The position numbers and the translations under genes are program-made. This document shows positions 1 to 55,172 of a stretch of DNA of 55,172 bases, piece by piece; position 1 is the stretch's first letter; the number at the start of each line of letters is the position of its first letter. The notes under the pieces are model-generated. The model made no database searches. It was not told where the DNA came from and saw nothing but the letters and a program-made list of their open reading frames with translations. The stretch covers positions 11,910 to 67,081 of the forward strand of contig JAWBQF010000014.1 in assembly GCA_038845975.1 (NCBI GenBank). Reading direction: 5' to 3'. This stretch comes from Candidatus Methanomethylicia archaeon (GTDB lineage: Archaea > Thermoproteota > Methanomethylicia > CALHIW01).

Positions 1-499
1 CCTATTAATTCTATTAAGCTATACTATGTTTAATTAAGCATGATGCTTGTAGTAATGAGTATCAATTTAATACAATTACATTAACCGTAGATAGCTCTAA
101 TCTTCTAGGAATGTTAGTGATGTAAGCATATTTACAGCATTACGGAGACATGTATAGAATGTAATTATCGAATCCTCCTTAATAATGGCTTAAAATCAAC
201 ATAACAATCTTCCTCATAAACCTACAATTATAATAGTATCATCAACCATAACAATCCTAACATATTTCCATCGAATTCAAAAAAGACTTAAACCTAATAT
301 AGATACCATAACTTCTATTAACAATAAAACTTAAAATATCTAAAGCCATTCTAGACGAATGAAAATATGTAAGCACCATAAAAACTAAATTAAATGTGGT
401 TCTCTCCTTTTTCCGTTTGATACTATAAATAAGAGAGGACCTTAAATAAAGCTAAAGTTAACAAAACCCTACTTGGAGTAGTAAAGCTTTTAAGATGTT

Positions 500-862
500 T
501 TGTATTGGTTTATTGTGTCTATTGGTAGGCAGCTTCTTGAAGAGTTGAGGAGGGATGAGGAGATTCGCGTAGAGCTTTCAAGAGAGCTTATTCCTGAAAT
601 TATTAGGGATAAGGGCTTAAGGAGAGCAGTACTAATAGCTTTATCTAGGGAGATGGTGACGAAGGATGATGTAAAGGAGTTGAAAGAATATATTGATAAG
701 AGGACTGATGAGGTGAATAGGAGAATTGATAGTATGCTTAATGAGGTGAATAGGAGAATTGATGGCATGCTTAGATGGATTATTGGATTAATAGTTGGTA
801 TGTGGGCAACAGTTATGGCTACCCTGATAACCATACTTCTAAAGCTTACAGGAGCATTCTAA
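500..862 (+). CDS. Small coiled-coil protein with C-terminal TM anchor (DUF1640/CCDC90-like head-neck-stalk-anchor, paREP-like); real start may be GTG 515
   Basis: 'MVTKDD' neck, repeated 'NEVNRRID' stalk, hydrophobic C-terminus 'WIIGLIVGMWATVMATLITILL'. Confidence 0.8.
   Translation: MYWFIVSIGRQLLEELRRDEEIRVELSRELIPEIIRDKGLRRAVLIALSREMVTKDDVKELKEYIDKRTDEVNRRIDSMLNEVNRRIDGMLRWIIGLIVGMWATVMATLITILLKLTGAF
708..773 (+). repeat. In-frame 33-bp tandem repeat x2 (11-residue unit)
   Basis: atgaggtgaataggagaattgat(agt/ggc)atgctta at 708 and 741. Confidence 0.9.
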
Positions 863-1809
863 AACTATACTAATCCATTTTATGAATGTATTTAGTATTT
901 TAAGCTTATATCTTGGAGTTCTATAGGTTTATAGTTTAACCCTGGATGTATTCAGCTAAGAAGGTATGTTTAGCTTTAATCCAGTTGATTTGGAGAGGTA
1001 AAATAATAGTGTTTTAAGTGAAATATAGGTATTCAAGAGTGTGGACTATATGATTACAGTAAACCGGTAGGTAATGGTTGGCGGGAGTAGGAAGATGTTT
1101 ATCGGTAATTTTGAATTTTGGAGGTGACTCATGGTATAAGTAGACGGATTTGGATATCTTAACAATTGTATTGGTGGCTTTGACTCTACATGGTATTAGG
1201 CAAGTTGAAGTGGATAATATAGGCATGGATATGTGAATTCTTCTAGATGGATGAACTGGAGGTAAAATTGCTAGGAGCTATGAGGTATCAATAATTAAAC
1301 TATGGATGCAAGTACTAGAGATATTTATAAGCTTATAGCTAACAGCATTAAACATGTAAAAGATTAAGAGGATATAAATAATCAATAATAGAGATCCTAT
1401 ACATTTTAATACCAAATCTTATTGGGAGGAGCTTAAATGTTTAAAGCATCCTCTATAGTTTAGCTTAATCATATTGCTAAAATGTAGGGTTAACATTTTA
1501 CTTCTTTAGGATGTTAAATCCATTTCTATCTTTTCAGTTCTTAACAATCCTTAATGAGGATTTCCTCCCACTTTATTCCGTAGGGAATTCTTCATTTCCA
1601 TTTAAGTTCTTTGTAAAGTATGAATTATATGTTAATGGGGCATTAGCATATTTATAATGGTTAGCAGTAAATACTATTAACGGATTTGAAGGATGTACAG
1701 TCTATAGAATTTATTTAAGATTTAAATCACTACTCCATTACGCTATAAACATAAATTGTTGAGATGTAGTATTTGATGATTGTTAATGTAGGGAAGTGGA
1801 AGGAAGGAT

Positions 1810-2100
1810 ATGAAGGATATATTAGTGGGAGGATTGATGAAGTATGGAAGGATTAGCAATATGTTTATGAGATGAGTAGAGAATTGATAGTGTGTGAATG
1901 GATTATTGGATTAGTATGTAGTAACAGTTATGGTTAGCATTATAGCATACTTCTAAAGCTAGAGAAGCTAATACTAATATTCATTCTACAGAATATTTAA
2001 GCTCTTATAACTTAAGAGCTATAAGGTTTACGGCTTAGTTTTGATGTGTTTAGCTCTATGAGTTAATATGTTACTGTTAATCTGTTGGTTTAGAGAGGGG
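1810..2100 (+). pseudogene. Decayed duplicate of the 3' half and downstream flank of the 500-862 gene
   Basis: Colinear shared blocks with ~680-1000: gagaattgatag, atggattattggatta, aacagttatgg, catacttctaaagct; stops and indels present. Confidence 0.7.
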
Positions 2101-2165
2101 TTAAATTGAAATCTCATGTTTATAGGATGTTGGCTTGAAGACTATGTTATCCATTATGAGTACTT

Positions 2166-2546
2166 TTAAATAGTATTGAAGGCTAGGAGTGCTTCGCTTT
2201 TCCTTATCTGTCTTGTTACTGGATCAACTTCAAGACCTAAGCTTTCCATTCCATGTAGTCCAAAGAATTGAGCATCTCCATCCTCAGCGAAAACAACTAC
2301 TGTTGGTGCAGCTTCATTATCATACTCAACAAATACGTATCCTACTTTCCTTTCAATAATAGTACCACTTATAGTCTTGAATTTCTTTTTTCCAATAGGT
2401 TCAATTTTAAGCTTTTCAAGAATTCTCTTATTAATCCATGAATATGTTGCTCCAGTATCAACTAGAAGCTTTACTTCTTCAAAGTTCTCATCTTCTGGAA
2501 TCTTTCGAATTCTAACAATAATATGGGTTTCCCCAATGGTATCCAC
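2166..2546 (-). CDS. Retropepsin-like (clan AA) aspartyl protease
   Basis: 'LLVDTGATYSWI' catalytic motif and C-terminal 'G..GMESLGLEVDP'. Confidence 0.88.
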   Translation of the reverse strand: MDTIGETHIIVRIRKIPEDENFEEVKLLVDTGATYSWINKRILEKLKIEPIGKKKFKTISGTIIERKVGYVFVEYDNEAAPTVVVFAEDGDAQFFGLHGMESLGLEVDPVTRQIRKSEALLAFNTI

Positions 2547-2816
2547 CTAGACTTAGATTATTCTTCTAATATTTAAAGGTATTTCATTTAACTTCAAAAG
2601 TTAAGAAGTCTAACAACAACATTTAAACACTTATTTAAACTATCAACGGACTTGACAACTTAGCATATCGTAGCTTTCTTCTTAAGTTGCCAGGTCCCTA
2701 TCAACAATTCATTTATGGTTAAACTATAGGCTTCCTACTGAATTTACAATGATGTCTAGTCTAGTGAGGATGTTAATATATTATGGTGATGTGTAGGGTT
2801 GAGGATGTTAATATTG

Positions 2817-3395
2817 TTATTGTTGTTTCTTGTATTTCTTTCCTAGGTGGTATGCTTTTATGAATAGTCCTGTTAGGAATATTTTGTATGCTGCTTCCGA
2901 TCCGTTTTCAATCCATATCTTCTTTCCTATTTCAGATATTCTTTCAGCCTCCTCAATGCTTATATCATCAACATCCTTGTTTAAAACGTTTTTAAGGAAT
3001 TCAGAATCCTCTTTTGATATTGGGTTTGGAAGTATTATTGTTGGTGATAGTCTTCTAGCCTCATTAACTAGGAATGTACTTTCCTCCCTAGTTATCACAC
3101 CCTTAACACCTAGAAACTCAATAAGCATAGAATTTATAGATAAAGTGGAGCTTCTAATAGAATCAGCAATAATAACAATCTCCCTACGAATCCCCCTAAT
3201 CTCATTACCTACTGCTTCAAACCTCTTATCTATTGCTTCAAACCTCTTATCTATAGATTCAAATCTCTTATCTATTACTTCAAACCTCTTATCTATTGCT
3301 TCAAATTTCCTACCTAACCAGTATGCTATGGAGGATATTGAGACTATTATTGATGCTAGGCTTCCAATGCCGACGATAAGCTCAATACTTAACAC
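2817..3395 (-). CDS. N-terminally membrane-anchored coiled-coil protein with heptad repeats (paREP-like)
   Basis: Hydrophobic N-terminus ending 'AYWLGRKF', (FE[AVS]IDKR)x4, helical C-terminal domain. Confidence 0.8.
   Translation of the reverse strand: MLSIELIVGIGSLASIIVSISSIAYWLGRKFEAIDKRFEVIDKRFESIDKRFEAIDKRFEAVGNEIRGIRREIVIIADSIRSSTLSINSMLIEFLGVKGVITREESTFLVNEARRLSPTIILPNPISKEDSEFLKNVLNKDVDDISIEEAERISEIGKKIWIENGSEAAYKIFLTGLFIKAYHLGKKYKKQQ
3213..3305. repeat. In-frame 21-bp tandem repeat, ~4.4 copies
   Basis: Unit tgcttcaaacctcttatctat with few substitutions. Confidence 0.92.
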
Positions 3396-4406
3396 AAATA
3401 GTTAAAGTTGAAAGATACTAATAAACTTTTACTGAATTTTATTTAAAATGTTTAAGTATGGTGATTACACTATGTCGAATATTCTAATATTATGGTTTTA
3501 TAAGATGAAGCCATAATATTTGCTTCATGATATTATTAATTTATCTAAGGGGATTAATGATTTTAGTAGGGTAGTCATGAACGTGTAAGTGAATTCATAG
3601 ATTGTGGATCATATTACTTATCATAGTCGTTGTATGTTAGGTATAGTGTTGGAATCATTCATCACTTTCCTATCGCTTATTTATCGTATTTCTTAGGTGT
3701 TTGTCATTTGATGACGGTATTATAATATTAGCATAATGCTATGTAGCATACCTTCCTCTAACTTTAATGACCTCTCGTATCTACTAACGTATTGATTATT
3801 TCCTTATGGGGCTCTAAATGCTCATTACTTCTTGACATAAACTTGATGTATTCGATCTACTAGCTGATCGTAATAGTATTTAATATTTAAATCTTATAGG
3901 CTATTTTATAATTACACAACCTATTTACGAATTCTTGAATGCAGCTATGGGATAAGTAAACTTGAGTTAGGATTCTTTAATATCTTAAGTTGTTATGGAG
4001 TTTCTATTGAGAATTAGCTTAATCGTGGTGTAAGTCTGGGATGATGATTATAATGTGTTCTCTAAACTTATAATGATGAAGACGGTTTTAACGTTACCAT
4101 TAGCATTTCAGTAAAAATATTTTAGGACTAGATTTCCACAATTATTAATCATCATAAAGCAAATCTAAACGGTAAACATCATCAACCCACTTAATAATCT
4201 AGATGAGTCTTCACTTGAAGGAAGATTGAAGCATCTATAAGAAGCATTGGAGTAAACTTAAGGTATTAGGAATGGATTTGAAACTCCGCTTCACCTTAGA
4301 ATATCGTTATTGATTCTATCTAATTGTTATGAAGCCTAGATGTATGTGGAGCTAATGCTTAAGCTTGGAAGGTAGTTGATTTGTTGGAAATGTTTTTATA
4401 GTTACT

Positions 4407-5455
4407 GTGTTAGGAGGGTTGTGGAGGTTTGTTGATCGTGTGAGGGAATTGGAGTCTTTGAGGGAGTATAGCTCATGTTTTAGAGCATTGGTTTTATATC
4501 TTTACGGTCCTGAGGGATGTGGTAAGACTAGGCTTTTAAGGGAGTTTATATCTAGATTTGATAGGTTTTTCGGCGATGATGCTATAGCGGTTTATATCGA
4601 TGCTATTGAGGGGCATGATATTATGAGGGCTATTGCCTCCTCATCATCTATCTCTAGGATTCTTAATATATTTGAGGTTGGTCTTGAGGTTTCTAGAGAT
4701 CTTATTCAGCAGGGTATTCCATTAGGTCAAGCTCTCTCGAAATCGTTATCCCTCCTTATAGATAGAGTTGCTGAGAAAGCCTTTAGGAAAAGTCTTGAGG
4801 ATAAGTTTATTCTAGTTGTTGTTGATGATGATGCTAGGGTTATTAGCTTGGATAGGATTGACTGGTATGTTAAGTGGCTTTATGAGTTGAAGTGAAGATT
4901 AGTGAGGAGTATAAAGCAAGAGCAGTAAACTTTATAGCAACGACAAGCGAGGGGATTAGTAGAAGGCTTATTGCTAAACATAGTCATGGAAGAATAGAGA
5001 TTATCCGGAATCTTGAAAGAGGAGGGTTCGAGGATTTATTTAGCCAGTTAAACCCACCTAGAAATGTTCTCCTTGAGGATTTATGGAAGCTACTTGGAGG
5101 TAATCCTAGAAAACTTATTGAGCTTGCTCAGGACTATAAGTGGAGTATTGATGGGATGATTAAAGCATACAAGGTTAAACTTCAGGAAGTTATAAGAGAT
5201 ATTTATAGTGTAAGTCTTGGAGAGGAGCTTAGGAAAACGGTGGAGGACATTAAGTATCTTGATGAAAACATAAACGAGAAAACCCGTATGCTTACCGGAA
5301 TTCTTGAGAAGCATAATCTAATACTATACAAGTATTGGATTAAGATGACGGGAGAGGAGTTTATAGAAGTAGATGATGAAGTGGGATTGGGTAAGTATTA
5401 TGCTTAGCAAACGCCTCTATATAGAGAGGTATTAAGTAAAATTCTGGAGGAATAG
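4407..5455 (+). pseudogene. Archaeal P-loop ATPase (ATPase_2-like) disrupted by a frameshift (~4890) and a premature TAG (5405-5407)
   Basis: 'FVDRVREL', Walker A 'YGPEGCGKT', 'VVVDD' in 4407-4895; continues in another frame ('ATTSEG', 'GGNPR') in 4892-5407; frame runs on past TAG as QTPLYREVLSKILEE to 5455. Confidence 0.8.
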
Positions 5456-5996
5456 CTTAAGGATGTTAAGATATGATTATGACTGTTTACGCTAGCTATT
5501 CCTCAACCCTCTTCATATTTGCTCTGCAAAACATCTTGATTAGCATGATGCCGTTCTTAAATTTTAAGTTAGAGATGCTCCCCCACCGAAATGTACTTCC
5601 TAGCATTATCTCAAATACACTATCAATAATATGTTTGTCAGGATTCTACTTAGTAGCTGTTAAGCTCCTTACAACTCCTATACGTAGAGAATGGTAAAAA
5701 TTGGGAGGGAATTTCAGTAAATTAAGCATACTTTAAACCAATAAGTCTTCATCCTTAGAGTTATAGGTTTAATTTGAATAATGTATTTGCAACGTAAATA
5801 TGTACAAGATAATTTTAGTGATGTAGGCTTAAGCTCTAGGTAAAGTAGCTCATATTGTCTAGGCAGTATGAATTGATGACTTACTATATTTGAAGATATT
5901 ATCAGGGTTATTGAAGAGTTTCTGTCTCTTGATGGTTGGTAGGCATTCAATATGGAATGTAAATTAGAAAACATTAAATACATTTTCTAGCTGTAA

Positions 5997-8900
5997 CTAA
6001 CCCTTACTAAGAGTTTTCAAGTGAACTTTACGTAGTATCCGTATCCCATATGGTTTGCTTAATATAGTTATTATTGCTATTAATGTTGCTATTGATATTA
6101 TTATTCCCGCTATGTATGCTTCCCTTATTCTAAGCTTTATTACCATTTCTTTCTGGGCTGGGTATGCATTGAATATTAGGCTTTGTATGGGTTTACATGT
6201 TTCCTTGCTATATGCTAGCCATAATGGATTGTATGATTGCTTAAATACAATTATGTTTCCACTTATGTTTTCAATATTGTATTCTAGTGGTGATTTCTTG
6301 GTGACTATGGGTTCCTCAATGTTTTTAATCTTTACTTCTCCCTGCTCTACTACTGTTATGTGGCTTATGGTTACGTTTCCCTCTATATATATTTTCAATA
6401 TGTTTACTCCCCTTCCTGCTTTAACTATTGACTTTATGAGTGTATTGCTTATTTCAGCATTGTATATTGTATTGTTAAAATCCATCTTTACATTACCTAC
6501 TACACCGTTAGCTTTCACATTTACAATGTATGTTCCACTCTTAAAGGTTTGGGTTTTTAATTCAATTACTCCATAATGGCTTATTGTTAATGGTTCATGT
6601 TTATGTATGTTTATTGTTTTTACTCTTGGATTGCTTAGAATTCCCTCTAGTTTAAGTATTGTTTGATTTATTTCCTCTAATTTTACCAGTACTAGATTTC
6701 CTAAGATTGCTTTACCCTGCTTTAATAATATTTTAAGATTATGAATTCCTGATGTTAGATGTATTGTTTGTATTGGAGTGTATTTGAATGCTGATGTTGG
6801 TGAGTATGGATTTAAATCTGTTAGCCATGAGTTGTCAAGATATATTTTTAAAGAGGGAGGATTAGGGCTTAGCCATGTCTTAACCCATAACTGATATACT
6901 CCATCTTCCCTAACATTTAGATTAACTATTACTGTGGAGCCTTCTTCCTCTGAATATATAACTCCATTATGTATACATCCTCTATTAGCGATTTCATTTA
7001 GACCTTCCTTCCACCATTCATAGCTTGCTGGAGACCATCCATTTAAGAGGAAGCTTAATGGATTATAAATATCACCAGCTAAATGTACAGCAGCATCAAT
7101 TATGTTTGTGTTGAGGAATACGAATGTTGTATTGCTTAGATTTAGAATTGTGTTAAGCTCCTCCATGCTTAAATCCTCAATCATAAATGTAGCCTCCATG
7201 TTCGGAATAATTGTTAGGGCTTCAAGATCACCTACAATTATTAGGCTATTATTAGTAGCTGTGAAGTCTCTAGGATTTACGTATGGATTCTCATAAATTC
7301 TTAAACATCCAATCCTATGGGTTAGTTTAAAGGTTTTATTAAGCTCACTTTCAACCCTCCAAATATCCTCCTCTCCCCTAAGTATATTTGTACATGAAGA
7401 TGCTGTAACATCCCTTCTGAATATAATGTATTTAACGTTAAGTATGTTTAGGATAGGTATTAATTCACTAAATCCCCTATAATATATCTGATTATGTAGG
7501 AAATGTAGAAACCAAATAGTATCCCTTACACCTCCAAACCATTCCTCAACATGTGTAAACCCTACACTAGGCTTACTAAAAACACTATATCTAATAGGAT
7601 CTATTATACTCCATAACCCCTTCATCTTCGGCCTCCAACTAAACTCAGCTCCTATCTCAACAGGTGGAAGCCATAAAACCCTAAAGTTTCCGGATTTATC
7701 TTGAAGCCAATGGTCAACATCCATATACTCCCTAGGGAAATCGAAGGGTTGAAGATATCCGTAAAGATTTCCTGTTAATAATGGCCAGGAGTTAATTAAT
7801 AGGAGAACAATTATGGCTATTGTAAGCCCCCTTAACTTAGTTCTTGAAATCCAATCTATAGTATACGCTGTAGCTATGGAGTATGCTAAACAGATCATTG
7901 AAACCATCTTGTTGGGATCCCTATATATTGTGTAGAAGGGGATATTCTCATATAGGAATTTATTAACTGGCTGAAAGGGCCAGTTTAAACCTACAGCCAA
8001 TATGCTGTATATGATGACTATAAGTAGGGGGAGCTTAACTCTCTTAAAGGATAGTATTAACATAATGAATGGAAGAAAGCTTAAAGTCCACCATAAATCC
8101 GTAAATATGGATGGAAGACCGGATTTAAATACATTCCACCATCCACTCCAAAAGTATCCATGAAGTCTCAATACGTTAACTATGTTTGACTCAATGCTTA
8201 AAGCCTCAATATCATTTATGGATACATTACTATTAATAGACTCTGAGACCATTGGAAATGTTATTATCCAATAGCTGTTTAGAAGCATAGCTAGCATAAT
8301 GATGATTAACGTTAACTTATACGTCCTCAAAATATTCCTTAATCCTTTAAGTTTAAGTGGATATATTAAAATTATTAGTATCATTAATGGTGCTAGATGA
8401 TATGAAATTGATATTATTAATGCTAGTAGAAGTGATGATTGTAAAATCGGCTTTAATCTCCCTTCATCAATACCTTTAAAGTATAATGCTAGCATTAATG
8501 GTGTTAAAGCGTAAGCTATAAGTATGGATATATGTCCTGACAGGATTCTATCTATAATCCATGGGTTATATATGTATAGGGTTACTGAGGCTAGATTAGA
8601 TGTGTAGTTCTTCACGAAGTATTTTGATAAAGTATACATTGAGAAGCCAGCTATAATAAATACAATTGGAAACAGTAGCCTACTAGCATTTTCGAAGCCT
8701 AAAAGTACATGCATAATATAGTAGATAATGTATTGAGGAAGATTTGCTAACGGTATTGGTGTTGTTAAACGTCCTATTAGAAAGCTTTCATCCCAAAGAC
8801 TTATACATTTAATAATCTCCCTATCTGGGAAGATAGGAAGTACATAGTCTCCAATCGCAAAATATCCATCTCTAACAATAAGCTCTATAAATGGAGTTAT

Positions 8901-9062
8901 TGATAGGAGAAAAATAACTATTAGCTTTACGATGCTAATCATTCTAGACCTTGACATCTTTATGATAAGCCTCATCTTTTTACAATATGAAAATAGATTT
9001 CTCAATGTAATGCTCATAACCATCAAGAAATAAGTAAACAGCATAATACTATCAGCTTTCAA
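5997..9062 (-). CDS. Large multi-TM GT-C-type glycosyltransferase-like protein (AftD/YfhO-like) with extracellular beta-rich/CBM-like domains; start may be 8957
   Basis: Many N-terminal TM segments, 'YNPW..DR..SGH', 'YRDPNK', 'FRVLWLP', 'LNVKYII', 'QSYNPLW', C-terminal TM. Confidence 0.7.
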   Translation of the reverse strand: MKADSIMLFTYFLMVMSITLRNLFSYCKKMRLIIKMSRSRMISIVKLIVIFLLSITPFIELIVRDGYFAIGDYVLPIFPDREIIKCISLWDESFLIGRLTTPIPLANLPQYIIYYIMHVLLGFENASRLLFPIVFIIAGFSMYTLSKYFVKNYTSNLASVTLYIYNPWIIDRILSGHISILIAYALTPLMLALYFKGIDEGRLKPILQSSLLLALIISISYHLAPLMILIILIYPLKLKGLRNILRTYKLTLIIIMLAMLLNSYWIITFPMVSESINSNVSINDIEALSIESNIVNVLRLHGYFWSGWWNVFKSGLPSIFTDLWWTLSFLPFIMLILSFKRVKLPLLIVIIYSILAVGLNWPFQPVNKFLYENIPFYTIYRDPNKMVSMICLAYSIATAYTIDWISRTKLRGLTIAIIVLLLINSWPLLTGNLYGYLQPFDFPREYMDVDHWLQDKSGNFRVLWLPPVEIGAEFSWRPKMKGLWSIIDPIRYSVFSKPSVGFTHVEEWFGGVRDTIWFLHFLHNQIYYRGFSELIPILNILNVKYIIFRRDVTASSCTNILRGEEDIWRVESELNKTFKLTHRIGCLRIYENPYVNPRDFTATNNSLIIVGDLEALTIIPNMEATFMIEDLSMEELNTILNLSNTTFVFLNTNIIDAAVHLAGDIYNPLSFLLNGWSPASYEWWKEGLNEIANRGCIHNGVIYSEEEGSTVIVNLNVREDGVYQLWVKTWLSPNPPSLKIYLDNSWLTDLNPYSPTSAFKYTPIQTIHLTSGIHNLKILLKQGKAILGNLVLVKLEEINQTILKLEGILSNPRVKTINIHKHEPLTISHYGVIELKTQTFKSGTYIVNVKANGVVGNVKMDFNNTIYNAEISNTLIKSIVKAGRGVNILKIYIEGNVTISHITVVEQGEVKIKNIEEPIVTKKSPLEYNIENISGNIIVFKQSYNPLWLAYSKETCKPIQSLIFNAYPAQKEMVIKLRIREAYIAGIIISIATLIAIITILSKPYGIRILRKVHLKTLSKG

Positions 9063-9063
9063 A

Positions 9064-10554
9064 TTATTTTAAACTCCATTCCTCATGAATTGTAATGTAC
9101 TTGTAGCTATCGCTATCCTTATCATATCCCATAACACTTAATATAAGCTTTCCATCCACTTCATGGCCTGGTATCGTTAGCAAGATCGTGTTTGTCTTAG
9201 TTATGTTTTGCCCAGGCTCATTAACGTATTTGCTATCATACATCCATCCATACTCATACCAATCCATATTCCATGGTGAATGTTTAAGTATTGCTATTAA
9301 ATCCTTCACTACAGCTTCCCTAGGAAGCGGATTGAAACGGTCATCCAGACATAGCCATCCCCCATTACCGACTCTTATAAAGCATGGCATCGATAGATTA
9401 AATAGTTCTGAACCGATTTTAAGCCTCCAGTTAGCATATGAGTAAAACTTTATGTTCTCCCTAATCATATCATCCATATTGAAACCCCAATCCCCATTCC
9501 ATATATGTAGCCCTAAAACTTCAGATATTTTCGACCCTATATATCTTCCACATCCACTACTACCACGCATAATAATTGTATTGGCATCTGTTAACTGTAG
9601 ACATGAATCCTCATAGGCGGTTTTATCTAAGTTCTTTAAAGCATATCCATCTTCATATAGAATCCAAGTGTTTGGCTGGGATGCTGATGATCCAACAGTT
9701 ATAAGTATTAATCCATTATCCCTCATCCAGTCGTAAACTAGAGACCTACCATATTTCGAGTTATCAGCTACTCCCTGTGAATGGTTTGGATCGATTATAC
9801 ATGCTGGAAGCGTAGCGTTTAGAAATGGAATGTTTACAGATGATAATGGATAAATGAATATTAGTATGCATCTACTTCTATTCTCTACAAGTTCCTTTAG
9901 CTTCTCCCAATTAGCTTTACTTATACTTACTCCATGTCTTAATGCTTCACTTATAAGTGTATCTGTAAGGTTTAAGGTACTTTTAGGCATGTATCTATAG
10001 TCATGGAATACATATATGGGAATTGATGTGTTAGTATGGTTTCTACATGTAAATAGCTTAATGTTTATATTGGAGTATCCTAAAGACTCTAGTAAATATG
10101 TGACATTAATTTTTGTAAAGCAATTATCTATTTTCTCAACATATACTCCAGTAAAGTTAATTTCTAACTTATTACTAAATACTGGCGTACTTATTACTAA
10201 AGATGAATTCATATCGTATTTCCCTCCTCTACCAGTTACTGTTATGATGTATTTCACTCCTTTAAGCCAGTAGAAAAACACATTAACTACTACATTTTCT
10301 CCAGGTTTTAATACTGTTTTATCTGAATTCCATGTAAACACTCTCGATCCATTTATGATAATATGGTTCAGCTCAATATCTACGCTTCCATCATTAGTAA
10401 CTAATAGCTTAAAGCCTCTACTATTCATGGTTAAATATGCATTAGCATCGACAAGTCTCATAGAGGCAACTCCAAAAGTACCTAGCTGGATATATAGAAT
10501 CACTATAAATATTGCTGCTAATATTAATACTAAGATTGTTTTCAGGTTTTTCAA
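9064..10554 (-). CDS. Membrane-anchored/secreted hypothetical protein with N-terminal Ig/pilin-like domain
   Basis: Signal anchor, 'VTNDGSVDIEL..IIING...LKPGE' pattern, many N-x-S/T sequons; overlaps upstream stop. Confidence 0.7.
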   Translation of the reverse strand: MKNLKTILVLILAAIFIVILYIQLGTFGVASMRLVDANAYLTMNSRGFKLLVTNDGSVDIELNHIIINGSRVFTWNSDKTVLKPGENVVVNVFFYWLKGVKYIITVTGRGGKYDMNSSLVISTPVFSNKLEINFTGVYVEKIDNCFTKINVTYLLESLGYSNINIKLFTCRNHTNTSIPIYVFHDYRYMPKSTLNLTDTLISEALRHGVSISKANWEKLKELVENRSRCILIFIYPLSSVNIPFLNATLPACIIDPNHSQGVADNSKYGRSLVYDWMRDNGLILITVGSSASQPNTWILYEDGYALKNLDKTAYEDSCLQLTDANTIIMRGSSGCGRYIGSKISEVLGLHIWNGDWGFNMDDMIRENIKFYSYANWRLKIGSELFNLSMPCFIRVGNGGWLCLDDRFNPLPREAVVKDLIAILKHSPWNMDWYEYGWMYDSKYVNEPGQNITKTNTILLTIPGHEVDGKLILSVMGYDKDSDSYKYITIHEEWSLK

Positions 10555-12437
10555 CTTCTCAACCTCACTCCATATATTTTAATCATATCATTTCCAATCC
10601 TTTCAAGATATAGTTGCTCGATAAGTGAGCTGTTTTGTAATGTTTCGGCTAGCTTCTCTATATTCATCCGTACCTCCATATATCCTGATGGGACGAAATG
10701 TCTTTTTTGAGGATCTATTCCAAGATATATGTATGAGATATTATACTTAGATAGAGTATTGTACGCATCTATGGGTTTAAGACCTGAAGCTGATATTAAC
10801 TCCATAAATATTTTCTGATCTCTAATACCGTAAAAACTCCAAGAGCCATATGGTGGGATTATCAATAATTTGTTTTCTGTAAAGTATGGAAGCCATCCAC
10901 ATGAAAAATCGGTTAAAATTACACCTTCAGGTAAATTGTTGAAAAACATGTAGCTTGAAATATCCTCATGAAAGTACCAGATATTACTTTTAGCTATTTG
11001 TACTGATGATTCTAAAACTTTAGGTGTTGAAAATACAAGTATTAAGATTATTATAAGCATAGAAAACATTTTCAAGGCCGTTCTTAAAAATCTATGGTTT
11101 AATAATATTCGTCTAGGCGTTTTCAACATGAAATAGATAAATAATCCTATTACTACAGATAAAAATATTGGAACTATTCTTAGAAATCTAAACGGTATCT
11201 GAACTAATGAAAACCATATTATTACTAGTTGGGAGATAATTATTGAGTATATTACTATGTACTCTATACGTCTACTAATAAGTGGAAGAATTATTAGCGA
11301 TACTAATCCAAGATATAGAAACTCTCTTCCAAATACCATTTCAAAATCATGTGGAAAAACGGGTTTAGTAAGCTCACCTGTAGGTAGTGATGACTCTTTT
11401 CCCATTAGATCTAGAATAATGTTAGCTATATATAATGCTGATGAGGGTGATGAGGCTAGAAGAGCTATAGGTATAACTGTAAAAACTCTTAATGCCAATT
11501 TAACACTACTAGTTACCTCTACTCCTATTATCAGTTTTAGGTTTCTACCGTGAAACTTTAGTGTCCTAATATATTTTAAGAGGCGAATGAGTAATGCAAA
11601 CATAAGGAATGGTATGAAGAACAGGATAGCTAATGGAGTAATATGAATGTAAAGTGAAGAGCCAATAATTACTCCACTGTATATCATGCTTTTTAGGGAT
11701 TTATCCCTGATTAAGTCGATAAGCTTAACAATTCCAAGTATTAAAACGGAAACAGCGAAAAGCTCAGGAATTAAACCATCAGTAAGGCTATGAAATGGAT
11801 GTACTGTCAGTAGAAGAATTGAAATATATGATAGGAAGCCTGCATATGAATTAAGAATTTTTTCGGTAAGTATATATACCTCAAGAGCTATAATATCAAC
11901 TATAAGTATTGAAACAAGCATAAATGTAGTCGGAATGGATAAATTCATCATTACTACGTTAGCAGCTACCATGAAGTGAAATGCTTGAGGATATAGTCCA
12001 GAAGCAATCCCCCTATTGTTAATTATGTTTTTAATATCCCTACAGTGAAAGGCTGGATCGAAACCAAACGGCATAGATTGATTGAGCATAATATATGGGA
12101 GGAAATATCTTACCGTAGCCAATCCTATTAGTATTGAAGGAATTATATATTTTACACTGATTTTGGGCTTGGTATAGTTGCTTTTTAATAGGAGATAGAC
12201 GTTAAATATAAGGGCTATGATTAAAGTTACGTATAGGCTGAGCGGCCACCTTAAACCTAAGTAAAATGTTAAGATCATTGGTGGAATTGAAGTTATTATC
12301 ATGCTTACTATTACAGATGATGTTAATCTAAGAGTAATGCTTCCTTCCTGAAATACTTTACATGATACGAGGAATCCAGGTAAGACATTGATAAGGATAA
12401 ATCCAATGAGTATTCTTAAGATCTCTATAATACTCAT
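10551..12437 (-). CDS. Multi-TM GT-C-type glycosyltransferase-like membrane protein
   Basis: 'PFGFDPAFH' and 'YPQAFH' in the first loop, many TM helices, 'KYNISYIY' C-terminal domain; ATG 12437 chosen to avoid overlap with GT4. Confidence 0.72.
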   Translation of the reverse strand: MSIIEILRILIGFILINVLPGFLVSCKVFQEGSITLRLTSSVIVSMIITSIPPMILTFYLGLRWPLSLYVTLIIALIFNVYLLLKSNYTKPKISVKYIIPSILIGLATVRYFLPYIMLNQSMPFGFDPAFHCRDIKNIINNRGIASGLYPQAFHFMVAANVVMMNLSIPTTFMLVSILIVDIIALEVYILTEKILNSYAGFLSYISILLLTVHPFHSLTDGLIPELFAVSVLILGIVKLIDLIRDKSLKSMIYSGVIIGSSLYIHITPLAILFFIPFLMFALLIRLLKYIRTLKFHGRNLKLIIGVEVTSSVKLALRVFTVIPIALLASSPSSALYIANIILDLMGKESSLPTGELTKPVFPHDFEMVFGREFLYLGLVSLIILPLISRRIEYIVIYSIIISQLVIIWFSLVQIPFRFLRIVPIFLSVVIGLFIYFMLKTPRRILLNHRFLRTALKMFSMLIIILILVFSTPKVLESSVQIAKSNIWYFHEDISSYMFFNNLPEGVILTDFSCGWLPYFTENKLLIIPPYGSWSFYGIRDQKIFMELISASGLKPIDAYNTLSKYNISYIYLGIDPQKRHFVPSGYMEVRMNIEKLAETLQNSSLIEQLYLERIGNDMIKIYGVRLRS

Positions 12438-12447
12438 AGCTTCACTA

Positions 12448-13602
12448 TCATAAGGGGCTGTTAATAATCTTTCTCCATGCTTCAACCATTTGCTCAGCTG
12501 CTTTATTCCAGGTGAAGTATTTCTCCACATTTCTACGTGCTTTCTCACCTAGCTTCCTTCTCTTTTCATCATCTGTTAGTAGGTCTATCATCTTCTCCTT
12601 AAGCTCCTTCTTATCCTTTACTAGAAGCTCCTCTAATCCAAGTTTTTCCATAACCTCTCTACATGCAGGTATATCTTTAACTATTGATGGTGTACTGCAA
12701 GCAGCAGCTTCAACTATTGTTAGTCCAAAGCCTTCAAAATCTGAGAATAGAATGTTTATAAGTGAATGTTTAAGCTGTCTTACAACTTCAAAGTTATCAG
12801 GGATGAAGCCTAGGAATCTGCATCCAGATTTTAAGGCCTTATCCTTTATCATGCTGTATAATGGATAGCCCTCATAGGAGCCTATTATGGTTAATGGTGG
12901 AATATCTTTATATTCATTTTTAAGCTCATTATATACATCTATAATGTGGTGGACACCTTTATAGGGTATGAGTCTCGATATAACTATTATTTGATCTCTA
13001 ATAGGTTGTGATGGTACATTGTCGAAGAATTCTAGGTCAACGCCATTATATGTTACATGGATTCTATGTTTAGGATAGCCAAATCTTGAAAGTTTCTCCT
13101 TAACTGCTTGTGTTGGCACAAATATAGCGTCAAAGTCTAGAAGTGAATTTAAGAATTGAGAGGTCATACATGCCAAAGCAGCATGTATGGGAAGATTTCC
13201 TCTCGCAATATCCCATGTGAATAAATCATCAACCATTAAAGTCACGGGACTATTTCTCAACCTACCTATAAAGTATGTTGGAGTAGCTGGTAGGAATAGA
13301 GTAGTATTTAAAACATCGAATTTAAGAAGGTTAGGAGTGCTTCTCAATAAATCCAAGATGTAGAATATTCTACGACCATAATGGTAGATGTCTGTATGTA
13401 TACCAAGCCTATGAATATATATTCCCTCATGGGTTAAGCCTCTTAAGCCATTTCTATGCTCATGACAGTATACATGAATCTCATGACCCATCCTAGCTAA
13501 AGCTTTACATATCTCATAACATCTTCTCTCCCCACCACCAGCCTGATGAATACGTCCATCCCCTCCCTGAACAAAAAACTCTGTTGTAAAGGCGATTCTC
13601 AT
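12448..13602 (-). CDS. Glycosyltransferase family 4 (GT-B)
   Basis: 'GGGERR', 'YNGVD', 'SRLIPYKG', 'EGFGLTIVEAAA', 'FTW'. Confidence 0.93.
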   Translation of the reverse strand: MRIAFTTEFFVQGGDGRIHQAGGGERRCYEICKALARMGHEIHVYCHEHRNGLRGLTHEGIYIHRLGIHTDIYHYGRRIFYILDLLRSTPNLLKFDVLNTTLFLPATPTYFIGRLRNSPVTLMVDDLFTWDIARGNLPIHAALACMTSQFLNSLLDFDAIFVPTQAVKEKLSRFGYPKHRIHVTYNGVDLEFFDNVPSQPIRDQIIVISRLIPYKGVHHIIDVYNELKNEYKDIPPLTIIGSYEGYPLYSMIKDKALKSGCRFLGFIPDNFEVVRQLKHSLINILFSDFEGFGLTIVEAAACSTPSIVKDIPACREVMEKLGLEELLVKDKKELKEKMIDLLTDDEKRRKLGEKARRNVEKYFTWNKAAEQMVEAWRKIINSPL

Positions 13603-13781
13603 TAATTAAAAGCTATATTTACATACATAAATTTTTATCGTTCAAGTAGAAAAGTAAAGCCTAACTAGATTAAACTTAGATTCAACAATCTAAATACGGA
13701 GTCTTATGCTTATATAATTCAATACCGTAATAAAGAGATGATTTAGTTAGGTTTAAATATATTGGTATTAATAGTTTAATT

Positions 13782-14225
13782 GTGAGGAGAGATATTGTTA
13801 CTGAGCTTCTTGAAGAGGAGTGGGAGAAGAGGAGACGTAAAGTTATTGAGACAAGAATGATTGAAACTGAAGACATAATGATATTATCAATAGTAAGATT
13901 AAACCATGAAGTAATGGAGATAATGAGTAAAATGGCTACAAAAGACGACTTAAAGGGTATGGCGACTAAAGAAGATATAAAGAATATGGCTACAAAAGAC
14001 GACTTAAAGGGTATGGCGACTAAAGAAGATATAAAGAATATGGCTACAAAAGACGACTTAAAGGGTATGGCGACTAAAGAAGATATAAAGAATATGGCTA
14101 CAAAAGACGATATAGCTAGATTGAGAGATGAATTGAGGATGTTGAAATGGAGTGTTGGTATTGGTTTTACTGTTATTGGTATTTTGGTGACGTTAGTGCA
14201 GGTTTTGATTATGTTTATTAAATAG
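13782..14225 (+). CDS. Coiled-coil membrane protein with repeated MATK(D/E)D beta-layer motifs and C-terminal TM anchor
   Basis: (MATKDDLKG MATKEDIKN)x3 + MATKDDI; C-terminal 'WSVGIGFTVIGILVTLV'. Confidence 0.85.
   Translation: MRRDIVTELLEEEWEKRRRKVIETRMIETEDIMILSIVRLNHEVMEIMSKMATKDDLKGMATKEDIKNMATKDDLKGMATKEDIKNMATKDDLKGMATKEDIKNMATKDDIARLRDELRMLKWSVGIGFTVIGILVTLVQVLIMFIK
13932..14110 (+). repeat. Perfect 54-bp tandem repeat (2 x 27-bp subunits), ~3.3 copies
   Basis: atggctacaaaagacgacttaaagggt-atggcgactaaagaagatataaagaat repeated without mismatch. Confidence 0.95.
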
Positions 14226-14661
14226 TGAAGTATTGAAGTTTATGTTGCTTCATGGCTTAGTTATGAGGCTTAATAAGATCCTATAAATAGTATGGATTAA
14301 GTCGCAACGTTAGCTATGAGAGAGCTCAATTAAATCTAGATGTTTCTTCTAAGGTTTATTGTTATCTTTAACTGTTGTAAATTCACATATTTTATCCTTT
14401 CTTCCTAAATAGGCTCTTTAGGAGTTCGTGTGCTGCTAGTGAAGGAAGGCATACATTGCTGGTATGCTATAACTATTTATGCTCTTATTTCTAGTATTGA
14501 TAACTTACTCATATTGATTTATTTACATGATGTTGAAATTATAGACTTAGCGAGGAGCTAACGATTAACTTACATAGTAGATTTAGAAGAATCTTACTAT
14601 TCACTGAGAGGCAAGAGTACCCATTTAAGTAACGAAAGGTTTATAGGTTGTACTTATATCT

Positions 14662-15321
14662 ATGATTATGAATGCTTTAAAGAAGGAGTTTCTAGAGCTT
14701 CTTGATAAGGATGTTGAGTTTAGATATACTGTTGCAGGTTATCTAGGATTATCTGAGATTTTAAAGAGACTTGATGCTTTAGCTGAGGAGCAGGTAAAAC
14801 TTAGAAAGGAGCAAATAAAACTTAGGGAGGAGCAGGTAAAACTTAGAAAGGAGCAAATAAAACTTAGAAAGGAGCAAATAAAACTTAGGGAGGATTTAAA
14901 TAAGATATTTAGTGCTTTAGATACTAGGCTTAATAGGGTTGAGAGAACTCTTGAGAAGCTTACGGTTGATGTTGAGGATGAAGCTAGATCAATTATAAAG
15001 TATAGGGTTAAAGAGGAGTTAGGTGTAGATGTGGAAATAAACTCTCTAACTCTACCGGATTTAGAGTTTAATATTTACGGTGTTTCGGACAATATATGTA
15101 TTATTGGGGAGGCTACAGTTAGAGGTGGAGTAAACATTATAGATGAGCTACTAGAAAAAATAGAAATAGCTAAAAGAAAATATCCAGATAAGATTAGGGA
15201 GAAAGTAGTACCAGTAGTATATGTATGTTTACCATTACCGGAATTGGTTGAAAGGGCAAAAAGTAGAAATATATGGGTTTTAAAAGCAACACAAGACTTC
15301 TACAAGCCACTATTTAGGTAG
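14662..15321 (+). CDS. paREP/DUF3782-like coiled-coil protein with C-terminal PD-(D/E)xK-like domain
   Basis: 'LELLDKDVEFRYTVAGYLGL' head, heptad stalk, 'EFNIYG...IIGEATVR' degenerate nuclease-like motif. Confidence 0.78.
   Translation: MIMNALKKEFLELLDKDVEFRYTVAGYLGLSEILKRLDALAEEQVKLRKEQIKLREEQVKLRKEQIKLRKEQIKLREDLNKIFSALDTRLNRVERTLEKLTVDVEDEARSIIKYRVKEELGVDVEINSLTLPDLEFNIYGVSDNICIIGEATVRGGVNIIDELLEKIEIAKRKYPDKIREKVVPVVYVCLPLPELVERAKSRNIWVLKATQDFYKPLFR
14788..14892 (+). repeat. In-frame 21-bp tandem repeat x5
   Basis: gagca(gg/aa)taaaacttag(aa/gg)ag encoding EQ[VI]KLR[KE]. Confidence 0.93.
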
Positions 15322-15525
15322 AAAGCCTAGCTATATGGGCTCAGAAGAAAATTCATAACATAAACTTTAACTATAGAAATAAATATAGAGGCTAATTCTA
15401 AATAGTCTGAAGATTCGGGTATTTCAAATATTTATATTTATACTTTTAATGAAACCTAATAGTTATTAGGGTTAAGTATTGTTAGAGGTTTGCTAGTATA
15501 GATTTCATGTTATTGTTTTTGATGA

Positions 15526-16245
15526 TTATTCTTCTACTTTAAGATTGAATTTAGAAGCTATTTTTCTAAATAATTCATATAGTAGTTTCTCTATATCATC
15601 TGGATTGTTAAGATTGTATTTTACTATGTTTTGAAATATTTCTTCAGCTTCTTTAAGACGTTTAATATATTTTTGATTAAGAATACTACCTAGTTCTTCG
15701 AGTTTTTCAGCTACGCTAGCTCTAAGAATGCTTTTAAAGTATTTACTGATTAGCAGGTAGCTTAGAGCATTAAATAATATTTCAAAATCTCTAATTTCAC
15801 CAGTACATTCCATGTATGGATTTTCCCTACTTAACTCCTCAATTATGGATTTCAATTCAGATTCAAAAGCATTGTTTATATCGAATCCAAACTCTATAAG
15901 TCTATTATAAATCCAGTAGCTTAAGGTAAATGTGTTTAGTGATGTACATATGTATACTTCTAGAAAGTTCATGGGGTCTCTCGGTATAAGTCTAGGATAG
16001 CCGTAATGTGCCGAAAGCCAATGTGTTAAGCTTAAAGCAATTATTTCCTCATTTGAATTATCAACATCAACAAAAACCTCTAGTGAATTATTAAGAACAT
16101 TGTAGAGAGTAACTACCTTAGGGGTTAAGGGTGAATACTTAACCTGTCTACATGACCATAAATGAATTTTTAAATCAAGCTGGCTGGAAAGATTTGATAT
16201 AAATCCATAAAGCTTAGCGCTAACATTACTTAAATCCATCACCAT
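15526..16245 (-). CDS. Hypothetical protein (possibly degenerate zincin-like fold)
   Basis: 239-aa ORF with typical composition; 'EEIIALSLTHWL...GYP'. Confidence 0.65.
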   Translation of the reverse strand: MVMDLSNVSAKLYGFISNLSSQLDLKIHLWSCRQVKYSPLTPKVVTLYNVLNNSLEVFVDVDNSNEEIIALSLTHWLSAHYGYPRLIPRDPMNFLEVYICTSLNTFTLSYWIYNRLIEFGFDINNAFESELKSIIEELSRENPYMECTGEIRDFEILFNALSYLLISKYFKSILRASVAEKLEELGSILNQKYIKRLKEAEEIFQNIVKYNLNNPDDIEKLLYELFRKIASKFNLKVEE

Positions 16246-16311
16246 AATTAGAAAATTTAATACAACTATATATAGTATTCTATAGTGAATTAATACGGTA
16301 AATCAATATGG

Positions 16312-17472
16312 TTAAATCCATACTCCAAGATATCCATCTGGGATTAAGCTTGTTGCTAACATTACCTCATTTATGTCAATATACTCCCTCCATGATTTAC
16401 CCTCTCTATTCTCCTTTTTAAGCCAGAATTCATCTATTTTCTCCGATAATGGAGTGTATGATAGTAGGGACTTAGTAGTGGATATTATTTCCTCCTCATT
16501 AAGAGCAGGGGTTTCTAAAGTTAGCCTATACAGCTTATTGATGGCTTTTAAACCTATGGATAATCCAAACTCTCTAAATGCAAGTCTATAGTCTGGAGTA
16601 TTTATGAAATTCTTTGAATATATTTCTAGGCTTAGGTAGGCATTATCAAGAATCTTCATTAAAAGATCCCTCTTTTCCCAATATCCTTTAGAAGTTAGTT
16701 CAGCTACTTTATAAGCATTGGAGAGAAGCTCACCAATACCTAGAGGATCATATGTAGTCCAGTCATTCTCGTAGAAGCTAGATATATCAGCTATTTCCTC
16801 CTCTAATCCGAGACCTCCAATATCTCGTATTGTAGCTTGAAGCTCATTATATGTTATGAAGCCATCTAGTGGATCATGCTTACCCATAGAGGAAACTAGA
16901 GGATATGTAAGATCTATACTCATCTTCCAATACATACTCTTCCTACCGTTAGGTAGAGTATACGTGAATGCTGAATGGGCTTTCTTTGCAAGCTCTATAG
17001 CCCATCTATTATATATGAAGTTACCGGTTGCTAGGCTTACCTTATTTAAAGCATGCATCCACTTCGTTAAGTAATGATAGTATTGACCATTCCTCCTCCA
17101 CTCCAGATCCCAGTTAAACTCCTCCCATGACTTCCTCTCAGGTAATTCCTTACCTATTCTTAACCCTCCTATAGTGGGATGTTTTTCAGCCTCCTCATCA
17201 ATAAGCCCACTAAGCCAGCCAACTCTAGAATCGTCATCACGATGTTTTCCAAGTATATGGTGAACTTGATAAACTAGATTTAAAGCAGTATCCATATACT
17301 TTCTATTTCCTGTTTTACGGTATAGTTCAATAAAGTTACATACAGCAAAAGCATCAGTCCATAAGTAGCGATACGGTTTACCTCCCATTAGACCTGTACG
17401 ATAAGCAAAATTAAGCATAAGCTCTTCAGCAACTTCTAATCTGTTCAGCATCACTTCAATAAGTATAAACAA
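16312..17472 (-). CDS. Conserved hypothetical protein, possible (alpha/alpha)6 six-hairpin glycosidase-like fold
   Basis: Blocks 'RYLWTDAFAVCNF', 'HPTIGGLRIGK', 'GQYYHYLTKWMHAL', 'WKMSIDL', 'DPLDG'. Confidence 0.7.
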   Translation of the reverse strand: MFILIEVMLNRLEVAEELMLNFAYRTGLMGGKPYRYLWTDAFAVCNFIELYRKTGNRKYMDTALNLVYQVHHILGKHRDDDSRVGWLSGLIDEEAEKHPTIGGLRIGKELPERKSWEEFNWDLEWRRNGQYYHYLTKWMHALNKVSLATGNFIYNRWAIELAKKAHSAFTYTLPNGRKSMYWKMSIDLTYPLVSSMGKHDPLDGFITYNELQATIRDIGGLGLEEEIADISSFYENDWTTYDPLGIGELLSNAYKVAELTSKGYWEKRDLLMKILDNAYLSLEIYSKNFINTPDYRLAFREFGLSIGLKAINKLYRLTLETPALNEEEIISTTKSLLSYTPLSEKIDEFWLKKENREGKSWREYIDINEVMLATSLIPDGYLGVWI

Positions 17473-17660
17473 CTAATAAATATTACTGAGTTCTTGTAGA
17501 CTACAATTACCTACATGTAGCATAATCTACTACAGCTGGACATAAGGATTTACTTATAGTTAAGCTTAGGAATTTATAATAAATCCTACATTACGGATTT
17601 GCTTAGTACCTAGCTGTTAGGAGTCTATGAATATGTTTACTATTATCTCTTAAGCTTATA

Positions 17661-18560
17661 CTAGGGTTTAGCTTTAAGTTCTCTTACTACGCTTATTAAT
17701 ACAAAGAGCATAATTCCAGTTAATATTAATAGTAATCCTATAAGTATTGATCCTATAGTTAGGAGGGCTAGGTTTACGACAAGTCTTCCCTCAGCTCTAT
17801 ATATTTCTAGAGCCCAAATACCGAAGAAGACCCCTATTAGAATCATAATGGATCCTGGAAGACCGTAGAAGGTTAGGGGATGTATTATTGAGTATTGTTT
17901 TAGAGTGCTTGTAATAACATCTAGAGCGTGGAGGATAGGGTTTTTCTTCGACGGCTTCTCCACATTATAGTTTATAGTTATAGGTTTTTCAATTATTCTA
18001 AGCTTTTCCCTACTAGCTTTTATAAGTATTTCTGTTGATACCCCCATTCCAGGCTCAGTTAATTCTAAAACTTCAATAGCCCTCCTACTATATGCTCTGA
18101 AGCCTGACTGGGCATCTGTAATTTGCTGATATGATGCTTTCCTAGCAATACTTGTTATTAGCTTTACACCTATTCTTCTATGTTTTGGAGTATTATCTCT
18201 ACTTGATAGGAATCTTGATCCTATAACTATATCGGCTTCATCCATAATTATTGGCTCTACTAGTTTTGGAATATGGGATGGATCATGCTGTCCATCAGCA
18301 TCCATAGTTACTATGCATGAGGGATTAAGCTTAATAGCTTCTTTAAATAATGTATTTAGAGAAGCTCCATACCCTAGATTTCTAGGATGTCTCACAACAG
18401 AGGCTCCAAGTCTCTCCGCTATTTCAGCAGTCATATCTGTTGATCCATCATCGCAAACAATTACTCTATCAACATATTTCTGTGTTTGCAGTATAACTTT
18501 AGCTATTGTTTTCTCCTCATTAAAAGCAGGAATACAGGCAATAATTAATGGCTTACTCAT
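17661..18560 (-). CDS. Glycosyltransferase family 2, dolichol/polyprenol-phosphate sugar synthase-like
   Basis: 'IPAFNEE', 'DDGSTD', 'DADGQH', 'GSRF', 'DAQSGFRAY', two C-terminal TMs. Confidence 0.92.
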   Translation of the reverse strand: MSKPLIIACIPAFNEEKTIAKVILQTQKYVDRVIVCDDGSTDMTAEIAERLGASVVRHPRNLGYGASLNTLFKEAIKLNPSCIVTMDADGQHDPSHIPKLVEPIIMDEADIVIGSRFLSSRDNTPKHRRIGVKLITSIARKASYQQITDAQSGFRAYSRRAIEVLELTEPGMGVSTEILIKASREKLRIIEKPITINYNVEKPSKKNPILHALDVITSTLKQYSIIHPLTFYGLPGSIMILIGVFFGIWALEIYRAEGRLVVNLALLTIGSILIGLLLILTGIMLFVLISVVRELKAKP

Positions 18561-19323
18561 TAAACCACCATTCTGAATTTAAGCTCTGAAATTAACAGTT
18601 AAACATCTAAATAAATTGTTTGCTTTAATATTGATATGTAGCAGTCTATAATGTTAGCCTCGCTTAATTAATGGATTACATCATTATTCCTAAACTCATC
18701 ATGGTTTAAACTCAACATTTCTCCTAGCAATACCTTAAGTCCATAGTTCACTAATATTTTGAATAAGTTTGACGATTTGTAATTGAAGGAATATATTGAA
18801 ACTAAGATTATGATTTGGTAAGCAACTTGAAGTACTATTAGCAAATAGGTATGCTTTAACGTCTTGAATATTAGGCTAACACTTAATTCAGGTTGATTCA
18901 GGACTTATGTATTTACAAATGTTGTGGAGTTTATTATAGCTGGAATGTTGAGCCTCCTTAAATATTAGAATAGATTATAGCTTAGCCCTAGATGTAAAGA
19001 ATATATCTGAAGACTTTAGGTTTACAGAGTAATATTTCATCTTGGATTTGACTTAAAATTCATATTCCCATATTTATTGAGTAATTTTGTGATTGTTTAC
19101 GGAAAACTGTTTATAGGCTGAACATCTATCTGATGATTTTATAGTGAAATCTTTGAATAAACGTTAAATACTGCTCATGTGGTAAATGAAAACTTCTAAA
19201 GCCTTTCTACAAATTTTCTGAAAGTATGAATAAGCTCTATGACAAATTATCCCGTAATTTAACTATTAAAATTTACTCCATCCAGTAAGCAGATAAACAC
19301 TATTTTGATTAAACCTTCATCTC

Positions 19324-19359
19324 AAAAAGCTTATATAGGTGTATATGTATGCACATATA
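19324..19359 (+). promoter_or_regulatory. BRE/TATA promoter and inverted-repeat operator of vapBC
   Basis: aaaaagcTTATATA followed by TATATGT-atgc-ACATATA (19342-19359) abutting the ATG. Confidence 0.6.
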
Positions 19360-19583
19360 TGACTAAAGTCATATCTCTCTCAAATGAGGCATATAAAGCA
19401 CTTAAGAAAATAAAGAGAAAGAATGAATCCTTTTCAGATGTAATACTACGTCTCATAAATGAGGCAGCTCCCAAACCCTTATCTGAATTTATAGGTAAAT
19501 GGGTAGGTAATGATATAGAACCCATATTTCAGCAAGTACTCCGTGAAAGAGAGAAAATAAGTTCTAGAGAGGCGGCTATTTAA
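19359..19583 (+). CDS. vapB: Antitoxin VapB (DUF217/RHH-type)
   Basis: 'MTKVISLSNEAY..L...KR.NESFSDVI.RL'; TAATG overlap with PIN gene. Confidence 0.88.
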   Translation: MTKVISLSNEAYKALKKIKRKNESFSDVILRLINEAAPKPLSEFIGKWVGNDIEPIFQQVLREREKISSREAAI

Positions 19584-19975
19584 TGGTATGTTTGGATACA
19601 GATGTAATTGTAGCTCTACTTCGAGGAGATAGTAGAGCAGTAGAAATTGTAGAGGAACTACAGAGAATAGGTGAATATCCTAAAGCTACCATAATAACTG
19701 CTTATGAACTGTTTAAAGGTGCAGCAGCTTCAGCTAAACCAGCAGAGAATATTAGGATAGTTGAGGAGCTACTACAAAGTTTAGAATTGTTAGGAATGGA
19801 TGTAGAGACTTGTAAGAAAGCGGGGTTAATATATAGTGATTTAAGAAAACAGGGAAGAATGATTAGTGAGTTTGATATATTGATTGCTGCCATCATCCAA
19901 CAAAACAATGAGACACTAGTAACCAGAGACAAACACTTTCAAGAAATACCCATAATCAACATTAGGATATGGTAA
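19583..19975 (+). CDS. vapC: PIN-domain toxin VapC
   Basis: 'LDTDV', 'ITAYEL..G', 'DILIAA', 'LVTRDKHF'. Confidence 0.93.
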   Translation: MVCLDTDVIVALLRGDSRAVEIVEELQRIGEYPKATIITAYELFKGAAASAKPAENIRIVEELLQSLELLGMDVETCKKAGLIYSDLRKQGRMISEFDILIAAIIQQNNETLVTRDKHFQEIPIINIRIW

Positions 19976-20349
19976 ATACTAGCTTTACATTGCAGAATTC
20001 ATAGATTTCATTCCCTTTCCCTCATTATTGGTAGCCTATGTAAATGTGTTCATATATGGAATTAAAAGGAGTTTTCACCTCTAGCCAACTCCGGATTAAA
20101 TACTTAGAATATACTTCGAAACCGGTAAAGGAGGAGTAGTTATAACATTCTATTTAATAACACTATTATCCTCCTACATACTTAACTTTCTACTCCTGCT
20201 TAATTTGCTTATGAATTCTATCAGCTACACCAAGATCAGTATGCCTAGCTAAAAGGTATATTAAGAGTTTACAGTATTGTAGCTTCGTAGCAGTATTAAA
20301 TTATGTAGCTTTAAATAATGGATAGGCTTCCACTTGAATTCTCTGATGC

Positions 20350-21372
20350 TTATAGTTTTAAGGCAGCTTCTCTATATATTGGGTCGAGAAACTTATAGTT
20401 TTTAATTATGTTCATGTCTTCAAGCGCTTTAATTATATTTGATAGTATACTTGTTGATATTGTTGTATTCTCTTTCTCCTCAAGATACTTCTTTAATTTT
20501 ACCCATCCATCAATACCTTCAGCGATTGCTTTAAGAACAAGCTTATACCTTTTTGTTCTAGCAATATTGTTTAACTCTACCTTAGCGGTTTCTATAGCTA
20601 TTTCCAGTATTTCACTTAGATCACGGTATCCCGATATATACCTATTCCCATAGAAAGTTAGCCATCCAGGCACTCCATCAAATAACTCGACAACCTTCTC
20701 TAACCCATCTATACTTACACCAGCCTGTTTAAATCCTAATTTTAAAAACTCTATAGATTGCTCTCTACTAAATCTATCAATAACTATTTTATGTATGTAT
20801 CTACCGTATAGAGGTGATGTTGAATCCTCGGTTTTTAAGAAGTCTTGAAGTAGCCCAGCTTCTGAGCCTGTTAGAATAAAGGTTATATTATCATTGTAAT
20901 CATATGAATGCGCTAATGCTTCCCTTACTTCACTAGATAGAGGACCTCTTAAATACTGTGCTTCATCAATAGCTATTATGATTCTTCTCCTATTAAGATA
21001 GTCGAATAAACCAGTAATACTGATATAGTTTTTACCCTTCCAGGAAATTTCAACTTCACTACCAAGTATCTTAATGCTTTTTATGGCTGTTAATATGTTT
21101 TTAAGCTTATCAAGGGATGAAGATAGAGCTCTAGATATAAGGTTGTATAGATCTCTTCTTCCATAATTACTTTTAAGGCTACGAGCATCAATAATTATGT
21201 TCGGAATATCGATCATATTTAAAGCAACTCTAAGAATGGATGTTTTACCAATTCTTCTAATTCCTGTTAAGACTATTATTGGCCTATCAATATTTTTTAG
21301 GATTTCGCTTATTTCAGCATCCCTATTATAGAGGTCTTCCTTCTTGCTTTTAGGTCTTTCATCAAATAGCAT
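20350..21372 (-). CDS. Archaeal ATPase (ATPase_2 family) with C-terminal winged helix
   Basis: 'MLFDERPK', 'TGIRRIGKTS', 'IDEAQ', 'LTGS', 'SPLYGR', 'DGVPGWL'. Confidence 0.9.
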   Translation of the reverse strand: MLFDERPKSKKEDLYNRDAEISEILKNIDRPIIVLTGIRRIGKTSILRVALNMIDIPNIIIDARSLKSNYGRRDLYNLISRALSSSLDKLKNILTAIKSIKILGSEVEISWKGKNYISITGLFDYLNRRRIIIAIDEAQYLRGPLSSEVREALAHSYDYNDNITFILTGSEAGLLQDFLKTEDSTSPLYGRYIHKIVIDRFSREQSIEFLKLGFKQAGVSIDGLEKVVELFDGVPGWLTFYGNRYISGYRDLSEILEIAIETAKVELNNIARTKRYKLVLKAIAEGIDGWVKLKKYLEEKENTTISTSILSNIIKALEDMNIIKNYKFLDPIYREAALKL

Positions 21373-21377
21373 AGTTC

Positions 21378-21407
21378 TACCCCAGAACTATTGTTTTACC
21401 CCAGAAC
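21378..21407 (-). promoter_or_regulatory. Paired 11-bp direct repeats between TATA box and ATPase start
   Basis: TACCCCAGAAC (+ strand) at 21378-21388 and 21397-21407; minus-strand TTTATA box immediately upstream. Confidence 0.6.
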
Positions 21408-21592
21408 ATATAAATTTATCTCGACAAACACCACAGTTAACATCTACTTCTCATATTTCAAACATTACGATTTACTATAATCAATACCGTTTCTAAGTGA
21501 TGATGAGGGTTAAAGTAGGGAGTTTAATGTTTTCCTAGATTTAGTTAGTTATTAAGCTTTAACACTTATAAGGAGTTGTTTCTCTAGTATTT

Positions 21593-22918
21593 ATGGTTGA
21601 TGTATTAAATATTTTAAAGGAGTTGGTTGGAATTGAAAGTGTAAATGATCCTTCTAGAAGTATTAAGCCATCAATTAAGTGTGTACAATATCTTGAAAGT
21701 ATACTTAGAGATATTGGTTTTAAATCTGAAATTATTGAGAGTAATGGCTACTACTCTATTTTAGGTTATGTTGGCTATGGGTATCCAATAGTTATGCTTA
21801 TGGCCCATTATGATACTGTCCCAGTAGTTTTTGAGGAGTGGAGTAGTAATCCATTTACTTTAGGGATTGTTAATAATAGAATTTATGGTAGAGGAGTTTT
21901 CGATGATAAGGGTAATGTTGCAGCTATAATAGCAGCACTATCAAGAATTAGTTTTGAAAAAATTAATGGAACACTTATATATGCATTTACAGGTGATGAG
22001 GAGATTGGTGGAGTAAATGGAGCTTTAGCAGTAAGAGAGAACTTAAAGAGTAAAGGATTAACTCCAAACTACCTAGTGAATGGTGATGGATCTGATCTAT
22101 CAATAATTGTGAGGAGAAGAAATGTATTTAATATTGAGGTTACTATTAGGGAGGAGGTTACATATATTAGGGGTTTTGAAAGAAGTATTAGATTTAATGT
22201 ATTAACACCAGTTATGAATACACGTCACGCAGCATATTTTACACATGGAGTTGATACGCATCCTCTCATAGCTGCATCTCAATATTTAAGAGTCAATAGT
22301 AATCTAATTGCTTCAAGCATTAATGGCTTATTTATAAAGTCAAATGTAATTCCAAGCTGGGTTGAGCTTAAATACGTGGAACCTAGCTTAAACGGTGAAT
22401 TGATTAAGGCTGACTATGCATTAACATCTCTTGTGAAATCAATAATTCCAATGACGAAAGCATCTTTACATTCTGAGTTCTATAGTGATTATGGGGTAAC
22501 AATAACTCCGAACATGTACATGTACATCAATGGGCTGCATAAGCTAATTCTCGACGTTAGAGTAATGAGTAGAAGAAGTATTGAAATTATAGATGTATTT
22601 AGCGGAATATTAAGGGAAAATATACCGTCAGCATCGATTAAGATTTCAGGTGGATTAGGATATCTTAATACTCCTAAAAACTCTAAGATAGTAGCTACTG
22701 CTAGTAGAGTTCTTAAGGAATTAGGAATTGAGCCGAGAATAATAGAGGGAGCTGGAGCCTCAGATTCAAGATTCTACTCACCTTTAGGTATTGAATGTAT
22801 TGATTTCGGGTTAATAGGTGGAAACATGCATGGACCAAACGAATATATAGAAGCTAAATCTTTAGAAAAAGCTGTTAAATTCTATACTAGAATAATTGAG
22901 GAATTAACCAATCCCTAA
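21593..22918 (+). CDS. M20 family metallopeptidase (DapE/ArgE-like)
   Basis: 'AHYDTVP', 'YGRG..DDKG', 'DEEIGG', 'HGPNE'. Confidence 0.92.
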   Translation: MVDVLNILKELVGIESVNDPSRSIKPSIKCVQYLESILRDIGFKSEIIESNGYYSILGYVGYGYPIVMLMAHYDTVPVVFEEWSSNPFTLGIVNNRIYGRGVFDDKGNVAAIIAALSRISFEKINGTLIYAFTGDEEIGGVNGALAVRENLKSKGLTPNYLVNGDGSDLSIIVRRRNVFNIEVTIREEVTYIRGFERSIRFNVLTPVMNTRHAAYFTHGVDTHPLIAASQYLRVNSNLIASSINGLFIKSNVIPSWVELKYVEPSLNGELIKADYALTSLVKSIIPMTKASLHSEFYSDYGVTITPNMYMYINGLHKLILDVRVMSRRSIEIIDVFSGILRENIPSASIKISGGLGYLNTPKNSKIVATASRVLKELGIEPRIIEGAGASDSRFYSPLGIECIDFGLIGGNMHGPNEYIEAKSLEKAVKFYTRIIEELTNP

Positions 22919-23171
22919 CTTTATGGTTTCATAAATGGAAAACAATTAATAAGATGCTTAACTAACCTAATAAAATAATATAGCTGTACTGTAAGGTCTA
23001 TTAGAATAATATCATAATATAGCTGTTAAGGTTTATTAGAATAGTTCCTACCAGTTATTTCAGTCTTATTCAGCTTTTAGATTTAGACACGTATGAGTAG
23101 TATGTTAAATCTAGCATGGAAGCAATAAACTTTTAATATCCGAACTAGAGGCTTTATTGATTATGTAAAAA

Positions 23172-23855
23172 TTATATGGTGAGTTTAAATATTTTCTTTT
23201 TTTCAAGAGTTATAAACTGTATTTGAGGCATATTATTCATAATGTTTTCCTTAAGCTTATCATGCTGATAGTCTGAGCCATGAAATACAGCTACCACTTT
23301 TGGTTTAAGGTCTTTAACCATTTCGAAAGCATCTTCAGGTGAAGCTGTAGGGCTAGGTTCACCTGTTGGTAGTAATGCTATGTCTGTAGGTAGGTTTTTA
23401 AGAGGAATATAGGCTGAATCTGCACCATGAAATATTGAGAAATGCTTAAGCTTTACATGATATAACGTAATTGAACCTATATGTTTACCTCTAACAGGAG
23501 ATATTACTATTCCATCTATACTAATTTGCTTACTAGGATCAGCAACATATACCTTCTCCTTAGGGGCAAATTTTAAAACGTCATTATATATTGAGCGGTC
23601 AACAATTAGAGGGGCATTAGTACGTTTAAAAATGTGTTCAGCAGTTCGTGAATGATAATGGTCGTAGTGGTTGTGAGTATATAGTATAGCATTAAGTTTC
23701 TCAATATCTTGAATATCCCTGAAACCTATAAGATCAGCTAGATCAAACGCTAAGGCCTCACTAGAGGTTTTAACAATAACTCCTGAATAGCCGAAGAATA
23801 GAATTGCAGCTTCGTTTTCTGCTAGTGATGTTGAAAATAGATTTTTAACAGACAT
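23172..23855 (-). CDS. MBL-fold metallo-hydrolase
   Basis: 'THNHYDH', 'FHGADS', 'LKPK....H'; ATG 23855 preferred. Confidence 0.88.
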   Translation of the reverse strand: MSVKNLFSTSLAENEAAILFFGYSGVIVKTSSEALAFDLADLIGFRDIQDIEKLNAILYTHNHYDHYHSRTAEHIFKRTNAPLIVDRSIYNDVLKFAPKEKVYVADPSKQISIDGIVISPVRGKHIGSITLYHVKLKHFSIFHGADSAYIPLKNLPTDIALLPTGEPSPTASPEDAFEMVKDLKPKVVAVFHGSDYQHDKLKENIMNNMPQIQFITLEKKKIFKLTI

Positions 23856-23895
23856 GTTCTCACAATATAGTTTGTGAAGGATGTATATAAATGTA

Positions 23896-25221
23896 TTAGC
23901 TAATACCTGAAACAACAACTCCATCTATAGCAATTGTTGGAGAATATATGTTTCTATATTGCTTCAAAATCTTACCAATACCCTTAACACCCTCACATAT
24001 CATCTTATTAAAGTCTCCTGATACTGTAACACCTTTTACAGGTTTTCCAATTCTTCCATTCTCTATAAGGTATGCATGAGTAACTGTTGCGTTAAGATTT
24101 CCACTTACAGGGCTTGATAGCCATTCCCCAATAGTATCTATAACGTAAAGTCCATTACCTATGATTTCCAGAATTTCTTCAAGCATTAAGTCTCCAGGTT
24201 TAAGTATGAGATTGTTTGGAGCTGGTTTTGGGGTTGAATGATAGCTTCTATGAGCATTACCTGTAGATTTCCTACCCTCCTTTTTAGCAGTATAGTTATC
24301 ATATAGGAATGTTTTAAGAATACCGTTTTCTATCAGTATGTTTCTCTCCGGCTTTATACCATCATCATCAAACTCTCTACTTCCAAATCCTCCAGTTAAT
24401 AGTCCATCATCAATTAGAGTTATGGAATCCATAGCTACTCTACTATTTAGCTTACCTACATATGGAGATCTACCTTTCTGAACTTCATCTGCTGATAGGG
24501 ATATGGAGAACATAGTATCAATAATTCTTGAAAAAACATCAGCATCAAAAACAATAGGCATTACACCTCCCTTAATTGGTTTAGCATTAATAAAATCTAG
24601 AGCTTTTACTAAGGCATCATCAACCATACGTTTAAAATCTAGTTTAAACCATGATCTAGTCTCACAGTGACTTGTTCCTGTAGCCTTCCCGTTAAGTTCT
24701 TCAGCTACAATATCAATCCATGAGTATACATAGGTATATAGTCTCTCTAAATATCCACCATAAGAATTCGTAATCCTAACACTACCACTAGAAACCTCAA
24801 TATACCCCCTACTTAAACTAGTCTTAGAGCTTGAATCCCTAACATTATCAACTATGCTTTTAATAGCATCCATGATAACATCATAGCTTATATAGGCTGT
24901 TTCACGATCATAAACATCTTTAACAAATCCTCTACTAAGACTTTCAGGTAGTGAAGACCAGCCTGGATCTTCAGGTGATGCTTTAGCTATCCTACATGCA
25001 TCCTCAACACATTTTAAAGCATCGTTAAGAGATGTTGATGAAGACATTCCCATTCTCTTACCGTAGAAAACCCTAACACCAATACCGGAGCTAAACGATG
25101 TCTTAGATGATTTTAAATAGTTACTAAACATAAACTGTTTCATAGTGTTTTCAGTAATGTATATTTCAGCTTCTGAAGCTCCTAGGCTTAATGCATGTTT
25201 TAATGCCTTATCTAAAACCAT
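23896..25221 (-). CDS. pmbA: PmbA/TldE family protein
   Basis: 'GASEAEIY', 'FDDDG', 'STGNA'; no HExxH; directly downstream of tldD. Confidence 0.88.
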   Translation of the reverse strand: MVLDKALKHALSLGASEAEIYITENTMKQFMFSNYLKSSKTSFSSGIGVRVFYGKRMGMSSSTSLNDALKCVEDACRIAKASPEDPGWSSLPESLSRGFVKDVYDRETAYISYDVIMDAIKSIVDNVRDSSSKTSLSRGYIEVSSGSVRITNSYGGYLERLYTYVYSWIDIVAEELNGKATGTSHCETRSWFKLDFKRMVDDALVKALDFINAKPIKGGVMPIVFDADVFSRIIDTMFSISLSADEVQKGRSPYVGKLNSRVAMDSITLIDDGLLTGGFGSREFDDDGIKPERNILIENGILKTFLYDNYTAKKEGRKSTGNAHRSYHSTPKPAPNNLILKPGDLMLEEILEIIGNGLYVIDTIGEWLSSPVSGNLNATVTHAYLIENGRIGKPVKGVTVSGDFNKMICEGVKGIGKILKQYRNIYSPTIAIDGVVVSGIS

Positions 25222-25222
25222 A

Positions 25223-26614
25223 CTATCGACCTCCAACAACAATACTCCTAATTCTAACATGAGGGCCTCCATGTCCAACCTTTACTGTCTGATTATCCTT
25301 ACCGCAACCTCCGAAAATACTTGTTCTAATAGAGAAGTCTTTACCAACGGCATCTATTGACTTTAACGTATCTAGAATGTATCCGCTAAGTATTACACCT
25401 CTAACCATCTCACTAACTTCACCATTCCTAATAATATAGGATGGACCTGTATTAAATGTGAATGAGCCTATACCTACATTAACCTGTCCTCCACCAGCAC
25501 CGCATCCCTTAACATATAGGCCGAAATCCACATCTTCAATAAGCTCCTCAAAACTATAATCACCCTTCTCCATGTAGTAGTTTGTCTGTCGAACTATAGG
25601 AATCTGAGAGAAGCTTTCAGCTCTAGCATTACCTGTAGGCTCAATATTAAGCTCTGCAGCTGTTTCACGTGAAGTTAGGAATCCTCTTAAAACACCCTTA
25701 TCAACAACTACAGTTTTCCTTTTAACTACTCCTTCATCATCGACGGGTACGTTGAAGCCATCAGCAATAAGACCGTCATCAACAATAGTTACATATTTAC
25801 TAGCAATATATTCACCAATCCTACCCTGAAGAACAGATTCACCTGAAGCTACTAGATCAGCTTCTGATGCATGGCCGAATGCTTCATGAAGTATTAATCC
25901 AACCAAGTCAGGATCAGCAATAATAGTGTAGACTCCGGCTTTAGGATAGCTTGAATTTGAAGCTTTTAAAGCTGTTTCCGAAATATTCTCTACAAAACCA
26001 TACCAGTCAAAACCTTTAATGAACTCATACCCCATACAGCATGATCTAGAATCCCAAACCGATTCATAGCCTAGACTTCCATGAGCTGTAGATGAATGGC
26101 CAAGACCAACAATAGTAAGCTCATTTACTATTAGTGAATTATTTGAAGATGTAAAAACTCTACAATCCCTTAAGACACCTAGCTTCGTGATAACCGTCTT
26201 AATATTATTATCAATTCTGGAATGTTTATTAACATCAATAGCTAGAGATATAAATTCATCTATTGGAGTATTGAAGGGATTGATTTTAGTAATTGTTGAG
26301 AAATATCCATGAACAGGCTTAACATCTATGAGATTAATAGGCTTACTTATAGATTTAGATGCTCTAGCTATAGATAATGCATGATCAACAATAGAATCCG
26401 TATTTTTCAACATGGTTGAAGAGGAAAAACCCCATACACCATCAACAATAACTCTTAAACCAATACCTCTAATACTCCTATACTCAACCCCTCTAAGAAC
26501 ATTATTCTCAACAGTAATAGTAAAACCATTAACAACATGACCTCTAGCCTCAGCATAGGAAGCCCCCTTACTTAAAGAGGAATTAATAAGTTTAAGTAGT
26601 AAATCATCCATCAC
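25223..26614 (-). CDS. tldD: TldD family zinc metalloprotease
   Basis: 'HEAFGHASEAD', 'DDEG', 'TGNAR', 'GCGK..Q...VG.GGPH'. Confidence 0.94.
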   Translation of the reverse strand: MMDDLLLKLINSSLSKGASYAEARGHVVNGFTITVENNVLRGVEYRSIRGIGLRVIVDGVWGFSSSTMLKNTDSIVDHALSIARASKSISKPINLIDVKPVHGYFSTITKINPFNTPIDEFISLAIDVNKHSRIDNNIKTVITKLGVLRDCRVFTSSNNSLIVNELTIVGLGHSSTAHGSLGYESVWDSRSCCMGYEFIKGFDWYGFVENISETALKASNSSYPKAGVYTIIADPDLVGLILHEAFGHASEADLVASGESVLQGRIGEYIASKYVTIVDDGLIADGFNVPVDDEGVVKRKTVVVDKGVLRGFLTSRETAAELNIEPTGNARAESFSQIPIVRQTNYYMEKGDYSFEELIEDVDFGLYVKGCGAGGGQVNVGIGSFTFNTGPSYIIRNGEVSEMVRGVILSGYILDTLKSIDAVGKDFSIRTSIFGGCGKDNQTVKVGHGGPHVRIRSIVVGGR

Positions 26615-28069
26615 AACTTAACATAATAATACTAATATTTAAGCCTTACAACATTACCTATCTACATAAACAAAGCTAAACATATAAATAAAAGCTTCAA
26701 GAGCCTATAGCTTAAATCTCAACTATACATATCTCAAAATAGAGTTAATAATCAAGGATTAGTATTAAAGACCTAAGTGATAACTCTCTAAATACCATAA
26801 AGTTATATGTTGATATTTTGAAAATTTCTAAGCTAGATATGGTAGCCTATTCTATACATTAATAGTTTTATCATATTAGATTTCAGCTTCTTTAAGGGAT
26901 ATTCCTGATTTTAAACATTAAAGTCTAGAATTAGAGGAATAGACACGTAAGCATTGGAATTAGAGTTTTACTATTACTATGATAAGTAGCTTTTAAACAT
27001 TTAAATATTTCCATGATTAACAAGACCGGTTAAGAGAATAGATCTTTACATATAGTAGCAAAATACTAGTGAATCTAGTTAAGTTTAAAGAGTCAACGGA
27101 AGTTTAGAACCGTAATATAATTGCTAGCTTACTCAATAAAATATAATTCTTTAGCTGATTAAAGCTTAATGACTATATCTTATATTTTAGTAAAACCTTC
27201 CTGAACACGTAGAGATAGTTTATAATATATTGATTTCTGAAAGCTTTATTTTGTTTCGGGATTAATGGCTTGAAAACATAGAAGTTAGTTTACAGATAGT
27301 GGATTAAATAGTTAATGGAGTTTAGGCTTTATCTTCAGGAAAACTTCTCAATATTTATTCTTTTATCCTTTAAATGCTTTATTAGGCTTCCTCCATCTCA
27401 AATTCGACGAATAGATATGCTAAATAGATATGCTATTAACATTTAAACAGCTGGCTTAAATTGAATTATTTAAGTATAGTAGTTATACATAACATCTAGG
27501 AATTTTAAATAGTTATAAGTTGAAAACTTCTTAATAGTGGTAGCTAAAATATCTTCTACTCCAGTATTTTAGCTAAACTTTTTGAAATAGCTACTTGAAG
27601 TCTTCAGCTGTCCTTTACCATATTCATGTATTACTATGTAGGAGAACTTAATGTATATTAAATAGTTTAACTCTAAATCATATTATTCCTCTACTAATTT
27701 CTACTAATGTTAGAATACTTATTATTAATACTATACTTCATCTATAATTTCATTCTCTAGACGGTTAGATTCTATAAGCTGATACTTAGCATAATTCTTC
27801 TTTCCATAGCTAATACATGTTCTAGTAAGTTTTATTGCTTTCCTAGTTAGATGTGTAGTGATGTTAATATATGCTCTAACAATGGCTGCAATAGTAGCTT
27901 CCTGTAGTAGTATGCATTGGTCTTTAATTTCTATTAGTAAGCGGACATGTTTATGGCCCAGTGGAATAAATGCTACAAACAGTTAATATCTTCATTTATA
28001 GATATATATATTAACCATAGCTATACTATATGCTAGCCTACGTAAATATTTGCATGAGAATGGTTATCT

Positions 28070-30325
28070 ATGATTAGTGTAGATGAAGCTATAAACAATG
28101 TAATTAATGAAGCGATTAGTAGTTGTGAGAGGAGACTTATAGCAGTATCCGGATCTAGTAGCTTAGATGTTGCTAGAAGAATAGTTGAATTGTATACTTC
28201 TAATAGTAGAGGTGATGTTTCAGGCTTATTGATGAGTGTTAATGCTTCTGAAACCTATAGGTCATGGCTTGAAAAACCAATAGTAAACTTTAACGCTACA
28301 GCTATTGACTATGCGAAGACGGTAGAGGTTATTGGTGGAACATGGAATATTTTAGTATTAGATGTTTCAATTCAATTTAGTCCTAGCGATATTGGTAGAT
28401 TAGTAGAGGTTGTAAGTGGGGGAGGACTAGTAATATTTACTTTACCACCTATTAGTGAATGGATTTCGAAGCCAACACTATTTCAGAAGTGGCTTATAGT
28501 ACCGCCATATAGTGAAAAAGAGCTTAGACATATATTTAAGAGAAGATTTATAAATACAGTAATCAATAGTGAGGGAACATGGCTTCTCGACTTGGAGAAG
28601 AATGAAGCTATAGGAAAGCCTAGAAATACTAAAACTGAAGTAAATGTAAAGCCTGAAGCTGAGGGTATATGTAAGCTAGCCTTAACAAGCGATCAAGTAA
28701 ACGTTATAAGGGAATGTGAGAAAGCATTTAAAGACGAGGGTAGAAAAACAGTTGTTATACTAGCTAATAGAGGTAGAGGTAAGTCTGCAGCTATTGGGCT
28801 AGCACTTGCAGATATAGTTTCAAAAGGAATAGTTAAGAGAGTAGTTATAACATCACCTGAACCTACAGGTGCTAGTACACTATATAGATTCCTTAAGAAT
28901 GGACTTAGCTTCCTAAATGTTAGATATGTTGAGGAGAAGAAGAAAATTCTAGATACTATTAGGATTGGAGATGTAAAAATCGTATATATGAGACCGGATC
29001 TAGCTTCAAGGGTTAGAGCTGATGTGAAGATTGTTGATGAAGCTGCAAGCATTCCTATACCGCTACTATACCGTATTATAGGTTCAGCTAGATTCTCAAT
29101 GTTTGCTTCAACAGTACATGGATATGAAGGGACAGGTAGAAGTTTTACTCTAAGATTTTTAAAGGGGCTTAAAGAAATTAAAAATCTTAGTGTTAAAGAG
29201 CTTACAATGACAACTCCTATAAGATATCCTGTTAATGACCCTATTGAGAAATGGCTTTACAGCTTCCTTCTACTAAACGCTGAACCACCAGAAATCAGCT
29301 TAGATACGGTTAGGAAAAGGAATACGTATTATGTTCATCTAGATATTAATAGACTATTTGAGGATGAAGAAATGTTGAAAGGATTCTATGGAATATATGT
29401 TATGGCGCATTATCGAAATAGACCTGACGATCTAGCAATACTTGCAGACGCTCCTCATCATTCTGCTAGAGCTTTAATGATGAATGGTAAAGTTATAGTA
29501 TCAATTCAGCTAGCTGAAGAAGGGGGATTAAGTGAACAGCTAATAGAAGAATATATGAAGGAAGGAGTTAAGCTTTCAGGACATATGATACCTCATAGAT
29601 TAGCAGTATACAATGGGTTAAAATCATTTCCTAAATTAAAGGGGTTAAGAATTGTAAGAATAGCAACGCATCCTAAGCTTTGGGGGGAGGGATTTGGTTC
29701 AAAAACACTTAGAGAACTTACTTTAGAAGCTGAAGCTAAAGGATACGATTGGATTGGAGCAGGATTTGGAGCTACAAGAGATCTTATAAGGTTTTGGACT
29801 AGAAACAATTTCATACCAGTACATTTAAGCCCAGTTAGAAACCCTACAACAGGTGAATTCAGCATACTTGTAGTTAAACCATTAACACGTAGAGCGCAGA
29901 AACAATTAATAGTAGCAAGTAGAGAGTTTAAATTAAGATTTCTAAACTCTCTACACAACATATACTTCGACTTAAACCCATATCTAATACTTGATGTTTT
30001 AAATATTGGATTTTCAAAACCAATATTAAGATTTACAAAAGCACAGTTAAATAGGCTTGAAGGATACGTTAAGGGAAGCTTAAGCTATGAGGCAAGTGCT
30101 GATGCAGTTCTAGAAATTACTAAAGCATACTTCATGGATGACAATATTGAAAAACCAAAAATAAACGAGGATATAAAAGCATTAATGATCGCAAAAGTAA
30201 TACAGGGTAAAAAATGGCATTTAATCAGGAAGATAATTAAGATTGATAAGCCTCTCGATAAGCTTAGAGAGGCAGTAGGGGAGCTGATTCAATACTATGG
30301 TGGGAGGAAAAGTATTAAGGTTTAA
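28070..30325 (+). CDS. tmcA: RNA cytidine N4-acetyltransferase TmcA/Nat10 (helicase + GNAT)
   Basis: 'ANRGRGKSAAIG', 'VDEAA', 'STVHGYEGTGR', 'PIRY..NDPIE', 'AHYRNRPDDL', 'RIVRIATHP'. Confidence 0.95.
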   Translation: MISVDEAINNVINEAISSCERRLIAVSGSSSLDVARRIVELYTSNSRGDVSGLLMSVNASETYRSWLEKPIVNFNATAIDYAKTVEVIGGTWNILVLDVSIQFSPSDIGRLVEVVSGGGLVIFTLPPISEWISKPTLFQKWLIVPPYSEKELRHIFKRRFINTVINSEGTWLLDLEKNEAIGKPRNTKTEVNVKPEAEGICKLALTSDQVNVIRECEKAFKDEGRKTVVILANRGRGKSAAIGLALADIVSKGIVKRVVITSPEPTGASTLYRFLKNGLSFLNVRYVEEKKKILDTIRIGDVKIVYMRPDLASRVRADVKIVDEAASIPIPLLYRIIGSARFSMFASTVHGYEGTGRSFTLRFLKGLKEIKNLSVKELTMTTPIRYPVNDPIEKWLYSFLLLNAEPPEISLDTVRKRNTYYVHLDINRLFEDEEMLKGFYGIYVMAHYRNRPDDLAILADAPHHSARALMMNGKVIVSIQLAEEGGLSEQLIEEYMKEGVKLSGHMIPHRLAVYNGLKSFPKLKGLRIVRIATHPKLWGEGFGSKTLRELTLEAEAKGYDWIGAGFGATRDLIRFWTRNNFIPVHLSPVRNPTTGEFSILVVKPLTRRAQKQLIVASREFKLRFLNSLHNIYFDLNPYLILDVLNIGFSKPILRFTKAQLNRLEGYVKGSLSYEASADAVLEITKAYFMDDNIEKPKINEDIKALMIAKVIQGKKWHLIRKIIKIDKPLDKLREAVGELIQYYGGRKSIKV

Positions 30326-30617
30326 GGGAAGGTTTAAAGAAGATATATTAAGTGGAAGAAAAACAACAACTATAAGGAAGTACTCAAAACTTAAACCTGG
30401 AGAAGTTGTTAAAATAGAGGTTGGTGGGGAGATAATTGGTAAGGCAGAGATTAAGAAAATAATAAGAAAGGAGTTTAGGGACTTAACAATAAAAGATGCC
30501 TTAAACGATGGGTTTAAATCACTACATGAATTAAAGAAAACACTATGTTTACTCTACGGTAAAATATGTGAGAATGAGAGCTTATACATAATAGAGTTTA
30601 AACTCATAAGAAACTAG
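30297..30617 (+). CDS. ASCH domain protein, YqfB-like
   Basis: 'F..RF.EDILSGRKTTTIR' (GxKxxTxR), 'DALNDGF.S..EL', 'YIIEF'; 29-nt overlap with tmcA. Confidence 0.88.
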   Translation: MVGGKVLRFKGRFKEDILSGRKTTTIRKYSKLKPGEVVKIEVGGEIIGKAEIKKIIRKEFRDLTIKDALNDGFKSLHELKKTLCLLYGKICENESLYIIEFKLIRN

Positions 30618-30895
30618 TAGTAATACGTATATGGCTCATCATCAACTTGTTTAATGATATCCTCAATATCCTCATCTAAAACTATTCTAGCTATCTTAAG
30701 AATGTTTTTTAGGGATGGATTTCTTCTAGCTTTCTGAATTATTGGTTTATGTTCTGGATGTTCATGTATAAGCATTCTAGCCATCTCCTCAAAAACCTTT
30801 CTACCCTCACTATTAAGCACATCATTTGAAAAATATCCTCTATAGTTAAGGAGGAGCTTTCTTAAGAGATTTCTCACATCAAAACCATAGCTCAC
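30614..30895 (-). CDS. Small hypothetical protein translationally coupled to translin
   Basis: 93 aa; ATGTGA-type overlap with translin stop. Confidence 0.72.
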   Translation of the reverse strand: MSYGFDVRNLLRKLLLNYRGYFSNDVLNSEGRKVFEEMARMLIHEHPEHKPIIQKARRNPSLKNILKIARIVLDEDIEDIIKQVDDEPYTYYY

Positions 30896-31518
30896 ATCTT
30901 CAACCTCTCTAAGACATTTATAAGCCGTATTCTCTTCTCCATATCTATTATGAATGCCTTAGTATCATCTACAAGTCTCCTAGCAACATCAACTTTATGT
31001 CTAACATTTGGAATAAGAGCTTCAGGATACTCTAAAGTCCTCATATACCCATATATTAGCTCCATATATTCTAAAAGCTTATAAGATTGTTCAATATCGC
31101 CTCTCCTAATGTTTTCAAGAATAATCCTCCTAATTTCACCTATAACATCCCCAATACCTTGAAGATACTGAACAACATCCACTGAAAGCTCTTCAGGCGA
31201 TGGTATGTTATTATCCCTAATTATCGTGTAGAGAAGTTTAGCTTCAACATATTCGCAAATAGCATTATTAAGTATACCACTATTTCTTAAGTCACTATGA
31301 TCTTCAATCATCTTATAAATATCCCTAATATTATCTTCAATAGTATTAATATATTTTAAGGCATCATTAAGCCTCCTTTGATGAATACTGCTTATAGCTT
31401 GACCTGACAACCTTATAATCTCACGCGACACTACAATAATTCTCTCTCTAATTCTATCTCTATCCTCTAATATCTTCTCTATTCTCCTAAATATACTGTT
31501 AAGCTTCTCCTCAATCAA
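30892..31518 (-). CDS. Translin/Trax family (C3PO-like) RNA-binding endonuclease
   Basis: 'RERII..SREI.R.S..AI...H', 'EYVEA', 'YLQGIGDVIGEIRR'. Confidence 0.9.
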   Translation of the reverse strand: MIEEKLNSIFRRIEKILEDRDRIRERIIVVSREIIRLSGQAISSIHQRRLNDALKYINTIEDNIRDIYKMIEDHSDLRNSGILNNAICEYVEAKLLYTIIRDNNIPSPEELSVDVVQYLQGIGDVIGEIRRIILENIRRGDIEQSYKLLEYMELIYGYMRTLEYPEALIPNVRHKVDVARRLVDDTKAFIIDMEKRIRLINVLERLKM

Positions 31519-31664
31519 TATACCACCATAAATAATGATAAGAAGAGAATTTAAGCTTTTTCAACATTTAGTAAAGCTCTCAAAGAATTTAAAGTATAGA
31601 TTTCACCTAACACTAGCTTGTGAATAGAGGGCTAACAGCTTTAAATTAAGATAAGATATTCAGG

Positions 31665-33200
31665 CTATCTACGTCTTCCAAGTACTGCTATTAAGATAAC
31701 AAGTACAGATATAGATATAATAGATAACACTAGGAAATATGGAAGAAGTGGAATGTTTAAAGCTTCCTTAATACGCTCTATTAGGCTTCTTGGTTTAAGA
31801 ATATTAAATGTAGCGTTTATACTTTGAGTAAACATTTTACCATCTTGAAGCCAAGCAATATTAATCTTAACATTAAGATCTCCAGTTGGCGTGCTTTCAT
31901 CTACATCAACTATGAATATAGCTGATTTCTCACCTCCAGCTTCTATAAGACCAAGATAGTCAATAGTAGTACCTGTAATCCTATTACCTCCAATAAGCTC
32001 TAAACTTACTGAGTCAGCATCTACGTTTCCAGTATTCTTTACATTAACTATAATCTTCACCTTAGTATCGCCAGCATACATGCTTTGAGGATTTATACTT
32101 AAAATCTTAAACGATGCCTTCTCGCTTACCTGTATCGGTATGTTGAATGTTTGAAATCCACTCTTATAAGTAACATTAAGAGTAAGATTGTAGCTTTTAG
32201 AAGCTGTGGAATCCATAACGTCAATGTAGAATCTAAATTGAATAGATGATCCCGGCATTATAGTTCCAGGTATAGCCTTAGTTGAGCTTGGCGTTGTAGA
32301 CTTAAATCCTTTAGGTAGTATAAGACTAACCTCAACATCCTCAGCTTTATCCTCACCACTATTAAGCAAGTTTACGAAAATAGAAACCTCACTATCACCA
32401 GGATAAACCCTACTAGGAATATAAGAGGAGCTTACAAGCGTAAAATGAGGGGACTTAACGCTAAAAATGGCTGTAAACATTCTTGATGTATTATAGATAT
32501 TGTTAAGTTCATCCATGTAGACAATATCTAAACGTAGTAAAGCCAATCCGTAAGCATTGCTTGAAGCATATATTGAAAAGCTTAAATCAATAGATTCAGA
32601 TACATCAAGAATACTAATTCTATACTGACTCTCACTTGTAACTGTTAGGAGTGGTGATAGAGAGTTAATAGCTACAGTAAGCCTTCTAGCTGTGGAGCTA
32701 CCCCTATTTAATATAGTAACTGTAAAGCTTCGCTCCTCACTAGGTAGGATATATATTGTGGATCCGTATAAATGTATTTCAGGAGCTCCAGCTAGAGCTA
32801 CAGGTATCTTCAACTTTAAAGTTTTAATATATCCATCAACCCTATATGTTAATTCAAGGCTTAGACGATACTGTGAAGCCTTAGCATCCTCAGATATTCT
32901 TATATCCTTAAAAACCAGAGATACAGTACACATAGGTTCTAAGCTTCCTCTAAATGATGCTCTAGCCCTATCATCTTTACTTAAAGTAGATATATCCAAA
33001 GTAGCATCTATATTCCTAACTTCACGACTACAAACATTCTTAACTACTACAACAAGAGTACCTAAACCACCAGGTTTAACCCCGTATGTGGGTGGCATCC
33101 AGTAAATATCTTCAATACTAAGCTCCCCGCTAGATAATGCATAGACATAGCTAAACTGTATAAAAATAATGGTAAGTATGAAAATAACTATGTATTTCAT
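31665..33200 (-). CDS. COG1361 S-layer-domain (Ig-like repeat) membrane protein associated with ABC exporter
   Basis: Signal peptide, repeated 'PG...N.G...A..V' CARDB-like domains, C-terminal TM + RRR. Confidence 0.85.
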   Translation of the reverse strand: MKYIVIFILTIIFIQFSYVYALSSGELSIEDIYWMPPTYGVKPGGLGTLVVVVKNVCSREVRNIDATLDISTLSKDDRARASFRGSLEPMCTVSLVFKDIRISEDAKASQYRLSLELTYRVDGYIKTLKLKIPVALAGAPEIHLYGSTIYILPSEERSFTVTILNRGSSTARRLTVAINSLSPLLTVTSESQYRISILDVSESIDLSFSIYASSNAYGLALLRLDIVYMDELNNIYNTSRMFTAIFSVKSPHFTLVSSSYIPSRVYPGDSEVSIFVNLLNSGEDKAEDVEVSLILPKGFKSTTPSSTKAIPGTIMPGSSIQFRFYIDVMDSTASKSYNLTLNVTYKSGFQTFNIPIQVSEKASFKILSINPQSMYAGDTKVKIIVNVKNTGNVDADSVSLELIGGNRITGTTIDYLGLIEAGGEKSAIFIVDVDESTPTGDLNVKINIAWLQDGKMFTQSINATFNILKPRSLIERIKEALNIPLLPYFLVLSIISISVLVILIAVLGRRR

Positions 33201-33208
33201 AACAATCC

Positions 33209-34381
33209 CTAACCAATCCTTTTAATAAATGTTTTCAAGCTAAATATAAGAGTTACCAATATATAGCAGATTAAATAGATTATATGATTAGGCATATCTA
33301 TGAGTGTTATACCCTTCACCATTATATTTATCATTGAATCGAAATAATGGTAGAGTGGAGTAGCATATATAATTACTCTAGCATATTCTGGTGTTGCTTC
33401 AGGGGGGATTATAGCACCGCAGAAAACAGCTGAGGGAAGTAGGATAAACGTACTAATCTCAATAGCTTGCATTTGAGTTTTTGAAAGGGTGGATATAGCC
33501 ATACCTGCTGTTAAGGAACCTATACAGAACATAATGTTTAAAATAATAATATCTAATAGGCTTCCCATCAATGCAAGATTAAAGAAGGATATAAGTACCT
33601 CAAATGATATGAAGGTTATAAGCATAGAAATTATAAAGTAAACAATAAACTTACCCATTAGAAAATCAAATCTCGTAATAGGAGTCATAATAAGCTGCTC
33701 AATAGTTTTCCTCTCCTTCTCCCTAGCAACTGATATAGCGGCTAGGGTAAGAGCAGCGTTTTGTAGTGTTAAGCCAGTAATTAAGGGTGAGTAAAAGGTA
33801 AACATACCTACCTCCTTTCCAACAGTTGAAATCTCATTAAGATTTAACTTAACCAAACCATACTGAACATTAACTCTTCCAGAAAGGTTTAATTCTTCCA
33901 GGCTAAGCTGGCTAAGAATTACACTTATAAGCTTGGTTTGAAGCTTAGCTATAATAACGTTAATCTCAGCCTCAATAGTACGTGAAATAGCTGGTGAGCT
34001 ATGAGTAATTACAAGATAGATTACTCCAGAGCCGGATTCAAGTATATTTTTCGAGAAGCCTGACGGAATTATAATTGCAGCATAAACTCTTCCATTCTCA
34101 ACAAGATATCTTGCTCCAGTAAAGCTACTTACATATTCAGATATCTTAAAAACCTTAGAGGAACTAATTTCCTGAACTACATACCAACTGAATAAACCAC
34201 GATCCTCATTAGCTAATGCAATATCAACATCCTTAATTTCACCACTATAAGCCATACCGAAACTTACTATAAATACAAGAGGAGCACCAAGCACTACAGC
34301 AAGAGTACGTGGATCTCTTAAAAGCTGTTTAAACTCCTTACCCATTACTGCTAGAAGCCTATACATTGCCATATTATCCAC
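33209..34381 (-). CDS. ABC-2 type transporter permease
   Basis: 'KEFKQLLRD', 'REKERKTIEQL..TP', 'GK', multiple TMs. Confidence 0.92.
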   Translation of the reverse strand: MDNMAMYRLLAVMGKEFKQLLRDPRTLAVVLGAPLVFIVSFGMAYSGEIKDVDIALANEDRGLFSWYVVQEISSSKVFKISEYVSSFTGARYLVENGRVYAAIIIPSGFSKNILESGSGVIYLVITHSSPAISRTIEAEINVIIAKLQTKLISVILSQLSLEELNLSGRVNVQYGLVKLNLNEISTVGKEVGMFTFYSPLITGLTLQNAALTLAAISVAREKERKTIEQLIMTPITRFDFLMGKFIVYFIISMLITFISFEVLISFFNLALMGSLLDIIILNIMFCIGSLTAGMAISTLSKTQMQAIEISTFILLPSAVFCGAIIPPEATPEYARVIIYATPLYHYFDSMINIMVKGITLIDMPNHIIYLICYILVTLIFSLKTFIKRIG

Positions 34382-35306
34382 TTACAAGCCTTATAAAAGC
34401 ATCCTCCATACTTACCTGAATCTGCCGTATACCAACAAGATTTAATCCAGCTCCTCCAGTAAATGAGGGAATTATAGGTAAAACCTCCTCAGAATTCTTA
34501 ACAGCAATCCTAACACTCCATAAACCATTAGGTTGACTACTAACAGAAATAATAGATCCAAGCTTCTGAAACTCCATTAAAGCATTCCTAGATCCCTTAA
34601 CAGTAACTTCAACAACATCTCCACCATAAGCTTTCCTCTTAAGATTTAAAGGTGTATCAACAGCAACCAGTACACCTTGATTCATTAATCCAAGTCGATC
34701 ACAATTTTCAGATTCATCCATGTAGTGAGTAGTAATGATTACTGTAACACCATTCCTATTAATCTCCCTAAAGAAATGCCAAAACTCTCTTCTAAGTGGT
34801 GGATCAATACCGGCTGTAGGCTCATCGAGTATTAGAAGCTCAGGACTATGAACTAGAGCTACAGCTAAAGCTAAACGCTGCTTTAAACCACCACTAAGAT
34901 TACCAGCTAATACATTTCTAAACCTTTCAAGCTTAACAAGCTCTAAAAGCTCTTGAACACGCTTCCTCCTCTCAAAACCTGAAATACCATATATAGAGCT
35001 GAAAAACTTAAGGTTTTCCTCAACAGTTAAATCCTCATAGAGACAGAAGGATTGAGCCATATAGCCTATCTTAGATCTTACAGCTTCAGCATTCCTCACA
35101 ACATCTATACCAGCAACATTAATACTACCAGATGTAGGCTTAATCAATCCACATATCATACGTATCGTAGTTGTCTTACCCGCACCGTTCGGACCTAAAA
35201 ATCCAAAAATCTCCCCTCTATATATAGTTAAATTCAACCTATTAACAGCTACTAAACCATTAAATTTCTTCGTTAAATCAACAATACTTACAATTGGACT
35301 TAACAT
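34374..35306 (-). CDS. ABC transporter ATP-binding protein
   Basis: 'GPNGAGKTT', 'LSGG', 'ILDEPT', 'TTH'. Confidence 0.96.
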   Translation of the reverse strand: MLSPIVSIVDLTKKFNGLVAVNRLNLTIYRGEIFGFLGPNGAGKTTTIRMICGLIKPTSGSINVAGIDVVRNAEAVRSKIGYMAQSFCLYEDLTVEENLKFFSSIYGISGFERRKRVQELLELVKLERFRNVLAGNLSGGLKQRLALAVALVHSPELLILDEPTAGIDPPLRREFWHFFREINRNGVTVIITTHYMDESENCDRLGLMNQGVLVAVDTPLNLKRKAYGGDVVEVTVKGSRNALMEFQKLGSIISVSSQPNGLWSVRIAVKNSEEVLPIIPSFTGGAGLNLVGIRQIQVSMEDAFIRLVSG

Positions 35307-35453
35307 AGGAACTCCTAAACTACTTGTAAACTACTTAATATCATATAATCCACTTAATAAATCTTATCAACATGCATTAACTATAAAGTCTAGATAAACA
35401 TGTTTTATACGGTAGATTTTTATTTTTGTGTTGAGTTAAATATTGGTGTTAGA

Positions 35454-36146
35454 GTGAAAACTATTAGAATTAATGTGTTGAATAGGGATTACCGTATAGA
35501 GCCTATTGATTTTAGAGTTGACCTACTTCTTCTAGGTGGATGGGCTGGGAGGAATAGAGAGGATGTTATGAAACATATTGAAGAGTTGGCGAAGATAGGT
35601 GTACCTAAACCTAAAAAGATACCGGTACTTTTTCCTGTAAGTAGCTATCTTATTGATGTATACGATGAAGTTGATGTTCAAAACCCACATACAAATGGAG
35701 AAGTTGAATATGTATTGTTTATAGATGGAAATGTGAAATACGTTACTGTTGGGAGTGATCATACTGATAGAGATCTTGAAAAAATAGATGTTGGAAAATC
35801 TAAGCAAGCATATCCGAAAATTATAGCCCCATTAGCATGGCGTTATGAGGATATTGTAGACCACTGGGATGATATAGTGTTGAAGAGTACTATGTGGATT
35901 AACGGTAGGGAGGTCTTATATCAGAACTCCCAGCTTAAATCCTTAATAACACCTACAGATCTTTTAAGAATTATTGATGAACTAGAGGTAAACCGTAGAA
36001 ACCTCGTAGTCTTCTCAGGAACAATACCGGTAGTTAAAGGTGAACTAGCATTCGGTGAGAAGTTTAAAATGGAAATGATAGATCCAGTATTAAATAGATG
36101 CTTATCATACGAGTATAGAATTAAACAGCTACCTCAAATCTACTAG
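35454..36146 (+). CDS. DUF2848 family protein (FAH-like fold)
   Basis: 'GWAGRN....HIEEL...GV..P', 'GEVE', 'VGSDHTDR..E......SKQ', 'FSGT'; GTG 35454 preferred. Confidence 0.82.
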   Translation: MKTIRINVLNRDYRIEPIDFRVDLLLLGGWAGRNREDVMKHIEELAKIGVPKPKKIPVLFPVSSYLIDVYDEVDVQNPHTNGEVEYVLFIDGNVKYVTVGSDHTDRDLEKIDVGKSKQAYPKIIAPLAWRYEDIVDHWDDIVLKSTMWINGREVLYQNSQLKSLITPTDLLRIIDELEVNRRNLVVFSGTIPVVKGELAFGEKFKMEMIDPVLNRCLSYEYRIKQLPQIY

Positions 36147-36150
36147 ATAC

Positions 36151-37980
36151 TTAATCTCTCCTTACAATATCATCAATAAAAATCTTTTCCTGAGTAAAGC
36201 CATAGATTTTCTCTACTTTACGCATTGTTGATAGAAGCTTTACCCATTCATGAGTCCCCATAGTTACTAAAACATAAGTTGTAGCATACTCCTTTCCACT
36301 AGATTGTCTAAGTACTCTACCAAATCTCTGAATCCATTTTCTAGGGTTACTTGGAGGATCAATCCATACCTCAATATCTGCTGATGGAATATCTAAACCC
36401 TCCTCACCAACACTTGTAGATATAAGTATTCTAGCATCCTCCTTAAAGTGTAGAAGAGCAAGTGCTTGCTGCTCCATCGACATATTCTGCTTACCTACAA
36501 GTATTGAAACATCTCCAATACCTTGATCATCCTGAATCATTGGGAAAAGCTGCTTAGCAGCTTCAACAGCTTCAAGAAATACTATAGCCTTACTGTATTC
36601 TTCAGATTTAAGTATTTGCCTTACATAGTTAAACTTATGGTTAAACTCTATTCTTAAAAGCTCTCTATAAGCCCTATATATGCTTAAACCATTAAGTGAA
36701 TCTAGAGGATTTCTTAACTCCTTAATTCTCCATGTACTATAAGACAATACACTACTAGCTCCATCCTCTACAAGCCTAAATCTTAAAGCCTTAAGAGCTG
36801 TTAAAACCACGCATTCCCTATGCTCCCTACATCCAGTATTAAGATGAAGCCTACCATACCTATCTCTAACCTCCCTTTCATATTGGGAGACTATCTTACC
36901 GATTTCACTATATATTTTTAGCAGATTCTCAGATGCTTTAACCCTAAAAATCTTTAAAACACGTTTAGGAATGTATTGCTTAATTTCACTATCCTCTAAT
37001 CTTACAATAGTAATCGTACTAAATATTCTCTTAAGCTCTTCAAATCTACGTTTTGAATGTAACTGCGGAGCAGCACTAAGAGCAATAATTCTACTACCAC
37101 ATGCCTTAGCAGCTAGAAGTATAGAGTATCCATCAGTTTCACCTATGTAGTTTTGACATTCATCAGCTACAACAACATCATATGGAAAGCTGAAATCAAT
37201 CTCCCTGAAGAATTTAGATAGCTCATCAATAGATTCATTTTGCCTAGTACTACCTATAATGGATTCAAATGGAGATAGAATATCGTTATAGAATGTCTGA
37301 GGAGTTGTAACTGCAAAGCCAGCATTCCAAACTCTAAGCATAGATCTCCTTTCAGGACTTATACTACCTGAAATAAAATATGCTTCAACATTAAGCATTC
37401 TCCTAGCAAATATTGTTTGCTGAATACCTAGAGGAACTGATGGAACTAGAAAGAGGACTCTTAATGGTTTAGTTTTAGATTCATCTTCAAGGAGAGAGCC
37501 TGCAATATATGTTTTACCAAGACCTGTTGGAAGCCCCAATATTAAACAGTCACCAGATAAACTGTTTAGAATTCTCTTTTGAAACGGGTATAGAGTATAT
37601 GATGTATTAATATGGAAGGACTGATGTGGGAGAGGATACTGTGGAGAAAGACTTGAAGCTAGCCCAGTAGTAGAATATGGTCCCTCACTAAGAAATCTTA
37701 AATACCCATTAAACCCTCTATAAACACCATCAGTAAGCTCAATCTCTAATGGTATAGGAGGAGTATAGCTACTAATTGTTTTAAACTCTTTCTGTGAGGC
37801 TTTAATAAGACCTCGCCTAATAAGATCATTTAAAACAAGGCTAAGTGTAAGCTCACCTATACCTATAGATGAAAGCTTTCTAGTAAGCTCGTCATATGAT
37901 ACTCTACCACCAAGTGAAGCAATAACTCTATAAACTTCATCTATAATATTTTCATAGTAGTTCACAGTACTCAATACCAT
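36151..37980 (-). CDS. Hef/FANCM/Mph1-like SF2 helicase lacking the ERCC4 nuclease, with N-terminal wHTH-like extension
   Basis: 'LYPFQ', 'LPTGLGKT', 'TPQTFYND', 'DECQ', 'TSVGEEGLDIP', 'IQRFGRVLR'. Confidence 0.82.
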   Translation of the reverse strand: MVLSTVNYYENIIDEVYRVIASLGGRVSYDELTRKLSSIGIGELTLSLVLNDLIRRGLIKASQKEFKTISSYTPPIPLEIELTDGVYRGFNGYLRFLSEGPYSTTGLASSLSPQYPLPHQSFHINTSYTLYPFQKRILNSLSGDCLILGLPTGLGKTYIAGSLLEDESKTKPLRVLFLVPSVPLGIQQTIFARRMLNVEAYFISGSISPERRSMLRVWNAGFAVTTPQTFYNDILSPFESIIGSTRQNESIDELSKFFREIDFSFPYDVVVADECQNYIGETDGYSILLAAKACGSRIIALSAAPQLHSKRRFEELKRIFSTITIVRLEDSEIKQYIPKRVLKIFRVKASENLLKIYSEIGKIVSQYEREVRDRYGRLHLNTGCREHRECVVLTALKALRFRLVEDGASSVLSYSTWRIKELRNPLDSLNGLSIYRAYRELLRIEFNHKFNYVRQILKSEEYSKAIVFLEAVEAAKQLFPMIQDDQGIGDVSILVGKQNMSMEQQALALLHFKEDARILISTSVGEEGLDIPSADIEVWIDPPSNPRKWIQRFGRVLRQSSGKEYATTYVLVTMGTHEWVKLLSTMRKVEKIYGFTQEKIFIDDIVRRD

Positions 37981-38350
37981 TTATAGTAGAACAATATAAA
38001 CCTCACTAATACACAGGAACAATTCATCATGAATCTAAATACATGGTTTACATAAATCAGTAGAAGCCTAAAGCTTAACTCTAACATATTGATAAAGCTA
38101 ATACTCTACTTATCAATAGCTAAGCATACCCCGCCATCAAGGAGGATTCTTTAGGGAGTACTTACATAACCATCAATATGACCATATTAGCAGGGTAATA
38201 GTATACTTCACCTTAAAATGTAAGCTATGAAGAATAGATAGCTAATAAACTACTATATAAAATTAGAAATCTGATTCGGCTGGAATTACTAAACGATACG
38301 GAGTAGCTATAAGCTTAATTAAACCTGAAATAATTAGATTCTATAATGTC

Positions 38351-39859
38351 TTAAATATTAGAATTGCTACTACCCTTCTCTACTATTCCTTCAAGTCCAT
38401 GCCATTTAACTTTAAATCCATATGCTTCAATAATATCTATAGCATACATATCTTCAATTCCTACCTTCCTAAGCATATCTATAGCTTCAGCTAGAGTTTT
38501 TCCATTTAATTCCTTTACAATTTTATCTATAATCTCTACTAGATCCTTCTTTACAGCTAGTCTTCCAACTACTTTATAACCCCTATCAATAGGGGTTTTA
38601 CTATCTAGATTTTTAAGTTTTATTATTGGCTTAGTTAAATCTACTACTGTTTTCCTTGGCTTTTCATATTTTCTAAGAGCTAACAATACATCTACTGGTG
38701 AAAGCCTATTCTTGAAAAGTATTACTTCATGTGGAATATTAGCTATTGATGAACATGAAAGACTCTCATCAGCTGCAACAATCATGTTAACTCCTTTAAC
38801 CATACGTAGCTTCTCAATTTTCCTCTTTAAATACTCAGGAGTCCAAAATCCTACAATCTCAATGTAGATCTTAACATCATCCATTAAGGCAGCGAAGTCA
38901 GGTATAAATATTGACCCATTAGCAATTAGTGGTTCAGGTTCTCTTACAAGTTTCCATCCAAGATTTAAACTATTAAATCTTCTCGCAAAGTCCTCCTCTA
39001 AGCTACTATCATATGCTTCCTCTACCTGTTTAAGCTGTGGAAATAGTTTTTTCTGACTTGATGTTAAAGTGAACTTATAGCTTCTCTTCTTACCCCGTAT
39101 TTCAGCTTCAATAATCCATGATTTTAAGCTAACAATGTAGGGTATTAGCTTAGCAATTAATGTTCCATATCGTTCTATACTTCTTATTATTGATGCTGGA
39201 CCATCTATAGATATTCTTAAACCATTAGCTATCTTCTCAGCAAAATAGAGAAGTCCAAGTCTCTTTACATTCCATAAAAGCCTTTTAGCCTCAGAACCTG
39301 TAATATGGGATTCAATATTAAGCTTTAAGCTTTTAAATAGTAGTGTCTGTGTTAGAGATAAGTTGTATTGTTTCAGTAGTGTTTCAGAATCTAAATCTTC
39401 AAAACCCTCTATAACCTCATTTTCCTCATAAACAGCATCAAAACACTTCTCAACTTCACTAGTAGATATACCTAAGTCTCCAGCAACATACTCAATAACT
39501 TTCCGCCGTTCATCATCTGTTAATACAGCACCTTTAAACATCATGTTTGAAGCTTTAAAAAGCATCATTCTAACAGCTATAGGATTAATAGGGGTTTTAG
39601 GCTTAACCGTCTTAACCCTTCTAAGTAGAATTGTTAGGAGGCCACGGTAAAGCTTATAGTGTATTTTATAGAGATTACAGAATTCAATCTCAAGATCCTC
39701 TAGAGATTTTTGAAGCTCACCAAGTGTTTTACCAATACTAAGCTTAAACAGATTTATTAGTTGATCAGCAATGTAGAGATTACTGTAGCTAAATCCAGCA
39801 AAAACAGGATATATTCTAACACCAACTCTTCTAACTCTTAATAGACTACTTGGAAGCAT
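38351..39859 (-). CDS. bax1: Bax1 endonuclease (DUF790)
   Basis: 'MLPSSLL', 'YNLSLTQTLL', 'DGP.S', 'YDSSLE', 'REPEPL', 'IPDF', 'EIVGFWTPEYL'; 2 nt after xpb. Confidence 0.92.
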   Translation of the reverse strand: MLPSSLLRVRRVGVRIYPVFAGFSYSNLYIADQLINLFKLSIGKTLGELQKSLEDLEIEFCNLYKIHYKLYRGLLTILLRRVKTVKPKTPINPIAVRMMLFKASNMMFKGAVLTDDERRKVIEYVAGDLGISTSEVEKCFDAVYEENEVIEGFEDLDSETLLKQYNLSLTQTLLFKSLKLNIESHITGSEAKRLLWNVKRLGLLYFAEKIANGLRISIDGPASIIRSIERYGTLIAKLIPYIVSLKSWIIEAEIRGKKRSYKFTLTSSQKKLFPQLKQVEEAYDSSLEEDFARRFNSLNLGWKLVREPEPLIANGSIFIPDFAALMDDVKIYIEIVGFWTPEYLKRKIEKLRMVKGVNMIVAADESLSCSSIANIPHEVILFKNRLSPVDVLLALRKYEKPRKTVVDLTKPIIKLKNLDSKTPIDRGYKVVGRLAVKKDLVEIIDKIVKELNGKTLAEAIDMLRKVGIEDMYAIDIIEAYGFKVKWHGLEGIVEKGSSNSNI

Positions 39860-39861
39860 AA

Positions 39862-41226
39862 TTATACTTCACTACTTGGCTCTAAGGCTTTCCTACGTTT
39901 TCTAGAGGATCTTGCCTCTAATGTACCTTTAGTTACTATTTCATAAAGTATAGCTTGCTTACCATTTTTAGGTCTAAGTATTCTACCAAGCCTCTGTATA
40001 AACTCCCTCCTACTTCCGGTTCCACTGATTATTATTGCTATTGAAGCATCAGGCACATCAATGCCTTCTTCAAGAACCTTACTTGTAGCAATAATGTTAA
40101 ATACACCATCCCTAAACATTCTTAATGTTCTCTCCCTTTCTTCACTTATAGTTTTATGTGTTATTTCAGGTATTAATAGTTCCCTCGATATTCTGTGTAC
40201 TACATCATTATACTCAGTAAATACTATTATCTTCTCGCCGCGATGTTTTGCTAAAATATCCTTTAAAACCTTAATCTTTCCTTCAGCATTCAAAGCTACT
40301 ATTCTACTTTCATGCCATGCTAGAAGTGCTTGACGTGCTTCATTATCAAGACCACTTCTCAATATGAGTTTTTGGAAGTCATTTAAAGACCTAATTTTTA
40401 AACCTCTCGATTTAAGAAAACCCTTATAAATACTTGTGAGCTCATTATATTTCTCCTTCTCAATAGATGTTAGCTCAACGGGTATTCTTACAATTCTAAA
40501 TGGAGAAAGAAAGGATCCTGTAAGCTCTTTAACTCTCTTACTATATACTACGTTACCGACAAGTAATGGTAAATCAACATGTTTACCATCCTCTCTTTCA
40601 GGAGTAGCTGTTAATCCAAGTCTAAAAGGTGCAGCGTTAAGCTCAGCTATCTGTCTATAACCTTCACTTACAAGATGATGGACCTCATCGAAAACAATAA
40701 GCTTAAACTTATTCCCAAAATATTCAGCATTAAGATAAGCTGAATCATATGTTGAAACAGTTATAAAGCTAAGTTTTTTCTCTCCACCTCCATAAATCCC
40801 AATATCAACATTAAAAGCCTCAATAAGTCTATCACGCCATTGATATATAAGCTCTATTGTTGGGGCAATAATAAGACTTGAACTATTAACCTTAGCAATA
40901 GCATGTATACCTACAATTGTCTTACCGGTACCTGTAGGTAATACAATAATACCTCTACATTTACTATTAAGCCAGGCCTTTAAAGCCTCCTCCTGATATC
41001 CTCTAAGCCTATATTCCCTTCTTAAAGATATGGAGCCTTCAATAGGCTCCAATACATAATCCTCAAATTCAATATTAGAACCTTCTAAAACACTTTTAAT
41101 TCTAAAATAATCTACTGCAAAAGCTCTAAAAGCTTTTACTCTCTGATCCCATTTTAAAAGATCATGAAGCTGAGGAATCCATTCATCAATGAGAATAGTA
41201 CCCTTATCATAGATAAGCTTAACCAT
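39862..41226 (-). CDS. xpb: XPB/Rad25 DNA repair helicase
   Basis: 'LRGYQ', 'LPTGTGKT', 'DEVHH', 'LTATPERED', 'QRLGRILR'; ATG 41226 preferred. Confidence 0.92.
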   Translation of the reverse strand: MVKLIYDKGTILIDEWIPQLHDLLKWDQRVKAFRAFAVDYFRIKSVLEGSNIEFEDYVLEPIEGSISLRREYRLRGYQEEALKAWLNSKCRGIIVLPTGTGKTIVGIHAIAKVNSSSLIIAPTIELIYQWRDRLIEAFNVDIGIYGGGEKKLSFITVSTYDSAYLNAEYFGNKFKLIVFDEVHHLVSEGYRQIAELNAAPFRLGLTATPEREDGKHVDLPLLVGNVVYSKRVKELTGSFLSPFRIVRIPVELTSIEKEKYNELTSIYKGFLKSRGLKIRSLNDFQKLILRSGLDNEARQALLAWHESRIVALNAEGKIKVLKDILAKHRGEKIIVFTEYNDVVHRISRELLIPEITHKTISEERERTLRMFRDGVFNIIATSKVLEEGIDVPDASIAIIISGTGSRREFIQRLGRILRPKNGKQAILYEIVTKGTLEARSSRKRRKALEPSSEV

Positions 41227-41513
41227 CCAATAAGTAAGAATTCTAAACATTAAAACTTTTCCATCTTATAGAGGCTGTAGCTTTATGATATTGGTAATTA
41301 TAGCTATGCAGATACAAGAGCTGACGGCTTTACTATGTGAAGCTAATTGATTATTAGAGAGTTTAAACATTTTATAACTTGTAGTTAACTTTAAATTTTA
41401 GATTGAGACTTAATGAGGAATACGGTTAAAGATTATAAACATAGTTAATCGTGAATCCATGATATTATAGATATATTTAATAGTGAGGGGGACAAATAGC
41501 TACGGTGGTTTAA

Positions 41514-41957
41514 TTGAGAATTGCTATAGGATCTGATGACTGCTACTATATTGCTGAGTTTCTTGTTAAGGAATTGAGAAGGAGAGGATATGAGTTAATA
41601 CTTATTGGAGCATTAGCTACAGGTAAACCATATCCATGGCCTAGAGTTGGATTTGAAGTTGGTGAAATAGTATCTAGCGGTAGAGCTGATATGGGTATTG
41701 TAATATGCTATACAGGTACAGGTGTATCAATAGCCGCTAATAAGGTTAAGGGTATTAGAGCAGCTTTATGTTTTGATTCTCAAACAGCTCGTGGAGCACG
41801 TTTATGGAATAATGCAAACATTCTAGCTTTAAGTGCTAGACTATTATCTGAAGAAGTAGCGAAGGAAATTCTGGATGCATGGCTTTCCATAGAAAGCCCT
41901 GATCCCAGTGAAGAGGAAAATATTAGAGAGCTTCAGAAAATAGAGGTGATTAGATGA
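41514..41957 (+). CDS. RpiB/LacA/LacB family sugar-phosphate isomerase
   Basis: 'ICYTGTGVSIAANKVKGIRAAL', 'WNNAN.L'. Confidence 0.9.
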   Translation: MRIAIGSDDCYYIAEFLVKELRRRGYELILIGALATGKPYPWPRVGFEVGEIVSSGRADMGIVICYTGTGVSIAANKVKGIRAALCFDSQTARGARLWNNANILALSARLLSEEVAKEILDAWLSIESPDPSEEENIRELQKIEVIR

Positions 41958-42499
41958 AGATAAACTGTCTTAACACGTTTTATAGACTTCTACATCCCAA
42001 AGTAGCTACATTAATAGCATCTATAGATAGAAGTGGTAAGACAAACATTATGGCTGCAGCATGGACTACACCAGTAAGTATTAATCCACCACTAGTTGCA
42101 GTATCAATATCTCCTAAGCGATATACTCATAGTCTTATTCAGGAATCTAAAGAATTTACATTAAACATACCTTCAAAAACCCTAGTTGAAAAGGTTCATA
42201 TATGCGGTACTAGAAGTGGAAGAGAAGTTGATAAGGTAGCCATAGCTAAACTAAATCTAAAACCAGCTAAGCATTTAAAAACACCAGTAATAGATGAATG
42301 TATTGGAAATATGGAGTGTAAGCTATGGGGGACAATACCTACTGGAGATCATACATTATTTATAGGTGAGGTCTTAGCAGCATATGTTAATGAAAAATTA
42401 TTTACAGATTCATGGAGTGAAAATGCTGAAGTACTTATACATGTTGGAGGGGAAATATATACATCTCCAAGTAAACCATTCATAAGAATAGTAAGTTAA
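41954..42499 (+). CDS. Flavin reductase family protein
   Basis: 'NIMAAAW', 'PPLVAVS', 'GTRSGR..DK', 'MEC', 'GDHTLFIGEV'. Confidence 0.93.
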   Translation: MKINCLNTFYRLLHPKVATLIASIDRSGKTNIMAAAWTTPVSINPPLVAVSISPKRYTHSLIQESKEFTLNIPSKTLVEKVHICGTRSGREVDKVAIAKLNLKPAKHLKTPVIDECIGNMECKLWGTIPTGDHTLFIGEVLAAYVNEKLFTDSWSENAEVLIHVGGEIYTSPSKPFIRIVS

Positions 42500-42687
42500 A
42501 CCTAAATAGTAAAATTCCTCTTAAAATACTACTATTTAACTATTCATCTACCAGTCAGTTAATAGGAACAATTCAGAATTTCTAAGTCTACTCTATACTG
42601 ATAATACTTCCAGTAATTACCTAGCAACTGGAAACATATAATACTACTACATCGTAACATATATAGGTTTATAGGGTTGGTTTAATT

Positions 42688-44037
42688 ATGGATTTCAAGG
42701 AGGTTTTAAAGTATTATTCAGGAGAGAATGTAAGGAGGGATATTGCTGAGTACTGTATTGATCGTTGGGTAGCTATAGAAGGAGTGGGACAGGAGGGATA
42801 TAGAGTATTTATCCGGTATGATAGTGATGGAAAGCCCTTAACAGTTAAGAGTAGTAGTGAGGTAGTTGATGTTATACGTAGATATGGAGGATTAAAACCT
42901 AGAACAATATATGCATCTGTTAATCTATACTCTAATCTTCAATCGGTAGACGATATAAATAATTTAAGTAGAATAGTATATACATCTCCAATATGGGATA
43001 TTGATGGTTCAATTGAAAACTGGAAATTTACTATTGAAGCTGCTAGGCTTATTGCGGATTTCCTAGAGAGGGAGGGAATTGAGAAATCCATATTTTTAAA
43101 GTGGAGTGGGAGAGGAGTACATGTCCACGTACATGAGAAAGCATTTTCCAAAAGCCTTCTAAGTAAGTATAATCCACTAGATATTGCATACTCTATTGTT
43201 GAATATACATTAAGAAGGTTAAAGGAAAAAATTCTAGATATAGCTTTAAAAACTAAGAGTACTAGTAGACCTTTAAAAGTTGAGAATGAAATAGATCTTA
43301 AAAGAGTATTTACAGCTCCACTATCACTACATAGAGAGATAGATTTATGCTGTGTATGTTTTAAACCTGATGAAATAGATTCATTTGATATTGAATGGGC
43401 TAAACCTAACGTGTTAAGACATAATTCAACATGGAGAAACTATATTGAGGGGGAGGGGGATCTTCTTGCTGAGAAGGCATTAAATGAGGTTGGAAGATAT
43501 CCTGGATGGATTGAGACTAAAGGAGTAAGAACCATTGTTACGGAGCCTATAGAGAAAACTAAAACAGCTAGAATTGGGAGATTTGAGGTTATGGCTTTAC
43601 TACAGGCTGCAAGATATTATCTACTAACAGGAAATATTGATAGGGCTAAATCCTTCGGCTTAAATAGAGCAATATTCTATGCATGGGCTAAAAAACATGT
43701 AAAAACTAAAACGCCATCTAAAACCGGGATTGAAACGTATACTGAAGGAAGTATGGAGTATATAGGTGATGAGGGGGCATACATATCTAGAAATGGATAC
43801 TTCATGATAGGTAATGAAGAACAGAAACCAGTAGACTATGATAGACAGGTAGCTAAAAGAATAAGCCTAATAGTTCCATACGAGAAGGCATGGGAGACAG
43901 CTTTAGAATACTTAAAAGGAATACCTAAAACAACACTTTTAAGTCAACAAAAATTCTTTAATAGAGTTTATGAACCTGTAAGAGATAGCTTCATTGAAAT
44001 AATAAGGAAGAGAGAAAAGCAGAAAACATTATTCTAA
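42688..44037 (+). CDS. Archaeo-eukaryotic primase (AEP)-like domain fused to an uncharacterised helical C-terminal domain
   Basis: 'IWDID' (DxD), 'KWSGRGVHVH', 'IDLKRVFTAPLSLH'; second domain 'GRFEVMALLQAAR...GLNRAIFYAWAK'. Confidence 0.75.
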   Translation: MDFKEVLKYYSGENVRRDIAEYCIDRWVAIEGVGQEGYRVFIRYDSDGKPLTVKSSSEVVDVIRRYGGLKPRTIYASVNLYSNLQSVDDINNLSRIVYTSPIWDIDGSIENWKFTIEAARLIADFLEREGIEKSIFLKWSGRGVHVHVHEKAFSKSLLSKYNPLDIAYSIVEYTLRRLKEKILDIALKTKSTSRPLKVENEIDLKRVFTAPLSLHREIDLCCVCFKPDEIDSFDIEWAKPNVLRHNSTWRNYIEGEGDLLAEKALNEVGRYPGWIETKGVRTIVTEPIEKTKTARIGRFEVMALLQAARYYLLTGNIDRAKSFGLNRAIFYAWAKKHVKTKTPSKTGIETYTEGSMEYIGDEGAYISRNGYFMIGNEEQKPVDYDRQVAKRISLIVPYEKAWETALEYLKGIPKTTLLSQQKFFNRVYEPVRDSFIEIIRKREKQKTLF

Positions 44038-45414
44038 CTACTTTAGGAACTCTAGGAATAATGGATCCTTCTTTAAAACTTCCTGCATATACTGTACGGA
44101 TTCCCTTACATCTATAAATACTGATTTAGCTCTCTCAATATGTTCAGGCTTAACTACACTACTATTCTCTATGTCGGCTACAGCCTTAGCCGGAGCTATT
44201 AATCGTACTGCATGTCTTAATGATAGCTTTTCACCAATATCTGCAAGTAAGTTTAAAGCCTCAGGTGAAAGTTCAATACCTTCAGTACTAGCTCTTATCT
44301 CAACTATTCTCCTTATTTCATCTCTAGTTGGATAGTTTGTCTTAGCTATTAGTAGCCTATCAAGCATGTCTATAGGTATGCCGTGGGGAGCAATAACATC
44401 TGTACCCTTAACTCTGGCCATAGCTCTATTAGTAGCTAAAACAAGTACTGGAGCAAACTCCTGCTCTAATGCTCTATTAAGAAATGAGAAAGCCTCAACA
44501 TCAAGCATATGAGCTTCATCTATAAATAACACTCCAGGTATAAGCTTAGCCTCCCCTCTTCCAACTGCTTTCTGAACTTCTTCATCAACTTTCTGTCTCA
44601 CTTCATCACTTATCTCCTCCTCCCTAAACAGTAGACTTCTACCAATTCTCAGATTAGCCATATCAATATCGTGAAGCGTTACAACGTGACTTGTCTTCTT
44701 AGTCTTTTTTACAGGTCCATCAGGCCTAGGAATAATCTTTGCAACCTTAAATTCACCCTTCCACTTACTTGGAGCCTCTGAGCTTCTACCAAGCTTTACT
44801 ACATGACCTGTTTCAGCATCAATCTCTATAACATCACCAACTCTTACACCCATTCTCATAAGCTGAGCAGCAATTCTATCTCCGACTTCTATTGTCTTCT
44901 CCTCCTTCCCGGTTTTAAGAGTTAACAATGCGCCGTAAGCAACTTGAGTATATGGGTTAAATGGATGCTCAGCCTTCTCAATCTCTATGGATGTAACCTC
45001 ACCCTCATAGACCTCCCTTTCCTCAGTAATACGTAGACCAATAGCTCGCCTCATAGCCTGCTTTAAAAGCTCTGTCTTTTTAGTATATGAACCATAAATT
45101 TCAGATCCAGAAATAGATACAAACGGTACATCCTTACCAAGCTCTCTAGCCATACCTATAGCAATAGCTGTTTTACCAGTACCTGGAGGACCAACTAAAA
45201 GTAGACCATGACCAGGTCTCTTACCCTCCCTAACAAGCCTTACTATAAGTCCTGCAGCTTCCCTAGCTTCAAGCTGTCCAACAAGACCGTCACCAACAGG
45301 TAGAGGTTTCCACTTCTCATCAAGACCTAAACCAGATATATGACTATGAATACCGACAGCTCGTTCCGTAATAGCTTTCTTAGCTACCTCCCTAATAGTT
45401 GAAGACGATGACAT
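44038..45414 (-). CDS. tip49: TIP49/RuvB-like (Rvb1/2 homolog) AAA+ ATPase
   Basis: 'HSHISGLGLD', 'GLVGQ..AREAA', 'GPPGTGKT', 'EGEV', 'LFIDEAH', 'ATNR', 'PHGIP.D.LDR'; ATG 45414 preferred. Confidence 0.94.
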   Translation of the reverse strand: MSSSSTIREVAKKAITERAVGIHSHISGLGLDEKWKPLPVGDGLVGQLEAREAAGLIVRLVREGKRPGHGLLLVGPPGTGKTAIAIGMARELGKDVPFVSISGSEIYGSYTKKTELLKQAMRRAIGLRITEEREVYEGEVTSIEIEKAEHPFNPYTQVAYGALLTLKTGKEEKTIEVGDRIAAQLMRMGVRVGDVIEIDAETGHVVKLGRSSEAPSKWKGEFKVAKIIPRPDGPVKKTKKTSHVVTLHDIDMANLRIGRSLLFREEEISDEVRQKVDEEVQKAVGRGEAKLIPGVLFIDEAHMLDVEAFSFLNRALEQEFAPVLVLATNRAMARVKGTDVIAPHGIPIDMLDRLLIAKTNYPTRDEIRRIVEIRASTEGIELSPEALNLLADIGEKLSLRHAVRLIAPAKAVADIENSSVVKPEHIERAKSVFIDVRESVQYMQEVLKKDPLFLEFLK

Positions 45415-45593
45415 GAGAAACACCCAGTATAAAATATGACTATTATAGAATCTTAACCTAAGATAATAGAGTAAATATATAAACTTTACTCTTAAGAAAT
45501 ATGATCTATCAACTTTAGAAGTCATGAGTGGAGATACTTCAACAATTAGTTAGATTTATAGATATCTATTTGTAGAGAATTTAGGATAGCTTT

Positions 45594-46331
45594 ATGAAGA
45601 TTATTGAGGGGATATTTCTAATATTAATTTTCTGCTGGGTTACTTTAGAGAATACTTTAGAAAGTTATTTAAGAACCGCATATTATCAGGGCTTCCACTC
45701 ATCTTTCTATAGCATACTTATGCTAAGTCTAGTTACAACACTACTTCTCTTCACTCCAGTATGGATAGAGCTTCTATGTAGAGGGGAATTTATGAAGTAT
45801 TATGGGTTAAAATTTGAAAGGGAAATGCTAATTTGGATTGTATTAGCAGTACCTGTAATCGTAGCTATAGGCTTTATTCTCGATCCTACTAGATTAGCTC
45901 CTAGAAGTGAATTGGAAATGATTGAGAAACACTATACAGGCTATTTACCGAGTTCAATTGCTAAGATTGTTGCAGAGTATTATTCTCCAATGTATTTATT
46001 ACCTATATCTCTAATAGTCATCATACCAAGTACATTCATAGAGGAATTATGGTTTAGAGGATTAATTCAATTTAAGATCTCCAATATTAAAACTCTCGGA
46101 GAAGCATCTATACCTACTGCTATATTAACTCAATCAATAATATTTGGTTTAGCCCATATTTATCCTGTAGCTTTAAGCCCCTATCTTCCAGTTTCGAAAA
46201 CCCTAGTCTTTCTATATGCAATGCTTGGGGGAATTATTCTCGGTATAGTTACATATAGATTTAAATCAATTCTTCCAGCATGGATTATTCATACACTAGG
46301 AAATCTTATAACTGTAATTAGCTGTATTTAA
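45594..46331 (+). CDS. CPBP (CAAX/Abi) intramembrane metalloprotease
   Basis: 'EELWFRG', 'FGLAH', 'HTLGN', multiple TMs. Confidence 0.9.
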   Translation: MKIIEGIFLILIFCWVTLENTLESYLRTAYYQGFHSSFYSILMLSLVTTLLLFTPVWIELLCRGEFMKYYGLKFEREMLIWIVLAVPVIVAIGFILDPTRLAPRSELEMIEKHYTGYLPSSIAKIVAEYYSPMYLLPISLIVIIPSTFIEELWFRGLIQFKISNIKTLGEASIPTAILTQSIIFGLAHIYPVALSPYLPVSKTLVFLYAMLGGIILGIVTYRFKSILPAWIIHTLGNLITVISCI

Positions 46332-46365
46332 ATACATTATAGATAAGCTTATCTATAAGCTTATA
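46323..46365. repeat. Cluster of perfect palindromes (14, 22 and 12 bp)
   Basis: TGTATTTAAATACA 46323-46336; TTATAGATAAGCTTATCTATAA 46337-46358; TATAAGCTTATA 46354-46365. Confidence 0.85.
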
Positions 46366-46479
46366 TTTAATGGATAGCGGTAGCTAACATTTATGTAGAG
46401 TATTTCTAACATGTATTAGAGCGAAAAGTTAATATAGAAACCCGTATTGCGTAAATGTGGATGTAGTAGTAGGATTTAA

Positions 46480-47313
46480 ATGGTGGTTAAAATGGCTAAG
46501 TTAACTGAAAATATGACTGAAACCTCTCGGGAAGTAGTTCTAACAGAGAAGGCTAATGTAGTAGGTAATAGAGGTAATTCATCTGTAACTAGAATGACAG
46601 GGGAAAAACTTAAAGTATTGATTGATCTTCATGCTAAGGGATTAAGCTTTAGAAAGATTGCTAGAGAGCTTGGCGTCAACCATAAAACTATAGGCTATTG
46701 GTGTAGAAAACTTGGCTTAAAGCCTAACTATACCCGTAGATCTGCTCGAAGCGATTTAGATAAGGAAATTAATAAGATTATATCTCTATATGAGCAGGGG
46801 CTCTCAACTAAGAGTATTGCTGAAATGTTTAATGTTAGTCCACCAACAATATATCTTAGACTTAAAAAAGCAGGTATTAAGCTTAGATCTAGAGGTGTTA
46901 GAGGGAGAAGGGAGGAGGCATTGAAGTATATAATTAATAGATTGTCTATGAACGGGGCTATGTTCACATCCAATCTTGCAAGGGAACTTATGGAGAAATA
47001 TAAGTATGGTAGAGCATATTCTGAACAAACAATTAGACTACTTGTTAGGAGAGGATTTATAAAGTCTGTATTCGTAAGACATGGTAGAAGTACTAAAAGC
47101 CGACTATCGAGTGTACTTCAAGGCATTATAGGTAAAAGAATAGTATGGATTGACGATAATGGTCTAGCTGAGTTTCTAACTAGTAGACTTCAGTTAAACA
47201 TAGAGAGTTCAAGACCTATTAAGAAGGCTGTAACACATCTACTAAGATCTTGCGGTGTACCTGAAAACGTTATTGAGAAACTTAGACAGCTCTATGTTAA
47301 GAGTAGATCGTAA
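46480..47313 (+). CDS. Multi-HTH DNA-binding protein
   Basis: 'GLSFRKIARELGVNHKTIGYW', 'GLSTKSIAEMFNVSPPTIY.RL', then wHTH-like 'IRLLVRRGFI'; very basic. Confidence 0.82.
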   Translation: MVVKMAKLTENMTETSREVVLTEKANVVGNRGNSSVTRMTGEKLKVLIDLHAKGLSFRKIARELGVNHKTIGYWCRKLGLKPNYTRRSARSDLDKEINKIISLYEQGLSTKSIAEMFNVSPPTIYLRLKKAGIKLRSRGVRGRREEALKYIINRLSMNGAMFTSNLARELMEKYKYGRAYSEQTIRLLVRRGFIKSVFVRHGRSTKSRLSSVLQGIIGKRIVWIDDNGLAEFLTSRLQLNIESSRPIKKAVTHLLRSCGVPENVIEKLRQLYVKSRS

Positions 47314-47455
47314 ATTATTCTATACCTTATGAGCTTAAGCCATTAATAAATTAAAACTCATAGGGTAAGCTGTCTAGATATGAAGTAGAGTTAATCCTCA
47401 CTCTTATAAATAGTTGAATAAGTTTTATTTAGGAAAACTAGTATTTAGAAGTGAA

Positions 47456-48538
47456 ATGAGGAGAATATTAATTTTACGTAATAATGAGCTTTTTAAACAC
47501 AATTTTGGTTCTTGGCATCCGCTTAAAAGTGAAAGAATGAATACTTATTTTAAGCTTCTAGAGGAGAAATCTATAACTAACCTAGCTAACGTTAAGGTTT
47601 TAGATACAAGTCTAATCGTAAATGATGAGGATATATTGACTGTACATGATGAATCTCTTCTAAACTTAATTAAAAGCTTAAGTATTAGGGGTGGTGCTTT
47701 AGATTCTGATACTCCAGTTCCGCCTGGAACATATGATAGAGCTAGAATTCAAGCAGGTGGACTTATTGAGGGGGCCTTAAGGGTTTTAAATAATGAATAT
47801 GATGTTGCTATTCAATGTGTAGCATTTGGCGGACATCATGCTACACGTAGACATGTAGGTTTCAGCTTCGGATTCTGCTACTTTAATCAGGAAGCTATAT
47901 TGATTAGATATTTACAGAGGAGGAAATATGTAGAAAGAATATTAGTACTTGATTGTGATGCACATCATGGAAATGGAATACAGGAAATATTTTATAGTGA
48001 TCCAACGGTACTATACATATCACTTCACCAGGATCCTAATACACTATATCCCGGAACAGGATTTATACATGAAATTGGAGAAGATAAGGGTTTAGGATAT
48101 AATATAAATATACCACTACCACCAGGAACATCGGATGAAAATTATATTAAAGCATTAAATGAAGTATTTAAGCCAATAGCCTACCAATTTAAACCAAACA
48201 TAATACTATGGATTTTCGGAGCAGATACGTACTTTGCAGATCCTTTAACAAGCTTAAACTTAACAATGAATGGATATAGTAGAATTACGGATATTATTAT
48301 GGATGTTGGAGATAAGCTATGTAGTGGTAAGCTAATTGTAGAATTTGGTGGAGGATATGATATACTTTCTACATCACTAGCTTTCTACCTAGTTACAGCT
48401 AGACTAGCAGGCTTAAATATTAAAATAGATGATCCATACAGTCCACCCAAAGGGGAAAGTGAAGCAATATCTAGAAGGGTTGAAACATTAATAGTTGAAA
48501 TTAAAAAAACCCTAAGTAAATACTGGTTATTAGAGTAA
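47456..48538 (+). CDS. Histone deacetylase/AcuC family Zn-dependent deacetylase
   Basis: 'HP', 'GGHHA', 'GFCYFN', 'DCDAHHGNG', 'SLHQ', 'YPGTG', 'GAD...DPL', 'GGGY'. Confidence 0.94.
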   Translation: MRRILILRNNELFKHNFGSWHPLKSERMNTYFKLLEEKSITNLANVKVLDTSLIVNDEDILTVHDESLLNLIKSLSIRGGALDSDTPVPPGTYDRARIQAGGLIEGALRVLNNEYDVAIQCVAFGGHHATRRHVGFSFGFCYFNQEAILIRYLQRRKYVERILVLDCDAHHGNGIQEIFYSDPTVLYISLHQDPNTLYPGTGFIHEIGEDKGLGYNINIPLPPGTSDENYIKALNEVFKPIAYQFKPNIILWIFGADTYFADPLTSLNLTMNGYSRITDIIMDVGDKLCSGKLIVEFGGGYDILSTSLAFYLVTARLAGLNIKIDDPYSPPKGESEAISRRVETLIVEIKKTLSKYWLLE

Positions 48539-48570
48539 AATTTAATTATAGTTAAACTATAGTTTAGTAG

Positions 48571-48621
48571 ATGATGAGCGTCATGACCTCAGATTAAATG
48601 AAGAAATCCACACCCCACTGA
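48571..48621 (+). ncRNA. Box C/D methylation guide sRNA
   Basis: C ATGATGA 48571-77; 12-nt guide GCGTCATGACCT; D' CAGA 48590-93; C' ATGAAGA 48598-604; 13-nt guide AATCCACACCCCA; D CTGA 48618-21. Confidence 0.85.
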
Positions 48622-48970
48622 TATTCACAACATCAAACAATAACTACATAGCCTACTAAAATAGAACCTACTTCAAAATAAGTTTAAATATCTACGGTTT
48701 AAGAGTTGATTAAGTACTGATAAATTGCTATGAAATCCTAGAAAGAGTACTAAAGTATTACTGATTAGGTTATTCCACTAGATTGTTTATATCATGTTTA
48801 GAAGAGTTATAAAGTATAGTGAAATAAATCATCACTAATCTACATAGAAGATTATGTTACTAGGAGAGAGCTTGTAAGTTTAATCTTCTACAGTTTGAAG
48901 AATCTAGTTGTTTCAGGAAGAGAAATACTATAAACTTAAATATAGACAATTATCCAAGTAGAATTTTAAT

Positions 48971-49597
48971 TTAACTTAAAGATACTTCATACTTTAAATG
49001 TTTAAGTAATGCCTTTACTATGGTAAGTGATGGTAGTACTGATAGTAGTGTATGTAGGGCATTAAATACAGCTGTAAATATGAGAATCCATATTAAAGCA
49101 TCAAAGCTACTCTTAAACGTTAAACCTACAGTTAAAGTTATTGTCTTTGCAGCTATATCGAGGAAGAATGGAAACATAATCCATATTATAATATAGTTAA
49201 ACAAAGACATAACTATAATTCTTGCTATAGCTCCTAGTATAATCATTAAGATACCGCGACTCCATGTTTTAAATCCTTCAATTGGAGCATTCTTAAACCC
49301 TGAACCAATCCATAACCCTATAAGTGTTGATATAATAGCGGTAAACTTCATAGCGGGGCCTATAGGAGTCCAACTACCGAAGAAGTTAAGAAGAATCCAA
49401 AGTGTAATTGCTGAAACCATTCCAGGCCATGTTCCAAGCATTAAAAACGCTATAACAACAGGGATCTCTGCAAGATCAAACTTTAAATATGTAATTATTG
49501 GAAATGGAAAACTTAAAGGTAAAATAGTTAGTATAGCTGCTAACGATGCGAATCCTGCAGCACAGGATACTTTAAAAGTATGGTTTCTCAATACCAT
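48971..49597 (-). CDS. ECF transporter S component
   Basis: 'FP...YLKFDLAEIP', 'PIG', ~6 TMs, 'FN'; ATG 49597 preferred. Confidence 0.85.
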   Translation of the reverse strand: MVLRNHTFKVSCAAGFASLAAILTILPLSFPFPIITYLKFDLAEIPVVIAFLMLGTWPGMVSAITLWILLNFFGSWTPIGPAMKFTAIISTLIGLWIGSGFKNAPIEGFKTWSRGILMIILGAIARIIVMSLFNYIIIWIMFPFFLDIAAKTITLTVGLTFKSSFDALIWILIFTAVFNALHTLLSVLPSLTIVKALLKHLKYEVSLS

Positions 49598-49769
49598 AAT
49601 AATAGTGCTACTCAAAATTAATATAAACTTTTCGGTATTACTCAAAATTTAAACTGGTATATAGTGGATGCTTTTAATCAAAGTTTACTAGTGGTAAGGT
49701 TTCCATAAGTTTCATGAATACAGCGACTTCATAATTGAAAGCATAGCCAATAAGTTGATAGAGTTGATT

Positions 49770-50879
49770 TTATAATATAATCTTACCGTTCTCTAATATG
49801 TCTTCTTTAATCTCCTTGTAGGGCAATATTACAACATTTGGTGCTATGTAGGTTTCATCATCTATTGAAACACCATCCCCTATTATCACATTCTCCGAAA
49901 TTCTACTCCATCTCCCAATATAGCATTCTTCACCTATTATTGAATTCTCAATATATGATCCGCTTCTAATTCTAGATTTTGGAAGCATTATTGTATTGGA
50001 TACTCTTACCCTCTCACCAATACGTGTACTATATCCTATTATTACGTTTGGCCCGATTTTACTTCCCCTCCCTACCAATACCCGTTCACCTATATAGTAT
50101 GGAGGAACTAGTTCAACTTCCTCCTCAATTTTAGCTGTTTGACTTGTATAACCTTGTGGATTAACAATTTTCAATACATTTATATTTGTCTGCTTATAAT
50201 CAGCTGGAATACCTATATCACTCCAGAAGCCATCATAAACATAACCGTAAACATCAAACTTCTCCACTAGCTTAGGTATAACATCCGCTGAAAGCTTCGA
50301 TCTACCTTTAGGTATATAGTTTAAAACTTCAGGCTCAAAAACATACATACCGGCATTAACTAGATTTGACTTAGCCTCATGGGGCTTAGGCTTCTCAGTA
50401 AAGCTTAATATTTTACTATCATTATTAACTACAGCAACACCATATCTAGATACGTCCTCAACTCTTGTAAGCATTACTGTAGCAATACCTCCATGCTCCT
50501 TATGATACTTAACCATATCACCAACATTAATAAATGAAAACACATCTCCATAGGATACTATAAAAGTACTTGTTAAACCAAGCTTACTATTTACTAGGTG
50601 GAGGGGACCAGCATCTCCTAAGGGTTCATCTTCATACATAAAATCTATTTTTACACTACTTGGTAATTGAATAAATATTGATTTTAAATGATTTATTAAA
50701 ACGTCAGCCATATGATAGACTGAAAATATTAAGTTATTAACACCACCATTAACCAATAACTCAACAATCCAATCTATTAGAGGCTTATCAAGAATTAAAA
50801 GTAGAGATTTAGGCTTTGTAAGAGTAAGTGGGCGAAGACGAGTAGCATAACCTCCAGCTAAAATAACAGCCTTAATCAT
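49770..50879 (-). CDS. NDP-sugar synthase (mannose-1-phosphate guanylyltransferase-like) with left-handed beta-helix
   Basis: 'LAGGYATRLRPLT...PK', 'EPLG.AG', 'GD', 'F.EKP', 'WSDIG', hexapeptide repeats. Confidence 0.93.
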   Translation of the reverse strand: MIKAVILAGGYATRLRPLTLTKPKSLLLILDKPLIDWIVELLVNGGVNNLIFSVYHMADVLINHLKSIFIQLPSSVKIDFMYEDEPLGDAGPLHLVNSKLGLTSTFIVSYGDVFSFINVGDMVKYHKEHGGIATVMLTRVEDVSRYGVAVVNNDSKILSFTEKPKPHEAKSNLVNAGMYVFEPEVLNYIPKGRSKLSADVIPKLVEKFDVYGYVYDGFWSDIGIPADYKQTNINVLKIVNPQGYTSQTAKIEEEVELVPPYYIGERVLVGRGSKIGPNVIIGYSTRIGERVRVSNTIMLPKSRIRSGSYIENSIIGEECYIGRWSRISENVIIGDGVSIDDETYIAPNVVILPYKEIKEDILENGKIIL

Positions 50880-51363
50880 CTAAATCCAAATATATATTCC
50901 TTGGAGAGATATTTATTTTTTAATATTTACCCTAAGGTCCTGAAACTCTTAGAAAACATATAGTTTATTATCTCTAACACTATGGCTCTATAGGAATCTT
51001 TCCAGAATTGTTATACTCATGTCGGGAAACTGAGAATGAATAAGTATCCATAGATGCATTTCCGTAGAGGTTTATAGAGTCTTCTAAGTTAAGTAGAGAT
51101 TTATAGTGTTTCGCTATTCTACTTAGCTCTTCCCTTTCGATTAACTTATTGAAGACTATTTAATAGGTGCTAAAGGCCATGTTAAGGCTTATTGACAGTT
51201 AAACATCTAACTTAATGGAGGATTAGGCTTCTTAAAGTAAATCTATAATGATTTTTAAGTAGTTAAAGACTGTTAAATAAAGAGGATTTACTTATAATAG
51301 ATAATGTAGTCTATAGGTCTACAGTAAGTATATAATTAAGTATAGCTATATGAATTGATAGTT

Positions 51364-52179
51364 ATGAGCTATAATGCTTGGATCGTCTCGATAGGTAATG
51401 AACTTCTTATCGGTAGGATTGTTAATACTAATGCTACATGGCTTTGCCGTAAACTATTGATTCTAGGATTTAATGTTAAAAGAATTTTAACAATACCAGA
51501 TAATGAGGAGGATATTATTGAGGCTGTTGAAGAATGTGTTAATAGGAGAATTAAGGTTTTAATTTTAACAGGTGGTCTTGGACCAACCTATGATGATATT
51601 ACAAGTGAAGCATTAGCTAAGGCTTTAGGTAGAGATTGGGTTTTAAATAATGAAGCTTACAATATGATTATTGAAAAATATAGAAGTAGAGGGTTTGAGA
51701 TTACTAGTCATAGAATTAAGCTTGCAAAAATGCCTTTAAACTCTAAACCATTACCAAACCCTATAGGTACAGCTCCGGGAATATTTACTGTTGAGGGGGA
51801 AACCTACATATTTGCTCTTCCAGGTATTCCAAGCGAGATGGAGGCTATATTCAATGAGGAAGTTGAAAAAATCCTGAGAGAAATAGGGCCTAGAATACAT
51901 CTTATTGAAGGAATAATAGTAGTTGAGGGAATTCCGGAATCAACATTAGCTCCAATCATAGATAAATACATGAAGAAATATGGGGGAGCCTATATAAAGT
52001 CTCATCCTAAGGGGTTTGAAGGTTCAAAACCTATTCTAGATATTAGGATTCTTATAGGTAATATTGATGTAAGCAGTGCTGAGACTAAATGTAGTGAAAT
52101 ATTAGAGGGATTGTCAAGAGAAATTATAGAGTCTGGAGGATCTATAAGGAGTACTAGTATTCAGCGGTTAAGCTATTAG
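51364..52179 (+). CDS. CinA N-terminal-like (COG1058, molybdopterin-binding domain) protein without PncC domain
   Basis: 'IGNELLIG.IVNTN', 'TGGLGPTYDDIT', 'NPIGTAPG', 'LPGIP.EM'. Confidence 0.9.
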   Translation: MSYNAWIVSIGNELLIGRIVNTNATWLCRKLLILGFNVKRILTIPDNEEDIIEAVEECVNRRIKVLILTGGLGPTYDDITSEALAKALGRDWVLNNEAYNMIIEKYRSRGFEITSHRIKLAKMPLNSKPLPNPIGTAPGIFTVEGETYIFALPGIPSEMEAIFNEEVEKILREIGPRIHLIEGIIVVEGIPESTLAPIIDKYMKKYGGAYIKSHPKGFEGSKPILDIRILIGNIDVSSAETKCSEILEGLSREIIESGGSIRSTSIQRLSY

Positions 52180-52815
52180 TTTCCTTACAACATCTACAAC
52201 CTCAGTAATATCTACTATTTTAAAGTTAGGTTCTACATCTATATTAATATCTCTACCATGAGTTACAAGTATTGAATAGCTACCGATAATTTTTGCTGGA
52301 ATAATATCGTAAACAGTATCCCCAACTATAACTCCATTTCCAGGATTTACTTCTAATCCGTTAAATGCCTTAATATATATTTCAGGATCAGGCTTACCCC
52401 TCAATACAGTATCACCCGCCACTACTACCTTAAAGAAGCCTTTAAGATTCAAATGCTCTAAAACCTTATCTAGAACTCTTTGTGGAGTTGATGAGGCAAT
52501 TCCAAGCTTTAACCCCATATTAATAAGGCTGTTCAAAACCTCATAAACACCGGAATATACATTTAACTCATCAATATAGTTAAGGTAAATCTCATTCTTC
52601 AATCTTCTAATTGAACTATAAGTCTTCAACCCAGGTTCACCGAGAACTATACGTACAATCTCAATTCCAGGTAAGCCTACAAGTGATTCTACATAAGCTT
52701 CATCAACATCCCTAAATCCATGAGCTTCAAAAGATTTAATCCATGACTTTGCATGAAGATGAACACTATTAATAAGTGTTCCATCCAAATCAAAGACAAC
52801 AGCTTCAATAAGCAT
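52168..52815 (-). CDS. HAD family phosphatase (IA)
   Basis: 'FDLDGTL', 'ASS', 'KPDP', 'VGD...DI'. Confidence 0.94.
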   Translation of the reverse strand: MLIEAVVFDLDGTLINSVHLHAKSWIKSFEAHGFRDVDEAYVESLVGLPGIEIVRIVLGEPGLKTYSSIRRLKNEIYLNYIDELNVYSGVYEVLNSLINMGLKLGIASSTPQRVLDKVLEHLNLKGFFKVVVAGDTVLRGKPDPEIYIKAFNGLEVNPGNGVIVGDTVYDIIPAKIIGSYSILVTHGRDINIDVEPNFKIVDITEVVDVVRKLIA

Positions 52816-53296
52816 ACGATCGATAACAGTAAGAATATATAAAGATTACACTAAGAAACATATTCAATCTAGCTCCACAGCTTAATACATCTGTAATTCA
52901 TTCAATACTAACTGAACCCAATAAAAGTATTAAGCTGAAATACTATAGTATTTCGAAAGTTTTGTGGAGTTATTAGATAGTTAATGGTTTTGATTATGCT
53001 GTTAGGTATTTCGACTATATACTTATGGGGTTCCGACTTTACTTAATATTTCTATACTATATATTGACTAGTAGAAATCTAAGAGTATTCAACATTCATA
53101 TAAACTCATCGATCCCCCTAGAAGTTTAGGAAGTAGTGATGGGTTTTATGAATAAATTAGACACTCATGAAGGCTGGAGGAATTTATAGGTTGTTCATGA
53201 AATTACTATTGTTAAATATAGATAAGCCCCCACCATCCACAGCAATATGAAATCTAACCTAAATAATAGAAGATTTCGCTACTCTATTGGTGGATT

Positions 53297-53794
53297 TTGA
53301 GTAGTAACCTAGAACCTTTAATTTTCTATGTGAAAAGGAGTTTATGTGATAGAGCTAAGAAGGTTTTCAACTTAGACTTTATCGTTAGGGTACTCAATAG
53401 AAAGCCTCTACTTCAGGTTCTCAGGAATATAGGTAGGAATGAGACTAAAAGATTTCTTAAAGAGTTTTTAGGACAAACAGTATAACGATAATCTACGTTT
53501 AGCTCCTTAAGGAAATTCTCGATGTTAACACCTATATCTTTGCTTCAAGCAGCTAAAGGTGAAGCTATAACCTTCCTCGTGTATGATTTAGGCTTTAGCA
53601 TGTTTATCGAGATCCCTACAGCGATAAGTAGAGCTTTTAGACTAACTATAAACACGTATGTCTGGCTAGTTATATCGAAATTCTTTGAAGATTCTGAAAG
53701 AGCAATACAACTGTTTAGAGATATTATGGATAAGGTTGGAGTTTTACCGATAACCCTGAAGAATGGAGACACCAGTAATAGAGAAGCTCTCTAG
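53297..53794 (+). pseudogene. Probable fragmented hypothetical gene (two consecutive short ORFs)
   Basis: 53297-53485 and 53522-53794 are on the same strand and in the same frame, separated by 36 nt; coding-like composition. Confidence 0.4.
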
Positions 53795-54226
53795 GAGTGG
53801 TTTCACAGTAAAGGGCTTAACTGAAAATCTCTGGATAAATATATAGGGAGAATATCCGCTAGTCCACAGAATTCTAACCCTACCATTTACCTGTCTCATC
53901 ATAGATTACTACTTAAAAACTCTTTTATCTGCTAAAATGATATGTTTACTGCAACCCATACCTAGGTTTTACTCCTTAAGCTTCTATTCCTTATTCATTG
54001 ATTTAGGTTAAGTATGTTATAATATTTCAGGTTGTTTGTTAAATCATAATCCTACTTCGATATCTTCTACAATCACAACTTATCTAAACTTTTTCGAAAT
54101 ATTATATTGCTTCCTATATTCAATCTATAATAGTAGTAAGTAGATTTATAAAGATGTATTACTATCTTTAGGCATTATGGTTATATTTACGGGGATTTAA
54201 CCTAGGTCTTATGAGGGTAAGCCTCC

Positions 54227-55012
54227 ATGCTACATGTAAACTACTTAGATTTATTCTGGACTGCTATTACTCTTCTTGGCGATTATAGGCTTTACACTAT
54301 TTTAATTCCTATAATCTACATTGCCTATAATAGGAGGTTAGGGTTTAAGCTTATGGCTACGTATATGTTTAGTATGTATATTAATCAGGTTTTTAAGTAT
54401 TGGTTTATGCTTCCACGTCCATCACATAGCTTATGGATTACTGAGGGATATGGATTTCCAAGCGGTCATTCACAGGCTTCATCAACATTTTGGAGCTGCC
54501 TAGCCTTAAACACTAAACTAAAAATCACTAAGTTAATAGCTATAGTATTACCACTACTTATAGCATATTCTAGACTTTATCTTCAAGTACACTACTTAAT
54601 AGATGTTATTAGTGGTCTACTACTAGGATATGGATTACCATTAACTATTCATGTTTTAAAAATTCCTAAAGGAATTGCTGAAGTAGGTATTCATATAGTA
54701 TACATTGGATGCTCATTACTCATGGTTTCTACATCAACAATAATACCCGGCGGATATGGATATATACCCATTGTATCCGGGTCTTTTCTAGGAGCATATG
54801 TAGGCTATAGATTTTCTGAGAGGCTTAAGGCTAATATTATAAGATTAACAAGTAGGGTAATAGTAGTAATCTTAGTACTTACTGTTAGTATTATAGGATA
54901 TACTACAGCAGCTATGCTTATTAGAGAGCTTCTTATAAGCTATATTGTTTCAATCGTTTTTACAGCTATAGTCTTCTTAATGCCTTACCTATACCTAAAG
55001 CTTAATTTATAG
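54227..55012 (+). CDS. PAP2 family membrane phosphatase
   Basis: 'K....LPRP', 'FPSGH', 'SRLYLQVHY..DV..G'. Confidence 0.92.
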   Translation: MLHVNYLDLFWTAITLLGDYRLYTILIPIIYIAYNRRLGFKLMATYMFSMYINQVFKYWFMLPRPSHSLWITEGYGFPSGHSQASSTFWSCLALNTKLKITKLIAIVLPLLIAYSRLYLQVHYLIDVISGLLLGYGLPLTIHVLKIPKGIAEVGIHIVYIGCSLLMVSTSTIIPGGYGYIPIVSGSFLGAYVGYRFSERLKANIIRLTSRVIVVILVLTVSIIGYTTAAMLIRELLISYIVSIVFTAIVFLMPYLYLKLNL

Positions 55013-55029
55013 CTAGCTAGATTAATTTT

Positions 55030-55172
55030 ATGGTTACTCTAATTATTAATAGGGATATGTTGGAGAGTCTTGTTAGAGGGGCTGAGGGTAGTGGTATTGA
55101 GGTTTGTAGTGTTTTGATTGGTTTTGTTCGGGGGGATAGGTATATTGTTAGGGAATATGTAGACGTGAGGAA
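55030..55172 (+). CDS. JAMM/MPN (Mov34, M67) metalloprotease, 5' part only (runs off the window)
   Basis: Manual translation MVTLIINRDMLESLVRGAEGSGIEVCSVLIGFVRGDRYIVREYVDVR; fits the 'E.C..L.G' N-terminal pattern; HxH motif lies beyond the window. Confidence 0.6.
   Translation, partial: MVTLIINRDMLESLVRGAEGSGIEVCSVLIGFVRGDRYIVREYVDVR

Follow-up and report, generated by a model that had tools for sequence, protein, structure and literature searches.

N4-acetylcytidine (ac4C) is reported to be abundant, and reportedly dependent on growth temperature, in hyperthermophilic archaea (cited in the accessible part of 10.64898/2026.02.27.708502). The closest described enzyme acting on it is the ASCH protein YqfB of E. 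coli, for which the accessible part of PMC6972931 assigns the base to Lys, the nucleophile to Thr and the oxyanion hole to Arg, the K21A, T24A and R26A variants being inactive, E74A being 100- to 1000-fold slower, and His70Ala losing activity by more than tenfold. The archaeal GKTR-type proteins Afu2ASCH, Afu3ASCH, Pku2ASCH and Pku4ASCH hydrolyse both free ac4C and tRNA ac4C in vitro (bioRxiv 10.64898/2026.02.27.708502), the same preprint tying pI values near 9 to nucleic-acid binding and finding none for mesophilic YqfB-type enzymes. In the accessible text of another preprint (bioRxiv 10.64898/2026.08.01.741249), human EOLA1 is described as salvaging free ac4C while leaving RNA ac4C unaffected, and YqfB-clade ASCH genes are placed in a conserved operon with TmcA/Nat10. 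We found no in vivo study of ac4C removal or recycling in hyperthermophilic archaea.

The window, that is, the whole 55,172-nt stretch from a Candidatus Methanomethylicia archaeon that was analysed, carries one gene of each of these two families, joined through an overlap:

28070..30325, + strand: tmcA, 751 aa, ATG start; Nat10-type RNA cytidine N4-acetyltransferase (open reading frame and Pfam domains)
30297..30617, + strand: ASCH gene, 106 aa, ATG start; YqfB-type, predicted N4-acetylcytidine amidohydrolase (open reading frame, Pfam, PDB match and structural model)
30297..30325, + strand: 29 nt shared by the two genes, the last of tmcA and the first of ASCH (read from the sequence)

The sequencing runs listed for the stretch are all of DNA from hot-spring metagenomes, with no RNA run among them.

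The product of the longer frame shows the TmcA/Nat10 three-domain architecture in a single chain, with TmcA_N (E 1e-29), NAT10/TmcA helicase (E 5.7e-53) and GNAT_acetyltr_2 (E 3.7e-42) all above their Pfam cut-offs; among solved structures it comes closest to Kre33/NAT10 (E 7e-65) and to E. coli TmcA (2zpa, E 2.5e-34). Residues R234-G-R-G-K238 within ANRGRGKSAA, which we take to be the Walker A motif, are invariant (GRGKS) across 18 aligned TmcA sequences. Family searches of the genome returned neither a second tmcA nor a second ASCH gene.

The ASCH protein matches Pfam PF04266 over residues 7-104 (E 8.5e-16, 59.0 bits against a gathering cut-off of 21.2), and a phmmer search of PDB sequences returns E. 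coli YqfB at the top (1te7, E 3e-5; 9kyf, E 3.5e-4), with an end-to-end alignment of residues 8-103 on YqfB 7-102. Three strings stand out: RFKEDILSGRKTTTIR, which holds K22, T25 and R27 and presents the YqfB-type motif G-x-K-x-x-T-x-R as GRKTTTIR; DALNDGF, with D71; and ELKK...YIIEFK. The aligned pairs are K22=K21, T25=T24, R27=R26, D71=E74 and Y87=Y89, and among 14 archaeal homologues K22, T25, R27, D67, D71, G72, F73 and Y87 are invariant, the residue at the position of YqfB Glu74 being acidic throughout the archaeal clade, but Asp instead of Glu. Regarding the residues that are 100% conserved in close YqfB relatives, Y87 is retained, His70 is replaced by D67 and Asp27 by K28; against the NCBIfam YqfB equivalog model NF003443 the protein scores 36.8 bits, far under the cut-off of 93. 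By sequence it is thus a YqfB relative that NCBI's rule does not count as an equivalog.

The AlphaFold2 model of the ASCH protein (pLDDT 93.3) leads to the same family member, Foldseek placing YqfB entries 9kyf/9kyh first (TM 0.83-0.87, rmsd 1.6-2.2 A, 30% identity), its best matches including both YqfB and YqfB-ac4C crystal structures; the next ASCH entries reach TM values of at most 0.73, and ZmASCH only 0.65-0.70. Prediction of a TmcA-ASCH complex, computed with our own alignments, gave a score of 0.00 against a mark of 0.32 and is uninformative either way. With a pI of 9.81 and a net charge of +11, the protein departs from E. coli YqfB (pI 4.68, net charge -7), and only 1 of the 36 long open reading frames in the window equals its basicity per residue, a property more in keeping with nucleic-acid binding than with an enzyme for nucleosides only. 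The initial annotation had read the long frame as tmcA/Nat10, with which the TmcA_N, helicase and GNAT_acetyltr_2 matches agree; it had described a same-strand 29-nt overlap, which the gene coordinates found here (28070-30325 and 30297-30617) confirm, and it had quoted K22/T25/R27, DALNDGF with D71 and ELKK...YIIEFK, all present as written. The close likeness to YqfB that it had named is borne out by the phmmer alignment of K22, T25, R27, D71 and Y87, and the alignment and superposition that it had proposed put YqfB best in sequence, among PDB entries, as well as in fold.

At the junction, the ASCH frame is +1 relative to that of tmcA, both genes lying on the same strand, and the tmcA stop codon TAA (30323-30325) falls across ASCH codons F9 and K10. 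The layout recurs in relatives: all 25 linked loci with short ASCH genes (21 of them distinct) have the tmcA stop within about codons 3-10 of a +1-frame ASCH gene, and 25 of 33 linked Archaeoglobi pairs show the same +1-frame overlap, the other 8 using other frames. Shine-Dalgarno-like GGAGG/GGGAGG strings precede the ASCH starts in relatives, some of which offer only TTG or GTG as start codons. Since the ASCH gene starts 29 nt before tmcA ends, translation of both genes is probably coupled, and the overlap also makes a single tmcA-ASCH transcript likely; co-transcription with coupled translation is thus probable as judged from the overlap alone. A promoter and terminator scan based on bacterial consensus returned counts at the level of shuffled sequence and was left unused.

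Among 50 surveyed ASCH loci from several archaeal phyla, tmcA immediately precedes the ASCH gene, in the same orientation, in 20, which belong to metagenome-assembled genomes labelled Bathyarchaeia, Hecatellales, Nezhaarchaeales, Methanomethylicota, Baldrarchaeota, Archaeoglobi/Ferroglobus and DHVE2, while the remaining 30 have no adjoining tmcA. Two paralogous forms can be told apart, one short and tmcA-linked (17 of the 21 short forms in this set), the other long (170-254 aa), with a C-terminal extension and mostly unlinked. The tandem occurs at 7 of 21 loci in relatives of the same class; of 51 Archaeoglobi genomes, 33 have it and the other 18 carry the short ASCH gene on a different contig from tmcA. 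Same-strand adjacency is thus kept in distant relatives. The survey of adjacency across archaea proposed by the initial annotation has found linkage at each of these levels (20/50, 7/21 and 33/51). The two families also occur together: across 41 relatives, TmcA is found in all 17 genomes that bear ASCH, and 22 genomes have neither; both are present in 51 of 51 sampled Archaeoglobi genomes. In the control genomes of Sulfolobus acidocaldarius and Haloferax volcanii, the TmcA GNAT family was matched and ASCH was not. No homologues of six flanking window genes, including those for the translin-like, TldD/PmbA, 511-aa and 390-aa proteins and the 93-aa open reading frame, were found in the related loci, which makes the tmcA-ASCH pair itself the conserved unit. 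The pairing is not due to chance and is widespread in archaea.

A tree of the ASCH proteins (64 rows; 5 duplicates and 4 partial matches, L035, L067, L071 and L072, were left out) does not resolve at its base and hence allows no conclusion on the ancestral form. In the search for a guide RNA near tmcA, Rfam gave none in the whole window at gathering scores and none at E <=1 in 26500-28150; no tRNA turned up in this search, and our own regular expression detected no box C/D pattern near tmcA.

Considering (i) the conserved catalytic residues, (ii) the YqfB-like structure, (iii) the conserved gene order, and (iv) the co-occurrence with TmcA, we infer an operon of an ac4C writer and an ac4C remover. 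That it pairs ac4C deposition with removal or salvage is well supported; sequence by itself does not decide among removal, reading and salvage. Our preferred reading, to which we assign a probability of about 0.6, is a translationally coupled two-gene operon for an ac4C writer and an ac4C amidohydrolase that serves mainly the salvage of free ac4C. TmcA would acetylate RNA cytidines to ac4C at the expense of acetyl-CoA and ATP, and the 106-aa protein, as a predicted YqfB-type amidohydrolase, would hydrolyse the N4-acetyl group to yield cytidine and acetate, T25 presumably being the nucleophile, K22 the base, D71 the acid and R27 the oxyanion hole by analogy with YqfB. Its main substrate would be the ac4C nucleoside or nucleotide freed by decay of acetylated RNA, and some activity on ac4C inside RNA may occur as well. 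Coupled translation would make the amount of deacetylase track that of the writer; the deacetylase would then clear up ac4C and salvage cytidine in proportion to how much ac4C is made.

The same genes could instead encode an eraser or proofreader at the RNA level, the ASCH protein stripping ac4C from tRNA, rRNA or mRNA after off-target or surplus acetylation by TmcA, a reading that we regard as rather unlikely. The strong basicity of the ASCH protein, relative both to E. coli YqfB and to the window background, speaks for such a role, as do the observations that 19 of 19 ASCH proteins tested took ac4C off E. coli tRNA in vitro, that the short GKTR-type Afu2ASCH cleared ac4C12 from a eukaryotic tRNA D-stem, and that the C-terminal extension of the long ASCH paralogues resembles the tRNA-binding AAAD_HTH domain (10.64898/2026.02.27.708502). 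On the contrary, deletion of yqfB in E. coli left tRNA ac4C unaltered and Afu2ASCH is absent from the proteins listed as tRNA-shifting (10.64898/2026.02.27.708502), inactivation of EOLA1 left steady-state RNA ac4C unchanged according to the accessible text of 10.64898/2026.08.01.741249, and a writer and an eraser made together in fixed ratio would cycle futilely if they shared their targets. A specific form of the idea, which we consider doubtful, is that the short tmcA-linked protein would be more than a salvage enzyme, namely a dedicated partner of the writer: a basic, RNA-directed deacetylase whose fixed ratio to TmcA would be set by the overlapping junction, mostly in the +1 frame and of old origin, and which would proofread or reset RNA ac4C, the unlinked ASCH-HTH paralogue of the same genomes acting on another substrate class. 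If true, archaea would possess a hard-wired writer-eraser pair for RNA modification.

Less probable by far is a non-catalytic partner that would bind RNA or ac4C as an adaptor or product reader for TmcA. THUMPD1/Tan1 is such an adaptor of eukaryotic NAT10, the ASCH protein is basic, the overlap at the junction points to both products being made in matched amounts, and the ASCH fold is PUA-like, as Iyer et al. are said to have described in 2006; nonetheless, every YqfB catalytic position is invariant in the archaeal clade, which would be unexpected under selection for binding only, and the tested relatives are active enzymes. That the ASCH protein is just a neighbour with another role, adjacency having no bearing on ac4C, appears highly improbable: ASCH activities are diverse, with ZmASCH described as a ribonuclease (10.64898/2026.02.27.708502), and tmcA is missing beside 30 of the 50 surveyed loci, but gene order kept across phyla, TmcA in 17 of 17 ASCH-bearing genomes, the YqfB-type motif and a best structural match to YqfB rather than to ZmASCH (TM only 0.65-0.70) all argue to the contrary. 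We give hardly any credit to programmed +1 ribosomal frameshifting late in tmcA that would yield a TmcA-ASCH fusion. The overlapping +1-frame ASCH gene of all 25 linked short loci and of 25 of 33 Archaeoglobi pairs would suit it, as would the relatives with only TTG or GTG starts, but the ASCH gene of the window has its own ATG, upstream of which its frame is open for just 3 codons, Shine-Dalgarno-like strings precede the starts in relatives, and 8 of 33 Archaeoglobi pairs lie in other frames. No fused protein was present in the best 150 of 1688 profile matches (80-254 aa) or in a search for longer proteins (4 matches, 196-224 aa).

The predicted operon of writer and remover is of a kind already in print, the window adding one more member. 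The operon inference of the initial annotation is well supported as to the pairing of ac4C deposition with removal or salvage, which residues, fold, gene order and co-occurrence favour, and fails as to its suggestion that such a writer/remover operon was undescribed, one being stated in the accessible text of preprint 10.64898/2026.08.01.741249. That text, in the part accessible, makes no mention of overlap and frame, of a contrast between short and long forms or of co-occurrence counts, and its main text leaves the archaea unnamed; 10.64898/2026.02.27.708502 does not mention ASCH gene neighbourhoods or an operon with tmcA. The usual +1-frame overlap, the short versus long contrast and the strongly basic charge were accordingly not found in the two 2026 preprints, as far as the accessible text of the former goes. 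For the window alone the outcome is routine annotation, which lets the hypothetical ASCH protein be renamed as a predicted ac4C amidohydrolase. The survey reaches further, showing that a gene for a YqfB-like predicted deacetylase accompanies tmcA, in many cases overlapping it, in several archaeal phyla, and the short and long forms provide concrete genes for asking if ac4C in archaea can be reversed while on RNA or is recycled only after RNA decay.

Compared with known systems, human EOLA1 resembles the ASCH protein in being a stand-alone ASCH domain reported, in the accessible text of 10.64898/2026.08.01.741249, as a free-ac4C deacetylase for nucleotide salvage, but it falls into the TRIP4-like group, whose motif contains Glu (GKER) (10.64898/2026.02.27.708502; accessible text of 10.64898/2026.08.01.741249) and its structure (5y7d) matches the model weakly (TM 0.56). 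E. coli YqfB is closer, with 103 against 106 aa, the same ASCH beta-barrel, the G-x-K-x-x-T-x-R motif in common, and conserved Lys, Thr, Arg and Tyr. The archaeal protein differs from it in using Asp rather than Glu as the acid, in carrying Asp for His70 and Lys for Asp27, and in being basic (pI 9.8) instead of acidic (pI 4.7); moreover, yqfB is flanked by trhA and bglA and the 20 kb shown contains no tmcA, whereas the ASCH gene here overlaps tmcA. Afu2ASCH, Afu3ASCH, Pku2ASCH and Pku4ASCH share the Thr-containing GKTR motif of the ASCH protein, the architecture of Afu3, Pku2 and Pku4 (ASCH plus C-terminal HTH) resembling that of the surveyed 170-254 aa forms. Finally, the operon of YqfB-clade ASCH with TmcA/Nat10, as given in the accessible text of 10.64898/2026.08.01.741249, combines the same two families, and the window is an instance of it.

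The ac4C (N4-acetylcytidine) writer gene tmcA and a 106-aa YqfB-type ASCH gene lie consecutively in an AT-rich window (~29-38% G+C), and their ORF coordinates bear out the same-strand overlap of 29 nt described in the initial annotation. The locus is arranged as follows:

23896-26614, minus strand: TldD/PmbA-type metallopeptidase gene pair (463-aa ORF by Pfam; 460-aa neighbour putative)
28070..30325, plus strand: tmcA, ORF of 751 aa
30297..30617, plus strand: ASCH gene, ORF of 106 aa
30614..30895, minus strand: convergent ORF of 93 aa, tail to tail with the ASCH stop
30892-31518, minus strand: translin-family protein (Pfam E 2.4e-9; named 'haloacid dehalogenase superfamily protein' by NCBIfam models)

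The ASCH frame is +1 relative to tmcA, whose TAA stop (30323-30325) falls across ASCH codons F9 and K10. No ORF of at least 45 aa with a start codon was found in the 1.45 kb upstream of tmcA (26615-28069, between tldD and tmcA), and this stretch, together with the convergent ORF downstream, delimits a unit of two genes. The 93-aa ORF shows no family match and overlaps the translin-family gene; both converge on the ASCH gene, and neither is kept beside tmcA-ASCH in other loci. The ORF-free stretch is single-copy in the genome and lies within a 2-kb bin of ~29% G+C; searches for Rfam families (E up to 1), tRNAs and box C/D patterns gave nothing there. A 15-nt direct repeat (27002-27016, TAAATATTTCCATGA; 28043-28057, TAAATATTTGCATGA; 14/15 positions identical) has a TATA-like string inside its second copy, the end of which lies 12 nt upstream of the tmcA ATG; the repeat may represent a promoter element or have arisen by chance. 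The source genome is a draft (2.77 Mb, 76 contigs, 93% complete) with one genus-mate among the species genomes compared, and the DNA runs containing the stretch are hot-spring metagenomes.

Pfam assigns TmcA_N, NAT10/TmcA helicase and GNAT_acetyltr_2 domains to the 751-aa protein, whose PDB match to Kre33/NAT10 (E 7e-65) is stronger than that to E. coli TmcA (E 2.5e-34). The 106-aa protein is an ASCH domain (Pfam E 8.5e-16), and family searches detected a second copy of neither gene in the genome. Its likeness to YqfB, initially proposed from short sequence blocks, is upheld by both alignment and superposition: E. coli YqfB is its top PDB sequence match, aligned end to end (E 3e-5), and an AlphaFold2 model built with 14 homologues as input (mean pLDDT 93.3) retrieves with Foldseek the YqfB crystal structures on top, the ac4C complex included (TM 0.83-0.87, rmsd 1.6-2.2 Å, 30% identity), other ASCH structures reaching TM values of at most 0.73. 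Counted along the alignment, K22, T25, R27, D71, Y87, D67 and K28 correspond to YqfB K21, T24, R26, E74, Y89, H70 and D27, respectively. As reported in PMC6972931, the K21A, T24A and R26A variants of YqfB are inactive, while E74A, H70A and Y89A slow the enzyme 100- to 1000-fold, more than tenfold and more than threefold. Residues K22, T25, R27, D67, D71, G72, F73 and Y87 are invariant in a 14-sequence alignment. With the NCBIfam YqfB equivalog model the protein scores 36.8 bits, the cut-off of 93 placing it outside strict membership.

The linkage, whose conservation had been left to a survey across archaea, is kept in relatives. Among 41 related genomes, own genome included, ASCH matches occur in 17 and TmcA matches in 19; TmcA is present in all 17 with ASCH, and 22 lack both. 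In the two with TmcA only, the downstream side of tmcA lies 87 nt from a contig end (G024) or the genome is a 300-contig draft (G032). By family, both genes occur in four sampled families and the window's own, and neither in three; the relatives being non-independent, this co-occurrence amounts to about eight observations, not 41. Own genome excluded, tmcA is directly upstream in 7 of the relatives' 21 ASCH loci, all ~105-aa forms from one family, while the 1.5-kb flanks of the remaining 14 (13 long forms of 186-209 aa, one short) hold no tmcA. Six genes flanking the pair in the window were looked for in the related loci, and none reappeared.

A scan of public species genomes gave 50 ASCH loci, 20 of them with tmcA as the next gene upstream in the same orientation, under the MAG labels Bathyarchaeia, Hecatellales, Nezhaarchaeales, Methanomethylicota, Baldrarchaeota, Archaeoglobi/Ferroglobus and DHVE2, several being only 'uncultured archaeon'. 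Linkage marks short forms (17/21) against long forms (3/28), one locus, L071, being too partial to be classed. The three linked long forms (L054-L056) comprise two labelled Baldrarchaeota and one 'uncultured archaeon'; they are ~201-205 aa with the C-terminal extension and start 13-15 nt past tmcA in varying frames, unlike the overlapping short form of the other loci. Each of the 51 Archaeoglobi genomes sampled contains TmcA together with one or more ASCH matches to the same profile; in 33 the short ASCH is found behind tmcA, sharing its contig and strand (coordinates matched by hand, arithmetic checked), and in 18 it lies on another contig. In one of these genomes, the long and the short ASCH gene share a strand with ~1.4 kb between them, and neither is near tmcA (G081:C196:361-657 and 2021-2329). 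Two profile matches contain one in-frame stop each (TGA in G043:C55:9817-10128, TAG in G080:C1:89359-89670), the match probably extending into the overlapping tmcA end. The controls Sulfolobus acidocaldarius and Haloferax volcanii gave a TmcA GNAT family match and no ASCH match; ASCH is not obligatory for TmcA.

At an E cut-off of 1e-3, a profile search of 1.84 billion representatives returned 1688 relatives; the 150 top-scoring ones fall into two size classes (~100-140 and ~170-254 aa), none being longer. A C-terminal extension of ~90 aa distinguishes the long forms; four examples of it gave no Pfam match at or above the gathering score, one showing only a sub-threshold wHTH match. Both forms reside together in several genomes, which suggests a division of labour. 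In a tree of 64 ASCH domains the linked label is strongly clustered (0/500 shuffles as low); its root region is unresolved, and the starred branches require that label to have changed three times or more.

The ASCH frame is +1 in all 25 linked short loci (21 distinct after duplicates), with overlaps spanning 14-92 nt by author-chosen start codons, and the tmcA stop usually lies within CTT AAC or ATT AAC, the L/I-N codons of the LNF/INF motif conserved at the ASCH N-terminus. GGAGG- or GGGAGG-like strings precede the ASCH start by 5-9 nt in the inspected Nezhaarchaeales and Archaeoglobi loci; the window is a weak case, with GGGGAG 13 nt ahead of the ATG. Archaeoglobi pairs are +1 in 25/33, +2 in four and in frame in four, these last having separate open frames (tmcA 756-803 aa, ASCH 106-127 aa) and therefore not being fused. 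With +1 in most pairs, not all, the overlap is common and probably old, not universal, and is consistent with two separate proteins being translated in a coupled way, with no need to invoke a frameshift at the junction.

Considering (i) the retained YqfB active site, (ii) the fold, (iii) the linkage and (iv) the co-occurrence, the ASCH protein is predicted to hydrolyse TmcA-made ac4C; that it is an amidohydrolase with clean-up and salvage as its main role is given a probability of roughly 0.6. The chemistry has support from published relatives: for YqfB and the ac4C nucleoside, kcat/Km values as high as 2.8e6 per M per s are reported (PMC6972931), and the GKTR-type archaeal Afu2, Afu3, Pku2 and Pku4 are reported active on both free ac4C and tRNA ac4C (10.64898/2026.02.27.708502). 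TmcA would make ac4C in RNA, whose decay would release ac4C in amounts scaling with writer activity, and the ASCH protein would hydrolyse what is released.

The same enzyme might instead remove ac4C from RNA itself, a reading suggested by its charge: its pI is 9.81 (net +11) where E. coli YqfB has 4.68 (net -7), just one of the 36 long ORFs in the window equals it in basicity (window median net charge +0.46 per 100 aa), linked short forms are basic as a group (median pI 9.6, n=20), and nucleic-acid binding has been tied to a pI near 9 (10.64898/2026.02.27.708502). Producing a writer and an RNA eraser together would, however, be wasteful, whereas decay-released ac4C tracks the writer, and RNA ac4C is reported unchanged after loss of YqfB (tRNA; 10.64898/2026.02.27.708502) or EOLA1 (10.64898/2026.08.01.741249); an RNA eraser is judged less likely than salvage. 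A non-catalytic partner, an unrelated role and a frameshift fusion share the small remainder.

The idea of an operon pairing the writer with ac4C removal or salvage, of which the initial annotation knew no description, is right but not new: 10.64898/2026.08.01.741249 states that YqfB-clade ASCH genes form a conserved operon with TmcA/Nat10 orthologs and uses it as support for action on ac4C. The string 'archae' is absent from its main text, and the tRNA-eraser preprint (10.64898/2026.02.27.708502) does not mention gene context. Junction layout, archaeal lineage counts, short/long contrast and charge difference were not found in the texts consulted. In E. coli yqfB does not adjoin tmcA, in contrast to the overlapping pair of the window.
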